Source of the DNA: an uncultured Gemmatimonadales bacterium
Lineage (GTDB): Bacteria > Gemmatimonadota > Gemmatimonadetes > Longimicrobiales > RSA9
Length of the DNA: 64,000 bases
Assembly (NCBI GenBank): GCA_963798085.1
Contig: CAWCRS010000003.1
Location: forward strand, 1,036,690 to 1,100,689
Direction of reading: 5' to 3'
Part shown: positions 1 through 64,000 of the stretch, one piece after another
Position numbering within the stretch: the first letter of the stretch is position 1
Layout of the letters: each line of letters opens with the position of its first letter
Position numbers and translations under genes: made by a program
Notes under the pieces: model-generated
The model's database searches: none
What the model was told of the DNA's origin: nothing
What the model saw: only the letters and a program-made list of their open reading frames with translations

Positions 1-623
1 CTCTCTGCGCGCGCGGCCGGGCCATCGGCAAGGCGAACGCGCACGATGTCATCCGTGCCGAAACGATCGGAGGAGAAGTAGAGCACGCCGTCGCGCGTGA
101 CCGACGCGTGCATGTCCTTCGAGCCGGGCATGCGCACAGGCGAAGGCGCGACTGCGGGTGCGGACCAGGCGCCGTCCGGTCCTCGCTGCACGAGCCACAG
201 GTTGTAGTCCGTGATCGTGTCCTTCCCGGCGAGCGGTCGATTCGACGAAAACCAGAGCTGGCTGCCATCGGGCGAGAAGCGCGGTGCGCGATCGCCCCAG
301 CGGCCGGAGAACGCGACCGGACGTGGTTCCTGCCAGTCACTCTCGCCTTCACCCGCAGCGGCGCGCATGACGGTCTGCCGATTGAAATCCTTGTCGTACA
401 CGCTGAACCAGAGCGAGCCGTCGCGCGGATCGATCGCCGGGAACGTCTCGTTGCGGTCGGTCGAGATCACGCCCGGTTGCACCAGCTCGGGCCCGGCTGC
501 GTCCGACGCTGCAACCGCAGCAACCGTCGAGACTGTCGACGCAGTGTTCGTGGCGGGAGCGCCGGAACCGCGCGTGCAGGCGAGTGCCAGGAGCAAAGCG
601 AGAACCGGGCGCCGCAGCGACAT
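1..623 (-). CDS. TolB/PD40 (WD40-like) beta-propeller lipoprotein, runs off the left edge
   Basis: Manual minus-strand translation MSLRRPVLALLLALAC...PGVISTDRNETFPAIDPRDGSLWFS...DRAPRFSPDGSQLWFSSNRP: lipobox-like Cys and PD40-type 'P.FSPDG..L.FSSNR' motif. Confidence 0.75.
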   Translation of the reverse strand, partial: MSLRRPVLALLLALACTRGSGAPATNTASTVSTVAAVAASDAAGPELVQPGVISTDRNETFPAIDPRDGSLWFSVYDKDFNRQTVMRAAAGEGESDWQEPRPVAFSGRWGDRAPRFSPDGSQLWFSSNRPLAGKDTITDYNLWLVQRGPDGAWSAPAVAPSPVRMPGSKDMHASVTRDGVLYFSSDRFGTDDIVRVRLADGPAARAE

Positions 624-709
624 CCATGCCTCGCAGCAGAAGGGAGCATCGAGTACACGGAACGCCGCGCGTAGATCCGGCGCGCGTCGCACGACACAGC
701 AGGAACGTT

Positions 710-937
710 CTAGAACACGCTGCGCAGCAGCAGCAGGAATCCCACGATGATCAGCGGTACGCCAATGGGCAGCAGGATCACCGTGATGGAGAGCAGGAAG
801 CCGACGCAGAGCAGGGTCAGTCCGAGGACGACCCCGACCAGGCGGCCGGTGAGGCCCAGAATGAAGGCCAGCAGGTCCCAGAGAGCGGCGATGGGCCAGA
901 AGATCCAGGGCGCCGATGCGCGAGCGCTTCTACTCAT
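710..937 (-). CDS. small hypothetical membrane protein
   Basis: 75 aa, almost entirely hydrophobic, co-oriented with neighbours. Confidence 0.7.
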   Translation of the reverse strand: MSRSARASAPWIFWPIAALWDLLAFILGLTGRLVGVVLGLTLLCVGFLLSITVILLPIGVPLIIVGFLLLLRSVF

Positions 938-1049
938 CGTTCATCCGTTGCCAGTGTGGCTCCAGCCGCAGGCGGGCAGATGCGCCGCGCCGCCATCGCG
1001 GTCACGTCATCAGTACGCGCGCAGACGGCCGCGGTTTCCGGCGACCGGC

Positions 1050-3713
1050 TCAGTCGGAGCGCAACGCGGCAATGGCCTCCACTTTCGCCGCGCGCAGCGC
1101 GGGCAGTGCGCTCGCCAGCACGGCGGCCAGCAGCAGCAGCAGCGTCACGGTCGCCAGCGTCAGCGGGTCGGTGGCAGTAACACCGAACAGCAGATTATCG
1201 AGCACGCGCGTGCTGGCCAGTGCGGCCAGCGTGCCCAGCGCCACGCCCGCCACAGTCAACCGCACACCCTCACCCACGACCATGCGCACCAGGCCGGCGG
1301 CGGTGGCGCCCAGCGCAGTGCGCACGCCCAGCTCGCGCGTGCGCTGCGCCACCGTGTACGAGACGAGACCGTAGATGCCCACCGCGCCCAGCAGCAGGGC
1401 ACAGAGCGCAAGGATGCCGAGCAGCGATGTGGCCGAGCGACGCTGCTCGCCGATGCTGCGTGCGGCCAGATCGGCCAGCGTCGTAACCTGGAATACGGGC
1501 AGGTCCGGATCGAGCGCGTGCACCTGATTGCGCACCAGCGGGAGCATGCGCAGCGGCTCGGCCGCGCGCAGCACGACCGTCAGCTGGCTGATGGGCAGAC
1601 CCGAAGTCAGGCCGCCGCTGGCCCAGGGCCAGTAGAGTGTGGGTCGGGACGGGTGTTCCGGCCCGAACTCGCTCAGGTCGCTCACCACGCCCACGATCTC
1701 GAACGTCGCGCCGCCATCAGGGAAGCCCACACGACGGCCCAGTGCATCGCCCTCAGGGAACAGCAGGCGGGCTAACGCCTCGCTAACCACCGCCACACCG
1801 GCGCCGCGGCGCATGTCCGCGTCCTGCAGGAGCCGTCCGGAGCGCAGACGGATGCCGACGGCGGCAAAGAATCCCGGCGTCGCCTCACGCATTTCCACGA
1901 GCGTGGGCCGCACATCCCGGCCGGGCAGCACGATTTCACCATTGGTGCCGCCGGCCAGCGGCCGCCGGGTGGTCGCACCCACCGCTTCCACGCCCGGTGT
2001 CGCGGCCAGGGAGCCGAGGAGCGAATTGTAAAAGCCTGTTATCGCCTCGGCGGAGCCATAGCGGGCGGCAGGCAGTCCAATGTCGAAGATGAGCGCGCCG
2101 CGCGCGCCAATGCCGAGGTCGATACGCGACAGCTGGCGCGTCGTGCGCAGCAGCAGGCCGGCGCCCGCAGCCAGCATCACGGCCAACGCGATTTCCGTCA
2201 CGACCAGCCCCCGCCGCATGCCCTGCCGGCCGCCCGCAGTACCGCGACCACCGGCGCGCAGGCCGCCGCGCAAAGCGCCGCCACGCAGCTGCAGCGCGGG
2301 CAACAGTCCGACCAGCAGCCCGGCGAGCAGGGAGAGCAGCGCGGCGAACAGCAGCACGACGCCATCCATGCGGATGGCGTCCGCGCGCGGAATCGTGCGC
2401 GGGTACAGGCGCAGCAACAGGCGAGTTGCCCACAGCGAGAACAGCAATCCACCCAGGCCGCCGGCCAGCGCGAGCACCAGGCTCTCGGCCACGAAGTGGC
2501 GCAGGATCCGCAAACGTCCGGCGCCCAGAGCCGCGCGCACCGCCAGCTCGTGCCGCCGGTCCTGCGTGCGCGCAATGGCCAGGCCCGCAACGTTGACGCA
2601 CGCAATGAGCAGCAGCAGCAGTGTGCCGCCCGCGAACAGATTCAGCAGGCGACGACTCCTCGCCACGCTCCACTCGCTGAATGAGCCGACCGCGCTGCTC
2701 CAGCCTTCGTTCGCCTGCGGATAATCCGCCGCCAGCCGTGCGAACAGCGTTTCCAGTTCAGACCTGCCCTGCTCGACCGTCACACCAGGCCGCAGCCGGC
2801 CGACACCATTGATCCTGCGGGCGCGACGCGTGGACCGCAGCTGCGCATCCCAGTGGAACGGCGTCCAGAGGCGAGGCGACGAGGGAAAGGCGAGGGCGCG
2901 CGGTAACACGCCAATAACAAGGTGCGGCACCTGGTCCACGATGACGCTATGGCCGACCACCGATGCATCCGCACCGAACTGCTCGCGCCACAATTCCTCG
3001 CTCAACAGCACCACCGGCTGGGCGCCCGGCAGGTCATCGGCGGCAGCGAGGTCACGGCCGAGCAGCGGGTGCACACCGAGCAGCCCGAAGAAGCCGGGCG
3101 ACACGTTCATGCCCAGGATTCGCTGCGGGCCGAGCGCGCCGGTCACGTTGTACTGAGTGTAGCCGAACGCTTCCAGACCGGCGAACTGATGCGCACGCTC
3201 GCGGAGATCCAGGAAGTTGGGCACCGACATGGATGAATAGGCGACCGGCGAATCCTTCAGGCCGCGATCGCCGATGCGCACGAGCTGCTCGGGGTGCGCG
3301 TACGGCAGCGGCCGCAGAAGCGCACCCCACAACACCGTGAAGATGGCCGTGCCCGCGCCCGTGCCGAGTGCGAGGGTGCCGGCCGCCGCCAGCGTGTACG
3401 CGGGTCGGCGCAGCAGCGCCCGCGCCGCCTGCCGCGCATCCAGAAGCCACGCGTCCAGCATGATGTCACTCCGTTTGCGTTTTTCGTGCGGCAACACCGC
3501 ATTGCGGCGCAGCCAGCGCCAGGCGCGCGCGCCGAGATAACCGGCTGTCAGGCTGATCGCGACGGCGAGGAACCAGAGCGGCCGCAGCGCGAGCGGGCGG
3601 AAACGGGTGTAGTCCTCGTGCAGATCGCCCAGAATGCTGTCCGCGAGTGTCGCATCACGAGGCAGACTCCAGCGCACCAGCGCCAGCAGCCAGCGCGGCG
3701 GTCCAGCACTCAC
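1050..3713 (-). CDS. ABC transporter permease, duplicated MacB-PCD/FtsX (ADOP-type)
   Basis: Motifs TLALGTGAGTAIF, LLLIACVNVA, ELAVRAALGAGR, GIYGLVSYTVAQRTRELGVRTALGA; overlaps upstream PadR gene. Confidence 0.93.
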   Translation of the reverse strand: MSAGPPRWLLALVRWSLPRDATLADSILGDLHEDYTRFRPLALRPLWFLAVAISLTAGYLGARAWRWLRRNAVLPHEKRKRSDIMLDAWLLDARQAARALLRRPAYTLAAAGTLALGTGAGTAIFTVLWGALLRPLPYAHPEQLVRIGDRGLKDSPVAYSSMSVPNFLDLRERAHQFAGLEAFGYTQYNVTGALGPQRILGMNVSPGFFGLLGVHPLLGRDLAAADDLPGAQPVVLLSEELWREQFGADASVVGHSVIVDQVPHLVIGVLPRALAFPSSPRLWTPFHWDAQLRSTRRARRINGVGRLRPGVTVEQGRSELETLFARLAADYPQANEGWSSAVGSFSEWSVARSRRLLNLFAGGTLLLLLIACVNVAGLAIARTQDRRHELAVRAALGAGRLRILRHFVAESLVLALAGGLGGLLFSLWATRLLLRLYPRTIPRADAIRMDGVVLLFAALLSLLAGLLVGLLPALQLRGGALRGGLRAGGRGTAGGRQGMRRGLVVTEIALAVMLAAGAGLLLRTTRQLSRIDLGIGARGALIFDIGLPAARYGSAEAITGFYNSLLGSLAATPGVEAVGATTRRPLAGGTNGEIVLPGRDVRPTLVEMREATPGFFAAVGIRLRSGRLLQDADMRRGAGVAVVSEALARLLFPEGDALGRRVGFPDGGATFEIVGVVSDLSEFGPEHPSRPTLYWPWASGGLTSGLPISQLTVVLRAAEPLRMLPLVRNQVHALDPDLPVFQVTTLADLAARSIGEQRRSATSLLGILALCALLLGAVGIYGLVSYTVAQRTRELGVRTALGATAAGLVRMVVGEGVRLTVAGVALGTLAALASTRVLDNLLFGVTATDPLTLATVTLLLLLAAVLASALPALRAAKVEAIAALRSD

Positions 3714-4039
3714 TCGAGCACATCCTCCAGCCCTGACCAGAGCTGCTGCAGCATGCGTCGCGATCGGCGCAGGGCCGCGATGCCGCGCGCGCTGACCGTG
3801 AACAGCCGCCGCGCATGCCCGCCGCGTTCCGGCCCGCCCGCTTCAACCGACCAGCGCACATAACCCTTGGTTTCCAATCGCTCGAGCGTGCGATACAAGG
3901 CGCCTCGCGCCACCCGCCGCCCCGTCACGCGTCCCAGCTCCTCACGCAACGCCAGCGCCTGCGCCGCGTCGCCGAGCCGCAGCAGCGTGAGCAGCACCAG
4001 TTGCTCGAATTCTCCGATAACCGTGTTTCTTGGCATCAA
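3710..4039 (-). CDS. PadR-family transcriptional regulator
   Basis: GEFEQLVLL...GALYRTLERLETKGYV...ERGGHARRLFTV; adjacent to permease; ATG likely at 4036. Confidence 0.9.
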   Translation of the reverse strand: MMPRNTVIGEFEQLVLLTLLRLGDAAQALALREELGRVTGRRVARGALYRTLERLETKGYVRWSVEAGGPERGGHARRLFTVSARGIAALRRSRRMLQQLWSGLEDVLE

Positions 4040-4201
4040 TGACTACAATAGGGACATCGATGGGCGGCCGAGGGTTGCGGGGCTGGAGGTTGCCCAGGGG
4101 TGAGTGGGGGCCGGGCAGGGGAGGCAGGAGCTGTGGCTCGGGGGGTTGTGGTGGCTGGTATGCGGGGCGCCGCCTTGAGGTGGGGGAGGGAGGGCGCAGA
4201 G

Positions 4202-4317
4202 GAGGACGCGAGAGAGTGAGGACGCGAGAGTGAGGACGCGAGAGTGAGGACGCGAGAGTGAGGACGCAAGGAAGCGCGCGGACCAGGGCCCAAAGGCGGG
4301 CGAGAGTGAGGACGCGA
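4202..4317. repeat. 14-bp tandem repeat GAGAGTGAGGACGC (about 4.5 contiguous copies plus one detached copy)
   Basis: Read directly at 4202-4267 and about 4301-4317. Confidence 0.9.
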
Positions 4318-4505
4318 GGGAGGGTTGGACCAGGGGGTGGCAGTGGAGGGCGCGGAGGAGTCGGAGAACGACTGTTCTCACACGGTGGACACAGGGTCAA
4401 CGGAGGGGCGTGTTTCCTTGGAGGGTGAGGGGGAATGAGGTGAGCGGGAATGAGGTGGGGGTCTGGAGGGAGGTCTGTGGTTTCGAGTGTCGGGGCGGAT
4501 GCCGA

Positions 4506-4653
4506 TATCGGACCGTCTTGGCGTTCTTTCCTTATGTCGACTATCGCTATCCAGCGGGCCCGCGCGGGAATCCAAAGTGGCAGGTCGATTGGCAACGGAG
4601 TCGGTGTCATGCTGGAGCACGCCACAACGCAAGAACGCCAAGACGGTCCGATA
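4506..4653. repeat. palindromic intergenic element, copy 1 (MITE/REPIN-like)
   Basis: Perfect 23-bp terminal inverted repeat TATCGGACCGTCTTGGCGTTCTT ... AAGAACGCCAAGACGGTCCGATA. Confidence 0.88.
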
Positions 4654-4873
4654 ACAGGGCAATTCCTTTCCATACTATATCGCGATCCGTCACAGTTGGC
4701 GGGGTGTCCGTCACGCAGGGGTGTGCAGAATTGCGTGGGCGGGCGAAGTTGGGCACGCGGTGGAGCGGGCCGGCCATTGCGGGGGCTGCGTACGGTGTGG
4801 TGGTGATGGGGTCGGGATCGTCTGGCGGGTTCCTGCAGGGGTGAAGAAACGGCGATCGAATGCGGAGGCAGGC

Positions 4874-7343
4874 ATGGGTGAGTTGCTGGCGGATGTCCGG
4901 TATGCGCTGCGCACGATGCGGCGGAGTCCGGGCTTTGCTGTGGTCGCGGTACTGACGCTGGCGCTGGGCATTGGCGCGAACAGCGCGATCTTCAGTGTGG
5001 TGAACGGTGTCGTGCTGAAGCCGCTGCCGTACGCGGTACCGGACCGGCTGGTATCGCTGGCCACTCAGTTTCCCAGCCTGGGTTTCGATCGCTTCTGGTT
5101 TTCGCCGCCGGAGTATTTCGAGCTGGGGGAGTGGAGCCACTCGCTGGAGACGATCGGCGGGTACCGCACGGGCATTCTCTAGTGTGGGTGGCATTGAGCG
5201 GCCGGTGCGCGTGACATTGGCGATTGCGACGGCGGGGTTCTTCCGCACGCTCGGTGTGAGTGCCGAGCTGGGGCGAGCTTTCACGCGGGAAGAGGACATG
5301 CCTAACGCGGCGCCAGTGGTGGTGCTGTCGCACGAGCTGTGGCAGAGCGCGTTCGCGGGGGACCGCGCGATCGTGGGCCAGAACGCAATGGTGAACGGTG
5401 TGCAGCGCCAGGTCGTGGGCGTGATGCCGCGCGGCTTCGACATTGAGGATGCAGGCGTGCAGCTGTGGGTGCCGACGGGTCTGGATCCGGCGCAGCGCAC
5501 GAACAATCGCGGCAGTCATTTCCTGAACGTGGTGGGTCGCCTGCGGGCGGGCAGCAGCCTGGAGCAGGCGAGGACGGAGATGGAGGCGTTGCTGCAGCGG
5601 TGGCACAACGAGCTGGGCGGTACGACGCACGCGCCTGATCCCGAGCGCCACCGCATTGTGATCAATTCGCTGCGCGGCGAGCTGATCGGGCCGGTGCGGC
5701 GAGCGCTCTTCCTGCTGCTGGGCGCAGTGGGCTTTGTGTTGCTCATCGCGTGCGCGAACATGGCGAATCTGCAGCTGGCGAGGGCGGAGTCACGTCAGAC
5801 GGAGATCGCGGTGCGCGCGGCCATGGGCGCGGGCCGGCAGCGGCTGGTACGGCAGTTCCTGACGGAAGCGATGTGTTATGCGCTGGTGGGCGGCGCTGTG
5901 GGTCTGGGTATGGCGGTGCTGGGCACGAAGCTGCTGCTGGCCGGGAGCGCGCACAGTGTGCCGCGCACGGCGGATATCAGCCTGGATGGCCGGGTGGTGC
6001 TGTTCACGCTGGCGGTGTCACTGCTGACCGGCATCCTGTTCGGGCTGGCGCCGCTGCTCAATCTCACGAATCGCAGCACCAACTCGGCATTGCGTGAGGG
6101 TGGCGCACGCGCCACGGCGAGCCGCGGTCGGCAGCGGCTGCGCCGGCTGCTGGTGGTGTCGGAGACTGCGCTCGCTGTGGTGCTGGCGGTGGGCTCGGCG
6201 CTGATGCTGCGCAGTTTTGCGGCGCTGCAGAGCGTGGATCCGGGATTCGACCCGCACAACCTGCTGACATTCGGGTTGTATCTGCCCGGCACCGCCTACC
6301 CCCACAACGAGGAGCAGGCCGGATTCTACACGCGGCTGGAGAGTCAGCTGAAGGCGCTGCCAGCAGTGACCGGTGTGGCCGCCATGAGCGGGCTGCCGCC
6401 ACGACGGAATGTGAACGCCAACGACATGGAGTTCGAGGGCTACGTGTTCGTGCCCAACTCGGGCAAGCCCGTGCCCAACGCGGACTACTGGCAGTACATA
6501 ACAGCGGATTATCTGGAGACGATGCAGATCCCGCTGGTGTCGGGTCGTGGGTTCCGCCCGGGCGATGATGCGACGGCGCCGCCGGTGGCGCTCATCAACG
6601 AGCGCCTGGCGAAGCTGTTCTATGCGGGCCAGGATCCCATCGGCCGGCGGCTGCGACCCGGATTCGGTCCCAACAACACGCCGCCGCCCTGGTTCACCAT
6701 TGTGGGTGTGGTGAAGGACGTGAAGCAGGGCGGCCTGGAGCAGCAGGCCGGCAGCGAGGTGTATTTCCACTACCCGCAGGTGGGGCCGATCATCGGTATT
6801 CCACGCACCATGAACGTCGTGGTGCGCACGACACGCCCGCCGCTCGGGCTGCTGGACGCAGTGCGGGCCGAGGTGCGCGCCATCGATCCGCAGCTGCCAA
6901 TGTCGAGCCCCGGTGACATGGAATCCGTGCTGGGCGCTTCCATCGCGCGGCCCCGCTTCCTGACACTGCTGTTAGGCATCTTCGCGGCTGTCGCGCTTTC
7001 GCTCGCGGCCGTGGGCACGTACGGCGTGATGTCCTACTCGGTAACGCAGCGCCGGCTGGAGCTGGGCGTGCGCATGGCGCTGGGCGCGGGTGCGCGTGGC
7101 GTGCTGGGTCTCGTTCTGGGACAGGGGCTGGCCGTGGCCGGCGTCGGCCTGCTGCTCGGTGTGGGCGGTTCCTTCGCACTCAGCCGGCTGCTGCGCTCGC
7201 TGCTCTTCGAGGTGAAGACCACGGACGCCATCGCCTTCATCACCGCGCCTGCATTACTGGGCATCGTGGCCCTCGCCGCGTGCGCGATTCCCGCGTTGCG
7301 CGCGGCGAGGCTGGATCCCGCGAAAGTGCTGCGCCGGGAATAG
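4874..7343 (+). CDS. ABC transporter permease (ADOP-type) with a single frameshift near 5175
   Basis: [46 protein letters not shown] continues in the next frame (5184-7343) with typical permease motifs; one extra base at ggc[a]ttctct restores the frame. Confidence 0.88.
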
Positions 7344-7575
7344 GCCCGAGGCCCGGGCGCCCTCATGCGCAGGCGGAGCTTCATTGCGTCGCCCGTTCAG
7401 TCGCTGCCTCGGCGTGTCCTGACCTGAACGGGACGCAACCGGCAGCGCCAGTCCGCCGACGCACAACTCCTCCGGGACCCGGCGTCGGCGCATCGACGGG
7501 CATGCGGGTCAAGACCTTTTGCCCTGACGCTGTGCTTTCCGCCGGACCGGCGATCCGGCGCGAACCATGCGCGCA

Positions 7576-7584
7576 TGCTATAAT
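7576..7584 (+). promoter_or_regulatory. extended -10 promoter element TGnTATAAT
   Basis: Exact TGCTATAAT in a GC-rich intergenic region about 270 nt upstream of the 7851 gene. Confidence 0.45.
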
Positions 7585-7850
7585 GCTCACGGCACCACAC
7601 CTGTTCTCCCGCGGGTTGCGCAGGGCCGCGAGAGGGCGATCCACCCAGCAGGCAATTCAATCGAGCGCGACGGCACTCACTGCCGCGCGGTGCTTCGAGA
7701 CGATTCTCGACGCGAACCGCGTCGGTGACCCGCTGCTTTGCCATTTTCCGCATTGAGCGTGACTCGTAGCAGGTGATGCAACTGCCGGCCCGGCTCCCCT
7801 TGGCAGGCAGTCCTTTACGCGCCTGATGGCGCTACCCCCATGGAGGCACC

Positions 7851-8669
7851 ATGCGCATGGTTCAACGTCTCTTTCTGGCCCTGCTGTTGCTCGCAATCCC
7901 CGGCGGTTCCCTGCTGGCGCAGGGCATGCCGATCAAGCAGCCGAACCGGCTCATGATCTTCGTCGAGAGCCTGAAGCCGGGGACCGACACGGACCACGCG
8001 GTGAACGAGTCCGGCTGGCCGGCCGCGTACGCCAGAGCCAACTCGCCCTACTATTACCTGGCGCTTTCCTCCATGACCGGGCCCAGCGAGGTCTGGTTCG
8101 TGTCACCGTACGATTCCTACGCCGCCGAGGCGAAGCAAATGAAGACGGAGGGCGACGATGCCGCGTTGAACGCCGAGTTCGACCGGCTGGCGCGAGCCGA
8201 CGCGCAGTACCTCAGTGACACACAGTCGTTCGAGGCCATCGCGCGGCCGGACCTGAGCTACGGTCAATTCCCGGATCTCGGACTGGCGCGCTTCTTCGGC
8301 GTCACCCTGCTCCGCATCCGGATGGGCCATGGGGATGCATTCGAGGCCGCCGCCAAGGTCTACATGACCAACTTCAAGAGAGCGAATCCCAGCGGCAGCT
8401 ACCGCATGTACCAGGTCATCAACGGCATGCCGGGAGTGAATTATCTGGTGTTCTCGACCGTCAATGACTACGCAGCGCTGGACGCGGCCATGGCGGCCGA
8501 TAACGCCATGTTCCAGGGCATGAACCCGAAGGACATGGCCATGCTCCAGAAGTCGATGACCGACGACTTCCAGAATATCATCTCGAATCGCTACCGGCTG
8601 AGCCCGAGCATGTCCTACGTCTCCGCGGAGACGAAGGCGAAGGATCCGGCCTTCTGGAACAAACACTGA
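7851..8669 (+). CDS. secreted protein, possibly a duplicated NIPSNAP-like alpha/beta barrel
   Basis: GGAGG RBS, signal peptide MRMVQRLFLALLLLAIPGGSLLAQ, two internally similar halves. Confidence 0.75.
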   Translation: MRMVQRLFLALLLLAIPGGSLLAQGMPIKQPNRLMIFVESLKPGTDTDHAVNESGWPAAYARANSPYYYLALSSMTGPSEVWFVSPYDSYAAEAKQMKTEGDDAALNAEFDRLARADAQYLSDTQSFEAIARPDLSYGQFPDLGLARFFGVTLLRIRMGHGDAFEAAAKVYMTNFKRANPSGSYRMYQVINGMPGVNYLVFSTVNDYAALDAAMAADNAMFQGMNPKDMAMLQKSMTDDFQNIISNRYRLSPSMSYVSAETKAKDPAFWNKH

Positions 8670-8682
8670 GTCAGTTCTTCGT

Positions 8683-8713
8683 CCGGGGGCCCTTCCACGC
8701 GGAGGGCTCCCGG
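8683..8713 (+). terminator. GC-rich hairpin after stop codon, possible terminator
   Basis: ccgggggcccttcc-acgc-ggagggctcccgg 14 nt after the 8669 stop; no U-tract. Confidence 0.4.
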
Positions 8714-9230
8714 CGGTGGGTGCAAGTCTCTGACTTCCGCGAGCCCAGGGGTCAATGTGTCCGTGCGCAACAAATGTTGGCGAGCGCGCGAGACCTCACG
8801 ACGGCGGAGCGACTGCGGCCGGGCTGCGCGGAAGCCTGAAGGCGTATCGAGCAGACGTAGTCCGCTGCAGCCAAGATGCGCAGGTGGAGGCAGTGCCAGC
8901 CCGGCCTCGACAGCGTCAGCGCACGCCCGGATGATCGCCCTGGCCAGGCCTGTGGCCGGGTGCTTCTGGCAAGATCCGGTCTGGCTGGCACATTACCTGC
9001 TGCTGCGTGTAGCACAGTTCGCGGCGTTCTGCTGGTTCGATCCGATTTCGTCCCACAACCCCGCCACTATTGAACCGGAGCGACCGCGCGGCAGACCCCA
9101 CCCGGGTTTCCTCTCGAGAACATCCGATCAGCGTGGCGACTCGCCGCCCGGTGACAGCGAAATGCGCTGTTACCATGGCACTCGCGCAGGAATGACCTGC
9201 GCGTCGCCACACCCATGAACAAAGGGAACA

Positions 9231-10481
<1,251 letters not shown>

Positions 10482-10505
10482 GCCACTAACGCGGCGTCAG
10501 GCGGG

Positions 10506-11906
10506 TCAGGGCGTGCCGCCGCCGTTCCCGCCACCGCGGCCGGCGCGTCCCCCGCGATCGCCGCCGCGGCCGACGGGGGGCTGCGGCCCGCCGTGGAAGA
10601 ACTGGCCGGGCGTCATGATGCCGTTCTGCTTGAACACCATGCCGTCCTTCATGACGAATTGCACGTTGCGCAGCGCGTCGATGTCAGCGAGCGGATTGCC
10701 CTGCACTGCGATGAGGTCGGCGAGCAGCCCGGCCCGGATGGGGCCGCGCGTGTTCTCGGTCTGCGCCACGCGGTAGCCGTTCACGGTCATGGCGCGCAGG
10801 ATATCCACGTTCGGAATCTTCGCATCCTTCCATGTCGTCAGGAACTCGATCGCCACCTCGCCCCGGGTCCTGCCGGGCACGAAGTAGTCGGCATCCGTGG
10901 AGAATGCCAGCAACACCTTGTTATCGTATGCGTTCTTCAGCAGTTCGACCGTACGCTGGTAGCGCTGCGGACTGGTGTGGCCGGTGAGCGTGATGGGGGT
11001 CTCCGTGCCACAGCGCCAGATGCCTTTCTGCGCCATCAGCTTGTGGATCTCGTCGGTCATGCCGTTGTCGTGGGCAATGGACCAGATGCCGGCCTCGACC
11101 GCGCGCCGGGCGCCAGCGACGGTCTGCACGTGGCCCTCCACCTTGAGTCCGGCCTTCGCCGCCTCCGCAATGACGAGCCTGATGTCGTCTACCGAGTAGC
11201 CCCATGGCTTGCAGTCGACGCAGATCTTGATGACACGCGCACCGAACAGCTCGTTCTGGCGCACCGCCTTCACGATCTCGTCAGGCGTGTCCGCGTCGAG
11301 GTATTCGGGATACACGATGTCGTGCTGCTTCGCCATCTCCGGCGTGGGCGAGAACTGGCCGCCCATGCCGCCGATGATGATGCCGGAGTTGATGATCGTG
11401 GGCCCGGGGATCCAGCCCTGCTCGATGGCCTGGCGCAGCGCCGTGTCGGCATAGTTGCCGTTGTTGCCCATGTCACGCACGATGGTGAAGCCGGCGGCCA
11501 GCATCTGCATGCCGTTCGATGCCGCCTGGATGGCGCGCAGCGGCGTCGAGTCCAGCACGTACGTCAGGTAGTAGTTGTTGTTCTCGGGCACTTCCTTGTA
11601 GGTAAGCGCGAGATGGTTGTGTGCATCGACGAGCCCGGGCAGCACCGTGAGCTGCGAGAGGTCGATCACCTGCGCGCCCGCGGGAATCGGGACATTGGGT
11701 CCGATGGCCGTGAAGCGCGCGTTCTCGACCACGATCACCTGGTTGCTGAGCACGGTGCCCGCCTCCGGGTCGATCAGGCGACCCGCGCGAATCACGATCG
11801 GGGCGGGCGAGGCCTGAGGCACCGCCTGCGCCGCGAGATGCGACGTCGAAGCGAACAGCAGGACTGCGAGACTGCGCAGCCGTCGACACCACGATGCGAG
11901 TTTCAT
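10506..11906 (-). CDS. amidohydrolase family protein (secreted)
   Basis: LPGLVDAHNH metal motif, GFTIVRDMG, FSTDAD, ADLIAVQGNPLADI; signal peptide. Confidence 0.9.
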   Translation of the reverse strand: MKLASWCRRLRSLAVLLFASTSHLAAQAVPQASPAPIVIRAGRLIDPEAGTVLSNQVIVVENARFTAIGPNVPIPAGAQVIDLSQLTVLPGLVDAHNHLALTYKEVPENNNYYLTYVLDSTPLRAIQAASNGMQMLAAGFTIVRDMGNNGNYADTALRQAIEQGWIPGPTIINSGIIIGGMGGQFSPTPEMAKQHDIVYPEYLDADTPDEIVKAVRQNELFGARVIKICVDCKPWGYSVDDIRLVIAEAAKAGLKVEGHVQTVAGARRAVEAGIWSIAHDNGMTDEIHKLMAQKGIWRCGTETPITLTGHTSPQRYQRTVELLKNAYDNKVLLAFSTDADYFVPGRTRGEVAIEFLTTWKDAKIPNVDILRAMTVNGYRVAQTENTRGPIRAGLLADLIAVQGNPLADIDALRNVQFVMKDGMVFKQNGIMTPGQFFHGGPQPPVGRGGDRGGRAGRGGGNGGGTP

Positions 11907-12116
11907 GGGCGCGCCTCGGCGTGACCGTTGTCGTGAGCGGATCGCCTGTGCGGGTCAGGCGACGATGGGTGGTCCGGGTTGCCTGAGACTATCGAGCCAA
12001 CGGCCCACCGCAAGATCGCTGCAGTGGAACGCAGGCGGGGCGCTCACAGCCAGCACCACCGCCGCGAACCGCACGTGGCTGTGTCGCCTGCAACAGGCTG
12101 TTCTCCGACGAGCCGG

Positions 12117-13310
12117 TCAGCGCCTCACGAGGGGGTACAGCGCGACGACCTCACGATCCACGTCATCCTGGGTCACGCCGAGGATGTAATCGGCTCCGAT
12201 CTCGAGGATGCGGAGAGCGGGCGTGTGCACGCGGCCGAGCGGCTCTCCGGCCGCCGAGAGGACTTCCCAGATGAGGCGAGCCGCATCGGCAGGATCCTCG
12301 CGGCCGACCCACACTCTGTTCAGCCGATCCACCTGCAGGGCGGCGAAAGCCGGATGCGTCGGGCGATTCGGCAACTCGGCATAGAATCGCTCCCACATCT
12401 GCGCGCGCTCACCGCTTCCCATGCGACGCAGGTGGTCCTGTTTCCACGCGCGCAGCTCGGCATCGGTGGTGGCGGGTGCGGGAGCGCGCGAACGGATGAT
12501 CGTCGTGCGCCGGCCGGTCGCGTCGAAGGTGGACACCTGCCACGTGTCGCTGGCGCCAATGACAATCGTGTTCGCAGCCGCGGAAGCGAAGACATTGCGC
12601 CCGAAGGGAATTTCCGAGCGCAGCGCCGCGTCGCCGACGCGGCCGAAGTACTGCTCGCTGCCCGGGAACGCGGCGATGGAGTCGAGGCGGGCACCCCCAC
12701 GATCGAACAGGAAGTAGGGCACCGTGTCGCGCCGCTCACCGCGCGTGAAGATGCGATTGAAGCCCGGGACCACGAGCAGGGTCCCGTTGTCCAGCGTACC
12801 GACCGGCTCGGGGTATCCGGCATCGGGACTGGGCGGCTGCATGACGGACGCCCCCGACAGCTGTCCGTCGCCATTGAAGCGCGAGAGGCGGCGCGTCATG
12901 ACGTCGTAGACGAGGCTGGTATCGCCGGGCAGAACCTGCAGCGAGAACATGCCGCGGAATTCACCCGGTCCGCTGCCCGAGCGGCCGGTCGTCAGCGCGA
13001 GTGTGCCATCCGGCCGGAAGAAGCGCAGCTCGCCGCTCGTGCCATTGCCCAGCACCACGCGCCCGTCGGAGAGCACGCCGCCGCCGCGCACGCCGAACAG
13101 GTCGTGCCCGGGCCGCGCGTCCTGCCCACCGATCGTGAGGCGAGGCGAAGCGCCCAGGGTCCAGTCGGGAAGCGGCAGTGTCGCGATGTTCTCGATCTCG
13201 ACGATGCGCACCCCGGCACTGTCGCGCGTGACCGGCCCTGCGGAGGGTCTGGCTGTTTCGCCGCACGCCGCGAGCGAGAGCACGACCACGAGCACACCGG
13301 GCATTCGCAT
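12117..13310 (-). CDS. 6-bladed beta-propeller lipoprotein
   Basis: Likely start MRMPGVLVVVLSLAAC (lipobox); RDSAGVRIVE, GRSGSGPGEF, LQVDRLNRVWV motifs. Confidence 0.8.
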   Translation of the reverse strand: MRMPGVLVVVLSLAACGETARPSAGPVTRDSAGVRIVEIENIATLPLPDWTLGASPRLTIGGQDARPGHDLFGVRGGGVLSDGRVVLGNGTSGELRFFRPDGTLALTTGRSGSGPGEFRGMFSLQVLPGDTSLVYDVMTRRLSRFNGDGQLSGASVMQPPSPDAGYPEPVGTLDNGTLLVVPGFNRIFTRGERRDTVPYFLFDRGGARLDSIAAFPGSEQYFGRVGDAALRSEIPFGRNVFASAAANTIVIGASDTWQVSTFDATGRRTTIIRSRAPAPATTDAELRAWKQDHLRRMGSGERAQMWERFYAELPNRPTHPAFAALQVDRLNRVWVGREDPADAARLIWEVLSAAGEPLGRVHTPALRILEIGADYILGVTQDDVDREVVALYPLVRR

Positions 13311-13713
13311 GGTTCGCGTATCGATTGCGCGTTTCACACCGGCCGCCATTTCTCTCGCGCACGGCATGGTAGTCGAACGACGGCACCGAAGGGCGCGCGC
13401 TCGCGGACGCGTGTCATGATCTGCATCGCTGCGTGCCAGCCTCCAGATCAGGTGCATTCGCCGGAGATTACGTGAGCAACTGTGACCCGGGTTTCGCCGA
13501 GCCAACCGCGCCGACATTAGGACAACGCCCGCATCTCGCGCGTTGCTGTCACGAAGAAGGGCTTCGCGTTGATCAAGGCCCAGACTTCCCGTGAAACCCG
13601 ATCCACTCCGTATCCCGGCCCGGTCCCGAACACCCTGGACTGGTACGCTCGGACCGTGCTGGCAAGTGGTCGGACCGACCCGGGCAATGGGCTGACCGAC
13701 GTGGGCAAGTGGC

Positions 13714-13854
13714 CGGACCGTCTTGGCGTTCTTTCCTTTCGACCGCACAGGAAATCGGCATGACACATTGTCGCATGAAAAGCGTCAATTGATATCTGAG
13801 CGGGTCTACTGCATGGGTGGACCGGCCGGAACGCAAGAACGCCAACCCGGTCCG
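13714..13854. repeat. palindromic intergenic element, copy 2
   Basis: CGGACCGTCTTGGCGTTCTT ... AAGAACGCCAACCCGGTCCG. Confidence 0.85.
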
Positions 13855-13985
13855 ATACGATATGTCGATGCGTTCAGCATCGGACCGGGCTCTCATTCTG
13901 CGATGCGACTCGCCCAAGGACTTGTGGGCCGCGCCAGCTTCCGGGCCTGAGCTTCCGGACTGCACTGAATCTCCGGATCCTGCCT

Positions 13986-14410
13986 TGCCGGACTGCTCTG
14001 AACTTCCGGACCTGAACAGCGGGACTGCTCTGAACCTCCGGACCGTGTTGGCATTCTTGCGTTACGGGTCGATCGGCCATGCCCTCGACCCATCATCGCA
14101 TGCGAAATGGTCAATCGATACGTCAGCGGGCCGTGAGCATGGGCGGGTGCGCCGAAAGGAAAGAATGCCAAACTGGTCCGGAAGCGCATGCCGGGTCCAG
14201 TCCAAAGAGCCGAGCTGCCGGACTGCTCTGAACTTGCGGACCTGAACAGCGGGACTGCTCTGAACCTCCGGACCGTGTTGGCATTCTTGCGTTACGGGTC
14301 GATCGGCCATGCCCTCGACCCATCATCGCATGCGAAACGGTCAATCGATACGTCAGCGGGCCGTGAGCATGGGCGGGTGCGCCGAAAGGAAAGAATGCCA
14401 AGCTGGTCCG
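13986..14410. repeat. 230-bp-period tandem duplication carrying palindromic element copies 3 (14038-14181) and 4 (14268-14410)
   Basis: 13986-14180 nearly identical to 14216-14410; each holds CCGGACCGTGTTGGCATTCTT ... AAGAATGCCAA(A/G)CTGGTCCG. Confidence 0.92.
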
Positions 14411-14489
14411 ACAGGGTCCAATGTGAAAGTGTCGTAAAGCCGGGACGGCGTCCGTTGCCGCTCGGGCTGCCCGGACATAGGGTCGGTGG

Positions 14490-16427
14490 ATGACTCCAGT
14501 GCGGATGGGTCCGGGCGACCGTGCCCGGCAGGGTCGGCTGATCGGTTTCGTGGCGCCGCTCGTGCTGGTGGTGGTCTTTGCGGCGGCGCTCGCGTTCCAG
14601 GCGCTGGATGCGACGCGCTCGCACCGCGAGGCGGTGGCGCATACGCTGCGCGACTACGCTGGCTTCGCGGCGTTCATCGTGACGAACGCGGCGCGCCAGG
14701 AGCTGGAGCGACGGCTCACGTACGCGTTCAGTCCCATCTTCCGCTATCAGCCGGAGTCGGGCGAGCCGCTGCCACCGGCCTCGGCGCTGGGCCAGGAGCG
14801 CGTGGAAGCGCAGCGTTGTGCGACGGCGGGTGTGCCCGATCCGACCTACTATCGCCTGGATCTTTCGAACAATTCATTAACCACAGCCGGGCCGGCGCCT
14901 TCCGCCAGCACGCTGCAATGGCTGGCGGACACGCTGCGGGTCGCAGCGCCCGCGTTCCACGGCGATTGGGCGTTCGCACACATCTTCGGCGATGCGCACG
15001 CGGCGGCGCTCATCGCCTACCGCGTGCTGCACGACTCCGCCGGGCACGCGCTGGCGGTGTACGCCAAGACCAGCTGCTTCGCGCTGCCGCGGCAGTCGCT
15101 TTTCGCGGCGGCGCTGCAGGCGGGACCGGCACTGCCTCCGTTTCTAACGGGCGGGCTGGCTAACGATTCATTGCTATCCGTGCGCGTGACCGATCCGCAC
15201 GGAGACTCCATCTGGGCATCCTCCCCGCAATACCAGGGCGGGCCCTCGGGCGAGGCAGGTTCGGCGTGGCCGCAGTCGGGTGGGCTGCGGCTGGCTGTGA
15301 CCATCCGGCCCGACATCGCCAAACAGCTGGTTATCGGCGGCATGCCGCCGTCGCGGCTGCCCATGGCGGTGCTGCTGCTGGCGCTCAGCATTCTGTTTGC
15401 AGGCTACGCGGTATTGCAGTTGCGCCGGGAGCAGGAGCTGCTGCGGCTGCGTGAGCAGTTCGTGTCCAACGTCTCGCACGAGTTGCGCACGCCGCTGCAG
15501 CAGATCCTCATGTTCGCCGAGCTGCTGAACATGGACGCCCTGCCCTCCGATGCGGAGCGCAGGCACTCAATGCAGGTAGTGGAGAGGGAGACGCGTCGTC
15601 TCATCCAGCTGGTGGAGAATGTGCTCCAGTTTTCGCGCGCGACGCAGGGCGAGGACACACTGTCCGAGCAGGTGGTGGCGCTCGAGCCGCTGGCGAGGGA
15701 GACCCTGCAGGCGTTCGCGCCACTGGCCCGTGCGGGCAATGCGCGGCTCACACTGCGCATCGAGCGCGACCACTCCCGGCGAGACAACCGCACTAACGAT
15801 TGCGTTAGAGACATTCCGATGACAGTGACGCTGCGCGACAGCGACGCTGCGGGGCACGACGCAGCTCGATCCGCGACCGTGAACAAACAGCAGGTTGCCG
15901 CGGATCACGGCGCTGAACAGGCGGCAGCCGGAGGAGGCGCCGAGGCGGAATCGTCGCCTGCCAGATTCGTTGCCGGGCGTGAGGCCTCGAGCCCGCGAAG
16001 TGATCAGGCGGGATCCGCCGCGGACCAGGACACCGCGGCTCTGGTGGCAGCGGGCCCGTTCGCGATTGCCGATGCAGCGGCCTTGCGACGCGTGCTGCTA
16101 AATCTGCTGGACAATGCGGTGAAGTACGGACCTGCGAATCAGACCGTAACGGTAACGCTGACAGCGAATGCCGAGCACGCGACACTGATTGTTGATGACG
16201 AAGGTCCGGGAATCCCGGCGTCCGAGCGCGAGCGCGTGTGGCAGGCGTTCCAGCGGCTGGCGCGCGAGGAAGGCGCGGCCATTGCCGGCAGCGGCATGGG
16301 CCTGGCCATTGTGCACGACCTGGTGCAGCGCATGGGCGGCGCGGCGCGCATTGAGCAGGCACCCGCAGGCGGGGCGCGTTTCATTGTCGAGCTGCGAGCG
16401 GCAGCCGGCGGCGGTGCAACGCCATGA
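14490..16427 (+). CDS. sensor histidine kinase
   Basis: Two TM segments, H-box FVSNVSHELRTPL, N-box LLNLLDNAVKY, G1 DEGPGI, G2 GSGMGLAIV. Confidence 0.93.
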   Translation: MTPVRMGPGDRARQGRLIGFVAPLVLVVVFAAALAFQALDATRSHREAVAHTLRDYAGFAAFIVTNAARQELERRLTYAFSPIFRYQPESGEPLPPASALGQERVEAQRCATAGVPDPTYYRLDLSNNSLTTAGPAPSASTLQWLADTLRVAAPAFHGDWAFAHIFGDAHAAALIAYRVLHDSAGHALAVYAKTSCFALPRQSLFAAALQAGPALPPFLTGGLANDSLLSVRVTDPHGDSIWASSPQYQGGPSGEAGSAWPQSGGLRLAVTIRPDIAKQLVIGGMPPSRLPMAVLLLALSILFAGYAVLQLRREQELLRLREQFVSNVSHELRTPLQQILMFAELLNMDALPSDAERRHSMQVVERETRRLIQLVENVLQFSRATQGEDTLSEQVVALEPLARETLQAFAPLARAGNARLTLRIERDHSRRDNRTNDCVRDIPMTVTLRDSDAAGHDAARSATVNKQQVAADHGAEQAAAGGGAEAESSPARFVAGREASSPRSDQAGSAADQDTAALVAAGPFAIADAAALRRVLLNLLDNAVKYGPANQTVTVTLTANAEHATLIVDDEGPGIPASERERVWQAFQRLAREEGAAIAGSGMGLAIVHDLVQRMGGAARIEQAPAGGARFIVELRAAAGGGATP

Positions 16428-17155
16428 GCGTGCGCATTCTGCTCATCGAAGACAACGCCGATCTCGCACTCGGGCTGCGTCGCAGCCTGGAGCTGGAGGG
16501 CTACGATGTGCACGTGTCGCCCGAGGGCGGGGGCGCGCTCGAGCGGTTGCGGCGCGAGGCGTGGGACCTCGTCGTGCTCGATCTGATGCTGCCGGGAATC
16601 AGCGGGTTCCAGGTGTTGCGCGCCATGCGTGCCGAAGGCAACGAGACGCCGGTGCTGATCCTCAGTGCCCGTGGCGAAGAAGCCGACAAGGTACAAGGCT
16701 TCCGCCTGGGCGCGGACAACTACGCGGTCAAGCCTATCGGCGTGTTAGAGCTGCTGGCGCGCGTGGAAGCCATGCTGCGCCGCGCGCGCCTGGCAGAAGC
16801 GAGCCAGCCCGTGAGGCAGGTATTCCGCTTCGGCGATGTGCGCGTCGACACCGGCACGCGTTCCGTGCAGCGCGACGGTGCACTGCTCGAGCTGAGTCCC
16901 AAGGAGTTCGACCTGCTGCTCTACCTGCTGCGCAGTGGTGGCGTGGTCGTGAGCCGCGGCGAGCTGCTGCGCGAGGTGTGGGGCTACAAGCGCGCCGTGC
17001 CCACGCGGACGGTCGACGCGCACATCGCGCTGCTGCGCGGCAAGCTGGAAGCCGACCCATCCCGCCCGAAGTACCTGCTGACCGCACGCAAGGCCGGCTA
17101 CCGGCTGGACGTTTCCGCCGCCCAGACTGACAGCACGTTGCGGCTCCCGGGCTGA
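16424..17155 (+). CDS. OmpR-family response regulator
   Basis: ILLIEDN, LDLMLPG, GADNYAVKP, winged helix TRTVDAHIALLRGKLE; ATGA overlap with kinase. Confidence 0.94.
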   Translation: MSVRILLIEDNADLALGLRRSLELEGYDVHVSPEGGGALERLRREAWDLVVLDLMLPGISGFQVLRAMRAEGNETPVLILSARGEEADKVQGFRLGADNYAVKPIGVLELLARVEAMLRRARLAEASQPVRQVFRFGDVRVDTGTRSVQRDGALLELSPKEFDLLLYLLRSGGVVVSRGELLREVWGYKRAVPTRTVDAHIALLRGKLEADPSRPKYLLTARKAGYRLDVSAAQTDSTLRLPG

Positions 17156-17220
17156 CAGGTTACACCGGACCGGGACGTTCGCTGCACCCGGTTCGTGTGG
17201 TGTGGTTTGGCCAGCTTTCG

Positions 17221-17364
17221 TCGGACCGTCCTGGCATTCTTGGGTTCCGGCCGCAACGGCAATGGTCGCGACCCAGACACGCATGAATTGTGGTCAATCG
17301 ATACGTGCCTGATGTGCCGGCATTGGTGCCTGGGACGAAACGAAAGAATGCCAAGACGGTCCGA
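17221..17364. repeat. palindromic intergenic element, copy 5
   Basis: TCGGACCGTCCTGGCATTCTT ... AAGAATGCCAAGACGGTCCGA. Confidence 0.88.
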
Positions 17365-17544
17365 AAGCGATCCCCCCAACCCCGGGCGCAGCGCCGTCGC
17401 CGAGCCCGCGCCTCGGGCAAGGCACAGGTGGCAGGCCCGTGCCCAAGCCCGGCGGGGTGCCCGGCGCCTACCCCGGTCCGGCGCGGTCGCCGAGCCCGTG
17501 CCGCGCCATTCGACATCGCCAGGCCAGCCGCACTTCATCAGCGG

Positions 17545-17690
17545 ATCGGACCGTCCTGGCATTCTTGGGTTCCGGCCGCTACCGCCATGGCGGTGACCCG
17601 CGCAGGTATGAAAAGTGGTCAATCAATGCCTGGCTGCGCCGTCGGCATATGCGCGCGTGACGGAAGGAAAGAATGCCAAGACGGTCCGAT
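17545..17690. repeat. palindromic intergenic element, copy 6
   Basis: ATCGGACCGTCCTGGCATTCTT ... AAGAATGCCAAGACGGTCCGAT. Confidence 0.88.
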
Positions 17691-18686
17691 AGAGTCCTTC
17701 CCACCCCTCCGCTTCTTCAGTTCCGCAATCTTCTGCGCGGCGTTGGTGCTGGAGGGATCGAGCTGCAGCGCGTGCTGGTAGCTGGCAATCGCCAGATCGA
17801 CCTTGCCATTCGCGGCATAGCCCTCGCCCAGCGAATCCCACGTGTTGGCAAGCTGCGGGAACGCCTCTGTAGCCAGCTTGAACACTTCAATGGCAACGGC
17901 CGGCGTGCGCCCACCGAGGAACTGATAGCCAATGTCGTTGAGCAGCCCTGCGCCCACAGGCGGTGCGCCATACTGTTTCTGCAGCTCGGCGTAGCGGCGA
18001 CGGCCCGCTGCCGGATCCTGGCGGAAGAGCGCCATCAGGATCTGCGTGGCGTGCTGCTGTTTGGCAAACACTGAGTTGGGATTCATCTCGACGTTGAGCG
18101 CGTAGAGGCGTTCGGCATCATCCATGCGCCCCTGGCGCAGGAGCTGGGTCGCGACATTGACGAGCGGCACTTCGCCGAAGTCGTACGTGAAGCGACCGTA
18201 ATAGCGGGATCGCAGGTTGTTGTAGGTGCTGAGGGTGGAGTCAATGCCGCCGGCCCGCCATGCAGCCAGCAGCACATCCTGGATCATGCGCGGCTGCGTG
18301 GTGCCGCGGTGGCAGGTGGCGCACTCGACGGCGAGGGGCGGCGTGATGCGGGACTCGAGCGACTGCAAGGCTGTGTCATTGATGACGGCCAGCATGCGCA
18401 GCATGGTGCGAGCCTTGCGCTTGGGCAGTTTCTCATCGGACGCGAAGTCGTACGTCTCCAGCGGCTTGCTTTCTTCGCCCACATGGCAGTACGTGCAGCG
18501 CACGCCCAGCGCGCGGGTGAAGCTGGCCATCAGGGGCACCAGGGAATCCGCGCGGATGTTGCGGGGCAGCACCTTGAGGTTGGTGAAGGAGTCGGGCGGA
18601 AACTGCGCGGCGGCAGGTCGCGGCAGGAGCGGCAGCAGCGCCAGGGCAGCGACTAACGGGCGGTTAAACAGACGCAGCACGGTCAC
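17619..18686 (-). CDS. secreted diheme c-type cytochrome with C-terminal TPRs
   Basis: GTG start after GGAGG; signal peptide; CTYCH and CATCH motifs; TPR ANTWDSLGEGY...YQHALQLDP. Confidence 0.85.
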   Translation of the reverse strand: MTVLRLFNRPLVAALALLPLLPRPAAAQFPPDSFTNLKVLPRNIRADSLVPLMASFTRALGVRCTYCHVGEESKPLETYDFASDEKLPKRKARTMLRMLAVINDTALQSLESRITPPLAVECATCHRGTTQPRMIQDVLLAAWRAGGIDSTLSTYNNLRSRYYGRFTYDFGEVPLVNVATQLLRQGRMDDAERLYALNVEMNPNSVFAKQQHATQILMALFRQDPAAGRRRYAELQKQYGAPPVGAGLLNDIGYQFLGGRTPAVAIEVFKLATEAFPQLANTWDSLGEGYAANGKVDLAIASYQHALQLDPSSTNAAQKIAELKKRRGGKDSIGPSWHSFLPSRAHMPTAQPGID

Positions 18687-18999
18687 GGAGGCCTCCGGTT
18701 GAGTTGCCTCCGACAGTAACACGCCGCCGGGGCAGGCAGCGTCAAACCGGCGTCCGGGATTCGTCAAGGATTCGTGAACTCGCCGGGAACATTGCCCGCC
18801 GGGCAACCGGTGCGTTCGCGCGGATGTCAGCCGTTCGGCGATTCTGCCCATGGGCGGTGCTGCGTAATGGCGCCGGGTGTCGGGCGCCCGGGCGGGAGGT
18901 CCCACCGGGTGACTCGCAGTGGCGGTGGACGCGGGATCGTCCAGCTTGACGGACCAGAGGGGTCGACAAACCGCGCAGGGCGCGGAGGAGCGTCGTTGC

Positions 19000-19497
19000 A
19001 TGGAATCCGGATCGATGGAGAAGCGGGAGCTGCTGCGCCACACGGTAGCGACGGTGGCGTACCGGGGGGCGAAGGCGGTACGCGGTGCGCCGCCCGCGTT
19101 CGCTGCATTCGGCGGCGGCACCGGGGGTGGCGGCACGCGCACACCTGCGCAGATCCTGGCGCACGTAGGCGATCTGTTCGACTGGGCGCTGAGCCTGGCG
19201 CTGGGAGCACAGGCGTGGCAGGACTCGACGCCGCTGGCGTGGGACGATGAAGTCGCGCGCTTTTTCGCGAGTGTCGCACGTTTCGATCAGCGGCTCGCGT
19301 TGGCTGAACCGCTGGCATGCCCGGAAGAGAAACTGTTCCAGGGACCGATTGCCGATGCCTTGTCACACATCGGGCAGATGGCGCTGCTGCGGCGCATGGC
19401 GGGCGCGCCGATTCGCGGCGAAAACTACTTCCGTGCGGACATCGTCGCCGGGCGGGTCGGCCCGGAGCAGACGGCGCCGCGACGCGAGTTCAATTGA
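19000..19497 (+). CDS. DinB-like four-helix-bundle protein
   Basis: RHTVATVAYR, QILAHVGD, DALSHIGQMALLRRMAG; GGAGGA RBS. Confidence 0.8.
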   Translation: MESGSMEKRELLRHTVATVAYRGAKAVRGAPPAFAAFGGGTGGGGTRTPAQILAHVGDLFDWALSLALGAQAWQDSTPLAWDDEVARFFASVARFDQRLALAEPLACPEEKLFQGPIADALSHIGQMALLRRMAGAPIRGENYFRADIVAGRVGPEQTAPRREFN

Positions 19498-19669
19498 CGG
19501 ATCCGGCGGCCACCGCTGGCCTGATGCGGCTGCGTCCGGAAGCAGGACCTTCCGCTCCTTGCGCACGTTCGGCACACGCTGCGAGTGCTTCGTGCGAAAA
19601 AGCCAGCCCGGCGCGCATCGCGCCAGGGCTGGCAGGTGCGGGTCCTGCCTGTTGGGGCGACGGGCGTCC

Positions 19670-19990
19670 CTAACGCATCGTTACCATCAACGCCAGCGCA
19701 ATGATGGCGGCCGCGCCCAGCGCCGCGACCCACGCCAGTGGGCGCGCGTAGAAGGGACGCAGCTCCTTCTGCACGTCCGCCATGCGATCCGCATTGAGGG
19801 CAATCGCCAGCCGGCCCTCGCCGTCCTTCGTGCCGTTGATCAGGCGCTGCTGCAGCAGCGAGTTGACCGCGGCCTGATACTGGGAAGGTCTGGCGTCGAA
19901 TCCCGAAATGGTGCCGGGACGCGTGTAGCCGCCGGAGCCCTGCTGCTGGCGGCGATTCAGTTCGCGGAGGATCGTCCTGCGTGCTGACAT
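19670..19990 (-). CDS. hypothetical protein with C-terminal TM helix
   Basis: 106 aa with protein-like composition and hydrophobic tail. Confidence 0.6.
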   Translation of the reverse strand: MSARRTILRELNRRQQQGSGGYTRPGTISGFDARPSQYQAAVNSLLQQRLINGTKDGEGRLAIALNADRMADVQKELRPFYARPLAWVAALGAAAIIALALMVTMR

Positions 19991-20519
19991 CCGATATGCT
20001 CGGTTCGTGTGAGTACCGACAGCAAAGCGACCGCCGGGTCCCCGGCTTTACGGCCGCAAGCCCCCGGCGGTTCCATTCCGGGCCCGACATGTACCCCGGA
20101 ATTGGACGGTCTACCCCGCCCGAAGGTTGCAGGACGGCACCAAGTCCCCAGGGCCGGACAGGCCGAGGGCTGTGGCCGCGAGCCAACTCGCTCAGTGGGT
20201 CGCCGTCAGTGCGCAGGCCTCGCCACCGCATCCCGGGGCATTCGGCCCAGGCGACAGCGGGTGCCCGACGCTGGGCTGTGGTACCGCCGCCACGACTGGA
20301 GACACACTCCAGCCAACAAGAGCGGGACTATCCGGTTGCCACCGCCCGCAACGCTGCCGTTTCCCTCTGCGCGCCCAGCCTGCCCGTTTCTGTCGCAGGC
20401 GATCGCGATGACGGCACATCGCATGCAACGCCACTATCGATTTTGGCCGGGTCTCTGGCCAACAGCCCTCCCGACGGTTCCTGGCAACGCAGCTCCCCCC
20501 CAAACCGCGGAGGCCCCTA

Positions 20520-21187
20520 TGCGTATCCCGTCCCGTCCAACCCTGCCCTTGATGTCGATTGGCTTGATCGCGGTCCTGGCCGCCTGTTCACAGGACACGC
20601 CCACAGCGCCAGCTGCCGATGCCGGTGCAGGGCCAGCATTCGCGAGAACTGCGTCCTCTTCAGCGCTACCCAGCGGAGAGCGCATTGTCGGCCGTACCGC
20701 CATTGAACCGGCATACAACGCCGACACGGGCGAGATCATCGATCTGATCACGCCCGAGAAGTCGCCTTTCCCGACCAAGGCGAACGCTCACGCCGTGTCG
20801 CCTCTCTACCTTGTCGAGTATCCACCGGGATGAAATGTGAGCGGATTCAACTGCGCGGGCGTCCCCGGCAACTGCCCGGATCATGACGGACTCGTTGCCA
20901 GCGTCGCGACCGGAGCGATGCCGTCGGTTTACGGTACGGATCCGACGGCAGTGCCGGGCCACGACCACATCGTGGGTCCGCCCGGTGGCGCCGACTTCGA
21001 CGTGGCCTGGGAGGTGGTGGAAGTTGCGTTCACCAACGCGGCAGCGGCGAACGAGCACCTGACCACCGATACCCAGATCGCAGCCGCCGTAGCCCGCGGC
21101 GATGCCATCGAGATCGACCTCGGGTTCGCGTTCACGTGTGCCGTCGTACCCGAGGCAGTGTATCGCCGGGGCATTCCCGTAAGTTGA
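20520..21187 (+). CDS. hypothetical lipoprotein interrupted by an in-frame TGA at 20831-20833
   Basis: GGAGG RBS, MRIPS...IAVLAAC lipobox; ORFs ending 20833 and starting 20837 are in the same frame. Confidence 0.65.
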
Positions 21188-21377
21188 TGGCGGTGCCGGA
21201 CGGCATGGACTGGACACTGAAGCAAGAGATGTAAGAACAGGGGGCCGTCGCGTAAGGCCGCGGCGGTCCCCTGTTTCATCGCGACGCCGAACGGGACGCC
21301 CCGACCGGAACGCGAACACGCCCGCCGCAACGGGCCATGGCAGTGCCCCCGCGCACGCGTCATTCCTCCGTGTTAGA

Positions 21378-23055
21378 ATGGGCACGTCATGGAAAGCACG
21401 AGCGAATGCTGGACCGCCGCGCGCGGATCGGCCTGCGGGCGTCTCGCGTGAAGCGGACGGGTTGACAGTGCAGGCTTCGTTGTTCGAAGGCGACGCCGCA
21501 GCGTCACCCACGCCGCGCGCACTGCTGCGGAGCGTCTTCGGTTACGCGGAGTTCCGGCCCGGCCAGCTCGAAGTGATAGAAGCCGTACTCGCGGGTCGCG
21601 ACTGCATTGCGATCATGCCGACGGGCGCGGGCAAGTCGCTGACATTCCAGATCCCGGCGCGGCTGCTGCCCGGTACAGTGCTCGTCGTCTCACCGCTGAT
21701 CTCGCTCATGAAGGACCAGGTCGACGCGCTCGAGTCGCTCGGCTTCCGCGCGACCGCCATCAATTCCACGCTCGATTTCGCGGAGCGTCGCCGGCGGCTG
21801 GCTGAGGCTGAGAGCGGGCCGCTACGAGCTGGTGTATCTGGCGCCCGAGGCGCTGGACGGCTGGCTGCGCGAGGCCATCCGGGGCTGGCCACTGTCCCTG
21901 ATCGTCGTGGACGAGGCGCACTGCATCAGCCAGTGGGGGCACGACTTCCGACCGTCGTACCGGCGGCTGCTGGGGCTCCGTGAGGAGCTGGATGGCGTAC
22001 CCGTGCTGGCACTCACCGCCACGGCCACGCGGCGGGTCGCGCGCGACATCATCGGGCAGCTGGGCATGGTGCGTCCGAGCGGTTACAAGGGCTCGTTCTT
22101 CCGGCCCAACCTGCGCGTCTGGTGTCGTCGCAAGGGCGAGGGGGAGACGCGCAAGGAAATCCTGGGGCTTCTCCGTTCGCGCGCAGGCGAGAGCGGGATC
22201 GTGTACTGCCTGTCGCGGCGGACCGTCGATCAGACCACGGAGTTCCTGCGTCGTCAGGGCATTCGCGCGCTGCCCTATCACGCGGGCCTGCCGGATGCGG
22301 AGCGCGCCGCGAACCAGGACGCGTTCGCCCGTGATGACGCGGCGGTCATCGTCGCCACGATTGCCTTCGGCATGGGCATCGACAAGTCGAATGTGCGATT
22401 CGTCATCCACCGTGACATGCCGAAGGACATCGAGTCCTGGTACCAGGAAATGGGGCGCGCGGGCCGTGACGGCCTCGACAGCGACTGCTTCCTCTTCTAT
22501 TCGTGGGCCGACGTGAAGCAGCACGAGCGGTTCCTCGACGATGCGAGCGACGCGGTGCAGGCGAGACTGAAGCGCGAGGCGACGAGCCGGCTGTACCGCA
22601 TGGTCGAGGCCGGCGAGTGCCGCCATCAGTCGATCCTCAGTTACTTCGATGAAACGATCGAGGCGTGCGGCACGTCGTGCGATGTGTGCCGGGGCGAAAG
22701 CGCCGCCGAGCTGGCGGCAGCCGGCATGATGGCCGGGCGCGGCCGCGCGGCGCGTCCGGCGCGCGCGTCGAACAGCGCCACGGCTGCTCGCATCGGCGTG
22801 GACCCGGCGGAGCTGGCGCCGGCCGATGCGCTCTTCACGCGGCTGCGTGCGCTGCGCAAGCAGCTGGCGGACGCGCGCAGTGTGCCGGCGTACATCGTCT
22901 TCAGCGACGGGACGTTGCGCGCCATGGCCGAGGCGTGTCCAACATCGGCGGCTGCGCTGCTGGAAGTGCCGGGCGTGGGTCCGGCCAAGCTGGAGCGCTA
23001 CGGCGAGGCGTTTCTGGCGGCGTGTCGCGAAGCGCGCGACTATACTGGTAACTGA
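21378..23055 (+). CDS. recQ: RecQ-family ATP-dependent DNA helicase, frameshift near 21805
   Basis: [62 protein letters not shown], Zn-binding Cys, HRDC domain; start codon uncertain. Confidence 0.9.
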
Positions 23056-23085
23056 ACGTCATCGCGTATCGAACCGGGAGTCGGG

Positions 23086-23463
23086 ATGCCTCGTCTGCTC
23101 AACTCACCAGCCAACATCGAAGCGGCCAACCCGGCCAAGAAGATTTCCGAATTCGTGGGCCGGGTGGCGACCGGTCACAAGCACATCAGCGTGGCGCAGA
23201 TGCAGTCGCCGGAAGGCTGGCGCGAGCCGGGCCAGCGGCCGGAATTCGACGAAGTCACCGTGGTCCTGCGCGGCATGCTGCGCGTCGAGCACGAAGCCGG
23301 CCAGCTGGATGTGCACGGCGGCGAGGCCGTGATCACGGTGCGCGGCGAGTGGGTGCGCTACAGCACGCCCGAACCGGGTGGCGCCGAATACGTGGCCATC
23401 TGCCTGCCCGCATTCTCCGAGGACAGTGCGCATCGGGACGGCGGCAGGCCCGCGTCGCACTGA
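23086..23463 (+). CDS. cupin domain protein
   Basis: KKISEFVGRV, EPGQRPEFDE, GEWVRYSTP, YVAICLPAFS. Confidence 0.85.
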   Translation: MPRLLNSPANIEAANPAKKISEFVGRVATGHKHISVAQMQSPEGWREPGQRPEFDEVTVVLRGMLRVEHEAGQLDVHGGEAVITVRGEWVRYSTPEPGGAEYVAICLPAFSEDSAHRDGGRPASH

Positions 23464-23563
23464 CGGCGTTCCAGAGGCCGCCTGCGCGGCCGCTTCCCGC
23501 ACTAACGCGGAGCAAGGACCCCCACGTCGGACGCGGCATGCCGCGGGCGAGGCGCAGCTGTCC

Positions 23564-23968
23564 ATGATGACCATAACCCTTGCGGGTCAGGGTGAATGCG
23601 ACGTCGTTCACCACGGTTCCGGCGCGCGCCTGCGTACCGCAAAGGGGCGGCAGTTCGGCGGCACGGGCAGCTCGTTTTCCTCGACTGACCTGCTGGCGGT
23701 CGCGCTGGGAACCTGCATTGCCACCGACCTCGAGCCGGTCGCGCAGCGTCACGGCGTCACGCTTTCGGCCATACGCATCAGCGTGGAGAAGCAACTCGAC
23801 ACCTCGCCCAAGCGCCTGACCAGGCTGAGCGTCATCGTACAGCTGCCGGCTGCCGTGGACGACGTGCTGCGGCTCAAGCTGCAGCGCGCGGCGGACCACT
23901 GCCTGGTGCAGCGCAGTCTGAGCCCTGACATTGCCATTGCGGTGAGTCTGCAGCGCACATCGCCATGA
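23564..23968 (+). CDS. OsmC family protein
   Basis: GGTGSSFSSTDLLAVALGTC ... AADHCLVQRSL. Confidence 0.85.
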   Translation: MMTITLAGQGECDVVHHGSGARLRTAKGRQFGGTGSSFSSTDLLAVALGTCIATDLEPVAQRHGVTLSAIRISVEKQLDTSPKRLTRLSVIVQLPAAVDDVLRLKLQRAADHCLVQRSLSPDIAIAVSLQRTSP

Positions 23969-24005
23969 GCCCTGTCTCTCGGCGCGACCACGCACGGAGC
24001 ACGAG

Positions 24006-25700
24006 ATGATCACGCAGAAGGAATTGCGCCGGTGTCGTACCGGTTCCGCCGGTCGTACTAACTCCGCGTTTGCCTTGCTCGTGGCCGCCGGCAGCGTGTT
24101 CGGGGGACGGGTGGCGGCGCAGCAGCCCGGGCCCATCCAGGCCGATGCGCTGCGGCAGCGGCTGTTCGTGATTGCCGCCGACTCGATGGGTGGCCGCGAC
24201 ACGGGCAGTCGCGGCAACTGGCTCACGGCCGAGTACGTGGCCGCCCAGTTCCGCAGCCTGGGCCTCTCGCCCGCAGGCGATGCGGGCAGCTTCTTTCAGA
24301 CGATTCCCTTCCGTCACGTGCATGCCGACACGGCTGCCCGGCTGATCGCGGCAGGCCGGCCGCTGCGCATTGGCGTGGACGTGCTGCCTGGGGGCGGCGC
24401 TGTCGACTGGTCGGCGGAGGGCGAGCGCTCGGTGTACGGCGGCGTGACCGCGGACAGCACGACGTGGCCCTCCGCGGATGCCCTGCGCGGTCGACTCGTC
24501 GTGCTGGAGGCGCCCGCGGGTCCGGACCTGCGCCGCACGTTTGCGCGCATCGGGCCGACCGTACAGAGCCGGCGCATGGCGGGCGCGGCGGGTTTCGCGA
24601 TCATGATGCTGGACCGCATACCCGCCGATGTACGGGATCAGATCCTGCAGGGGAGCTTCACCACGAACACAGCGACGCCCCCGGGTGCGAAGCCCATCCT
24701 GCTGGTGACACGGGCCGCCGGCATGGCGCTGCTGGGAGCCGACCCATCCACGCTTTCCGCCGGCAGTGGCGGAGTCGCGTTGAGCGGTGGCGTGCGTTTT
24801 CGGCGCGATCCTCTGCCTTTCGCGGCCCGCAATGTCGTGGCAATGCTGCCGGGTTCGGACGCGGGGCTGCGCGGCACGTACGTGTCTGTGACGGCGCACA
24901 ATGATCACGTGGGATACACGTTTGCGCCGGTGGATCACGACTCAGTTTACGCGCACAATCGCGTGGTACGACCCATGGGCGCGGATTCACCCGATCGCAC
25001 GCCCACGCCAGAGGAACGCGTGCGCATCGCCGCCATGCTCGACAGCCTGCGCGCACTGCGGCCCGATCGGCCGGACTCGGTGTTCAATGGCGCGGATGAT
25101 GACGGGACTGGCACGGTGGCGCTGATCGAGGTGGCGCGCGCGCTCAGTGCCGGGCCTCGCCCGCGGCGCTCGATGCTGTTCATCTCGCATGCGGCGGAGG
25201 AACGCGGGCTGCTGGGCTCGCAGTGGTTCACGGATCACGCGACCGTCCCCATCGATTCCATCATCGGTGAAGCCGACATGGACATGGTGGGTCGTGGCAA
25301 TGCGAGCGATCTGCCGGAAGGCAGTCCGGCCTATCTCGAAGTGGTCGGCGCGAGCCGGCTTTCGCACGAGTACGGCGCACTGCTCGAGACGGTGAACGCG
25401 CGCCAGCCCATGCCGTTCCGTTTCAATTACACGTATGACGCGCCCGGCCATCCGCTGCAGTACTACTGTCGTGCCGATCATTACAGTTATGCGCGCTATG
25501 GGATTCCGGCGTTTGCCGTTTCGCGTGGCGAGCACGCGGATTACCACCAGGTCACGGACGAGCCGGAGTACATCGACTACAATGCACTGGCGCGTGTAGC
25601 CAACCTGATTCTGGATTTCACACGCACTGTGGCGAATCTCGAGCAGCGGCCGGTAGTGGACGGCCCGCATGGCGATCCGCACGCGCCCTGCCGGCAGTAA
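24006..25700 (+). CDS. M28 family peptidase
   Basis: ADSMGGRDTG, TAHNDH, NGADDDGTG, AEERGLLGS, RADHY, DYHQVTDE. Confidence 0.92.
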   Translation: MITQKELRRCRTGSAGRTNSAFALLVAAGSVFGGRVAAQQPGPIQADALRQRLFVIAADSMGGRDTGSRGNWLTAEYVAAQFRSLGLSPAGDAGSFFQTIPFRHVHADTAARLIAAGRPLRIGVDVLPGGGAVDWSAEGERSVYGGVTADSTTWPSADALRGRLVVLEAPAGPDLRRTFARIGPTVQSRRMAGAAGFAIMMLDRIPADVRDQILQGSFTTNTATPPGAKPILLVTRAAGMALLGADPSTLSAGSGGVALSGGVRFRRDPLPFAARNVVAMLPGSDAGLRGTYVSVTAHNDHVGYTFAPVDHDSVYAHNRVVRPMGADSPDRTPTPEERVRIAAMLDSLRALRPDRPDSVFNGADDDGTGTVALIEVARALSAGPRPRRSMLFISHAAEERGLLGSQWFTDHATVPIDSIIGEADMDMVGRGNASDLPEGSPAYLEVVGASRLSHEYGALLETVNARQPMPFRFNYTYDAPGHPLQYYCRADHYSYARYGIPAFAVSRGEHADYHQVTDEPEYIDYNALARVANLILDFTRTVANLEQRPVVDGPHGDPHAPCRQ

Positions 25701-25827
25701 CCCCGTGTTCGCTGTCCGCGTTTCCTTCGAGCAGACGCAGTAATTGGCGCCCGAGCAGACTCGAGCCGACGGCGCGGCGGGTGATGATCGCGCTGCGCTG
25801 TCGCTGTGGCGGCGCTCATCTGCGGCG

Positions 25828-26932
25828 TCAGGGGTCGGCCGCGAGCACGGCGCGCACCTGCTGTGCGATCTCAATGTCCTCGCGTGCGGTGACGCGTAGC
25901 GTGCGCACGGTGGCACCGTCCACCGAGATGTCCGCATCCGCGCGGGCCGCCTGGTTGCGCGCGGGGTCCACCGCGATACCGAGGTAGCCGAGCGCATCCG
26001 CCGTGCGCTGCCGGATCGCCGGGGCGTTCTCGCCCACGCCGCCGGTGAACACGAGCGCATCCATCCCGCCCAGCGACGCGCTCATCGCGGCGATGCTCCC
26101 ACAAAGCCGGTGCAGATAGACAGCCAGCGCGAGCACGGCGTCAGGTTCGCCATTCTGCTCGGCCTCGAGCACGCGGCGCATGTCAGCGCTGCCGGCGAGC
26201 GCGAGCAGGCCGGAGCGGTGCTCGAGCGTGGCCGCCAGGTCTGCCGGCGCCATGCCGACGTGCTCCTCGAGCCATAGCACGAGGCCCGGGTCGACCGAGC
26301 CCGAGCGCGTGGCCATCACCAGACCTTCGAGTGGCGTGAAGCCCATGGTGGTGTCGACCGAGCGGCCATCGCGAACGGCGGCGAGCGACGCGCCCGAACC
26401 GAGATGGCATGTGATCACGCGCAGATGCTGCGGGTCGCGGCCGAGGCAGCAGCGCCGCGCGCCGCGAGGCCCAGGCATGCGACAACCCGTGGAAACCGAA
26501 GCGGCGGAGACTCCAGCGCTCTCGCCACTCGCGCGGAATCGCGTAGGTCGACGCGGCTGGCGGCAGGGTGGCATGGAACGCGGTATCGAAACACGCCACG
26601 GCGGGCACGTCGGGCAGCATGCGCGCGATCCAGCGTACCGCGTCCATCGACTTGGGCTGGTGCAGCGGCGCCAGATCGGTCAGCGCTTCGAGCTCCTCCA
26701 CCACGTTCGGCGTGAGCAGCACGGGACCGGCGAAGCGCGGCCCGCCGTGCACCACACGGTGGCCGACCGCATCGATGGGACCGCCCTCGTCGATCAGCCG
26801 CCGCAGCGCATTCTGCTGCTCGCCCTCGGCTAATGGCAGATCGCTCGAGGCGACGACGCAGTCCGCATCATCCAGCACGCGCAGCTTGAGGCTGCTGGAT
26901 CCGGCATTGACGACGAGTACGCGCGCAGCCAT
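25828..26932 (-). CDS. ackA: acetate kinase, frameshift near 26448
   Basis: VVNAGSSSLK, GHRVVHGG, APLH, FDTAFH, RRFGFHGLSH, then HLGSGAS, DTTMGFTPLEG, FTGGVGEN in the adjacent frame. Confidence 0.92.
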
Positions 26933-27023
26933 CACGCAATGCAATGCAGCGCAGTCGCGACCGCCGCACGCGCAGAGGCGGGCGAGGCGCAGGCCGCACG
27001 CACCGTCAGGCCGGACCCCACCG

Positions 27024-29420
27024 TCAGGCCGGACCCCACCGCCACTCGCTCACCTCGGGCGTGTCTTCGCCGTGGGCGCGCGTAAAGGCGCGGGCGCGCA
27101 GCCGCTGGTCCGCCATGTGCTGCCGCACGAGGGCCGCGTGCGGACCCAGACCGGGCACGCGGTCGATCACATCGATCACCAGGCGGAATCGGTCGAGATC
27201 GTTGAGCATCACCATGTCGAAGGGTGTGGTGGTCGTGCCTTCCTCCTTGTATCCGCGAACATGCAGGTTCGCATGATTGGTCCGCCGGTAGGTCAGGCGA
27301 TGAATCAGCCATGGATACCCGTGATACGCGAACAGCACGGGCCGGTCGCGCGTGAAGAGCGCATCGAAGGCGGCATCGCCCATGCCGTGCGGGTGCTCGC
27401 TCGGGGGCTGCAGACGCATGAGGTCGACGATGTTGATCACGCGGATGCGAAGTTCGGGAAGATGCTGGCGCAGCAGTGAGACCGCGGCCAGGGTTTCCAG
27501 CGTGGGCACATCGCCGCAGCAGGCCATCACCACGTCCGGTTCGCCGCCCGCATCGTTGCTGGCCCATTCCCAGATGCCGATGCCGCGGGTGCAGTGCAGT
27601 ATGGCCTCCTCCATGGTCAGCCAGCAGGGCGAGGGCTGCTTGCCGGCGACAATCACATTGACATAGTTGCGGCTGCGCAGGCAATGGTCCGCCACCGATA
27701 ACAGGCAGTTTGCGTCGGGCGGCAGATACACGCGGATGATCTCGGCCTTCTTGTTGACGACGTGATCGATGAAGCCGGGATCCTGGTGGGAAAAGCCATT
27801 GTGGTCCTGGCGCCAGACGTGCGAGCTGAGCAGGTAGTTGAGCGAAGGCAGCGGGCGCCGCCAGGACAGCGAGCGGCTGAACTTGAGCCACTTGGCGTGC
27901 TGATTGAACATGGAGTCGATGATGTGGATGAAGGCCTCGTAGCAGTTGAAGAGGCCGTGTCGCCCTGTGAGCAGGTATCCTTCCAGCCAGCCCTGACAGA
28001 GGTGTTCGGACAGCACCTCCATGACGCGACCATCGCGGGAGAGGTGATCGTCCGTGGGCAGTCCCTCTGCATCCCAGGCGCGGTTGGTCACCTCGAACAC
28101 CGCGTCGAGCCGGTTGGAAGCCGTCTCGTCCGGACCGAACAGGCGGAAGTCGCGCGGATTGCGTGCAATGATGTCGCGCAGAAAACGGCCCAGCACGCGC
28201 GTCGCCTCGGCCAGGGCGCCACCGGGCGAAGGCACAGTCACGGCGTAGTCGCGGAAGTCGGGCAGTGCGAGATCGCGTGCCAGCAGACCCCCATTCGTGT
28301 GTGGATTTGCGCTCATGCGCTGCACTCCCTGCGGCGCGAGTCGCGTGAGCGCGGGCATGGGCACACCGTTCGAGTCGAACAGCTCCTCCGGCCGGTAGCT
28401 GCGCATCCACGCCTCGAGCTGCGCGAGTTCCTCTGCATCTGTGCGCGCCAGCGGCAGCGGCACCTGGTGCGCGCGCCACGTGCCTTCGACGGGCTCGCCA
28501 CGCACGAACTTCGGTCCGGTCCAGCCCTTCGGTGTGTTCAGGATGATCATGGGCCAGCGCGGCCGCGCCGTGTCACCGTGCAGGCGGGCGCGCTGCTGGA
28601 TCTCGCGGATCCGGACAATGATCGAGTCGAGAACGCCGGCCATGCGACGGTGCACGGCGGGCGGATCGTCGCCTTCGACATAGTGCACGTCGTACCCGTA
28701 ACCTTCGAACAGCGCTGTCAGCTCATCGCGGGGGATGCGCGCAAGCACGGTGGGATTCGCGATCTTGTAACCGTTCAGGTGGAGCACGGGCAGCACCGCG
28801 CCATCGCGCGCCGGGTTCAGGAACTTGTTGGAGTGCCAGCTGGTGGCCAGCGCGCCGGTCTCGGCTTCGCCATCGCCGACAATGCAGCACACCAGCAGAT
28901 CGGGGTTGTCGAAGGCGGCGCCATACGCGTGCGCCAGCGAATAGCCCAGTTCGCCGCCCTCATGGATGGAGCCAGGCACCTCGGCAGTAACGTGACTTCC
29001 AATGCCGCCGGGGAACGAGAACTGACGGAACAGGCAATGCATGCCTTCCGCATCGCGCGTCACGTTCGGGTAGACTTCGCTCCACGTACCTTCCAGCCAG
29101 ACATTGGCAACAGCCGCGGGCCCGCCATGCCCGGGACCCACGACAAGGAACGCGTTCAGATCGTGCCTGCGAATGACACGATTCATGTGCGTCCACACCA
29201 GGTTGATGCCCGGTGAAGTGCCCCAGTGCCCGAGCAGGCGGGGTTTGATGTGCTCGGGCCGCAGCGGCTCATGCAGCAGCGGATTATCGAGCAGAAAGAT
29301 CTGGCCGACGGCGAGGTAGTTGACGGCGCGCCACCATGCATCGAGCGCGTTCAGCTCATCGTCGGATAGTGTGGAGGTGGGCCGCGCCGTTGCGGCGGCG
29401 ATCGTTTCAGTGCGGGACAT
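27024..29420 (-). CDS. xfp: xylulose-5-P/fructose-6-P phosphoketolase
   Basis: [71 protein letters not shown]. Confidence 0.96.
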
Positions 29421-29533
29421 GATGACCTCTGTCAGCTGCGGGTACAAGGAAGAATAACAGCGATGCAGAGCCTGTGCCTCGCAGCCCGCTGGAGGTCGCG
29501 CGGGTGTAGGTGCGGCGTAACGGCCAGGAAGCG

Positions 29534-32206
29534 TTATTCGACGCGCAGCAATGTGAGCGGATCCGTGCGCGCGGCGCGGGCCGCGGGCAGGAGCGTGGCG
29601 ATGGCGACCACCAGCAGCAGTGCGCCGCCGGTCACGCCGAAGATGGCGGGCTCGAGGGCGGACATGTGGAACAGCAAGGGGCGGACGCGTGGTCCGCTCA
29701 GGGCGGCCAGCAGCAGGCCGATCAGCACGCCGGCGAGGCCCACGCCCATGCTGTACCCGAGGACATGCGCCAGCAAGCCTGTGGGCCGGGCGCCCAGCGC
29801 AATGCGCACACCGAATTCGCGCACGCGCTCGTTCACCTGACAGGCGACAACGCCGTACACGCCTACCAGCGCGATCAACAGCGCCAGCGCACCGAAGCTG
29901 ACGAAGAGCGCCGCGCCCATGCGATAGGGCTGCAGCGGGCGGGCCAGCAGGTCGCGCATCTCGACAATGCGGGCATCACCTTCCGGCGCCAGCGCCAGCA
30001 GGGTGCGGCGCAGCGCGGGCAGCGCCACGGCGGGGGGCACAGCCAGGCGCACCATTAACGCGCGGTTAGGGGAGAAGTCGGCGCGCTGCGCCAGCGGCAG
30101 CCAGATCTGCTCCTGCATGCCGTCCTCGCCGGCCAGGTCGAACCAGTGGGCGGCGCGCACCACACCCACCACGCGCACGCACCCGGTCCCGCCCTCCACG
30201 TGGAAACAGCGACCCAGCGGTTCGGCGCCCGGCCACAGCCGTGCGGCCAGGCTGCCGCTGACCAGGGCGACCGCCTCGCTGCCCGGCCCATCCGCGCTGG
30301 AGAACAGGCGACCGCCGAGCAGGCGCAGCCCCATGGCCTGTGCGTAACCAGGTGTTATCGCGGTGATCGTGATGTTGCCGGCGGAATCGCCGTTCTCGCG
30401 CGTCACCTGCAGCGCGCTGGATGCCCAGAAGGGCAGGCCCGTGGCCACACCGGCATGCGCGACACCCGGCAGCGCCGCGACGCGACGCAGCGCCTGGTCC
30501 CAGAAAGCAGCCAGCTCGGCCGCAGGCGCGGTCGGCGGCAGGTCGCGTGTCACGGCCACCAGATTGTCGGCATCGAAGCCCATGTCGACCGTGAGCGCGC
30601 GATGCAGGCTGGACAGGAACAGACCGGCGAGCACCAGCAGCAGCGTGCACAGCGACACCTGACCGACCAGCAGCAGACGCCGTGTAAGGGAGGGCCGCGG
30701 CCCGGTGTCACGCAGGCCCGTGCGCAGGCCGGCGAACAGCGCGCCGCTGCGCAAGCGCAGCGCGGGAGTCAGGCTGGTGAGCAGCGTGACCACGACGGTG
30801 ACGACGAGCGTGAATGCCAGCACCCGCCCGTCCACGGCACGGCCATACCAGGCGACGCGCGGCAGCAGCAGCCGACGCAGCGTGCTGGAGACCAGCGCGG
30901 TCAGCACCAGGCCGAGCGTGCTGCCGGCCGCCGCGACCAGCAGACCCTCCGCGAGCAGCAGCCGCGTCAGCCGGCCGCGACCGGCACCCAGCGCCATGCG
31001 CATGGCGAACTCGCGCTGCCGCCGCAGCGCACGAATCAGGTAGAGATTCGCCACATTGCTGCACGCGATCAGCAGGACAATGGCAGCCATTGCTAACAGC
31101 CACTCGGCGATGCGCGCGGCCAGCGCCAGCTCGCCGCTGCCCGATCGCAGTGCGCTGCGCCCGGCAATCAGCGGCCAGAGCAGTACGCGCGCGGGCCGCG
31201 CGTCGGCCGGCAGCGAGGCAAGGGCGCTGCTCACCTGAGCAGCCGCCTGCGCGTGGCTCACGCCTGCAACCAGGCGGCCGACGATGTGCGCGCCGATCCA
31301 CGAGCGAGGCTGCGCCCAGCGCGCGCCCACCGAGGGCCAGGCGAGCGCGCTGAACGGCAGGAAGATGTCGGTCGCATCGAGATCGATACCGGCGAAGTCC
31401 GCCGGTGTCACGCCGATCACCGTGCAGTCGCGATCACCGACCTGAACGCGCCGGCCGAGCACAGCGGGATCGCTGGCGAACGCGCGCTGCCAGAACGCGT
31501 GCGTCAGCACGATCACGGGCTGTCCCGCCGGCAATGCATCATCGTCATCGAGGAACAGCCGGCCCAGCGCCGGGCGCACGCCCAGCAGCTCGAAATAACG
31601 CGGTGTTACACCGGTCTCACGCACGCGACGGATGGCGTCGCCGTTGCGCAACCGGCCCTCCACGCTGAAGTAGAGGGCGACCGGGTCGAGGCCGCGTACG
31701 TGATCGCGCAGCAGCTGGTAGTTCTCGTACGTCGTGGCGTCCTCCGGCAGCACGCCGGCCGGCGTGGGCTGCTCGAGGAAGAGGCGCACGACGGCATCGG
31801 GCTGGCGTACGCCAGGCGGCGCGCGCAGCAGCAGGCGGTCGAGCACACCGAACATGGTGGCATTGGCGGCAACACCCAGACCCAGCGTGAGGACCGCAGA
31901 CGCAGCAAACACCGGCTGCCGGCGCAGCGCACGCAGCGCGTGCCGCAGATCGTGCCACAGCCCGCGCACCCGTTCACTGCGGCTTCGCCGGCGGCGGGCA
32001 CGGCCATCCATGCGACAAAGCGCGTCGCGCACCGTCGCGACGTCACCGAATTCCGCGTCCGCCTGCGCCCGCGCCACGGATTCCGCGACGCCACCTGCCA
32101 TCAGCTCGCGCACGCGCTCGGCGAGGTGGAAGCGTACCTCCTCTTCCGCTTCCGCGGCCGCATCGGGCAACCGGAAGAAGCGCTTCCAGCCGGCGATCAG
32201 GCGCAT
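29534..32206 (-). CDS. ABC transporter permease (ADOP-type) with permease-prefix N-terminus
   Basis: [13 protein letters not shown] prefix, [34 protein letters not shown]. Confidence 0.92.
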
Positions 32207-32215
32207 GGGTGCTCC

Positions 32216-32571
32216 TCAGGGCTCCGGTGTCGCTGGCGTGGCGTTGAGCACGCCCGCCACCGCATCGACGTAACTCTGCCAACCGGCTGCCTGGCTGCGC
32301 AGCGCCTTGCGTCCCGCGGCTGTCAGCTCGTAGAAGCGGGCGCGCTTGCCCTGGTCCAGATGCCCCATTCCGATTCCACGAGGTCGCGCGCCTCCAGCCG
32401 GTGCAGCGCCGTGTACAGCGCGCCATCGAGCACGCGGAATCGACCGGCCGAACCGTTACGGATGAAGCGCGCGATGGCGTAGCCGTGGGCCGGTCCGAAG
32501 GAGAGGGCGCGGAGCACGAGCACATCGAGCGTGCCCTGCAGCATGTCGAGGTCCTGCGCGCGAGGGGTCAT
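32216..32571 (-). CDS. PadR-family regulator, frameshift near 32360
   Basis: MLQGTLDVLVLRAL..HGYAIA..GALYTALHRLE..SEWG, then DQGKRARFYELTAAGRKAL in the shifted frame to TGA at 32216. Confidence 0.88.
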
Positions 32572-32586
32572 GGGAGGAAAGTATAG

Positions 32587-32617
32587 CCTCAACAATTGAT
32601 TCAATCAAGTGTTGAGG
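32587..32617. promoter_or_regulatory. putative PadR operator (31-bp palindrome) next to a TATACT -10 box
   Basis: CCTCAACAATTGATT-C-AATCAAGTGTTGAGG, 14 of 15 bp complementary arms, AT-rich, 16 nt upstream of the padR ATG. Confidence 0.65.
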
Positions 32618-32882
32618 TAATGACTCTACTGACCTTCACCGCGGATGGCGCTGAAAGCCGCAGAGAACAGACTCTTTCGAAGACGGACGAACAGAAGTCA
32701 TTGCAGCGGAGGATTCGTTTCGCCGGTGAGAATATGCGGGGCAACGAATCACGGATTCTGTCACCCGGAGGCGCGCAGGCGCGGAGGTGCGGAGGCGTGG
32801 GGCGCATCACGCGGGCGGGGCGGGATCACTTCACCAGCGTGTATCGATGCACTGGAGGTCGCGGGCTCGAGGTGGTCAGTGA

Positions 32883-33341
32883 TCAGAAGGCCAGGGCGAG
32901 CATGACGGTGGTCTGGCGGCCGGGTGTTGTGCGCAGCTGCAGCCGGCGAGGTGGCATGGACCGCTGTTCGTCGTGATGGATGGCGCCGCCGATGATGGCA
33001 CCGAGGCCCGCGCCCGCGGCGCCGCCGAGCAGCACGAGGCCGGCGCATTCGCGTGAGTCCAGTGCGTCCTGGTTTCTGGAGCGGTCGCACAGGCTGTTGG
33101 AGCCGCCCCGGTTCGTCACGACCCAGGTGGCGCCCGCGCCGACGAAGAAGCCGGTGACGGCGCCCAGCAGGCGGTGCGAGTGGCTGGCGCGGCTCAGGTT
33201 CAGGCGGAATGGCTGGGCGGGGGAACTGGCAGCGGCCATTGCTAACGGCGTGACAGGCGCCTGGGCGACCGCGCGCATGGGCAGTAGCGCCAGCGCAAGG
33301 ACGGGCGCCATCCACGGCAGCCACCGACCCAACCATCGCAT
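32883..33341 (-). CDS. hypothetical membrane/secreted protein (glycine-zipper-like)
   Basis: Signal peptide, two Gly-rich hydrophobic segments, Cys pair. Confidence 0.6.
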   Translation of the reverse strand: MRWLGRWLPWMAPVLALALLPMRAVAQAPVTPLAMAAASSPAQPFRLNLSRASHSHRLLGAVTGFFVGAGATWVVTNRGGSNSLCDRSRNQDALDSRECAGLVLLGGAAGAGLGAIIGGAIHHDEQRSMPPRRLQLRTTPGRQTTVMLALAF

Positions 33342-33686
33342 TGTGCCGTCGCGGACTCCGGCCCGCGCGCAAAGCGGACGGAACGACATCACGGAACGAC
33401 CGCCTGGCATCATTTTCTGCACCCTTTCACGCTGCTGGTGCTCCCACTGACAACTGCATCGATACCCTCCGAAGCCGAAGAAGACGTGCAGCCGACCCTT
33501 CGCGTTTCACCGAGTCTCCATTCGGCATGCCGCAGGCGAGTCAGGGTGGTCGAGGCGGACTCACCAACAGGCAGAGGACCGCCCGCGGCTGCGCGGGTGT
33601 TGGACTACACCGGGGTCGTGCGTTTCGCCAGTGTCGGGGCTCAGCGCGGGCGCGATGATGGGCCGAGTCGCATGCGGAGGAGAGCA

Positions 33687-35018
33687 ATGCGCGGCTTACG
33701 AGCATTCCTGTGTGTCAGCGTGCTGGCCGCGATGAGCGCACGTGGCGCATCAGCCCAACTGCCGGATAGCGTGGCGGTTCAGGGCGTTGCCGCGCTCAAC
33801 GAGTTCGAGCACGTGTGCAAGGATCCGGTCGCGGCGCTCTGGCGACTCTCGCTTTGCGGCGCGATCGTGCTGGTCGACCCGGATACGCGCGCCTTTCTGG
33901 CCAATCGACAACCGTCCGCCGGAACATTCGCCAAACGGGGCAATTTCTACACCGGCATTCTGTCCGGCGATGTCGTGATCGCCAATACGGCGACCGGGTG
34001 GGGAACACAGCGGTGGACAATGGTGATGCTCCCGCTGCCGGATGATCCTTTCGACCGCACGCGGCTGCTGATCCACGAGGCCTTTCACCGGATTCAGCCG
34101 GAGCTCGATCTGCCTGCGTTCAATGTGATGATTCCGCAACTGGAGGAACGTGATGCACGCTACTGGGTGCGTCTCGAGTTGCGGGCATTGAGCGCGGCGC
34201 AACTGGACAGCGGCGATGAGCGGGCGCGGCAGGCGGCGGCCAATGCCCTGCTGTTCCGCGCGGTCCGGCACCGCGAGTACCCGGGCATCGACACGCTGGA
34301 GGCGGCGCTCGAACTGAACGAAGGGCTGGCCGAGTACTCGGGCATGGTGGTGGCGGGTCGAATTCACCACGTCTCCAACCATGCGCTGGCGCAAACCGCA
34401 ATGACCTCGCTCGAGCGTCGTGCAACCTTCGTTCGCTCGTATGCCTACGGGACAGGGCCGCTGCTGGGACTCGCGCTCGATCGGTTCGCGCCCGCGTGGC
34501 GCAACACCATCGCTTCGACACGATCACTTTCTGCCGCCCTGGCGGGGGCGATCGACTGGACCGAACCGGCATCACTCGCGGAACAGGCACGCGCCCGCGC
34601 ATCCGCCTACGATGGAGCTGTCATTGCCGAAGAAGAAGACCGTCGAGCGCAGGCTCGGGCCCTGCAGCTGGCGGGCTACAGAGCGCGATTGATCGACGGA
34701 CCGGTTCTCATCCTGCATCAGCGTGGTCTGGGTGGCGGCTTCAATCCGAATACCATCATTCCGCTTGGTGATGCGGGTCTTGTCTATCCCAGCCGCACGG
34801 TGTTCGCCGAGTGGGGAGAACTAACGGTGGATTCGGGCGGGCTGCTCGTCGCCAATGATCGGACGCTGGCGTACGTGACCGCCGAGGGGCTTCAGCTCAA
34901 TGCCGGCACGGCCACGGGGAACGGCTGGGCGTTGAAGCTGGCGCCGGGGTGGACGATCCGACGCGGCGCGCGCAGCGGTGATTTCGAGTTGGTTCAAGGG
35001 AGCACGCCGGCGCGATAA
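33687..35018 (+). CDS. secreted putative zinc metallopeptidase (gluzincin-like)
   Basis: Signal peptide; HEAFH motif and downstream NEGLAEY third-ligand-like motif. Confidence 0.7.
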   Translation: MRGLRAFLCVSVLAAMSARGASAQLPDSVAVQGVAALNEFEHVCKDPVAALWRLSLCGAIVLVDPDTRAFLANRQPSAGTFAKRGNFYTGILSGDVVIANTATGWGTQRWTMVMLPLPDDPFDRTRLLIHEAFHRIQPELDLPAFNVMIPQLEERDARYWVRLELRALSAAQLDSGDERARQAAANALLFRAVRHREYPGIDTLEAALELNEGLAEYSGMVVAGRIHHVSNHALAQTAMTSLERRATFVRSYAYGTGPLLGLALDRFAPAWRNTIASTRSLSAALAGAIDWTEPASLAEQARARASAYDGAVIAEEEDRRAQARALQLAGYRARLIDGPVLILHQRGLGGGFNPNTIIPLGDAGLVYPSRTVFAEWGELTVDSGGLLVANDRTLAYVTAEGLQLNAGTATGNGWALKLAPGWTIRRGARSGDFELVQGSTPAR

Positions 35019-35152
35019 GTCCTTTCAGCTCAACCCGCGCACCATTTGCCGCCGTTGGGCGTTCCCGTGAAGTCGCAGACGATCGTGCCCGGGTCGCTTC
35101 CGGCTGACTCGCCTCCGACTGCTGAACAAGCGTATCGCTGTATCCCGGCGGC

Positions 35153-36781
35153 TCAGTGTGCCCATGCCGTGCTGGCGCCGGCGGGCATGTGCTGCAGACC
35201 GTAACGCGCCATCTCGCGCAGCCGCTCGGGTGTGCCCACGCTGCCGCTGTAGCAGTGCGGGCGGAAGAGGCCGTACTCGATGTAGGGCTCGTAGTGCGGG
35301 TTCTGCGTGGTCTTCATCCAGGCTTCCAGCTGGCGCACGGCTACGTCGAGGTAATAGGTGTCCATCGAGCCGGCGTAAATGTGGAGTTTGTCCACCAGCT
35401 TCGGTCCGAGTGTGGTCCAGTTGCGCTTCAGGTGCTCGAGCAGGTCGAAGTTATCCTTCCAGTACTGCGCGACGGTGTGATCGATCTTCCCGGTTCGCTT
35501 GTCGAACACGGGCTTGAAGTACCCGTCGTCGCCCATGGGTCCGTACACGGCTTCCCAGATGTCCTGCTGCTCGCCGGAGCGGCCGTGGGTGCCCGAGACC
35601 AGCTCGAAGTAGTTGCGCTGGCGCGAGGTGGTGCGGATGCCGCCATCGGTTTCGCGCGAGTTGGGGATGGGCACGGTGATCCAGCCGCGCGTTCGTTCGT
35701 AGGCGTTGTCGTCCTGGTAGAGGTTGTAGCCTTCGACATTGGTGAAGGTCACCGGATCGGGGCAGTAGGACCAGGTGCCGCCGAAGAAATCCGGATGGAA
35801 GATCTGCAGCGCGAGGGATTCCCAGCCGCCGGTGGAGCCGCCCGAGAGCCAGCGCGCCCAGGGCTGCCGGATCACACGGAATCGCTTCTCCACTTCCGGA
35901 ATCAGCTCCTGGAGCAGGGCATCGCCATAGGGTCCGACGTTCACGGAGTTGACGGCGTAGGAGTCGTCGAAATACGGCGTGGGATGCTGGAACGTGACCA
36001 CGACGACGCGCGGGAAGCCGTCATTCCGCCACTGCTGTCCTAACTCGTTGTTTTCGCTGAAGCCCAGCGGCGGGCGCAGCGAGAAGTGACCCTGATCGTA
36101 GAGCACGGGATAGTGCGTCGTGTCGCTGTCGTAGCCGCGTGGCAGCAACACCGTAGCGCCCAGGTAGATGGGCCGGCCCCAGAACTTTGTCAGCATGGGG
36201 CTCTGAATGCGGAAGCGCTTCACGTATGCGTTGTCCGGCGGTACCTGCACGGGAGGGATCACATGCGTGGCGGTCAGGTCGACGCTCCAGCCCTGTGCGG
36301 GGTCCAGGTGCACCTTGAGCGGGTCGCTGTACAGGTTGCCCGGTGATGTGCGCCACTGCTGGCCCTCCCACTGGTCGTCGTGCATCCAGAGGACCTTGTC
36401 ATCCGCACGTTGGAACTCCGAGTAGCGGTTGACGAAGCCCTGCACCCAGTAATCGCCGGCGGGCAGCATGGCCATGCTGTCGAGCGGGAAGCCGAGGTCG
36501 CTGCCATCGATCGTTCCATAGTCGCCAGCGGCGAGGCGCTCGACATCACGGCCGAAGAAGGGAATCCCGGTGCGCCCGACCTGTAGCCGCGGCTCGCGAT
36601 CGTTCGTCTTCGAGATCATCACGTAGACGCGACCCGTGATCGGCTCGGCAACGGTGCCCGTGCCGGCGCGCACGCGAAAGCGCATGTGCGAGGCCTGGGC
36701 GAGGCCGGTTGCGGGCGCAAGGCCGAGGAGCAGCGCGCAGAGCGCGAACGGGATCGTCGGGGCGGCGGGTGCGGGTCGCAT
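35153..36781 (-). CDS. secreted esterase (alpha/beta hydrolase)
   Basis: Signal peptide; YPVLYDQGH, GGSTGG nucleophile elbow, YAGSMDTYYL. Confidence 0.85.
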   Translation of the reverse strand: MRPAPAAPTIPFALCALLLGLAPATGLAQASHMRFRVRAGTGTVAEPITGRVYVMISKTNDREPRLQVGRTGIPFFGRDVERLAAGDYGTIDGSDLGFPLDSMAMLPAGDYWVQGFVNRYSEFQRADDKVLWMHDDQWEGQQWRTSPGNLYSDPLKVHLDPAQGWSVDLTATHVIPPVQVPPDNAYVKRFRIQSPMLTKFWGRPIYLGATVLLPRGYDSDTTHYPVLYDQGHFSLRPPLGFSENNELGQQWRNDGFPRVVVVTFQHPTPYFDDSYAVNSVNVGPYGDALLQELIPEVEKRFRVIRQPWARWLSGGSTGGWESLALQIFHPDFFGGTWSYCPDPVTFTNVEGYNLYQDDNAYERTRGWITVPIPNSRETDGGIRTTSRQRNYFELVSGTHGRSGEQQDIWEAVYGPMGDDGYFKPVFDKRTGKIDHTVAQYWKDNFDLLEHLKRNWTTLGPKLVDKLHIYAGSMDTYYLDVAVRQLEAWMKTTQNPHYEPYIEYGLFRPHCYSGSVGTPERLREMARYGLQHMPAGASTAWAH

Positions 36782-37253
36782 GATCGTGGCGTCCTTGAAT
36801 GGGTTCGGAATGGGTGAGCATGCGGCAGGGCGGGAAACGAGGCAAGCGGGGGGGACGCGTAATGCGAGCGTGAGTCCACCGACAATCTGATTTCGATACT
36901 CGCTCGAATCACCGCGCAACCGTTTGATCAGCCAGCAAACGGCCAGTGACGCGCTGACAACGAACGGTCACCGTGAGATTGACAATAGGTGTTGACACGG
37001 CCCGTTCTCGAGGCGCCTCGCTGAGTATCGTCCATGATCCTCCTCGCGACGATCAGACGTCAAGCAACGTAGAAGGCAGGGCACAACCGAAACCAGGCTG
37101 CGACGGTCCCCTTCATCGCACGCTCCTGTTCAGCGCGGCTGCCTGACGCTCCGGTTCCGCGGCGGGCCGCGGAGCGGACGTCCACTCGAACCGGTTGTTA
37201 GGCGGCGCACGCAGGCACCAGAGAAACTGCCACCCGGGATCGGCGGGCGGCGC

Positions 37254-38846
37254 TCAGACCACCACCTCCGGCTCCAACCCGGCAGGCGACGCCACGGCTT
37301 CCTCCGGCCCGCCCAGGTAGTCCTCCGGTGCCGTCTCATCCGGGCCGCGCTCGGCGCCCAGGAGGTCCAGCAGCAGCGTGGCGGCCAGCACGACCGCGAT
37401 GTTGAGGAGCACCGAGTAGAACGCCGCGTAGCCGGGGATGGTCAGGCCACCGATGTGGAGCGGGTAGATCGAGCTCTGGAACCGCTGCGCGGCGGCCATG
37501 GCGGTGCCGGTCACAATGCCGACGAGCCAGCCGGCGACGAGCGCCCTGGCGTGAAACCAGCGGGTGAAGAGGCCGCCGACGAGTGCGGGCAGCGTCTGGA
37601 TGATCCACACGCCGCCGAGCAGCTGCAGCTGGATGGCGTACTGCGTGGGCAGGAAGATGATGAAGGCGAGCGCGCCGAGCTTGAGCACGAGCGAAATGTT
37701 CTTGGCGGCGCGCGCCTCCGCAGCGCCGTCCAGCGAGCGGTTGAACCAGTCGCGATAGACGTTGCGCGTGAAGAGGTTGGCGGACGCAATGGACATGATG
37801 GCGGCGGGCACCAGCGCGCCGATGGCGACGGCGGCGAACGCGACACCCACGAACCAGCTGGGGAACTGGTCGAGGAACAGCGCCGGCACGGCGAAGTTCG
37901 GGCCGTAGCGCGCGAAGTACGGGGCGTAGGCCGGATTCGTGTTCACGTGCGCGGCGAAGGCCATGTAGCCGAGCAGCGCGATCAACGCGAGCGCCACCGA
38001 GTAGGCGGGCAGGAGCGACATGTTGCGCTTGATCACGCGGCGGCTGCTGGCGCTGAGCAGCCCGGTCAAGGCGTGCGGGTACAGGAAGAGCGCGAGCGCG
38101 GAGCCGAGCGCGAGCGTGATGTACGCGCTGAAGTTGCCCGGGCTGCCGGCGGCGGGCGGTGCGAGCAGCAGCCTCTCGCGCGGGATCGCGTGGAAGATGG
38201 CGCCGTAGCCGCCCAGGTGCGCGGGGACCACGATCACGGCGGCGATCACGGTGACGTAGATCAGCACGTCCTTCACGAGCGCGATGAGCGCGGGCGCGCG
38301 CAGCCCCGAGCTATACGTGTACGCCGCGAGGATCGCGAAGGCGATGACCAGCGGGATGTCGCCGGCGAGGCCGGTGGCGTGGAAGCCGAGCCCGGCGATC
38401 ACGACCTCAATGCCCACGAGCTGGAGCGCGATGTAGGGCAGGGTCGCGATCATCCCGGTGATCGCTACGGCCAGCGACAGCGTGGGGCTGCCGAAGCGCC
38501 CGGTCACGAAATCCGAGGCCGTGATGTAGCCGTGCCGGTGCGAGACCGACCAGAGCCGGGGGAAAACCAGGAACACGAATGGGTAGACGAGCAGTGTGTA
38601 GGGCACCGCGAAGAAGCCGATCGCGCCCGCACCGAACACGAGCGCGGGCACGGCAATCAGCGTGTAGGCGGTGTAGAGGTCGCCGCCCAGCAGGAACCAT
38701 GTGACCACGGTGCCGAAGCGGCGCCCCGCCAGTCCCCACTCGTCCAGTCGGTTCAGGTCGCCGCGGCGCCACCGTGCGGCCACGAAGCCGAGCACCGTGA
38801 CGAGCGCGAAGAGCAGGACAAAGACCGTCGTCGCCATCCAGTTCAT
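37254..38846 (-). CDS. sodium:solute symporter (MctP-like monocarboxylate permease)
   Basis: EWGLAGRRFG..WFLLGGDLYTAYT, PYIALQLVG, many TM helices; paired with small upstream membrane gene. Confidence 0.9.
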   Translation of the reverse strand: MNWMATTVFVLLFALVTVLGFVAARWRRGDLNRLDEWGLAGRRFGTVVTWFLLGGDLYTAYTLIAVPALVFGAGAIGFFAVPYTLLVYPFVFLVFPRLWSVSHRHGYITASDFVTGRFGSPTLSLAVAITGMIATLPYIALQLVGIEVVIAGLGFHATGLAGDIPLVIAFAILAAYTYSSGLRAPALIALVKDVLIYVTVIAAVIVVPAHLGGYGAIFHAIPRERLLLAPPAAGSPGNFSAYITLALGSALALFLYPHALTGLLSASSRRVIKRNMSLLPAYSVALALIALLGYMAFAAHVNTNPAYAPYFARYGPNFAVPALFLDQFPSWFVGVAFAAVAIGALVPAAIMSIASANLFTRNVYRDWFNRSLDGAAEARAAKNISLVLKLGALAFIIFLPTQYAIQLQLLGGVWIIQTLPALVGGLFTRWFHARALVAGWLVGIVTGTAMAAAQRFQSSIYPLHIGGLTIPGYAAFYSVLLNIAVVLAATLLLDLLGAERGPDETAPEDYLGGPEEAVASPAGLEPEVVV

Positions 38847-38855
38847 GGAGGCCCC

Positions 38856-39065
38856 CTACACGCCGAGACGGTAGGCGACGGCGGTCGCCAGAACAGCCAC
38901 TGCGATCCACACCATCTGGAACCAGTAGAAGAACGGCACGCCGCCGAGGCTCGGCTCGGTGCGGTTGTAGAGCGGTACCCAGAGGGCGACCGCGGAGGTG
39001 GCCAGGAAAGAGATGTAGACCAGCCAGCGCCGCCAGCGGGCGGGACGTCGGGACGGTGACGGCAT
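38856..39065 (-). CDS. DUF3311-type small membrane protein
   Basis: LWVPLYNRTEPSLGGVPFFYWFQ, typical partner upstream of MctP-like symporters. Confidence 0.85.
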   Translation of the reverse strand: MPSPSRRPARWRRWLVYISFLATSAVALWVPLYNRTEPSLGGVPFFYWFQMVWIAVAVLATAVAYRLGV

Positions 39066-39559
39066 CCGCTTCCTCCGTTGCTGTGGTTGGGTGGTGATGC
39101 GTGCTGCCGACGCGCGCGACTCGGGGGCGAACTCGATGGCCGCGATCTACGTCTTGCCGCCGACAGTCTGCCTGTTGTCCTCGGCTCGCGCAACGCGCGC
39201 GCAATCCGAAGATCTCTCGCGTCGCGTCAATGCCGTGTGTTCCCGTCGCTGCAACCGAACCGTATAAGAGCGCGGACCCGGGCTCCGCGCAAACTTCATG
39301 CGGCGGGAAGGGGGACGCGGTCCGGCGTGCCGTGGATAATGCCGACGAGCGTCTTCCTGCAACCGCGCTGAACGGCGACCCTGGTCACCTTGTCGCGCCG
39401 CTCACTCCGGACGCGATTGCGGACGCGGCACTTGCGCGCGTCAACCAACGTGAATTGTCGAGGCCATGGCATCCGCACTTGCCAGGAAGACGTCACACTG
39501 CCGCGGCCGCAACGAGCACGCGATAATGCGGAGTTAATATGGAGATCGTCTGTGGAAGG

Positions 39560-40087
39560 CTACTTCTGACAAACGAGTGTCATTTCCACGTCGACTTTTC
39601 TGCCCTTGCTCGCCGTTCCCCTGACGATCAGGGAGTCGGCGCCATTCGAAGTCCTGACGCGGGTCGCTGTTCCGGGCTCGTTGTATTGTGGCTGATTGGC
39701 GCGAATGACATACGCAGGCGGCGTCCCGTTCTGCCCTACGCGAATTCCGACCGACAGATAGAAGCTGCTGACGGTGGTGCCGCTCTTGAGCGTATCGGCG
39801 TCAAAATTCACTGACGTAACCGCAATCGTCGCGGTGTCATCGGGAAAGGTGACCGCGAACGAATTCGCACGGTGCGGATAGCCGTAATCCGCCAGGCCGC
39901 ATTTGGTGGAGACGCCTGACGCACGGTAGACACCGTTGTAAGCAGTATCGGGATCCCTGGAGATCGTCACCGTCACCGTGGTCGGCCGCAGCATCGTGCT
40001 GTCGGTGGTTTGCGCGTTTGCGGACCCGACCGTGCCGGTCAAGCCGATGAGGCACAACACCACTCGTCCTGCCACCGATTGCGGCAT
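39560..40087 (-). CDS. hypothetical secreted protein
   Basis: GAGGAGG RBS, signal peptide, beta-rich sequence. Confidence 0.75.
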   Translation of the reverse strand: MPQSVAGRVVLCLIGLTGTVGSANAQTTDSTMLRPTTVTVTISRDPDTAYNGVYRASGVSTKCGLADYGYPHRANSFAVTFPDDTATIAVTSVNFDADTLKSGTTVSSFYLSVGIRVGQNGTPPAYVIRANQPQYNEPGTATRVRTSNGADSLIVRGTASKGRKVDVEMTLVCQK

Positions 40088-40386
40088 TCATCCTCCTCGT
40101 GTGTGAATCGGGCCTCGACCCATCCGTGATTTACGGGGTCGTCCGATGGAATCGCGTTCGCAGCCGAGTGTACTGGTGCTCGTCGAGTCGTCGCAGCAGG
40201 ATACGCAACGGATCCGGACCGCCGGTGGCTCGCAGGGACAGGCTCGCGTCGCAAGGTGCCGTGTCGGCTCGCAGCGTGCTCCGATGCCGTCGTCAGAGGC
40301 CGGGGCATTGCCTGCCGTGATGGAAGGGTTTCAGCACGCGCTGCCGCGAGAATGAGACTGCGCCCGCGGCTCCCGCGGTGCGGAGT

Positions 40387-40773
40387 TCACTGTCCATCGG
40401 GTGGTTGCCACAGCTCGATCTTGTTGCCCTCCGGGTCGATCACCCAGCCGAACTTTCCGTACTCGGATTCGTCGACCTTCTCGTCCACCTGCACGCCTTC
40501 CGATCGCAGTGCCGCCAGCAGCCCCTGCAGGTCAGCGACGCGGTAGTTGACCATGAACGCTGCCGCGCTCGGAGCGAAGTGCTTCGTGTCGGCAGGAAAC
40601 AGGCTCCACGCCGTCGTCCCGATGCCTTGCGGATTGTCCGGACCATTCCAGTCGAATGACGCGCCGCCCCAGGCCTGGACATCGATTCCCAGGTGGGTCC
40701 TGTACCAGGCACCCAGAGCCTTCGGATCCTTCGCTTTGAAGAAGATGCCACCGATACCCGTGACGCGCTTCAT
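40387..40773 (-). CDS. VOC/glyoxalase family protein
   Basis: MKRVTGIGGIFFK..MVNYRV..YGKFGWVIDPEGNKIELWQP. Confidence 0.92.
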   Translation of the reverse strand: MKRVTGIGGIFFKAKDPKALGAWYRTHLGIDVQAWGGASFDWNGPDNPQGIGTTAWSLFPADTKHFAPSAAAFMVNYRVADLQGLLAALRSEGVQVDEKVDESEYGKFGWVIDPEGNKIELWQPPDGQ

Positions 40774-41122
40774 GATTCACTCCCGCTCAGAGGTGTGGCT
40801 GCGCCTCTCCTGCGCGGCCCGGCGCAGCACACGAGCCGCGCGCTGTGACAATGGCTATCAAGATACTCCCTTCCCGGGCACACGGCTGCCGCGTGCTGTC
40901 TGCTCCATGCGCATGTCAGATGGCGGCCTGGCCTCCCTGCGGACCGATGCCCGCGGAGCGCGATCATGGTGCTTCTCCCGGCTTCGACTGATGATCCATC
41001 ACTCGAGGACAACGCGGGCGGTCGATATCGGTGCGGACTCGTAGCAGTCGGCCCTGTAAAGTTGGGCGTCAATGGCACCGTGTCCACACAGCGGCCTGGT
41101 GGACGCGTGCGGGAGAACCACG

Positions 41123-41578
41123 TCAGCCGAGGTAGGGGGCAATGAAAGTCCGGAAGCCATCGTCGTACCCATCCCGGAATTCTCGCCAGGCGGCTCTCAT
41201 GGCCTGTCTCCGGCCCACCCGCTCGATCAGAAAATTCAGCTCCGCCCAGTGGTGGTCCTCAATGAGGCCCTTCCTGTGCATGTGGTAGTAGTGATTCCAT
41301 CCGGAGATCGCTCTCCACTCGAAGAAGATCAGCCGCCGCAGATCGACGGGATCGAGTTCGCCAAAACCCTCGCCGCCGCGGATCCACAGTGCTGTCAACT
41401 CGCGGTCGGCGATCGCTGGCGCCAGCAGCTCGGTCCTCCAGCGCACGAACTCCTGCGACTGGGTGCTGCGCACCACCTGCGTGCCCTGGCGGACCTGCGA
41501 GGCCAGGTACAGGAGAGCAATGACTGTCGCAACTGCCGCGATCAGGTCGGCCAGACTGCCAAGATCCTGAATTGTCAT
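41123..41578 (-). CDS. hypothetical protein with N-terminal TM helix
   Basis: MTIQDLGSLADLIAAVATVIALLYLASQVR; RBS present. Confidence 0.75.
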   Translation of the reverse strand: MTIQDLGSLADLIAAVATVIALLYLASQVRQGTQVVRSTQSQEFVRWRTELLAPAIADRELTALWIRGGEGFGELDPVDLRRLIFFEWRAISGWNHYYHMHRKGLIEDHHWAELNFLIERVGRRQAMRAAWREFRDGYDDGFRTFIAPYLG

Positions 41579-41755
41579 CCGGGCCTCTGAGGTGCGATCT
41601 CGAGTTGCTGCTGAGCATGATGCTCACCAGGAGCGCGAGCCGCATCGCTGGCTTTCCGGAGCCGGCGACCGAGCACGTGCCTCGCTGCTCGCGCGTTGCA
41701 GGTCCATCCCGTTGCGCCGGGTGTCAGGCCCGACTCTGTCGGTGTGGGGCCGGAA

Positions 41756-41923
41756 CTACTCCTGCCTGACGATATCGACCGAGATCTCCACTGCCGGAAC
41801 GGTTCCTCTGTTCTCCAGCCAGTGTGTGGTGTTCCTGCCCTCGATCTCAGGGCCAAGGTCAACCGTCGCCAGGAGCTTCACCGTGACACCCTTCGTCTCA
41901 GGTGCCACCTGTTCGTTGCTCAT
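41756..41923 (-). pseudogene. cupin gene remnant with central in-frame deletion
   Basis: MSNEQVAPETKGVTVKLLATVDLGPEIEG|RNTTHWLENRGTVPAVEISVDIVRQE (55 aa), strong RBS; cupin-like ends but first cupin motif missing. Confidence 0.6.
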
Positions 41924-42149
41924 CCTTCCTCTCCTGTCGTTGCTTCCACGGTATGCCGCCTTGCGCTCAGTCGCGAGCGCGAAGTCGATGCGACCTTTCC
42001 ATGATCGGTCCGCCGCGCGTCGTGAGACGCAGCGTGGTCGAGCTGCCGCGCTCAGCCCGCTCTCGAACAGCGTCCGATGCTGAGTCCCGTTTCATCAGCC
42101 TCCGGCCACGCGTCGGCAGGGAAACCCGACGTCCCGGTAACCCGGCGAG

Positions 42150-42695
42150 CCTGATCGAGGAGACGACGGTCGTGCGCCACGACCGCCACGACCGCCCGCA
42201 ATGCGTCAATGACACGAAGACGGACAAACAGCGCAACGGGCCAGCCGATTCGAATTCGATGCTGACCGACAGTGTTCGCGCGGGCCGGCCACATCCTCCG
42301 GATAGCGCGATACGTACAGACGCACGATGAGCGAGCCGTACGAGCGCGCAACCAGCACGACCGGCAGATGCACGGAAAGGTGATGCAGCAGCGCATGCAG
42401 ATCCGTGACGGCATGGGGCACGGAATGATCCGCGGGACCCGTTTCGGAGCGACCAAAGCCGGCACGCGAATACGCGATCGCCGTTGTGTACTCGGAGAGC
42501 AGGCGCACCATCGGCAAGCATGCGTCCAGCGAGTCGGCGAGCCCCGTTTCGTACGGTCGCTCCCGCCGGCAACGCCTCGGCCCAAGCCCGAACTGTCGCG
42601 GCACCGATCGCGTCGCCGGCAACAGGGCGTTTACCGCGTCGCGCAAGGAAGATCCCGGCAATGCCTTCGTAACCATTCGAGGAATCTGCGGTCAT
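42150..42695 (-). pseudogene. chimeric remnant: SAM-methyltransferase-like N-terminus joined to an alpha/beta-hydrolase fragment
   Basis: MTADSSNGYEGIAG...VRAWAEALPAGATV stops before GxG; then AYSRAGFGRSE..LVARSYGSLIVRLYVSRYPEDVAG in another frame. Confidence 0.55.
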
Positions 42696-42769
42696 TCGTT
42701 CCTCGCGCGCTCGAACGCACCCGGGTCGACCTGCGCGCTGAGCACCGTCGATACGCCCGCGTTGCAAAG

Positions 42770-43507
42770 CTATTGTCCGTCGGAAGAAGCGAGGTTATGG
42801 AACACCTTCTGGACGTCGTCGTCCTGTTCGAGCTGGTCCAGCACTTCCAACACTTTGTTACCCTGTTCTTCCGGTAACTGCACAGGATTGAGTGCCACGT
42901 ACTCGAGCTCCGCGGATATGGGGATGATGGCCCGCTCCTCGAGCGCTCGCTGCAACTGGCCGAAATCCTGGAATGAGCAACGGATCACGAGCTGCGGTTC
43001 GTCCTTCTCACCGGTGCTCTCGCCCATCTCTTCGAGTCCATGATCGATCAGGTCGAGCTCGAGAGAGTCGGCGTCGATCCCGCCAGGATTCAGGCGGAAC
43101 ACGCCCATGTGCCTGAAGGCGAAGGCGACACTGCCCGCGGAGCCGAGACTGCCACCGCCATGGTTGAAGTGCGAGCGCAGGTTGGCGACCGTGCGTGTGG
43201 GGTTGTCCGTTGCGGCCTCGACGAGTACGGCCACGCCATGCGGCGCGTATCCCTCATAGAGGATCTCCTCGTAGACGGCGGCATCCTGCCCCGCTGCCCG
43301 CTTGATCGCCGCCTCTACCTTGTCCTTGGGCATGTTGACGGCGCGCGCATTCTGGATGATTCGCCGGAGCGCGGGGTTGTTCTCTGGAACGGGGCCGCCT
43401 GCCTTCACCGCGATCGTGATGTCCTTTCCGATGCGCGCGAACTGCTTGGCCATCCGGTCCCAGCGGCGAAACATCGTCGCTTTCCTGGTCTCGAAGATCC
43501 GTCCCAT
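42770..43507 (-). CDS. yebC: YebC/PmpR family protein
   Basis: [62 protein letters not shown]. Confidence 0.93.
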
Positions 43508-44153
43508 CTGATCCTTCGCTGGAATCCCTGAACAGGTGGTGTGTGTCCGACGGGCCGCACGCGAAATGCGGCCCGACGACTCGGGCTCGCTTGAACGCAA
43601 AGGTAGAGCGACTGTTCCCGGGGTGTAAGATCAGTGCGTCAGGATCTGGCGCACGGGTTGCCCGGTCCAACGCTCGAAAAGGTCACCCTAGAACGCGGGA
43701 ACAACTCCGTCAGCGCCTGGATCGCCCCCGTGCAGACGCAGGAACCAGACGAGCCTCACGATCGGACCGGCAGCATGGCGCCACGGATCCGCGTCTTCCC
43801 CACCAGCAGAGAAACCAGGTCGGTATCCCGCGCGCCCGGCACCGGCCGCTGCCAGTCGATCACCCAATGGACCGCCATCCACCAGGAAGACCTGATCTGC
43901 CTTCAGACCCCGTGCGTGAACGTCGCGTCGCGGGTGACGGCCTCGAGCGTCTCGCGGGTGTCGGCCCAGTCTCGAAACCCATCTACCGCGCGGCAGGGGA
44001 TCCGCTCGAAGCGCCTGCGGCGACCAACGCCCTCGAGCTCGGCATCGGCGTGCATGGGAAGCTGGTCAAACACGGCGTTATGGCCGGCCATCTCACGGAC
44101 GTAGACCCAATGGCGTTCCGCTGTCGGTGTTCGCCAGGGCAGACCGCGAAATT

Positions 44154-44783
44154 CTAGCGTCGCACCACGGTCGCGACAATGCGACTTGTCCCGTCCGCCG
44201 CGATCCGGCGGACGCGCGGCACCATCGCGCGGCGGTCGTCGGATGCTGCGCCAGTGAATTCGAGCACATAGACATTGCTGCCATGCAGCGCGACTCCCGT
44301 CGGCGACCACGGCGCTTCCGTCTGGAAGAGGGTGGAGACGCGGCCGTCGGGTGTGATCCGGAGAACACTCCCACATCCCGTGGCTGCCACGTAGACCGTG
44401 CCGGTGCTGTCAACAGCAAGTCCGCGCAGGAGCGGGCGATCGGCTGGACCCATGCCGGGAACGGAACCGCAGTTGGCCGGCGAAACGTTCTGCGCCACGG
44501 TGGACACGCGGCCCTCTCGGCTCAGGCGACGGATCGCGTTGAACTCCGTGTAGTACAGCCAGCCATCGGGACCGGCAGCCAGGTCGTTCAGATCGCGTAT
44601 CGGCGTCAGCGCACCGTGCGTGTCGATTTTCCATACGCCGGAGACCATGTCGACGAAATAGATCTGGCCCAGCCGGTCGACGACAATGCCGGTCCCGGGA
44701 TGCGCCGTAAGGGAGACGGGGAGCAGAATGGCCGCCGTCAGCGCGCATGCCAGGCCGCGGACCCTTCGGGTCATGCGGTGCAT
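44154..44783 (-). CDS. NHL/SMP-30-like beta-propeller protein, possibly internally deleted
   Basis: Signal peptide, HPGTGIVVD, LAAGPDG, RGLAVDSTGTVYVA, WSPTGVA; short for a complete propeller. Confidence 0.7.
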   Translation of the reverse strand: MHRMTRRVRGLACALTAAILLPVSLTAHPGTGIVVDRLGQIYFVDMVSGVWKIDTHGALTPIRDLNDLAAGPDGWLYYTEFNAIRRLSREGRVSTVAQNVSPANCGSVPGMGPADRPLLRGLAVDSTGTVYVAATGCGSVLRITPDGRVSTLFQTEAPWSPTGVALHGSNVYVLEFTGAASDDRRAMVPRVRRIAADGTSRIVATVVRR

Positions 44784-45142
44784 CGAAGACCTCTCCGGAG
44801 TGAGGTGAGCTCGGTCGCCCCGATTGGATGCCGAATGGGGGTGCAAGGGTTTGAGAGAGTGAGCGAATCCATTCTGCACACGTCTGCCGGTCCGGCGACC
44901 TGTCGGTTGCACGTCTGTTCGTAAGGATCGGATCGGCGGACGGCGCGGAACTGGCGGCACCGGCCACGGTCCGATTCCAGTCATGGCTCAACACCAAGCC
45001 CTTTGACGCGCCAGGTTGTCCCTATTGGCCTGAAGCGCGTTGGGTGAGGGCCGCCAATCCAGCAGGCGACTACTCCACGCGTTGCGTGCGAGTGGAGACT
45101 GCGTTCGTGCGTGCCGGGTGCGCGCAGCCGGGCCACGCCCCG

Positions 45143-47404
45143 TCATGGCTGCCGCTTCCGCTCCCAGTCGACGACCGCCTCCCAGCGCGGCTTCACCTCG
45201 GCGAGTAGCTGCCTGAAGCCGGGCTCGTCGCGCACATCGCCGAGCAGCGGGTCATGCTCCGCCAGGAACGGATAGTTGATGAAGCCGTGCTGAACAGCCT
45301 TCCTGGCCCAGTCAATGGCGTCGTCGCGCCGGTCGATGAGCGCGTAGGCTTCGGCCGTGAACATGGCGGCGAATTCGTTCTGGATCACGCCGTCGATTGC
45401 GGGAGCGAATGCCAGGGCGCGGTCACGGTCGCCTGCCAGAGCAAAGTGAAGGAACGCCGCTTCGCGTCCGAGCGGTGTGCCCGCCAGCGCCCCGGCGGTC
45501 CGCTGCAGGATGGTCGCGGCCTCGGTGCGCCGGCCGCTCGCGGCCAGCTGTACGCTCGCGACCAGCGGAACCATGGACGCCGGAGCGGCCAGCTCCAGCG
45601 CGCGGCGACAGCTCGCCACGCCTTCCTCGAAGCGACCGCCGGTCCAGTGCCAGGAACTGACCACGAGAGCCGAAATCGCCGTCAGCGGGTCGATCAGCGC
45701 GAGGCGCTCGACGAGGCGGCCGTGATGACGGAGGCCGGCGGTGTTCGAGAACCGGCTGAGCTCGGCGAGAATGTTGGCATCTCCCGGCCACAGCTCGTGT
45801 GCGAGGTACAGATCCGGGAGCGCCTCCTCCGGTCTTCCGCGCGATCCGGAAACGAGACCGCGCACGAAGATGGCGAGCGCATGCCGGGGATCGATCGCCA
45901 GCGCGCGGTCGACATGTTCCGAAGCCTGCGGAAGCCGGAGCGCGGCTGGCGCGAGGTTCATGTTCACCTCGTTCCAGTAGAGCTGCGCCTTCGTCGCCAG
46001 GAGGAGCGGTGTATTCCCGACGATGGCGAGCGCGTCGTCCACGAGCCGCAACCCCCGTTGCGATGCGTCCGGCGTCCAGGAATACATGGCGTGGCGTGCT
46101 CTCAGGTAGCAGTCGTAGGCCACGGGATTCTCAATGGGTCGCGCCGCGACCTGGCGATCCTCACTCTCGGTCAGCGTCATTCGGAGCGCGGCGACGACCT
46201 TCCGCGCAATCTCCTCCTGGATGCCGAAGATGTCTTCGGTGGTGCCGGAATACTTCTCGCTCCAGACCGGCTCGTCGCTGATCGCCTCGACGAGTTCGGC
46301 GGTGATGCGCAGTGCGTCACCGGCGCGCCGCACGGACCCCGTGACCACGTGGGTCGCACCGAGTTCCTTCGCGAGGGCGGGCGTGTTCTTCATCGTTCCC
46401 TTGAGCGTCATCGCCGAGTTGCGCGAAATGACACGCAGCGCTCGCAGCCTGGACAGGTCCGCGATGATCTCCTCGGTGAGGCCGTCGCTGAAGTACTCGT
46501 TGTCCGCGTCCTGGCTGCGGTTCACGAAGGGCAGCACCAGGATGATGGCGGGCTCGTCGGCCCTGGCGCCGGATTCGGCGCGCAGCGCCGTGGCGAATGC
46601 GCCGGCGCTCGGCGGCCGGTCGGCCGGCGCCTTGCTGAGTGCGCCTGCAAGCGCATTCGCGACCGCCCCGCTCACATTGCGTCGCACCGTCGTGATGGGC
46701 GGCGGCGTGTCGGTAATGTGACGGGCGATCACGGCCGCGGCATTGCGCGCAACGAAGGGCGGGTCGCCCGCCAGCATTTCGTAGGTCAGGCAGGCGAGTG
46801 CGTAGACGTCGCTGCGTGCATCGATCTCCAGCTCGCCCGCAGCCTGCTCCGGGCTCATGTACGCCGGGGTGCCGAGGGAAAGGCCGGTCTCGGTGAGCCG
46901 GTCGCCGCCGGCCGTCGATACCGCGACCGCGATGCCGAAGTCTGCCACGAGCGGGACGCCATCCTGGAAGAGGATGTTCTCCGGCTTGATGTCGCGGTGG
47001 ATGATCCCGCGCCGGTGCGCAAAATCGAGCGCGCCCGCGATGACCTTCGTGATCTCGAGCGCGTCGTCCACCGAGAGCTGGCCCTCGCGATCGAGCTTCC
47101 CGCGCAGCGTCTCGCCTTCCACGAACGGCATGACATAGAAGAGGAAGCCGTCCGCCGAACCTGAGTCGAAGAGTGGCAGGATGTGCGGGTGCTGCAGACT
47201 CGCGGTGGTCCTGATCTCCGCCACGAAACGCTCGGCGCCGAGCACGGCGGCGAGCTCGGGCCGCAGCACCTTGAGCGCGACGTTGCGGCCGTGCTTCAGG
47301 TCCTCGGCCAGATACACGGTCGCCATGCCGCCCCTTCCGAGCTCGCGCCCGATGCGGTAGCGGCCGGCAAGGGCCGTGTTGAGGCGGTCGATCATCCCCG
47401 TCAT
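45143..47404 (-). CDS. Ser/Thr protein kinase with TolB-N-like and TPR regions
   Basis: GRGGMATVY, VALK, HRDIKPEN, DFG, GTPAYMSPEQ; VLPFVNRS..YFSDGLTEEII. Confidence 0.94.
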   Translation of the reverse strand: MTGMIDRLNTALAGRYRIGRELGRGGMATVYLAEDLKHGRNVALKVLRPELAAVLGAERFVAEIRTTASLQHPHILPLFDSGSADGFLFYVMPFVEGETLRGKLDREGQLSVDDALEITKVIAGALDFAHRRGIIHRDIKPENILFQDGVPLVADFGIAVAVSTAGGDRLTETGLSLGTPAYMSPEQAAGELEIDARSDVYALACLTYEMLAGDPPFVARNAAAVIARHITDTPPPITTVRRNVSGAVANALAGALSKAPADRPPSAGAFATALRAESGARADEPAIILVLPFVNRSQDADNEYFSDGLTEEIIADLSRLRALRVISRNSAMTLKGTMKNTPALAKELGATHVVTGSVRRAGDALRITAELVEAISDEPVWSEKYSGTTEDIFGIQEEIARKVVAALRMTLTESEDRQVAARPIENPVAYDCYLRARHAMYSWTPDASQRGLRLVDDALAIVGNTPLLLATKAQLYWNEVNMNLAPAALRLPQASEHVDRALAIDPRHALAIFVRGLVSGSRGRPEEALPDLYLAHELWPGDANILAELSRFSNTAGLRHHGRLVERLALIDPLTAISALVVSSWHWTGGRFEEGVASCRRALELAAPASMVPLVASVQLAASGRRTEAATILQRTAGALAGTPLGREAAFLHFALAGDRDRALAFAPAIDGVIQNEFAAMFTAEAYALIDRRDDAIDWARKAVQHGFINYPFLAEHDPLLGDVRDEPGFRQLLAEVKPRWEAVVDWERKRQP

Positions 47405-47617
47405 TCGCCCTGCATGCTACCGTGCCCCCGCTGCCGCCGACATGGGGAGGCGCGAGAGCGGACGGATTTCCGGTTGCGGTCGACGCGAGAGCCTCAACGC
47501 CGGATTGCAGCAGTATCGGAATGCCGGTGGGTTGACGGCGGCATGACATCAGGCGCAGCGTGCGTCGGGCCGTGCATCGCGAGCGCGGTCAGGCGGGCTC
47601 GGCCCGGAGGCGAGGAT

Positions 47618-48025
47618 CTAGCGCGCCCGCACGGTGCGGACGTCTCGAACCTTCGTGCTGTCGGCGCGCCGTAATTCGCCGACCAGGCTGTCGCGATTCA
47701 CACGGAATCGCCAGACACCGCTCGGGATCGGACATCGGAGTTCCGCCGCCGCGGCTGTCCACTCGCACGCAAGAACGCCCATCGCCTCTTCCGTTCCACG
47801 CACGATCTTGCGGCCGTCCAGCGCGAGCGTCTGCCGGCCGTCCTCCCGCGTGATGTGGTAGACCACGACCTCGTCGTTGCAGGCGGAGGGACGCACGACG
47901 CACGTGGACGTCCCGCGCCACGTCCCCAGCGGCGCCGCCGCCTGCGACGCGGGCACGGGTGCCTGTGCTTTCGCCGTACGCGCGAACGTGCACACGAACA
48001 CGAGGACCGCAAGGTGAATCCTCAT
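47618..48025 (-). CDS. hypothetical secreted protein
   Basis: Signal peptide, GTWRGTSTC..SACNDEVVVY. Confidence 0.7.
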   Translation of the reverse strand: MRIHLAVLVFVCTFARTAKAQAPVPASQAAAPLGTWRGTSTCVVRPSACNDEVVVYHITREDGRQTLALDGRKIVRGTEEAMGVLACEWTAAAAELRCPIPSGVWRFRVNRDSLVGELRRADSTKVRDVRTVRAR

Positions 48026-48152
48026 CGCAGCAGACTCTCCAATGCGACTGACGCGCATTTGCAGTGCAGACGACGGTCAGCCGCCGGGCCGTCGTCGCTC
48101 AACGCCCGGTCTGACGGCGTGGCGGCTGGTGGTGGGCTCGAAGGGTACGCGC

Positions 48153-48467
48153 TCAGGATGCGGCCACGATCTGGCCCGCATGCGTTTCGAGAGCAAGGCG
48201 ATCCATGATGCCCACCTCCCGCATCCAGGCTCGATACCGCTGTGCGCCGGCCAGGCCGAGTGCTTCCGATTCCCACTCCGCCACCGCAACCGTCGTGGTA
48301 CCATCCGCACGCATCAGTCGATAGCGGACGAATCCGGGCTGGGCGCGAAAGACCGCCACACCATCGGTCTCGATCTGCTGAAGGATGCGCTCGGCCTCCG
48401 CCGAGTACAGGTCAATGCTCCAGCGGCCAATCGACACGCGCAGGTAGTGCGGACCGGCTTGCTCCAT
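48153..48467 (-). CDS. ABM-like (dimeric alpha/beta barrel) protein
   Basis: FRAQPGFVRY..AVAEWESE; GGAGG RBS. Confidence 0.7.
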   Translation of the reverse strand: MEQAGPHYLRVSIGRWSIDLYSAEAERILQQIETDGVAVFRAQPGFVRYRLMRADGTTTVAVAEWESEALGLAGAQRYRAWMREVGIMDRLALETHAGQIVAAS

Positions 48468-48599
48468 TTGCAGGCGCCTCCGTACGAATCTGACAACGCA
48501 GGGCAACGCGGCAGGACACTCGCCGGTGCAGCGCAACGCCGCAAGCTGCGCCTGACGCCAGAATGGGGACCACGCTTCAGATGCATTGATCGCGCAGTG

Positions 48600-49080
48600 C
48601 TACGACTCCCGACACGCATAGTTCACGGCTTCGGTGGCATCTCCTGATCCCTTGTACCTTGCCACGCCCGGATAGGGACAGAGAGGTCGCGAGCGATCCT
48701 CTCGCCCCTGCGACACATGCGTTGCCGGTATGCTTGCCGGCGCGATGCCCGCCTCCCGCCACTGCTCCAGTGCATTCAGGAACGCCAGGACGCTGGCGCC
48801 CGGGCCGGGCCCGCCGCCGCAGTGCCTGACGCCCGGCTCCATGAAGAGGCGATAGAAGTTGCGCACATCCGCCAGAGCCTCCGAGCGCGATCGGCCCGCC
48901 GCCATGAACTGCAACACGCTTTCGTAGTAATCGATGCTGTTGTAGGGCGAGATCAGCGGATCATTCCAGCCGTGGTACTGGATCAGCTTGCCGCCGCGGC
49001 GCCGGAATGCGGACAGATCGGGATTGATCGCGCTGAGGATCGGCGCGTGCAGCGTAGCTCGGAGAGCCGCGCTGCCCATG
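48600..49080 (-). pseudogene. C-terminal fragment of a tannase/feruloyl esterase
   Basis: NPDLSAFRRRGGKLIQYHGWND, YRLFMEPGVRHCGGG, RPLCPYP; N-terminal catalytic-Ser region absent. Confidence 0.8.
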
Positions 49081-49458
49081 AGCCTCCTTGAACGTCTCCG
49101 CACGGAGTACCGCGAGCGGAGACACGTCCTCGACGCATGCTTCACGAATTGCGAACGTCGGGTGGTGCTCCACTCGTGGCTTCCCTCGACCGGAATTGCA
49201 CAGCGACGTCAGTGGCTGGCCAACGCATGGAAGGTAAGCGGCAGGCTCGACCGGCGCCTGCACATTCATACGAACGACTACCAGCGCGAAAGGCATCAGG
49301 AATCCCAACGCTGATGTTGCGTCCTGGGCAGACTGTTCCACCGGCGGTTCGCGCCCTTGACCGCTCGTTCCGGACCCATACTTTGCAATGCAAAGTCGGC
49401 GGCGCCCGGTGAAGGCCGGGGCCGGGGGAGGTGAACGGCGCCAGGGCCGGAGGCGATC

Positions 49459-49935
49459 ATGCGGACATGGCTGCGACGTATTCGCGGTGCAATCGGGACG
49501 GGCTTCACCTGGGGAGCGGTCTGGTCCGTTATCGGCGGCATGCCGCGGTGGGTTCTCGGCATCAATACCGACGTCCCCATCCCTGTCGTCCTCGGCGTAT
49601 CCGGCTTCCTTGCTGGAGTCCTGTTCTCCACGTCCCTAACGCTGATCGAGCGCCGTCGCAGTTTTGAGCAAATGTCGCTTCCGCGCTTTGCGGTGTGGGG
49701 CGCGATCAGCGGCCTGCTGCTGGCGGGCGGGTTCGCCAGGGCCGCGTCCCTTGGCTGGGGAGACGTACGACTGATCGCCCCCACGTTCGCACTCGCTACC
49801 ATGGTCTGCGCCTCCGGTTCGCTCGCGTTGGCCAGGCGAGCAGTACAGCGAGAATTGCCCGACGCGCAGGGGAATGCCGGCGCGGCCGGGTTGACCGGGC
49901 AGGAGAAGCGGAGCCTGCGTCGAGGCGCCGACTGA
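49459..49935 (+). CDS. hypothetical membrane protein
   Basis: GGAGG RBS, about four hydrophobic helices. Confidence 0.75.
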   Translation: MRTWLRRIRGAIGTGFTWGAVWSVIGGMPRWVLGINTDVPIPVVLGVSGFLAGVLFSTSLTLIERRRSFEQMSLPRFAVWGAISGLLLAGGFARAASLGWGDVRLIAPTFALATMVCASGSLALARRAVQRELPDAQGNAGAAGLTGQEKRSLRRGAD

Positions 49936-49997
49936 CATCGTCGCCCGGCGCGGTCCGCAGCGCCGAGCTGTCGCTCATCCAGGCGTGAGGGCCAGCT

Positions 49998-50405
49998 CTA
50001 CTGAAACTTCACCTTTGCGATTTCCTCGTTCGGCGTGAACGCCTCACCGAAGTCCTCGACGTCCATCAGCTTGCGGATCTCGACCTCCGCCTCGCCGTTC
50101 GCGGAGAGGTTCGGCGCCCGCTTCACCCACTCGATCGCTTCTTCCAGCGACTTCACCTGAATGATCGTGAAGCCCGCAATCAGCTCTTTCGTCTCGGTGA
50201 ACGGCCCATCGACGACGGTGCGCTGGTCGCCGCTGAACTTGACGCGCGCACCCTTCGAGCTCGCAGCGAGGCCCTCGGCGCCGAGGAGGATGCCCGCCTT
50301 CACCAGCTCTTCGTTGTACTTCTGCATTGCGATGAACGCTTCCGGCTCCGGCAGCACGCCCGCCTCCGATTCCTTCGTTGCCTTGCCAATGATCATGAAG
50401 CGCAT
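49998..50405 (-). CDS. YciI/DGPF(A)ETKE family protein
   Basis: YNEELVKAG..VVDGPFTETKELIAGF..EEAIEWVKR. Confidence 0.92.
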   Translation of the reverse strand: MRFMIIGKATKESEAGVLPEPEAFIAMQKYNEELVKAGILLGAEGLAASSKGARVKFSGDQRTVVDGPFTETKELIAGFTIIQVKSLEEAIEWVKRAPNLSANGEAEVEIRKLMDVEDFGEAFTPNEEIAKVKFQ

Positions 50406-50737
50406 GGTTCTCTCCTGACTCCGGTTCGTGTCGGCGGCCGCGCCCTTCGCGGCCGCATCAGTACGTCGAACGAGGCCGGTCGAAATCGACACGAGCTGCC
50501 CGGCTCGAAGTCCTCAGGTCCATCGAACGCCGCCGGGTCCCGTTTGGCCGAATCGAGCCGAAGCACGATCGAAGTGCCGACCGGCACAGGGCAGCCGACG
50601 GAGCACCGGGGCTTCCACGCGAGCTTCGGCCTTCGAGTCTGACGCCGTGGTCCGGACGTACGCAGCCCGTGACAATGCTTGCGACACCCTCGGTGTGGCC
50701 ACGCGTGGGGGAACAGACTCACGAGGGCGGGTCACGG

Positions 50738-51550
50738 TCAGTCTACTGGCCGCACTCCGGCAGACTCGTCCGCCAGCCGTGCGCGCTCTGTGCTGTCGTA
50801 GGGCACGGCCGCGGTGTAGCCCCAGCCGAGGTAGCGCGCGACGGCTGCCTGGCACTCGGTCGCGCGCGCAGGCGGCGCGGCGGCGCCCACCAGACCGGGA
50901 AGCGTTGCGCGAGCGAAGGCCGCTGTCGCGCTCGGCTGATCGTCGACCCCGCCAATCGTCACGCGGCCCGCCACCGCCTCCTGCACGAGCCACTTCCGCC
51001 AACCGGCGAGCTCCCGCGTCCACCACAGGCCGGCAATCGCGCGGGCGAGCGCGAGCTGGAGCGAGTCGGTCGGGCCCGCACTGGCCGCCCTGCCCATGGC
51101 CTGCCGTGTCGTCGCGATCGCCTGCTCCAGGCCGAAGAAGTCGTAGCTTCCCGCCTCGAACAGCACCGCGCTGAAACCGCAGCGTGTCACCAGGCGCTCA
51201 ACGACGCGCGCCTTCACGCCGAACCCGCGCGCCTCGCCGTGCTCCGGCAACTCGCCGAGAACGACGACGCGCTTGCTGCACACCGCAGCGGCGACGCGCG
51301 CGGCCGCCTGTTCCTCGAGCTCGTCAGTGGCGGCCTGCACACCCAGGCTTCGCGCGACGCTGCCCATCGCAGGCGCGACGCGCTGCGCGCCGGCCGCGAC
51401 GCAGACAAGGGACAGACCTCCGAGCAGCAGTGCGCCGACCGCGAGCCGCAGACGCGAGCCGCGGGCGCAACGAACGACCGCCGCGACGACCAGCGCCGGG
51501 GCGAAAGACGGGTGGCGACTCGTGGTGCCGGCGACTGGTCGGCCACCCAC
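50738..51550 (-). pseudogene. erythromycin-esterase-like protein, C-terminally truncated
   Basis: VVVLGELPEHG..LVTRCGFSAVLFEAG..GGVDDQ resembles the EreA/B N-terminus; ORF ends early; start uncertain. Confidence 0.6.
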
Positions 51551-51620
51551 CGGGGAACCGCGTCGAAAGACATGTCCGGGAATCTGACGCGTGATCGCGC
51601 AGCAGCGGGAAGGCGCTGCT

Positions 51621-51998
51621 TCACGACACGACCCGCCGGGTGCGCAATGCCCGGACCGCCAGGATGATCGAAAACGCTCCGTTCACTCCGAGGAGATAGA
51701 GAGTCCATATGAACAGGAGGGCACCGCCAGTCTCGAGAAACTCGGGGCGCAACCCATGTCGCATGTGCAGAGGCAGCATTCCAGCGGCCATTACGCCGCC
51801 AAGCAGCATGATCACCTTGCCCAACAGCCGTGTTCGCAGCAGCACGGCCCCGCAGACGATCACGAGCAGGATCGCGACGCCGACCAAATGATTCAGCCCC
51901 GCGCGGTCGAACCCGAAGACAATGTCCTGCGAGATGTGCAGAGAGAGGAGCAGCACGGAGAGAATCGACGTCATGCTCCGAATATCGTTCTGCTTCAT
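51621..51998 (-). CDS. hypothetical membrane protein
   Basis: About four TM helices, SLHISQD and LPLHM His residues. Confidence 0.7.
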   Translation of the reverse strand: MKQNDIRSMTSILSVLLLSLHISQDIVFGFDRAGLNHLVGVAILLVIVCGAVLLRTRLLGKVIMLLGGVMAAGMLPLHMRHGLRPEFLETGGALLFIWTLYLLGVNGAFSIILAVRALRTRRVVS

Positions 51999-52396
51999 CG
52001 GTGTGATCCGTTCGAGTCCTGTGACATGCCGGAACCGCGAACCCCACGTCGAACCGTCCCTGACCACGCCTTCCCGGTTGGAGCCATCCACCAGACAGCT
52101 TCAGCGCAATTCAGGCTGATGCGTCCACCGGAAGTCAATTCGCACGTGAATCGCGGCGGTGCCACCCTTGTGGAGCACGGCACGCGTGCATGCACGCGTG
52201 AATGCCTGACCACGCGGTAATCAGGAACCCCTGCACGGAAATCTCCGCAGCAGCGCCCGCGGGGGTTCACCATGGACGACCGGGCACTTTCGGCTTCAGA
52301 ATGATGGACCTGAAGCAGCGACCCGCTTTCCTTCCCCGAATCGGGACTGAATCACAATCTGGCTTCCGCCGCGCTTTCCACCACCGATTCGCGAGG

Positions 52397-52927
<531 letters not shown>

Positions 52928-52998
52928 ACCCGATTCCTTTCCTCACGCGGCCCATCCGCGAGCTGACGCTGCGGTGCAAGGCAGTATCTTCCGTCCAA

Positions 52999-53023
52999 CG
53001 TTGGCTACAACGCCTTGTTAGAC
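52999..53023 (-). repeat. possible attC left half (R''-L'') remnant
   Basis: Minus strand GTCTAAC-AAGGC-GTTGTAGC-CAACG fits RYYYAAC + 5 nt + L'' geometry; no partner half found. Confidence 0.4.
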
Positions 53024-53094
53024 CGCATCTCGACGTCGCCTCTGCAGGAACCCTCTGCCTCAGAGGATGGCCGGCATTGCCTTCCTGATTCGTG

Positions 53095-53440
53095 CTACGT
53101 CGCCGACAGCCTGGCCGCGACAAAGTGATGGAGGTAGCTCTTCTGCCTTCCCGGTGTCAGCGCCTCGAAGGCGCGCTTGAAACGCGGGTCGCTTCGGAAC
53201 CCTGAAGCCCTGCATGATGACAATGTTCTTCCCGTCCACGTGCAGGTGGGCTTACCCCACTTGCACTCCTCCTTCATATGCAAGGCCCGCGAGCACCCGC
53301 CGCATAGCGGCGACCTCTGCTTCCCACCGCTCTCGATATGCCATTGCCATTCCAGCATCGCTTCCGGTAGCTCCGTCAGCTTCATCGCCCTCGCGCTCTC
53401 CCATGGCCATGTCCGCTCCGTGCACAACCCGCGGATCCAT
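53095..53440 (-). pseudogene. degraded YdeI/OmpD-associated family gene
   Basis: Fragments MDPRV..ERWEAEVAAMRRVLAGL, EECKWGKP and FKRAFEALTPGRQKSYLHHF in different frames; middle missing. Confidence 0.65.
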
Positions 53441-53746
53441 TGCCGATCGTGATCGGGTGTCAGGCCGTTCCCGATTTGCACCACGGGCTGCACGAAGAGC
53501 GGCCGCTCTCCTCGCGCGCGCGTCAGTGTTCCGCTCGCCGTCTGGCTGACGTGAGGCTGTGCTACGGCCGTTCAAGATCGATCGCGGCGGCCCCGCACGC
53601 CGCCACCGAAGCCAGGGGGTCAGCACGGGCGAACGGCAATACGCGCCCGTGGTACGCGCCAGCGCGGCGGCCGTCGGTGCTCGCGGTCGCCGCTGGGGTC
53701 GTGGGCCTGTCAGGGATTGGCCGCCTCGCCGGGCCTGCTTACCAGG

Positions 53747-54541
53747 TCATGAGAGATCTCTATTCCAGGCAAGGCGCGAGAAGAACCTGTCAATCTCCTG
53801 TGCAGTGCGGTCCGGCTCCTCGCGGTCGGCGAAGCCACCCTCCAGATTGCCGGGCCTCAGGAAGTTGTCGACATAGGCTTCGAGCACAGCGTCGTGCGCC
53901 TCTTTGCAATGCGCCCAGTGGCGCAGGAAATGGCCAATGAAGGCGCGACAACTCTCACGCGTCGCCCCCACGAGCGCCGGCGCCATCTCCGTCTGATTGA
54001 AGGACTGGTACCAGATCTCGGCCAGCCGATCGGGCGCACCCATGCGCGGCCCGATACCCGGATGGACGAAATCGAGAAAGAACAGGCCGACGAGCAGGTC
54101 CGGTACCTTGCGCGCCAGCCGCAGCATCGCGGCACCACCCACATCGTGCCCAACGATGCCGACGCGCTCGGCGCCGAGCGCTCGGAGGATCTCTATCACA
54201 TCGTCGGCATGGGCATCCGGTCCGAAAGGACCCCCGGGCTTCTCGCTCTCGCCAAAGCCGCGGAGATCGGGTGCGACGAGGGTGTAGCGATGGGCGAGCC
54301 GTTCCATCACCAGTTCCCAGGCCAGCCAGAACTCGGGCCATCCGTGCAGCAGGAGCAGCATCGGCCCGGTCCCGGTGCGCGCCACATGAAACGACGCGCC
54401 GTTCGCTTCGATGCTCAGAATGCTCAATCGCAGATCTCCGCTTGACCATCTCGGGCACACTCCTAATGTAAAGTCGAACTCAACGGCGGAGCCCGCGTCG
54501 GGCACGGATAGCCACGGTGCGATCGTCGTTTCGACGCTCAC
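53747..54541 (-). pseudogene. alpha/beta hydrolase (epoxide-hydrolase-like) with foreign VOC-like N-terminus and shortened C-terminus
   Basis: LLLHGWPE, APDLRGFGES, VGHDVGG; begins MSVETTIAPWLSVPDAGSAVEF; catalytic-His region apparently missing after GNLEGGF. Confidence 0.65.
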
Positions 54542-55077
54542 CAGCCGCTGCGCTCACGGAGCCTGCGAATGTGCGCCACATGATGCCTGCCATGCCACGC
54601 GCAGATCTCGACCAGCTCATCGACCGGGATCACGCCCCACAGGGGATGCTGCATGCAACGGCCGAATTGCTCGGACGTGAGCCGTGCCAGCAGATGGACA
54701 AATCGCGCGTGCAGCGCTTCGAGGATCGAGAGCGACGCGTCGATCGCCATTGTCAGCGCGTCCGGCAGCTCACCCCAGGTGACTTCGTCCCACAACTTCA
54801 CCGGTGGATTGCCTTCCGTGAGCGCGATTCGCGTTCGCACGTAGAGCACAATGTGCGCATCCGCGACATGATGCACCACCTGGCGCACGGTCCAGCCACC
54901 GGGGCGATACTGCGTGTCGAGCTGCGCATCGTCCAGCCCGGCCACGGCCTGCCGAACACTCGCCGGCAGCACCGCGATGTCGTCGATCGCCGCGTTGCGC
55001 GACGCGGTCGTATACCCGGTGCTCTGCTCGCGCCGCCCGATTGGATAGCGAAGCACCTCGAGCTCGGCGTCCGTCAT
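54538..55077 (-). CDS. YfiT/DinB family thiol S-transferase
   Basis: LRYPIG, YRPGGWTVRQVVHHVADAH, AWHGRHHVAHI. Confidence 0.9.
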   Translation of the reverse strand: MTDAELEVLRYPIGRREQSTGYTTASRNAAIDDIAVLPASVRQAVAGLDDAQLDTQYRPGGWTVRQVVHHVADAHIVLYVRTRIALTEGNPPVKLWDEVTWGELPDALTMAIDASLSILEALHARFVHLLARLTSEQFGRCMQHPLWGVIPVDELVEICAWHGRHHVAHIRRLRERSGW

Positions 55078-55178
55078 GGGATCGCCCTCATCACCCGGCC
55101 ATGGAGTGGCTGAACGCTTCGTTAACGATCGGCAATGTACGTCTTGCGTGCAGTGCACGCTTTGGGTACTGTCAAACA

Positions 55179-55880
55179 ATGGATGTCGATCGCTCCCCTG
55201 GGACAAACGTGGTGGAGATCGCGGCGGCGATCGGCACCGCGACGCGGGCGCGCATGCTCTACGGCCTGATCGATGGTCGCCCGCGCACGAGCACCGAGCT
55301 CGCGCTGATGGCCGACGTCACGCCATCGACGGCCAGCATTCATTTGCAGCTTCTGAAGGCGCGGCGGCTGGTGAGCGTGAGCGCGCACGGAAGGCAGCGC
55401 TACTATGCGTTGGCGGATGCCAATGTCGCGGCCGCGCTCGAGACGCTGAGCGTGCTGGCCGACCGATCACCCGTCAACACGTCGGCCGTGTCGAGCCCGT
55501 TGCGCAGCGCGCGAACCTGTTACGATCACATCGCGGGGGTCCTCGGCGTCACGCTGTACGATCGCTTCGTCGCGCTGGGCTGGTTCGCCGCCAGTGGCTC
55601 AAAGCGCCGGGGGGATGGCGATCTGACGACGAGCGGAGAGAAAGCGATGGCCGCATTGGGAATCGACGTCGAAGATCTGCGCGCCTGTCGCCGCCGGTTC
55701 GCGTACGGCTGTCTCGATTGGAGTGAGCGGCGGCCGCATCTCGGCGGAGCGCTCGGTGCGGCCCTGCTGGACTGTGCGCTGCGGCGGAAATGGGTCGTTC
55801 GCGAACGTCGCAGCCGTGGCCTGATCGTCACTGCGCACGGGCGTCGCGAAATGTTCGCGCGTTTTGGCGCGCAGGTCTGA
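55179..55880 (+). CDS. ArsR-family transcriptional regulator
   Basis: RARML..TELA..STASIHL HTH; ARTCYDHIAG and CLDWSERRPHLGG motifs. Confidence 0.9.
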   Translation: MDVDRSPGTNVVEIAAAIGTATRARMLYGLIDGRPRTSTELALMADVTPSTASIHLQLLKARRLVSVSAHGRQRYYALADANVAAALETLSVLADRSPVNTSAVSSPLRSARTCYDHIAGVLGVTLYDRFVALGWFAASGSKRRGDGDLTTSGEKAMAALGIDVEDLRACRRRFAYGCLDWSERRPHLGGALGAALLDCALRRKWVVRERRSRGLIVTAHGRREMFARFGAQV

Positions 55881-55936
55881 GGGGCAGCGCTCTCCCCCGT
55901 GGAGAGTCAGTGTCCACGAAACCGGGTCGACTCCAC

Positions 55937-57636
55937 CTACGACGTGGTCATGTGTCTCCGGCGGAAGGCATCCATCAGCCGCACTAACTCGGCGTTGGTG
56001 AACGGTTGCCAGCCGTGCGGCTTCATGGGGCGGCCGTACTCGAACGTGAAGTTCGCCGGTGGGTTGGTGAGCTTTTTCGACTCCTGCTCCATCAGGTAGA
56101 CGCCGAGGTTCAGGTAGTAGTTATCCATGTCGCCGACATAGACGTGCATCTTGCCGGCCAGCTGCGATCCAATGCGCGGCCAGTTCTGGCGCAGGTTCCA
56201 CGTGAGATCGTAACCGCGGTCCCGCCAGTACGCGGCGACGCTCTTGTCGATTACGCCGGTGGACCGGTCCCATAGACGCTTCGGGTATCCGTCGGCGCCC
56301 GCCGGTCCATAGGCGGCGTCCCACGCATCGAACTGCTGGCCGCTGCGCGCATGGTCCCCGAGCACCGCTTCCAATCGGCTCATCATGCGGAAGGACAGAA
56401 GATCCTGACCCTCCGGCGTCCGGCTCATGGATCGCTCCGGCACCGGTGGCAACGCGTTGTTAGGGAAGAACGCGTTCGAGTCCGCGTAAATGTCGACGGT
56501 CTGGTTGCGCCGGAAGTCGACCGGATCGGGATAGAGACACCACGCACCGCCGAAAAAGTCCGGGCGCTGAATCTGCAGCGCGGCGCACTCCCAGCCGCCG
56601 GTGGAGCCGCCGGTGAGGAACCGCGCGTTCGCCTCGGGGATGGAATGAAATCGCCGCTCGAGCTCGGGCACGAGCTCGGTGAGGAGCGCGTCCTGGTACG
56701 GTCCGTTGTTCGCCGAGTTCACGGCGTACGAGTCATCGTAGTAGGGCGTGGGGTGTTGCCAGCTGATGGCGACGAAGCGTGGGAAGGCGTTGCTCGTCCA
56801 CGCTTCAGCGAACTCCAACCCGCTCTCGCGCGCGCTCGAGAGAGCAGGGTCCCACACGCTGGGCTGGCCACCGCGGCCGGCCCCGCGTCCCGCGCGGCCC
56901 GCGCGAGCCGCGCCCGAATCAGCCGGGTCGACGAAGCCGAACGGCGCGCCCAGCCCGAAGTGGCCCTGGCTGTAAATGGCCGGGTAACGCTCGTTCGACG
57001 ATTCGGCGAACCCCCTGGGCAGGAGCACGGTGGCCCCAATGTACACCGGCGCGCCCCAGAACTTCGACAGGAGCTCGCTCTTCATCTTCACGCGCTTGAC
57101 CCAACGCGTGTCGGGCGGAACCTCTACCGGAGGCAGCTTCTTCGTCAGCGCGAGCCGCACCGCCGTGCGCGAGTTCGGCTCGAAATGGACCTTGACCACT
57201 TCGCTCACGAGGTTCCCCGGCGACGTGCTCCAATGTTGTCCTTCCCACTGATCCGCGTGCACCCACACCGCGTGACCATCCGCACGGTGGAACTGTGTGT
57301 AGACGTTGAGCACGGCCTGCGCGTAGTAGTCGCCCGCAGGCATGTGGGCCATGTCGTCGAACGGGAATCCGGGCACCTGCGCGCCGACGGTGGTCTCGGC
57401 CCCGGGTTTCCACCCGCCGACATCGATCCCATAGAAGGGAACGCTGCCGCCGTAACTGCCGGCCTGAAAGCGCGGTTCGCGCGCGTTCGTCCGTCCGAAA
57501 TGACGAAGAGCCGGCCGGTCGTGGGCTCACTGGCGATGGACCGATCCAGCGTGACCGTCACCTGCTGTGCGACGGCTGGCGTCCTCGCGAGCGCGACCGC
57601 CACGATCGCGGCGACAGCTATGCGGAATGGGCGCAT
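55937..57636 (-). CDS. secreted esterase, paralog of 35153-36781, frameshift near 57495
   Basis: MRPFRIAVAA signal, TGRLFV, then TNAREPRFQAG..PFYGIDV in frame with DQWEGQ, QHPTPYYDDSYAVNS, GGSTGGWE. Confidence 0.85.
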
Positions 57637-57690
57637 GGTGCGCTCCTGCCAGGGAAACAGTAGGGGTGATAGCGTGGGCCGCATCCAGGA

Positions 57691-58948
57691 TGCGGCGCCG
57701 AGCGGCCCGGGGCAAGCTCACCGGTCGCGAAGCAAGGATTGCGACCTGGCTGCAATCCAGACTACCCGGACGATCCCAACTATTACGCGATCTGCAACCA
57801 AGGTTGCGACCCAGATCCCTTTGACGTGTGTGTTGCGCCGACCTTCATTATCCCCGCCGAGGGGTATACCTGTACCGATAGCGTGTACGGCTGTGAGCTG
57901 TAAGTCGGTTGTCTGGTGCGCAGGAGGAGCAGGGCACGCGCGTTGCCCTGCTCCTTACTTGGACGAAGCGGCCTTGGACCCGCGGGTACGGGTTCCTGCA
58001 GGTTGTCGGGAGGCGCGGATGGTGTCCTGGTTTGGCCGGATAGTGGTGACGCTGGTGATGTCATGCATCGCACAGGCGTGGTGGTCGTCGTCTGCCTTCG
58101 CGCAGGAGATCCGTGGACGTGTCGTTGAAGAGGTGTCGCGGATGGCCATTTCGCGTGCAGCTGTCGTTCTGATGTCTGTCGACAGCGTGGTGTTGATGAG
58201 AACAGAAACCGATAGCAGGGGCTTCTTTCGTCTCCATGCGGAAGGCGCCGGGAGATATCTCTTGCACGCAGAGCACTCGGGCCACAGCTCCCAAGTCAGA
58301 GAGGTCACCGTCCTTGAACATGGCGTAATTACCTTGCCTGCGTTTGTACTGCAGGTCAATCTGATTGCTCTGCCGCCGGTCAATGTGCGAGCGAGCACCG
58401 GTGGGGCTCCGGGTGCAAGTAGTTTCGGAAATGATAAGCATGTGCTTGACGGCGGCCGCATGGCGCTGCTGGAGGCTCACGGAGCGTCGATCTTCTCAGC
58501 TATTCGCGAACTTGGCGGCGGAGTGATAGTCAAGAGCGAACGGCAGCACTCGGCCTGCATTGAATCGGATCGGCGCTTTTTGGATTTCCAGCAGAAGCCC
58601 GGTTGCATGATGGTTATAGTAGTTCTCAATGGTGTCGTCATAGGCGATGGTGGCAGCTTGGTAGGATCAATGCGTCTCGAAGACCTGGAGAGTGTTGAGT
58701 ATCTGTCGCCGCTTGACGCAGGCCAACGGTACGGCTTGGATGCTGCGGCGAGGGGCGCAATAGTGCTTTGGACGCGTGGAAATGGACCCCATAGGTCTGC
58801 GAGCCGGAATGGCCGGGATAGGGATTAGCAGGTTGCGGGAAACGGGTAACCAAGCTGAGAATCTCTCTCCGTATGAGCGGCGTTATTGGTGGATGGCTTG
58901 CTTTGCGGCGCCGAGCGGCCCGCGGCAAGCTCACCGGCCGCGAAGCAA
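57691..58948. repeat. 45-bp direct repeats at 57691-57735 and 58904-58948
   Basis: TGCGGCGCCGAGCGGCCCG(G/C)GGCAAGCTCACCGG(T/C)CGCGAAGCAA, 43/45 identical. Confidence 0.9.
58019..58828 (+). CDS. secreted carboxypeptidase-regulatory-like domain plus TonB-plug-like protein (no barrel)
   Basis: GGAGG RBS, signal peptide, QEIRGRVVE..TDSRGFFRL..GRYLL; LESVEYL..YG..RGAIVLWTR. Confidence 0.7.
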   Translation: MVSWFGRIVVTLVMSCIAQAWWSSSAFAQEIRGRVVEEVSRMAISRAAVVLMSVDSVVLMRTETDSRGFFRLHAEGAGRYLLHAEHSGHSSQVREVTVLEHGVITLPAFVLQVNLIALPPVNVRASTGGAPGASSFGNDKHVLDGGRMALLEAHGASIFSAIRELGGGVIVKSERQHSACIESDRRFLDFQQKPGCMMVIVVLNGVVIGDGGSLVGSMRLEDLESVEYLSPLDAGQRYGLDAAARGAIVLWTRGNGPHRSASRNGRDRD

Positions 58949-58999
58949 CGTGCGCACGGTCGAGGCGAGGTTGCAGGGATCGGGTTCGATGGCGCGTTC

Positions 59000-59080
59000 G
59001 CCACGCTCCGTTTGTGCCTGCCTCCGCCATTGCGCGGCCGACGGCCGACAGGCCGCCGAGCGTGTAATGGCGTGTTAGAT
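59000..59080 (-). repeat. partial attC-like site
   Basis: ...GCCATTGCGCGGCC..GGCCGCCGAGCGTGTAATGGCGTGTTAGAT matches the right-hand portion of the complete sites; other arm not recognisable. Confidence 0.7.
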
Positions 59081-59145
59081 GACGTGCTCCGGCCTGCCTG
59101 GAACGTCACCGTGCCTGCCCGGAGTCCGGATCTGCCGGCCGCCTG

Positions 59146-60579
59146 CTAGAACTTGCTTGCGGACTCCTGCGGCCTGGCATCAACAACCACGATATCAGGC
59201 GCTTGCTCACCTCGCTCCACTGCCTCGTCCCGAAGCGTCAAGACGGCCTTGATCTTGGTGTCGTCGTCTGTAACACGAATGATCAGGAAGACGCTTGCCA
59301 GTGTTCGCTCTGCCTCGTTGTAGCGCTTTAGTTGAGTCTCATATCCGTGGACAAGGCGGCTGTGGTTCGATTTCTTCAGTTCCACCGTAACCTTGGCTGC
59401 AGATCCGTGGCTAAACTTAAAGTCGACCGGTCCAGGGCCGGCGTTTGTCTCGGGCGATATGTCCAGATCTGGGCTGCCTTCACGGCAGTATGTGAGGGCG
59501 ATTCCAAAGAATATTCGCTGGATCGCTCGCTCCGTGATAGATGTGCGCTCCCTCTTGTCAATCCACAGAGCGTCCCACAAGCCATTGCGCTCAACAAGAC
59601 GCTTGAAATGGTCACATATTTCCTTTACGGCGTCCAAGGCTGACGCGGATGTCCACCCCTGGACGGGCTTGTGAATGGTCAGCGGGTGCTTTGCGGCCAG
59701 GTCCTGCGCGCTCAAGAAGCGGCGCAATTCAGCCGCTGGATCCAGGTAGAAGTCATATGGGTCTGCGTGGGCATCGCGATAGACTTGCAGTAGAGCCTTC
59801 ATTAGGTCGGGGTTGTGACGAACGCGATCCCACAATTGCGCCTTTGATGGCCGCCGGCCCTTGGCGACTGTGGCAAAGAGCTCGTTGATCTTTGATCTCA
59901 CCGAAGCGTTGTACTGCGCCACAGCGGCGATCTCAGAGTAGCTCAATGCAAGCGGCAACTCGCGAAGAACATCTCTGGGGACGAAATAGATATGGCGCAT
60001 CTTGCCCTTGTAACGATCGACCGGAAGCTGGTACGGGGACCCGCGAATGGTCACCGGTTTCGTTGCCACGCCCAGGGTTGTTGCAACGCGCTCGGTGTAC
60101 TTGGCGAATGGTCCCTCCGCGATTCGAAGAACCACATCGCTGATCCGATCTGGGCCGTAGTCGTCGGTGAACAAGCCGACGAGTTCGAATATTCGAGGAT
60201 CTCTTTCGCCGGCTTTGATAATTCTGAATGCGCGGTCGGCAAGGTTTCTGGCCAAGCCGGCTCCTACCGCGGACCCGTCGCCGCTGTCCTTGGAGTAGCC
60301 GAGCGAAACGCCGCGCAGTTCCTTGAACTGAAGACGTTTTCTTGCCTCGTCCCAGAGTGGCCCCTCAGGTTTATCCGACAGGGAGAGAAGTGTAACAAGA
60401 TCTTCGAAGTGGGCGGTGACTGCAGTTGCAGCCTCGTGCATTTCTGGGACGCTACTGACCGCGAGCAGATGGGGATCGACGTGGAGCTGTGAATCCAGAT
60501 CAATGAAGGCGTTGAATACACCATGTCCGTCAAGTGCATCGGGCGGCACTCCGAGAAAGCTACTTAGCAGATCAGGCAT
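59146..60579 (-). CDS. cassette A: hypothetical protein with C-terminal PD-(D/E)xK nuclease-like motif
   Basis: 477 aa intact ORF; ERAIQRIF..DISPETNAGPGPVDFKFS..VTVELKKS..HGYETQL..Y. Confidence 0.75.
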   Translation of the reverse strand: MPDLLSSFLGVPPDALDGHGVFNAFIDLDSQLHVDPHLLAVSSVPEMHEAATAVTAHFEDLVTLLSLSDKPEGPLWDEARKRLQFKELRGVSLGYSKDSGDGSAVGAGLARNLADRAFRIIKAGERDPRIFELVGLFTDDYGPDRISDVVLRIAEGPFAKYTERVATTLGVATKPVTIRGSPYQLPVDRYKGKMRHIYFVPRDVLRELPLALSYSEIAAVAQYNASVRSKINELFATVAKGRRPSKAQLWDRVRHNPDLMKALLQVYRDAHADPYDFYLDPAAELRRFLSAQDLAAKHPLTIHKPVQGWTSASALDAVKEICDHFKRLVERNGLWDALWIDKRERTSITERAIQRIFFGIALTYCREGSPDLDISPETNAGPGPVDFKFSHGSAAKVTVELKKSNHSRLVHGYETQLKRYNEAERTLASVFLIIRVTDDDTKIKAVLTLRDEAVERGEQAPDIVVVDARPQESASKF

Positions 60580-60737
60580 GCCAGATTCGCTTGGATGAAG
60601 TCATTTGGTTCTTCTTCGCGACTGTCCGTGCGTGTAGACGACGGTCTGAACTGAATCCTGCTGGTTTGCGCGCGAGGCTGCAAGGTCAGCTTCGTTGAGC
60701 GATTTCGGCTCGGAATACGATAGGGCCGGAGCATGTC

Positions 60738-60877
60738 ATCTAACGTGATGGCGGTTCATGACGCGCCGAAGCCGCTTGCGGCGCAGGCGTGTCCGCGCCC
60801 TTCCCAAGCTACTCGCCTCGGCCATTGCGCGGCCAGCCGCGCGCACGCGCGGCGCAGCATGAACTAGCGTGTTAGCT
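60738..60877 (-). repeat. attC-like site (140 bp)
   Basis: ATCTAAC..GTTCATG-AC-GCGCCG ... CGGCGC-AG-CATGAAC..GTTAGCT. Confidence 0.85.
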
Positions 60878-60981
60878 GACGTTCGAACACCTGGTTGCGT
60901 TGCCGCTCTGCTCGGGACGTCCATTCTGGCTGCATGGTCACGTACCGGCTGCGATCATTCGGACGGGCGTGCCGCACTCGT

Positions 60982-61518
60982 CTACTCCGTCGGCGCATCG
61001 TCCGCTGGAGGAGGAGCACCGGAATCGTCCGCCTGCCGTTCCACCGCATACTTGACGTCCTGCACTTCCGCAAAACCCGGATCGAACACAGCACTCAATT
61101 GAAGCGTGTGGTAGGTGGCCGCTCCGCGACTCAAACCCACCCGGCGGTAATTCATCAAGCCTCGCGACTCCAGATGCAGAAACACCTGGTCGGCGGCCAG
61201 CAAGATGGCGAGTATCACGATTGCCTTCATTGGCGAGTACATCCAGCTGAGCAAGCGAGCCACGGCCACGAGCACGAGGGTGAATAACGCCAAGCGCCAA
61301 GCCCTAGCTCTGCCATACTGCGACAGGACTGCCTCCTGAAGGTGAAGTCGGCCACCCTGGTCTTCTGCGATGATGCCCTTGCTCAAGAGGCGCTGCAAGG
61401 CCGGCAACGTACGATCCACAGCAATGCTGGCACCGGCCTCCGGGGCATACCCTTGGCGAAGTTCCCGGAGAAGGGTGCGCTCCCCCCGCGACAAGAACCA
61501 ACAAGCCACGTTGCTCAT
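60982..61518 (-). CDS. cassette B: hypothetical membrane protein
   Basis: GGAGAG RBS before MSNVACWFL; two hydrophobic helices; lies between attC sites. Confidence 0.6.
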   Translation of the reverse strand: MSNVACWFLSRGERTLLRELRQGYAPEAGASIAVDRTLPALQRLLSKGIIAEDQGGRLHLQEAVLSQYGRARAWRLALFTLVLVAVARLLSWMYSPMKAIVILAILLAADQVFLHLESRGLMNYRRVGLSRGAATYHTLQLSAVFDPGFAEVQDVKYAVERQADDSGAPPPADDAPTE

Positions 61519-61698
61519 CGCTCTCTCCAAGCCGGCCCGTTCGACCCCCGGCGCGCGACAATCGATCCACGCCCACCGCCATCTACTCCCGTAAGGGACG
61601 TCCGGTCCTTCCCGACCCGATGCTCCTACCACGCCAGCTGCTCATGGAATACGCGCCCAGGCTTAACGAACGGCACGCCACAATGGTGTTCGAATGTC

Positions 61699-61844
61699 AG
61701 CTAACGTCTCAGAGGTTGCCGACGTGCCGAAGCCGACCGCAAGGGCGGCGCAGGCATGTCCGCCGCCCTTCCCTGCGTGACCGCTTCGGCTGCCCGCGGC
61801 GGCCGCCGCGCGCCAGCGCGGCCTGCGGCAAACTTGTGTTATCT
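61699..61844 (-). repeat. attC-like site (146 bp)
   Basis: AGCTAAC..GTTGCCG ... CGGCAAAC..GTTATCT; central region similar to the other sites. Confidence 0.85.
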
Positions 61845-61868
61845 GACGTGCGCCTGCCTGGGCTAAGC

Positions 61869-62841
61869 CTATGCTGTCGGAATCGCCGAGAGAACTCGGT
61901 TGAGGTCCTTAAGCCTGAGCTTCAAGGCATCGTCCACGGGTCCTGCCGTGACAACGTAAGCCGTGCGCAAGGTGGACGTTACGGGGCGACCACCCTTCAG
62001 CACTGCACACATCACGTGGGCATAAAAGACAATTGCGGGTGCCGCCTTCGTCGAATCCAGAATCGTTCGACAAGCGGCTCCGAACCGCCGACGTGGCTGA
62101 CGACAGCACCCCGCAGGGAGTCAATCTCCTCAAGTAAGAGGCGCAGCGGTATTGCGGGATCACCAAAGGCTCCCCATGTGTAGCCGCCGGCCTTATCCCT
62201 TTCACCAGGCCAATAACGTGTGCGGTCAATAATATTCTTAAGGTTGAGAAAGACGAATCCCTGATCGCAATCGCCCCTGTCGATTTGGTGAATGCCATCT
62301 GACACGCGGTCGATCATTGTCTGAGGACTCCTGGAGTGGAGTACCTTGCATGCGATACCCAGGCGGCCGTCCGGCAGGCTGGCAATGACGTCGGGATTGC
62401 TGCCGATTCGAATAATGCGGATCGTCCAGGCGTACGTCCTGGGTCCACTGCATCGCGTAGCATGCTGGCATAGAGCTCGAAGATCTTGTTCGCATCTTGA
62501 TCAGTAATCTTTGCGGGACGATTCTGGCTCGCTTCGGCCTTGTTAAGAAGCTGCAAATGTGGGACTAGTCGCGGGAAGCTCTTGTTCTGTGACGCCCCAA
62601 GCAACTGGGCTGCGAGCTCCGCGAGGGCGGCCATATCGCTGTACTCAGGCCGGATGTCGTGGTTGCACGGGATGGGCACTCCCTCCCGGGCGCGTTCAGT
62701 GATCTCCTTCGTGCTGGTGACCATCCGTTCGAGCGAACTGCCCTCGACAATGGAAATGCCAACGCCATCCAATGCGGCAATGAGTTCGTCGGCCGCCCGC
62801 TCTTCAGCGGCCGCCAGCGTAAACCCTCGCATGTTCACCAT
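61869..62841 (-). CDS. cassette C: hypothetical protein with PD-(D/E)xK-like motif, about 3 frameshifts
   Basis: Frames join as MVNMRGF..DANKIFELY / ..LDDP.. / NPDVIASLPDGRLGIACKVLHS..QIDRG..FVFLNL / ..IVFYAHV..SAIPTA*. Confidence 0.6.
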
Positions 62842-62852
62842 TGGCGCATGTC

Positions 62853-62999
62853 AGATAACGTCTCAGAAGTTCACGACGTGCCGGAGCCGACCGCATGGGC
62901 GGCGCAGGCCGTTCCACCAGCCCTTCCGTGCGTGACCGCTTCGGCCACTCGCGGCGGCCAGCGGCCACCAGGCCGCTGAGCGTGAAATTTGTGTTATAC
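62853..62999 (-). repeat. attC-like site (147 bp)
   Basis: AGATAAC..GTTCACG ... CGTGAAAT..GTTATAC; highly similar to 61699-61844. Confidence 0.85.
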
Positions 63000-63046
63000 G
63001 AAGTGTTCTTCGGCGCCTCGGTTCAGGCACTGTGCCGGATGGCCCT

Positions 63047-63888
63047 TCAAGTGATCGGCCCCAGCGGCCCATCTTGCGCAACTGATGCCCACGTTGTGAA
63101 GTAAGCCTGATCGGTCGCGATCAAGTTGACGCCAAGACGGCATGCCTTGGCCCACGACACGTCATCGTTGACCTCATATGCCCGAAAGAGTAGCGCGGGC
63201 CTGAATTCAGGCTCCACGAGAAGCTTTGTGGCGACCAAGCGATCATAACGGAAATTGTAGAACAACCGATTCGGCTGGTCGAGGGGGAACGTTGAGCCCG
63301 TCTCGATTGTTTCGTTGACGTTCCTGTCGACGAAGCACAGCCTCTCATTCAGAGAACAGTCGACGTATGTCCAAGTGCGATCAAGCTCACCGCCTGACAT
63401 GCAACAAATGAAGCGCCCCCATATCGCGCGTGCGGTTGGCCAGCCGGAGCTCGCGGCGTCCAACAAGGTCGCCGCGCTTCCAAGCAGTTCCCCAGGCGTG
63501 TAGAACATCGAGCCGGACATGGCGTCTCTAATGTAGGCGTCAAACGCCGTGGCGAATTCTCGGTCCGAGCCGGGTGAGTTCTTGATATCGAAATGCACGA
63601 AAATGGGTCAATGCCCCCCCCTTGCTCGGCGGACCAACGATCAAGTTCGGGTGGATCTGCGCTCAATTGCCCTTTCGTGCTCTTCGAATACTTGCCTCCA
63701 TGCTGAACAGACCAGCTCCAACCCTTCACATCCTGGACAATGTCAAGCTCGACGCCGCAGCTGCCACCCTTGTATGGACGGTCAGCGTGCCAGGTGAGCT
63801 GATCGGCGATCGGCAGCTTGGCCACACCGTAGCTATTGTGTACGGCCTTGACACGGATTTGCTGCATCGGAAGGTCTACTGTATCCAT
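63047..63888 (-). CDS. cassette D: PI-PLC/GDPD-like phosphodiesterase, frameshifted near 63610-63650
   Basis: KAVHNSY, GVELDI, SVQH in the first frame; FDIK and GVNLIATD in the second. Confidence 0.7.
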
Positions 63889-63954
63889 AATGCCCTCCCA
63901 CTCGAACGAGGACGACTTGTGCTGCCTGCCTCATATCTGCCGAAGAACATTTTC

Positions 63955-64000
63955 GTATAACGTGCGTTTGTTCACGAAGCCCCGGAGCTGACCGCCAGGT
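63955..64000 (-). repeat. attC-like site cut by the window edge
   Basis: GTATAAC-GTGCGTTT-GTTCACG..CCGGAGCTGACCGC matches the beginning of the 62853 site. Confidence 0.75.

Follow-up and report, generated by a model that had tools for sequence, protein, structure and literature searches.

Which enzyme moves the gene cassettes at the right end of this locus? The window, by which we mean the whole 64,000-nucleotide stretch of DNA analysed here, closes with a row of similar sites bounded by AAC...GTT boxes, and the earlier note took them for a classical integron with intI just past position 64000. That reading is not supported as stated: the last base of contig C3 is also the last base of the window (64000), and the only canonical IntI of the genome heads a different family of sites. 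The window's own family instead starts behind a tyrosine recombinase gene on contig C12 that lacks I2. From sequence comparison, we consider it likely that this C12 enzyme runs the window array as part of an I2-less integron-like system, with the oldest, distal four cassettes lying here. The sites are as follows.

58943 to 59080, minus strand: site 0, a full-length, decayed terminal att site at the array end (covariance model E 8.7e-10, model positions 1-144)
60738 to 60877, minus strand: site 1, 140 bp (R'' AGCTAAC, 6 nt, GTTCATG ... CATGAAC, 9 nt, R' GTTAGAT)
61699 to 61844, minus strand: site 2, 146 bp (AGATAAC, 5 nt, TTTGCCG ... CGGCAAC, 9 nt, GTTAGCT)
62853 to 62999, minus strand: site 3, 147 bp (GTATAAC, 5 nt, TTTCACG ... 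CGTGAAC, 9 nt, GTTATCT)
63955 to 64000, minus strand: site 4, R' end only (CGTGAAC, 8 nt, GTTATAC), truncated by the contig end

The coordinates first proposed for the three complete sites and for the cut-off site from 63955 are exact, and there is indeed a site ending at 59080. It is not partial, as had been thought: its full length is present, with the R'' half intact and the inner arm and R' box mutated. The suggested search across the genome yielded further members of the family. An HMM iterated from the three window sites finds 62 copies genome-wide at E<=1e-6 and, at E<=1e-5, 64 matches on five contigs (44 on C2, 9 on C3, 5 each on C1 and C12, and 1 on C10), 49 of which are complete sites; this copy number is far above chance. 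Two gene cassettes are duplicated at 99.0-99.7% among different neighbours, with borders exactly at G/TT (the slash marks the break). Because these borders fall exactly at G/TT, the minus strand is the top strand; we therefore place the crossover at G/TT and predict that cassettes travel as units. The duplicated cassettes keep their site on the left (downstream), and decay affects both the terminal site here and the distal sites of C2, which bears out the proposal of a sedentary cassette array with its distal end in the window. The array is thus read from right to left. Its head is unassembled, C3 stopping inside site 4: a contig-end comparison found no overlap or common end sequence joining the C3 end to C1, C2 or C12, and no assembled contig end of the genome overlaps it.

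The palindromes are GC-rich, the assembly is fragmented and frameshifts are apparent, features that would suit an assembly artefact or non-mobile intergenic repeats (RNA structures of the REP or terminator type). We give this reading almost no credence, because R' is complementary to its own R'' at 6/7 positions or better in 42 of 44 intervals (boundaries RYYYAAC...GTTRRRY), exact duplicated cassettes exist, the cassettes have private inverted ends, and their cargo is lower in GC. An Rfam scan of 56000-64000 matched no family.

We compared the anatomy of the sites with that of canonical attC. Window-type sites are 135-163 bp long and have a 7-bp inner stem with no bulge at the position used by IntI, spacers of 5-7 nt and 7-11 nt, and a covarying four-way junction at the centre. 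In the covariation analysis, whose structure was partly derived from the same related sequences as those tested, 14 of 32 pairs changed on both sides and 94.8% of cells pair; none of 500 shuffles scored as high, and slid controls gave 27-46%. The bottom strand is the more stable fold in 41 of 49 complete sites, and in one of the three within the window (site 3). The canonical L-box pattern, an extrahelical 9th base after AAC and a 5-nt spacer, occurs 0 times in four window-type arrays versus 9 times in the IntI array of this genome. These sites are not classical attC. The unpaired base that follows the 7-bp stem is invariant (49/49 sites) and could perhaps be a different mark.

A second feature sets the cassettes themselves apart. 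Each has private inverted ends of about 20 bp with a fixed mismatch at base 11; A stands at 48/49 cassette starts against G at 48/49 partners. Across 40 cassettes the ends match their own partner at 15.4 of 20 positions versus 8.0 for cross pairings. Cassettes of the IntI array (n=14) are without such ends (1.9 own versus 2.5 cross over bases 12-21), and their end complementarity stops at about 9-11 bases. Two examples in the window are:

59074 to 59094: private inverted end of cassette 1, pairing with 60724 to 60744 (95%, mismatch at base 11)
60871 to 60908 and 61668 to 61705: private inverted ends of cassette 2

The genome offers two candidate enzymes for such an array, each at the head of its own set of sites.

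C12, 7882 to ~9111, minus strand: I2-less tyrosine recombinase, the candidate cognate enzyme, with a putatively HARP-like N-terminal domain (assigned at family level)
C1, 447431 to 448435: canonical IntI (410 bits), heading its own array to 463961

On C12, ~350 bp separate the end of the recombinase gene from the first G/TT of the window-type family, which has the same orientation as the gene and no att site before it. Relatives have a comparable first G/TT behind the recombinase gene; neither a shared attI motif nor a promoter emerged. The C12 recombinase is without TIGR02249 positions 180-234 and scores 218.6 bits against a cut-off of 265. Its insertion region has 20 residues versus 62 in VchIntIA (2a3v), and its K-to-HxxRH spacing is 65 aa versus 106 aa. 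The catalytic R, K, H, R, H and Y lie in an open frame and are invariant or nearly so across 51 rows. In the tree the recombinase groups with IntI, apart from two XerC/D rows (100/99); with 42 rows, 7 planned ones being left out, and only those two Xer sequences, an IntI sister to the I2-less group and one nested in it are not separable. The N-terminal ~60 residues match PDB 4o66 by family profile (E 0.0014), and Pfam HARP (PF07443) matches 12 of 25 family members at E<=1 (best 1.1e-4). The N-terminal domain of this genome's own enzyme, taken alone, gave no HARP match, and an Atlas search with that domain returned only unnamed clusters, all <0.9.

A model of the recombinase built with an alignment reached pLDDT 87 (a single-sequence fold at pLDDT 49 was discarded). 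Its closest fold matches are archaeal XerA, 4a8e and 5hxy, with Z of 22.4 and 21.4 versus 19.2 for IntI4, in a whole-model search that barely tests the N-terminal domain; the sequence scores below the XerC, XerD and XerA cut-offs. The XerA-like fold, together with an R arm of 11 bp whose bases 1-4, 8 and 11 are conserved, which recalls the 11-mer Xer arm described in PMC2731167, could mean that the I2-less enzyme is cognate yet acts on double-stranded sites like Xer or Cre, the arms being binding sites and folding incidental. We think this improbable. The spacer between inner arm and crossover is inconstant both in sequence and in length (7-11 nt), versus the constant 6 bp that PMC2731167 gives for dif; compensatory changes extend through the four-way junction; and pairing of the wobble marks is confined to one strand, while the private ends pair only within their own cassette.

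The canonical IntI is the more serious competitor. It is intact, and 27 kb downstream of it, at ~475.2 kb, C1 carries the start of another array of window-type sites that shares the orientation of IntI, adjoins no recombinase and runs off the end of C1; the window array could be the continuation of that array. The G/TT crossover is the canonical one, and IntIs tolerate very diverse attC sites according to PMC8618304. The array might thus belong to a classical sedentary integron, with the C1 IntI acting in trans or heading one array from C1 to C3, and with the I2-less gene a bystander or relic. We judge this unlikely, though less so than the Xer- or Cre-like reading. The two site families are unmixed in either array: in covariance-model cross-searches, no canonical-family site occurs in the window-type arrays of this genome, and no window-type site in the IntI array or at 21 IntI loci of relatives. 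Between the end of the IntI array (463961) and the window-type array on C1 lie about 11 kb of ordinary genes. Window-type sites have no position-9 bulge and variable spacers, whereas the 15 sites of the IntI array carry a bulged base at position 9. Finally, arrays in two related genomes, G010 and G011, sit behind I2-less genes with no IntI above the cut-off.

To extend the argument for the C12 enzyme, we surveyed relatives. The survey covered 12 I2-less loci in nine related genomes. Downstream of the recombinase, 71 att-like sites share its strand, at 9 of the 12 loci over 163.5 kb; 2 more are on the opposite strand, none occurs in 195.7 kb upstream, and none is of canonical type. These are reported as 'att-like' and not as I2-less type, as the motif scanner also picks up 9 of 15 canonical-family sites. 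The C/A mark at base 11 is present in 69 of the 71 downstream sites. An inner A/C mark was also tried as a discriminator and dropped, being common to canonical-family sites. The strongest window-type arrays outside this genome are in G010 (at least 43 sites), G011, G029 and the unpublished G054, all without an above-cut-off IntI. G029 has window-type sites, no I2-less match at E<=1e-50 and a broken IntI-like piece, and in G010 (locus L139) one array points towards its recombinase homologue. Judged on 43-48 scored candidates per genome, and among kin that are not independent, the window-type covariance model matches 6 of 23 I2-less-only relatives and, weakly, 4 of 19 IntI-bearing relatives; on the same basis the canonical-type model matches 8 of the 23 I2-less-only relatives. 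Among 80 homologue loci across GTDB, 64 lack such sites downstream (the flank is <2 kb at 36), and at 9 they occur upstream on the other strand.

These surveys also bear on the host's own recombinases. XerC/D-like genes are present in the genome, and XerCD recombines folded single-stranded DNA without I2, as noted in PMC4792948 and PMC7790495; host XerC/XerD might therefore integrate folded cassettes, as in CTXphi-type elements. We regard this as very unlikely, because a dedicated recombinase directly precedes the arrays at 9 of 12 loci in relatives and because the sites are unlike 28-bp dif.

We propose the following course for a system run by the I2-less recombinase. In the folded bottom strand, the R stem would be followed by an asymmetric loop, an inner stem free of bulges and a four-way junction. 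Once a cassette is excised as a circle, its private inverted ends would prolong the R stem to ~20 bp, with G-T wobbles at -1 and +11 bracketing it; on the top strand these are A-C mismatches. Folding of the bottom strand would be favoured because these wobbles bias strand choice, taking the place of the bulged bases read by I2. Circles would enter at an attI-like G/TT just behind the gene of the recombinase, which would excise them by site x site exchange, with junctions presumably resolved through replication. The HARP-like domain perhaps binds or anneals the ss/ds junction, the most speculative step. The window array could be served in trans or, if it continues the C12 array, in cis. More broadly, and more tentatively, there may be a widespread second class of integrons that uses folded single-stranded sites without I2, in which a pair of G-T wobbles and a long stem private to each cassette pick the strand and a HARP-like domain attends to the ss/ds junction, and which may descend from a pre-I2 IntI ancestor; we hold this to be possible, at somewhat less than even chances. 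According to PMC7790495, deletion of I2 abolishes IntI1 function, which counts against an I2-less reading.

How, then, does this array compare with known systems? It resembles sedentary chromosomal integrons, such as the Vibrio cholerae array with VchIntIA (PDB 2a3v), in its long chromosomal array of mostly one-gene, lower-GC cassettes, its AAC...GTT outer boxes, G/TT crossover, bottom-strand folding bias and distal decay, its defence, restriction and toxin-antitoxin-type cargo, and a recombinase that groups with IntI. It differs from them in that the C12 recombinase is without the ~41-aa IntI insertion and has an extra, putatively HARP-like N-terminal domain, its gene is co-oriented with and upstream of the array, the sites are unbulged at position 9 with 5-7 and 7-11 nt spacers and a branched centre, and the cassettes have ~20-bp private inverted ends with a fixed base-11 mismatch. 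The genome's own C1 integron (C1:447431-463961) shares the host, the G/TT core, co-orientation with the integrase and duplicated cassettes, but its sites are 92-124 bp, single long stems with an invariant bulged base, and none is common to both families. XerA and XerCD, including CTXphi-type integration, share the I2-less catalytic core and give a precedent for recombining a folded strand without I2, whereas here a dedicated recombinase lies beside a cassette array and the ~145-bp sites with variable spacers lack the XerCD/dif layout (28-bp site, two 11-mers, 6-bp spacer). CALIN, described in PMC9024848 and PMC8618304 as attC clusters without an integron integrase, differ in that a candidate cognate recombinase is here present and intact, and therefore the array need not be an orphan. 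The IntegronFinder integrase test, as set out in bioRxiv 2022.02.06.479319, requires an IntI-specific domain, so I2-less arrays would be called CALIN at best.

Integrons are already listed for Gemmatimonadota in PMC8618304 and PMC9024848, so the lineage alone is not new; what is new here is the site design and the enzyme. A literature search of main texts, mainly from open-access journals, found no description of I2-less cassette systems. I2 is held to enable integrase use of folded attC sites, and the joint origin of attC and I2 is openly called a chicken-and-egg problem, both in PMC4792948 and PMC7790495; an intact I2-less enzyme heading cassette arrays would make that question directly testable. 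If the reading is true, standard integron searches that require I2 would overlook cassette platforms in Gemmatimonadota, Bacteroidota, Bacillota and Spirochaetota. Two systems in one genome with unmixed cassette pools would amount to a natural orthogonality experiment, with matched enzymes and substrates for cross-tests.

The four cassettes and the flank beyond them contain the following.

58949 to 60743: cassette 1, gene at 59146 to 60579, minus strand, 477 aa, DUF8370+DUF8371 family
60744 to 61704: cassette 2, gene at 60982 to 61518, minus strand, 178 aa from ATG, or 216 aa if started at a GTG further upstream (61632)
61705 to 62858: cassette 3, coding region 61909 to 62841, minus strand, several frames (175-aa ORF 62314-62841 plus downstream pieces)
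62859 to 63960: cassette 4, coding region 63047 to 63888, minus strand, overlapping ORFs 63349-63888 and 63047-63598
57691 to 58948: beyond the array, a plus-strand gene at 58019 to 58828 (CarboxypepD_reg domain) between two 45-bp direct repeats

The earlier description of one minus-strand gene per interval is right for the first two cassettes; in cassettes 3 and 4 the minus-strand ORFs are split and overlap. Of 92 homologues of the cassette 1 protein at E<=0.001, 90 carry PF28130 together with PF28123 (Atlas 0.98). The protein is weakly similar to the candidate defence protein PDC-M36A (PADLOC E 3.6e-7, residues 24-178 only), and a metagenome scan for it gave no confirmed match. Profile and defence-gene searches gave no family match for the cassette 2 protein. 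Cassette 3 is probably one frameshifted gene; its ORFs matched no family and, as weak evidence, no longer homologue. In cassette 4 the frame apparently shifts close to a homopolymer run (~63614-63621). A weak PI-PLC-like match of the distal ORF, to Pfam PF16670 at E 3.9e-5, falls below the cut-off, and again, as weak evidence, no longer homologue of the split ORFs was found. Family-wide, the cargo includes restriction, CBASS-like and other defence-like genes and one aminoglycoside-kinase-family gene. A promoter scan of the window gave 1 promoter-like site versus 2.2 expected. A plasmid search with site 3 returned two short chance matches only; with the recombinase it returned 53 records, whose annotation is often 'site-specific tyrosine recombinase/integron integrase'. 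Soil metagenome run X1 contains near-identical pieces of cassette 2, and site-like contigs from that run pass into other sequence near the R' box; as the sites are repeats and stretches without coverage carry no weight, this was not counted as evidence. Beyond the array, the two direct repeats (57691-57735 and 58904-58948) are 96% identical and occur nowhere else in the genome, and the CarboxypepD_reg gene that they flank is possibly a relic cassette or an insertion.

The array at the end of the window is a real feature. Its three complete sites and its cut-off site lie exactly where the earlier note had placed them; a left-hand site that it had called partial is present, but as a full-length decayed copy (58943-59080, E 8.7e-10). 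GC content is 0.57-0.63 in the array versus about 0.66 before the drop. Cassette 1 encodes a DUF8370/DUF8371 protein, cassette 2 has a 178-aa ORF with no family assigned, and the ORFs of cassettes 3 and 4 are split, apparently by frameshifts (decay or sequencing error). One further unit abuts the decayed terminal site:

57691-58948, plus strand, CarboxypepD_reg-domain gene flanked by two 45-bp direct repeats

These repeats were found at no other spot, and the unit is possibly a relic cassette. A similar-looking antisense gene lies in an array on contig C1 (C1:482671-483483). In addition, pieces of ArsR regulator and alpha/beta-hydrolase genes beside the window array (54263-55890) recur, 87-91% alike, at C1:473985-474555, just before the C1 array and oriented alike with respect to the cassettes.

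The window sites belong to a family for which an iterated HMM finds 64 members in the source genome, G000, at E<=1e-5.

Window-type sites in G000, by place
C2 end, 44 sites
C12 start, 5 sites
C1 end, 5 sites
C3 internal, 4 sites
Window, 5 sites
C10, 1 site

By pattern, 49 of the 64 were parsed as complete; the other 15 are mostly cut off or decayed, and nine of them lie at the distal end of C2. With the minus strand of the window as top strand, a site consists of YAAC, 5-7 nt, a 7-bp arm, a 93-119-nt centre, the complementary arm, 7-11 nt and GTTR. Among the 49 parsed sites the first spacer is 6 nt in 37 and the second is 9 nt in 37; the second ends in AC in all 49, a feature not demanded by the pattern, which did prescribe the outer arm letters. 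The outer boxes R′ and R″ of the same cassette match at 6 or 7 of 7 positions in 42 of 44 intervals. Duplication is seen for two gene cassettes:

C12:2947-1754 and C2:444047-442854, 99.7% alike
C2:425181-423987 and C2:403512-402320, 99.0% alike

Both include the downstream site, and within two bases of GTT the sequence passes into a different following cassette, which settles where crossover takes place and which way the array is oriented. In the C2 arrays, insertion sequences break up several cassettes, and by a crude count the longest ATG-initiated ORF is antisense in 16 of 40 cassettes.

Across 45 aligned sites, the predicted fold of the bottom strand has an R stem followed by an asymmetric loop, then an inner stem without a bulge and three hairpins. 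Both partners have changed in 14 of 32 pairs, and pairing is kept in 94.8% of cells (none of 500 shuffles scored as high, and slid registers gave 27-46%), a test that overstates the covariation because the structure was partly derived from the same related sequences. By DNA energies 41 of 49 sites favour the bottom strand, with z<-2 in 29 versus 7 for the top strand; among the window sites this holds for only one of three. For dif, PMC2731167 gives 11-mer arms and a 6-bp centre. The variable spacer length and the stem covariation make a double-stranded, Xer-like reaction improbable here, and on the same two grounds recombination by host XerCD appears more improbable still.

The cassettes also have private inverted ends. 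In a sample of 40 cassettes under 3 kb, an end matches its own partner at 15.4 of 20 bases, versus 8.0 across 1560 cross pairs. Base 11 was never matched in the compared cassettes: the cassette start has A there in 48 of 49 cases and its partner has G, likewise in 48 of 49, which gives the bottom strand a G-T wobble. When window cassettes 2-4 are placed in circular form, the fold gains 9-19 kcal/mol versus the in-array form.

On C12 the family starts about 350 bp behind a tyrosine recombinase of the same orientation (C12:7882-~9111, minus strand) that lacks TIGR02249 positions 180-234, with 20 residues at the I2 region versus 62 in VchIntIA, and in which every catalytic residue is retained. 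In fold it comes closest to archaeal XerA and IntI4; its named top matches are labelled Gemmatimonadales and Gemmatimonas, pointing to Gemmatimonadota as the lineage. In a small tree, IntI and the I2-less proteins cluster together and away from both XerC/D rows, with the branching order unsettled. HARP proteins prefer single-strand/double-strand junctions. The conserved N-terminal domain of the recombinase family appears HARP-like at the family level (PDB 4o66, E 0.0014); Pfam HARP is matched by 12 of 25 members (E<=1), and G000's own domain has no match. The first two positions behind the recombinase are gene-less cassettes, and arrays in two relatives, G032 and G009, are also headed by short cassettes that look gene-less.

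Gene-less cassettes, 353-378 bp, 88-90% alike
G000:C12:6790-7529
C2:426324-426676

Judging from sequence, we consider the system probably integron-like, with the I2-less enzyme acting on folded bottom strands and cutting them at G|TT. The strand would be chosen through the G-T wobbles together with a long stem that would reach its full length only once the cassette has been excised as a circle; replication would presumably bring about the resolution. Such a system would work like a sedentary integron, but two marks by which a classical integron is recognised, I2 in the enzyme and a bulged L box in the sites, are missing. The literature describes I2 as docking extrahelical bases, with a chicken-and-egg paradox (PMC4792948), function of IntI1 as abolished on I2 deletion (PMC7790495), integron detection as needing the IntI-specific domain (bioRxiv 10.1101/2022.02.06.479319; PMC9024848), and Gemmatimonadota as already among the lineages with integrons (PMC8618304, PMC9024848). 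No published description of I2-less cassette systems was found in the literature searched, most subscription journals lying outside its scope.

G000 has a single canonical IntI (C1:447431-448435, 410 bits), followed at C1 449-464 kb by 15 sites of a different family. These carry a bulge at position 9 and form a single long stem, and their cassette ends are not extended; over bases 12-21, the cassettes (n=14) have 1.9 own versus 2.5 cross matches. The canonical-family covariance model has no matches in the window-type loci of G000 and two weak ones in one relative's locus, and the window-type model has none in the IntI array or in 21 IntI loci. It is possible, and we suggest it tentatively, that a second, I2-independent integron class stands beside the classical one in a single genome. 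The main rival, a classical IntI acting in trans on the window-type sites, seems unlikely. Counting against the I2-less enzyme, C1 has a recombinase-less window-type array of its own, whose start (~475.2 kb) lies 27 kb downstream of IntI, and the window array is physically joined to neither enzyme in the assembly (6.2 Mb, 12 contigs, 90% complete; the window is the final 64 kb of C3). Two recombinase-less arrays, the C1 array and the internal C3 cluster, share a leader without a match to the region behind the C12 recombinase; the C1 copy ends at the first G|TT.

Leader, 250 bp, 82% alike
G000:C1:474964-475212
C3:700534-700777

Among 72 family genomes, the I2-less protein (E<=1e-50) occurs in 28, IntI in 19 and both in five. 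Att-like sites were counted at twelve I2-less loci in nine genomes picked for contiguity: 71 lie downstream in the orientation of the recombinase (at 9 of 12 loci), two on the opposite strand and none upstream; none is canonical-type, and 69 of the 71 bear the base-11 mark. Of the 15 canonical-family sites of G000, the motif scanner detects nine as well, which counts against the I2-less reading. The canonical-type model matches in 17 of 19 IntI genomes, with 6 of its 19 training rows from such genomes. In the 23 I2-less-only genomes, the window-type model matches only six and the canonical model eight, again a counterpoint, as is the fact that the genomes compared are kin and so not independent. 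The genome tallies also include the unpublished G051, G056 and G057. Among scored candidates outside G000, window-type matches at E<1e-15 are limited to G010, G011, G029 and G054; no genome of these four has an IntI above cut-off. In the unpublished G054 a recombinase fragment precedes the sites. Two of the four speak against the I2-less enzyme: G029 has window-type sites and a broken IntI-like piece without an I2-less match at E<=1e-50, and at one G010 locus (L139, contig C31) the array points towards the recombinase homologue.

GTDB-wide, 80 loci have 43 downstream same-strand sites (16 loci) and one on the opposite strand, with 12 upstream divergent sites (9 loci, mostly Bacteroidota) and no upstream same-strand site. 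The base-11 mark is on 31 of 41 sites, leaving out one locus common to both sets, and extends to Bacillota, Spirochaetia and Bacteroidota loci. The remaining 64 loci, with no downstream site, are a further point against the I2-less reading; in 36 of them the flank is under 2 kb.

The window-type arrays carry varied cargo, including CBASS-like genes of the E2 and phospholipase kinds (the phospholipase being split over two ORFs), a methyltransferase paired with a GmrSD-type nuclease, an ATPase resembling SMC proteins and a kinase of the APH(6) family.

Cargo loci of window-type arrays
G000:C12:137-1618
C1:477952-480538
C12:3103-5535
C2:406260-407012

PADLOC matches at E<=1e-5 were obtained for 5 of the 35 window-type cargo ORFs scanned. 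In the IntI array, where intI has the same orientation as its cassettes (G000:C1:448400-464000), there are many near-identical duplicated cassettes, several resembling toxin-antitoxin pairs.

Follow-up and report, generated by a model that had tools for sequence, protein, structure and literature searches.

The window, i.e., the whole stretch of 64,000 nucleotides analyzed here, lies at the far end of an integron-like array of gene cassettes, which runs on past the end of contig C3, outside the assembly. Four cassettes (A to D) occupy positions 59074..63961 (Table 1). All four pairs of terminal arms described in the sequence-only reading were found where it had placed them; arms are 21 nt long in cassettes A and B (Watson-Crick in 20 pairs, with the G·T in that at position 11) and 17 nt in cassette C, while the arms of cassette D pair if a one-base gap is allowed within a T run. 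The extra T in this last arm is possibly a homopolymer assembly error. As a chance control, none of 3585 GTTR...YAAC pairs in positions 1-58000 of the window reached 15/17 matches, and Rfam yielded no match in positions 56000-64000. Cassette A is probably immobile because the degenerate site next to it fits the site family by its R''/L'' half only; by analogy with attC, its crossover would fall between 60743 and 60744. The cassette A cargo showed a weak match (residues 24-178; E 3.6e-7) to the candidate defence model PADLOC PDC-M36A and no match in the Pfam copy searched. The two consecutive reading frames of cassette C probably represent one split gene, as do, probably, the two overlapping frames of cassette D, which showed a weak phospholipase C-like match (PF16670; E 3.9e-5; 23.3 bits, below the cut-off of 29.9).

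Table 1. Cassettes, arms and sites at the end of the window
Feature	Position	Strand	Remarks
Degenerate final array site	58943..59080	-	profile matches model positions 70-142 only
Cassette A arm, gene 3' end	59074..59094		R box, position 11 G, outer stem of 10 bp
Cassette A cargo, 477 aa	59146..60579	-	DUF8370/DUF8371-type; Atlas features 0.98
Cassette A arm, gene 5' end	60724..60744		T at position 11 on +
A/B inter-cassette site, 140 bp	60738..60877	-	inner L stem without bulge; R' arm spacer 3 nt longer
Cassette B arm, gene 3' end	60871..60891
Cassette B cargo, at most 216 aa	60982..61632	-	no family found
Cassette B arm, gene 5' end	61685..61705
B/C inter-cassette site, 146 bp	61699..61844	-
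Cassette C arm, gene 3' end	61838..61854		17 nt
Cassette C cargo, successive ORFs of 175 and 129 aa	61909..62841	-	no family found
Cassette C arm, gene 5' end	62843..62859
C/D inter-cassette site, 147 bp	62853..62999	-
Cassette D arm, gene 3' end	62993..63014
Cassette D cargo, two overlapping ORFs, 179 + 183 aa	63047..63888	-
Cassette D arm, gene 5' end	63939..63961		one extra T
Start of next site	63955..64000	-	cut by end of contig C3

The end pairing extends far beyond the window, as the genome carries 64 sites of the same type in same-direction arrays, bounded by GTTRRRY / RYYYAAC cores matched within each cassette; in these arrays the GTTA/TAAC core is invariant and the RRRY part is loose. 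Among the 43 distinct intact cassettes of the genome, the ends pair over a median of 21 bp, and positions 12-19 match in at least 7/8 in 37 (40/58 when all segments are counted). Pairing does hold within cassettes and not between neighbours: of the 52 pairs of neighbours on either side of a site, one reached at least 7/8, as did 0.33% of non-cognate pairs. At positions 13-18, all four Watson-Crick pairs occur, and each position is paired in 89-99 of 106 cassettes. On the + strand, a G·T occupies position 11 in 43/43 cassettes of the genome and in 61/63 metagenome cassettes. The proposal that the mismatch is a G·T on the same strand thus stands, except that it is not the sole one, as T·T is found at position 10 in 48/106 cassettes and A·G at position 6 in 13/106. 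Random deamination was rejected as the source of the G·T, which occurs in 104/106 cassettes at position 11 vs. 0-4 at positions 12-18; position 11 was also rejected as a start codon, since only 3 of the 108 listed segments have a start there or immediately next to it. The excess over ordinary cassettes is smaller than had been supposed from the 7-bp R boxes; as ordinary IntI cassettes already pair over approx. 11 bp, it amounts to approx. 10 bp. Nor does every cassette have a stem of its own, as near-identical stems recur on unrelated genes (16 of 17 such pairs, with 2.2 pairs expected by chance), and among pairs with related cargo the stems differ in 54 of 55. Cassette genes are set back a median of 64 and 74 nt from the ends. 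Stem length differs widely between lineages, and stems are intact in 30/33 cases near array starts and in 1/10 at the far end, a decay that fits selection and age equally.

Three lines of evidence agree with the assignment of the + strand as the folding bottom strand, i.e., the opposite strand carries the longest reading frame in 83 of the 108 segments, the assignment is consistent with the array polarity seen at the recombinase on contig C12 (see below), and the + circle junction is predicted to be more stable in 42/45 comparisons. When the excised circle was compared in silico with the integrated form, the circle junction was predicted to exceed the integrated site in stability by 11.8 kcal/mol (40/42). 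The stem is not confined to the circle, as had been suggested, since the folding model also closes it in the integrated single strand with the gene looped out (P 0.87-0.99 in 7/7); IntI-type cassettes (n = 5) loop out in this model too (0.02-0.98). Scrambling positions 12-22 left the predicted R-box pairing in the circle at a median of 0.95 vs. 0.97, and predicted folding of the top strand is still good (median 0.86). The end pairing does not show the crossover, as positions 1-4 are invariant and therefore do not pin it; a crossover at G|TT is suggested by analogy and by the array starts.

The sites are not canonical attC sites, as they go with a recombinase that lacks the I2 insertion and have no extrahelical base in the L box. 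Classical attC sites carry such a base and have a 5-6 nt spacer in each arm (PMC5027507), whereas here the L stem is unbroken over 6-8 bp. The spacers of the two arms are offset by 3 nt in 31/45 sites and by 2-4 nt in 42/45, the longer one being that of the R' arm, whose length varies. A 3-nt spacer asymmetry is also found in the IntI-type sites of this genome, and is thus not diagnostic alone. The inner arms, approx. 125 nt apart, covary, and the bottom strand of the sites is predicted to fold into a hairpin that includes R and L boxes. The consensus of the cut-strand arm, ATTTCAGCTAA, has an inner TAA and, at positions 11-10, a TT that are also present in both P. abyssi dif arms given in PMC2958812; the apparent likeness to dif is drawn from one published site and approx. 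6/11 letters.

On another contig, an array of the same site type begins 351 bp behind the gene of a tyrosine recombinase (G000:C12:7969-8760); this array start, like others, is a GTT with non-attC sequence before it and lies close to the gene, a candidate attI position. The contig ends do not join this contig to C3. The encoded protein lacks the IntI-specific I2 insertion (approx. 40 residues are absent there) and retains the catalytic R-K-H-R-H-Y positions. It scored 216 bits in a split match to TIGR02249 (cut-off 265) and remained below the cut-offs of three Xer models (XerC, 176/335; XerD, 168/330; XerA-like, 200/220 bits). A quick tree separated it from the two Xer-like (XerC/D-like) proteins of the genome; the same tree does not resolve the link of the I2-less group to IntI well enough to show an evolutionary intermediate. 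The genome also encodes an intact canonical IntI (410 bits) with its own site type. No I2-less recombinase adjoins a second array start (C1:~475205), which lies 27 kb behind the canonical intI on the same strand.

Among same-family loci with at least 600 bp downstream, 13/16 have such cassettes, which start 112-453 bp behind the gene in nine loci, and 3/16 have no array. The G·T signature was found in 62/63 segments from the arrays of same-family relatives, and in 21/26 segments from arrays of Bacteroidota and of one spirochaete at loci picked by eye. Conversely, in an array survey outside Vibrio cholerae, Xanthomonas, Pseudomonas and Treponema, it was found in 0/64 IntI segments (median pairing, 11 bp), and none of 8 class 1 cassettes showed it. 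The 17 IntI-type sites of this genome form a single block, none lying inside the G·T-type arrays, and no G·T-type sites occur in 8 IntI loci. The two site types do not mix, and the cassettes in the window are not classical IntI cassettes, a point that the sequence-only reading missed. Most short-recombinase GTDB loci (n = 67) showed no array. A strict site motif gave 0/400 among phylum relatives because it was too specific and the relatives have diverged sites; a loose chain finder was too noisy, and a finder based on the L box detected IntI arrays only. A search of sequencing runs returned one soil run with 0.16 of the words and listed no RNA run; no recombination, circle junction or shuffled read was seen in sequencing-read contigs, where related sites with other neighbours are explained by paralogous arrays.

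The best explanation for these observations, which we regard as fairly probable, is that a Xer-like recombinase without I2 serves the array, with the G·T pair picking the strand and the outer stem clamping the arm. The array in the window is best explained as served by the I2-less enzyme encoded on C12 and not by IntI; that this enzyme acts on G·T sites is very probable. As in integrons, the bottom strand would fold and be cut at AA|C, and the recombinase would read an 11-bp dif-like arm (positions 2-12). The T at position 11 would lie on the strand to be cut in both substrates, forming T:A in the double-stranded array start and T·G in the bottom-strand hairpin, whereas the top-strand hairpin would present C·A; in this way the fixed mismatch would determine which strand is used and hence the orientation of the cassette. 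In IntI systems, strand choice is directed by the extrahelical bases that I2 reads, together with further unpaired features. Past position 11, another 3-10 bp would close the helix beyond the wobble; long outer stems would favour the excised circle and could tie the ends of a cassette together within the array, so that both R boxes would be masked from excision. We lean slightly towards the G·T as strand selector, and consider the chances of the outer stem being a selected clamp to be even. This explanation gives no account of how second strand exchange is avoided without I2.

In an otherwise identical system, the outer stem could be a mere footprint of cassette genesis that is idle afterwards, left when a gene was inserted at the tip of a palindromic scaffold already in place or when one end was copied from the other. 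Stem reuse on unrelated cargo, related cargo with different stems, the setting back of genes from the ends, the wide variation in stem length and the small effect of scrambling on predicted circle folding all favour such a footprint. Plain copying would, however, give a perfect repeat and not a mismatch fixed at one position in three phyla with covarying neighbours, and the better preservation of stems near array starts, which fits selection or age equally, also bears on it; we consider this explanation unlikely.

The sites might also be attC sites of an unusual kind on which the canonical IntI of the genome acts in trans, with the I2-less gene as a bystander. An intact IntI is indeed present, one G·T-type array lies 27 kb behind it, and the GTT/AAC cores and hairpin layout are attC-like; on the other hand, the separation of the two site types described above, an L box that offers no extrahelical base for I2 and array starts right behind I2-less genes in many genomes render this quite improbable. 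Even less credible is double-stranded Xer-like recombination in which T11 and G11 would be sequence preferences of two duplex arms and no hairpin would be needed. It would suit a dif-like arm and an enzyme without I2 that reaches 200 bits against the XerA-like model, but the cassette-specific covariation of positions 5-10 and 12-21 and of the distant inner arms needs intra-strand pairing, and the variable R' arm spacer is unlike a duplex dif core.

The preferred explanation, a Xer-like enzyme acting on G·T-marked hairpins, bears on the accepted view that acquisition of the I2 helix is what made IntI a recombinase of single strands (PMC7790495). We suggest, at slightly less than even probability, that the arrays belong to an overlooked, phylum-spanning integron-like class with I2-less recombinases, in which strand choice is made by a wobble pair (G·T) that lies outside the R box and not by extrahelical bases, which coexists with true integrons in one cell without cassette exchange, captures cassettes as single strands without I2 and builds them from reusable paired-end scaffolds. 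If large arrays do run without I2, integron surveys miss a class of gene-capture elements (the standard detection tool requires the I2 domain; PMC4889954), and hairpin recombination can follow another code. Mutation of the fixed G·T and of the stem specific to each cassette would put the proposal to a sharp and cheap test, and stem reuse on unrelated genes offers a handle on the open question of cassette origin.

A literature search found no description of G·T-clamped cassette arrays beside an I2-less recombinase. The arrays resemble sedentary chromosomal integrons (IntI, attI, attC; e.g., Vibrio superintegrons) in their single-gene, same-direction cassettes, in the GTT...AAC cores matched per cassette, in long related inter-cassette palindromes, in a bottom strand that folds better and in an array start that adjoins a tyrosine recombinase; they differ in the absence of I2 and of an extrahelical base in the L stem, in the fixed G·T at position 11 with its outer stem of 3-10 bp, in genes set back from the sites and, as do the IntI-type sites of this genome, in a spacer 3 nt longer in one arm. 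The work of Rowe-Magnus et al. (2003) on Vibrio superintegrons may discuss cassette boundaries. Xer/dif, XerA and IMEX phage CTX likewise lack I2 and have 11-bp binding arms (PMC5357621, PMC2958812); XerC, which has no I2, can recombine a folded single strand of phage CTX DNA (PMC5357621, PMC7790495), and resolution is left to replication (PMC5357621, PMC2958812). Unlike in Xer/dif, the enzyme here adjoins its own array, is distinct from the XerC/D-like proteins of the genome and would act on numerous variable cassettes where Xer has a single dif site. Clusters of attC-like sites without IntI are known as CALINs from Cury et al. 2016 (PMC4889954), who also report 50 tyrosine recombinases without the IntI domain near attC. 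Four of these fell between IntI and Xer; they had fewer than 3 sites nearby and were concluded not to be IntI. In the main text of that paper no arrays, end stems or fixed mismatch are described for these four, unlike the recombinase described here, which adjoins an array with paired cassette ends and a fixed G·T.

The inverted repeats bounding cassettes A to D were found where the sequence-only reading had placed them (table below), and in each of the four pairs a G stood opposite a T on the + strand at position 11, counted inward into the cassette end from the G of GTT. As a chance control, 3585 GTTR...YAAC pairs from window 1-58000 were compared, and not one reached 15 of 17 matches. A profile built from the window's sites detected 64 sites (E < 0.001) on contigs C1, C2, C3 (with which the window ends) and C12 of the same genome; these bounded 58 segments, one interval with a partial site being skipped. 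Removal of 10 segments from the decayed distal end of C2, 3 from an isolated cluster on C3 and 2 duplicates left a set of 43 cassettes, all of which carried G·T at position 11. Pairing within a cassette and not between neighbours, as originally proposed, was borne out across this set: at least 7 of the 8 positions 12-19 matched in 37/43 cognate pairs (40/58 without exclusions) as compared to 1/52 neighbour pairs and 0.33% of non-cognate pairs, and the median repeat length was 21 for a cassette's own ends against 5 in the comparison. Intact stems were present in 30/33 proximal and 1/10 distal segments on C2, and in 0/3 segments of the isolated C3 cluster. The window's array runs leftwards from the contig end. 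To judge by best-hit names, the host probably belongs to Gemmatimonadota.

A motif scan of metagenomes yielded 71 loci, of which 69 were analyzed after two overlapping loci were dropped; G·T occupied position 11 in 61 of 63 distinct metagenome segments (median length 21). Among 106 pooled cassettes, position 11 was G·T in 104 and position 8 was G:C in 103, T·T occurred at position 10 in 48 and A·G at position 6 in 13, and positions 13-18 were Watson-Crick pairs in 89-99 cassettes, with all four pair types present at each. The pattern at the cassette ends is thus covariation surrounding a single fixed mispair. Good stems were present in 91 of 108 cassettes. These carried 88 distinct 9-mers, but 17 stem pairs were at least 8/9 alike (2.2 expected); 16 of these 17 near-identical pairs carried unrelated cargo, and 54/55 related-cargo pairs had different stems. 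The stems behave as gene-independent scaffolds. Assembly indels are a likely cause of the split genes in cassettes C and D and of the extra T in a run at one end of D.

Coordinates of the features described in the genome of the window
Feature	Location	Position	Strand	Remarks
End pair A	window	59074-59094 / 60724-60744		21 nt
End pair B	window	60871-60891 / 61685-61705		21 nt
End pair C	window	61838-61854 / 62843-62859		17 nt
End pair D	window	62993-63014 / 63939-63961		22 nt with a one-base gap
Gene of cassette C	window	61909-62841		split in two
Gene of cassette D	window	63047-63888		split in two
Last, degenerate site	window	near 58943-59080
45-bp direct repeat	window	57691-57735 and 58904-58948		96% alike; just past the array end
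Gene between the 45-bp repeats	window	~58019-58828	+	carboxypeptidase-regulatory-like domain
Similar-looking gene	C1	482671		after the last site on C1
Window-type array start	C12	7530		non-attC junction
Tyrosine recombinase gene	C12	7969-8760	cassette strand	called as 382 aa (P0001)
Low-complexity short tandem repeats	C12	8760-10878		upstream of the recombinase; keep a 998-codon frame open
Second window-type array start	C1	~475205		non-attC junction; no matching recombinase adjoining
Canonical integron (L009)	C1	447431-464000	cassette strand	IntI, 17 sites directly behind; several cassettes repeated
Cassettes without clear ORF, ~230-260 bp	C12; C2	6916-7530 (array start); 426448		recur; many copies in locus L189 (genome G032)
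Related cargo (mostly ~400 aa) on differing stems	C2	404817, 410606, 416877, 429204		about a dozen cassettes, including metagenome loci
Chimeric sites	C2	403504, 411888		left arm of one subtype, right arm of another; inner arms no longer fully matched

Of 108 segments, 83 had their longest ORF on the - strand of the window and 23 on the + strand; in 61 single-gene segments, genes were inset from the cassette ends by a median of 64 nt (5') and 74 nt (3'). In the folding model, the + strand was the stabler at 42/45 circle junctions. The ORF strand bias and the circle-junction stability identify - as the top strand and + as the folding bottom strand, in agreement with the sequence-only reading. 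In the comparison of excised and integrated forms which that reading had proposed, the circle junction was predicted to be more stable by 11.8 ± 4.7 kcal/mol (40/42). Its proposal that stem is gained only in the excised circle did not hold in the folding model, since the integrated single strand was also predicted to pair its own ends (P 0.87-0.99, 7/7), although this looped-out form left both R boxes mostly unformed in all seven whole strands modeled. End pairing across the gene ranged from 0.03 to 0.93 (mean 0.56) in nine scrambles and from 0.02 to 0.98 (mean 0.59) in five IntI-type cassettes; these whole-strand folds are equilibrium predictions spanning ~1 kb and constitute weak evidence.

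On C12, the array starts 351 bp past the stop of the tyrosine recombinase gene. The encoded enzyme is without I2, the helix insertion specific to IntI integrases, and scored 216 against TIGR02249 (cut-off 265) and 200 against a XerA-like model (cut-off 220). Two observations speak against a direct link: no contig overlap joining the window to C12 was found, and the second array start on C1 has no enzyme of this kind adjoining it. Close relatives of this enzyme were present in 28/72 genomes of the family, a tally that takes in two unpublished genomes (G015 and G016) counted there only. Among 20 loci taken from 33 matches to the enzyme, 16 had at least 600 bp downstream; window-type cassettes followed in 13 of these and were absent in 3. 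Arrays started 112-453 bp behind the gene in nine family loci; at L202 and L203 the enzyme was more distant and the array further off. The G·T signature was found in 62/63 distinct segments (median length 16) from the 11 family loci whose chains comprised at least two, although these loci are kin and not independent (L191 and L194 share one genus). At L202 (G010:C22), what we take to be the start of an IS91-type transposase directly follows the recombinase, and hence not every relative heads a cassette array. A short conserved motif, which may be part of an attI-like site, precedes the first GTT by ~10-25 nt in the arrays at L189, L191, L194, L196, L197 and L199.

Of the 79 loci returned by a GTDB scan, 67 encoded short recombinases and 12 had recombinases of IntI length. 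Arrays were seen at eight short-recombinase loci, seven in Bacteroidota and one in a spirochaete, where 21/26 segments showed the signature (median length 14), a share biased upward as the loci were picked by eye afterwards; one further locus (L160) was not included, and chains of two segments at shuffle level were counted as noise. Many of the remaining loci had short flanking DNA or belonged to other recombinase groups. In a quick tree, 17 array-linked I2-less enzymes fell on one side of a branch (support 93), alongside 26 rows for which no array is known; a separate group was formed by IntI (support 100).

Site anatomy and its co-occurrence with I2-less enzymes were observed, whereas the activity of the enzyme, where crossover takes place, how the strand is chosen and what the stem does are inferred. 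The likeliest reading is an integron-like system whose I2-less enzyme would bind an 11-bp arm on the folded bottom strand, distinguishing this strand from the top one by the G·T at position 11; the outer stem (positions 12-22) would close and clamp that arm. Across 36 modeled sites, the R boxes paired with a median probability of 0.97 in the circle and 0.86 on the top strand, against 0.08 in the array. Scrambling of positions 12-22 left R-box pairing in the circle at 0.95, and the outer stem is thus dispensable for this predicted pairing; that it is a footprint of cassette genesis is conceivable, if rather doubtful. The genome does encode a true IntI on C1, which might act in trans on window-type sites, but the site types are unmixed: its 17 sites are of another type, no IntI-type site occurred in regions with window-type arrays or at any of 20 loci from relatives, and 8 IntI loci were free of window-type sites. 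We consider action in trans improbable. Recombination of the sites as duplex DNA appears very unlikely.

No description of long cassette-end stems, a fixed G·T or I2-less arrays was found in the full-text literature covered, most subscription papers lying outside it. Rowe-Magnus et al. reportedly may have discussed inverted repeats at Vibrio cassette boundaries in 2003. The signature was absent from 64 segments of IntI arrays (Gemmatirosa, the genome of the window and six loci from GTDB, three of the segments being from Vibrio atypicus; median length 11) and from eight class 1 cassettes, whose ends paired over 8-12 bp. The available parts of PMC5371416, PMC8946536, PMC8618304, PMC8876359 and PMC3053210 make no mention of long end stems, a fixed G·T or I2-less arrays. 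According to the available text of PMC4889954, 50 non-IntI recombinases near attC sites were noted and dismissed; its supplementary figures may list relatives of the C12 enzyme.

An identity as canonical attC is at odds with the I2-less recombinase at the C12 array start and with the absence of the extrahelical L-box base. Classical attC sites, as described in the available text of PMC5027507, combine 5-6-nt spacers with an extrahelical base in the L box, and I2 docks such bases (PMC7790495, available text); in contrast, the window-type L stem runs unbroken for 6-8 bp, and in 31/45 sites the R' arm has the longer spacer, by 3 nt. Overall, the system is real and integron-like in its presumed working, yet lacks two defining features of the classical integron, i.e., I2 and the L-box extrahelical base. 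The cut-strand arm has the consensus ATTTCAGCTAA, with T11 at 99% and C at that place on the top-strand arm. Xer sites have 11-bp arms (PMC5357621, available text), and both arms of the P. abyssi dif site show a modest likeness to the cut-strand arm, with TT at the same positions and an inner TAA (PMC2958812, available text).
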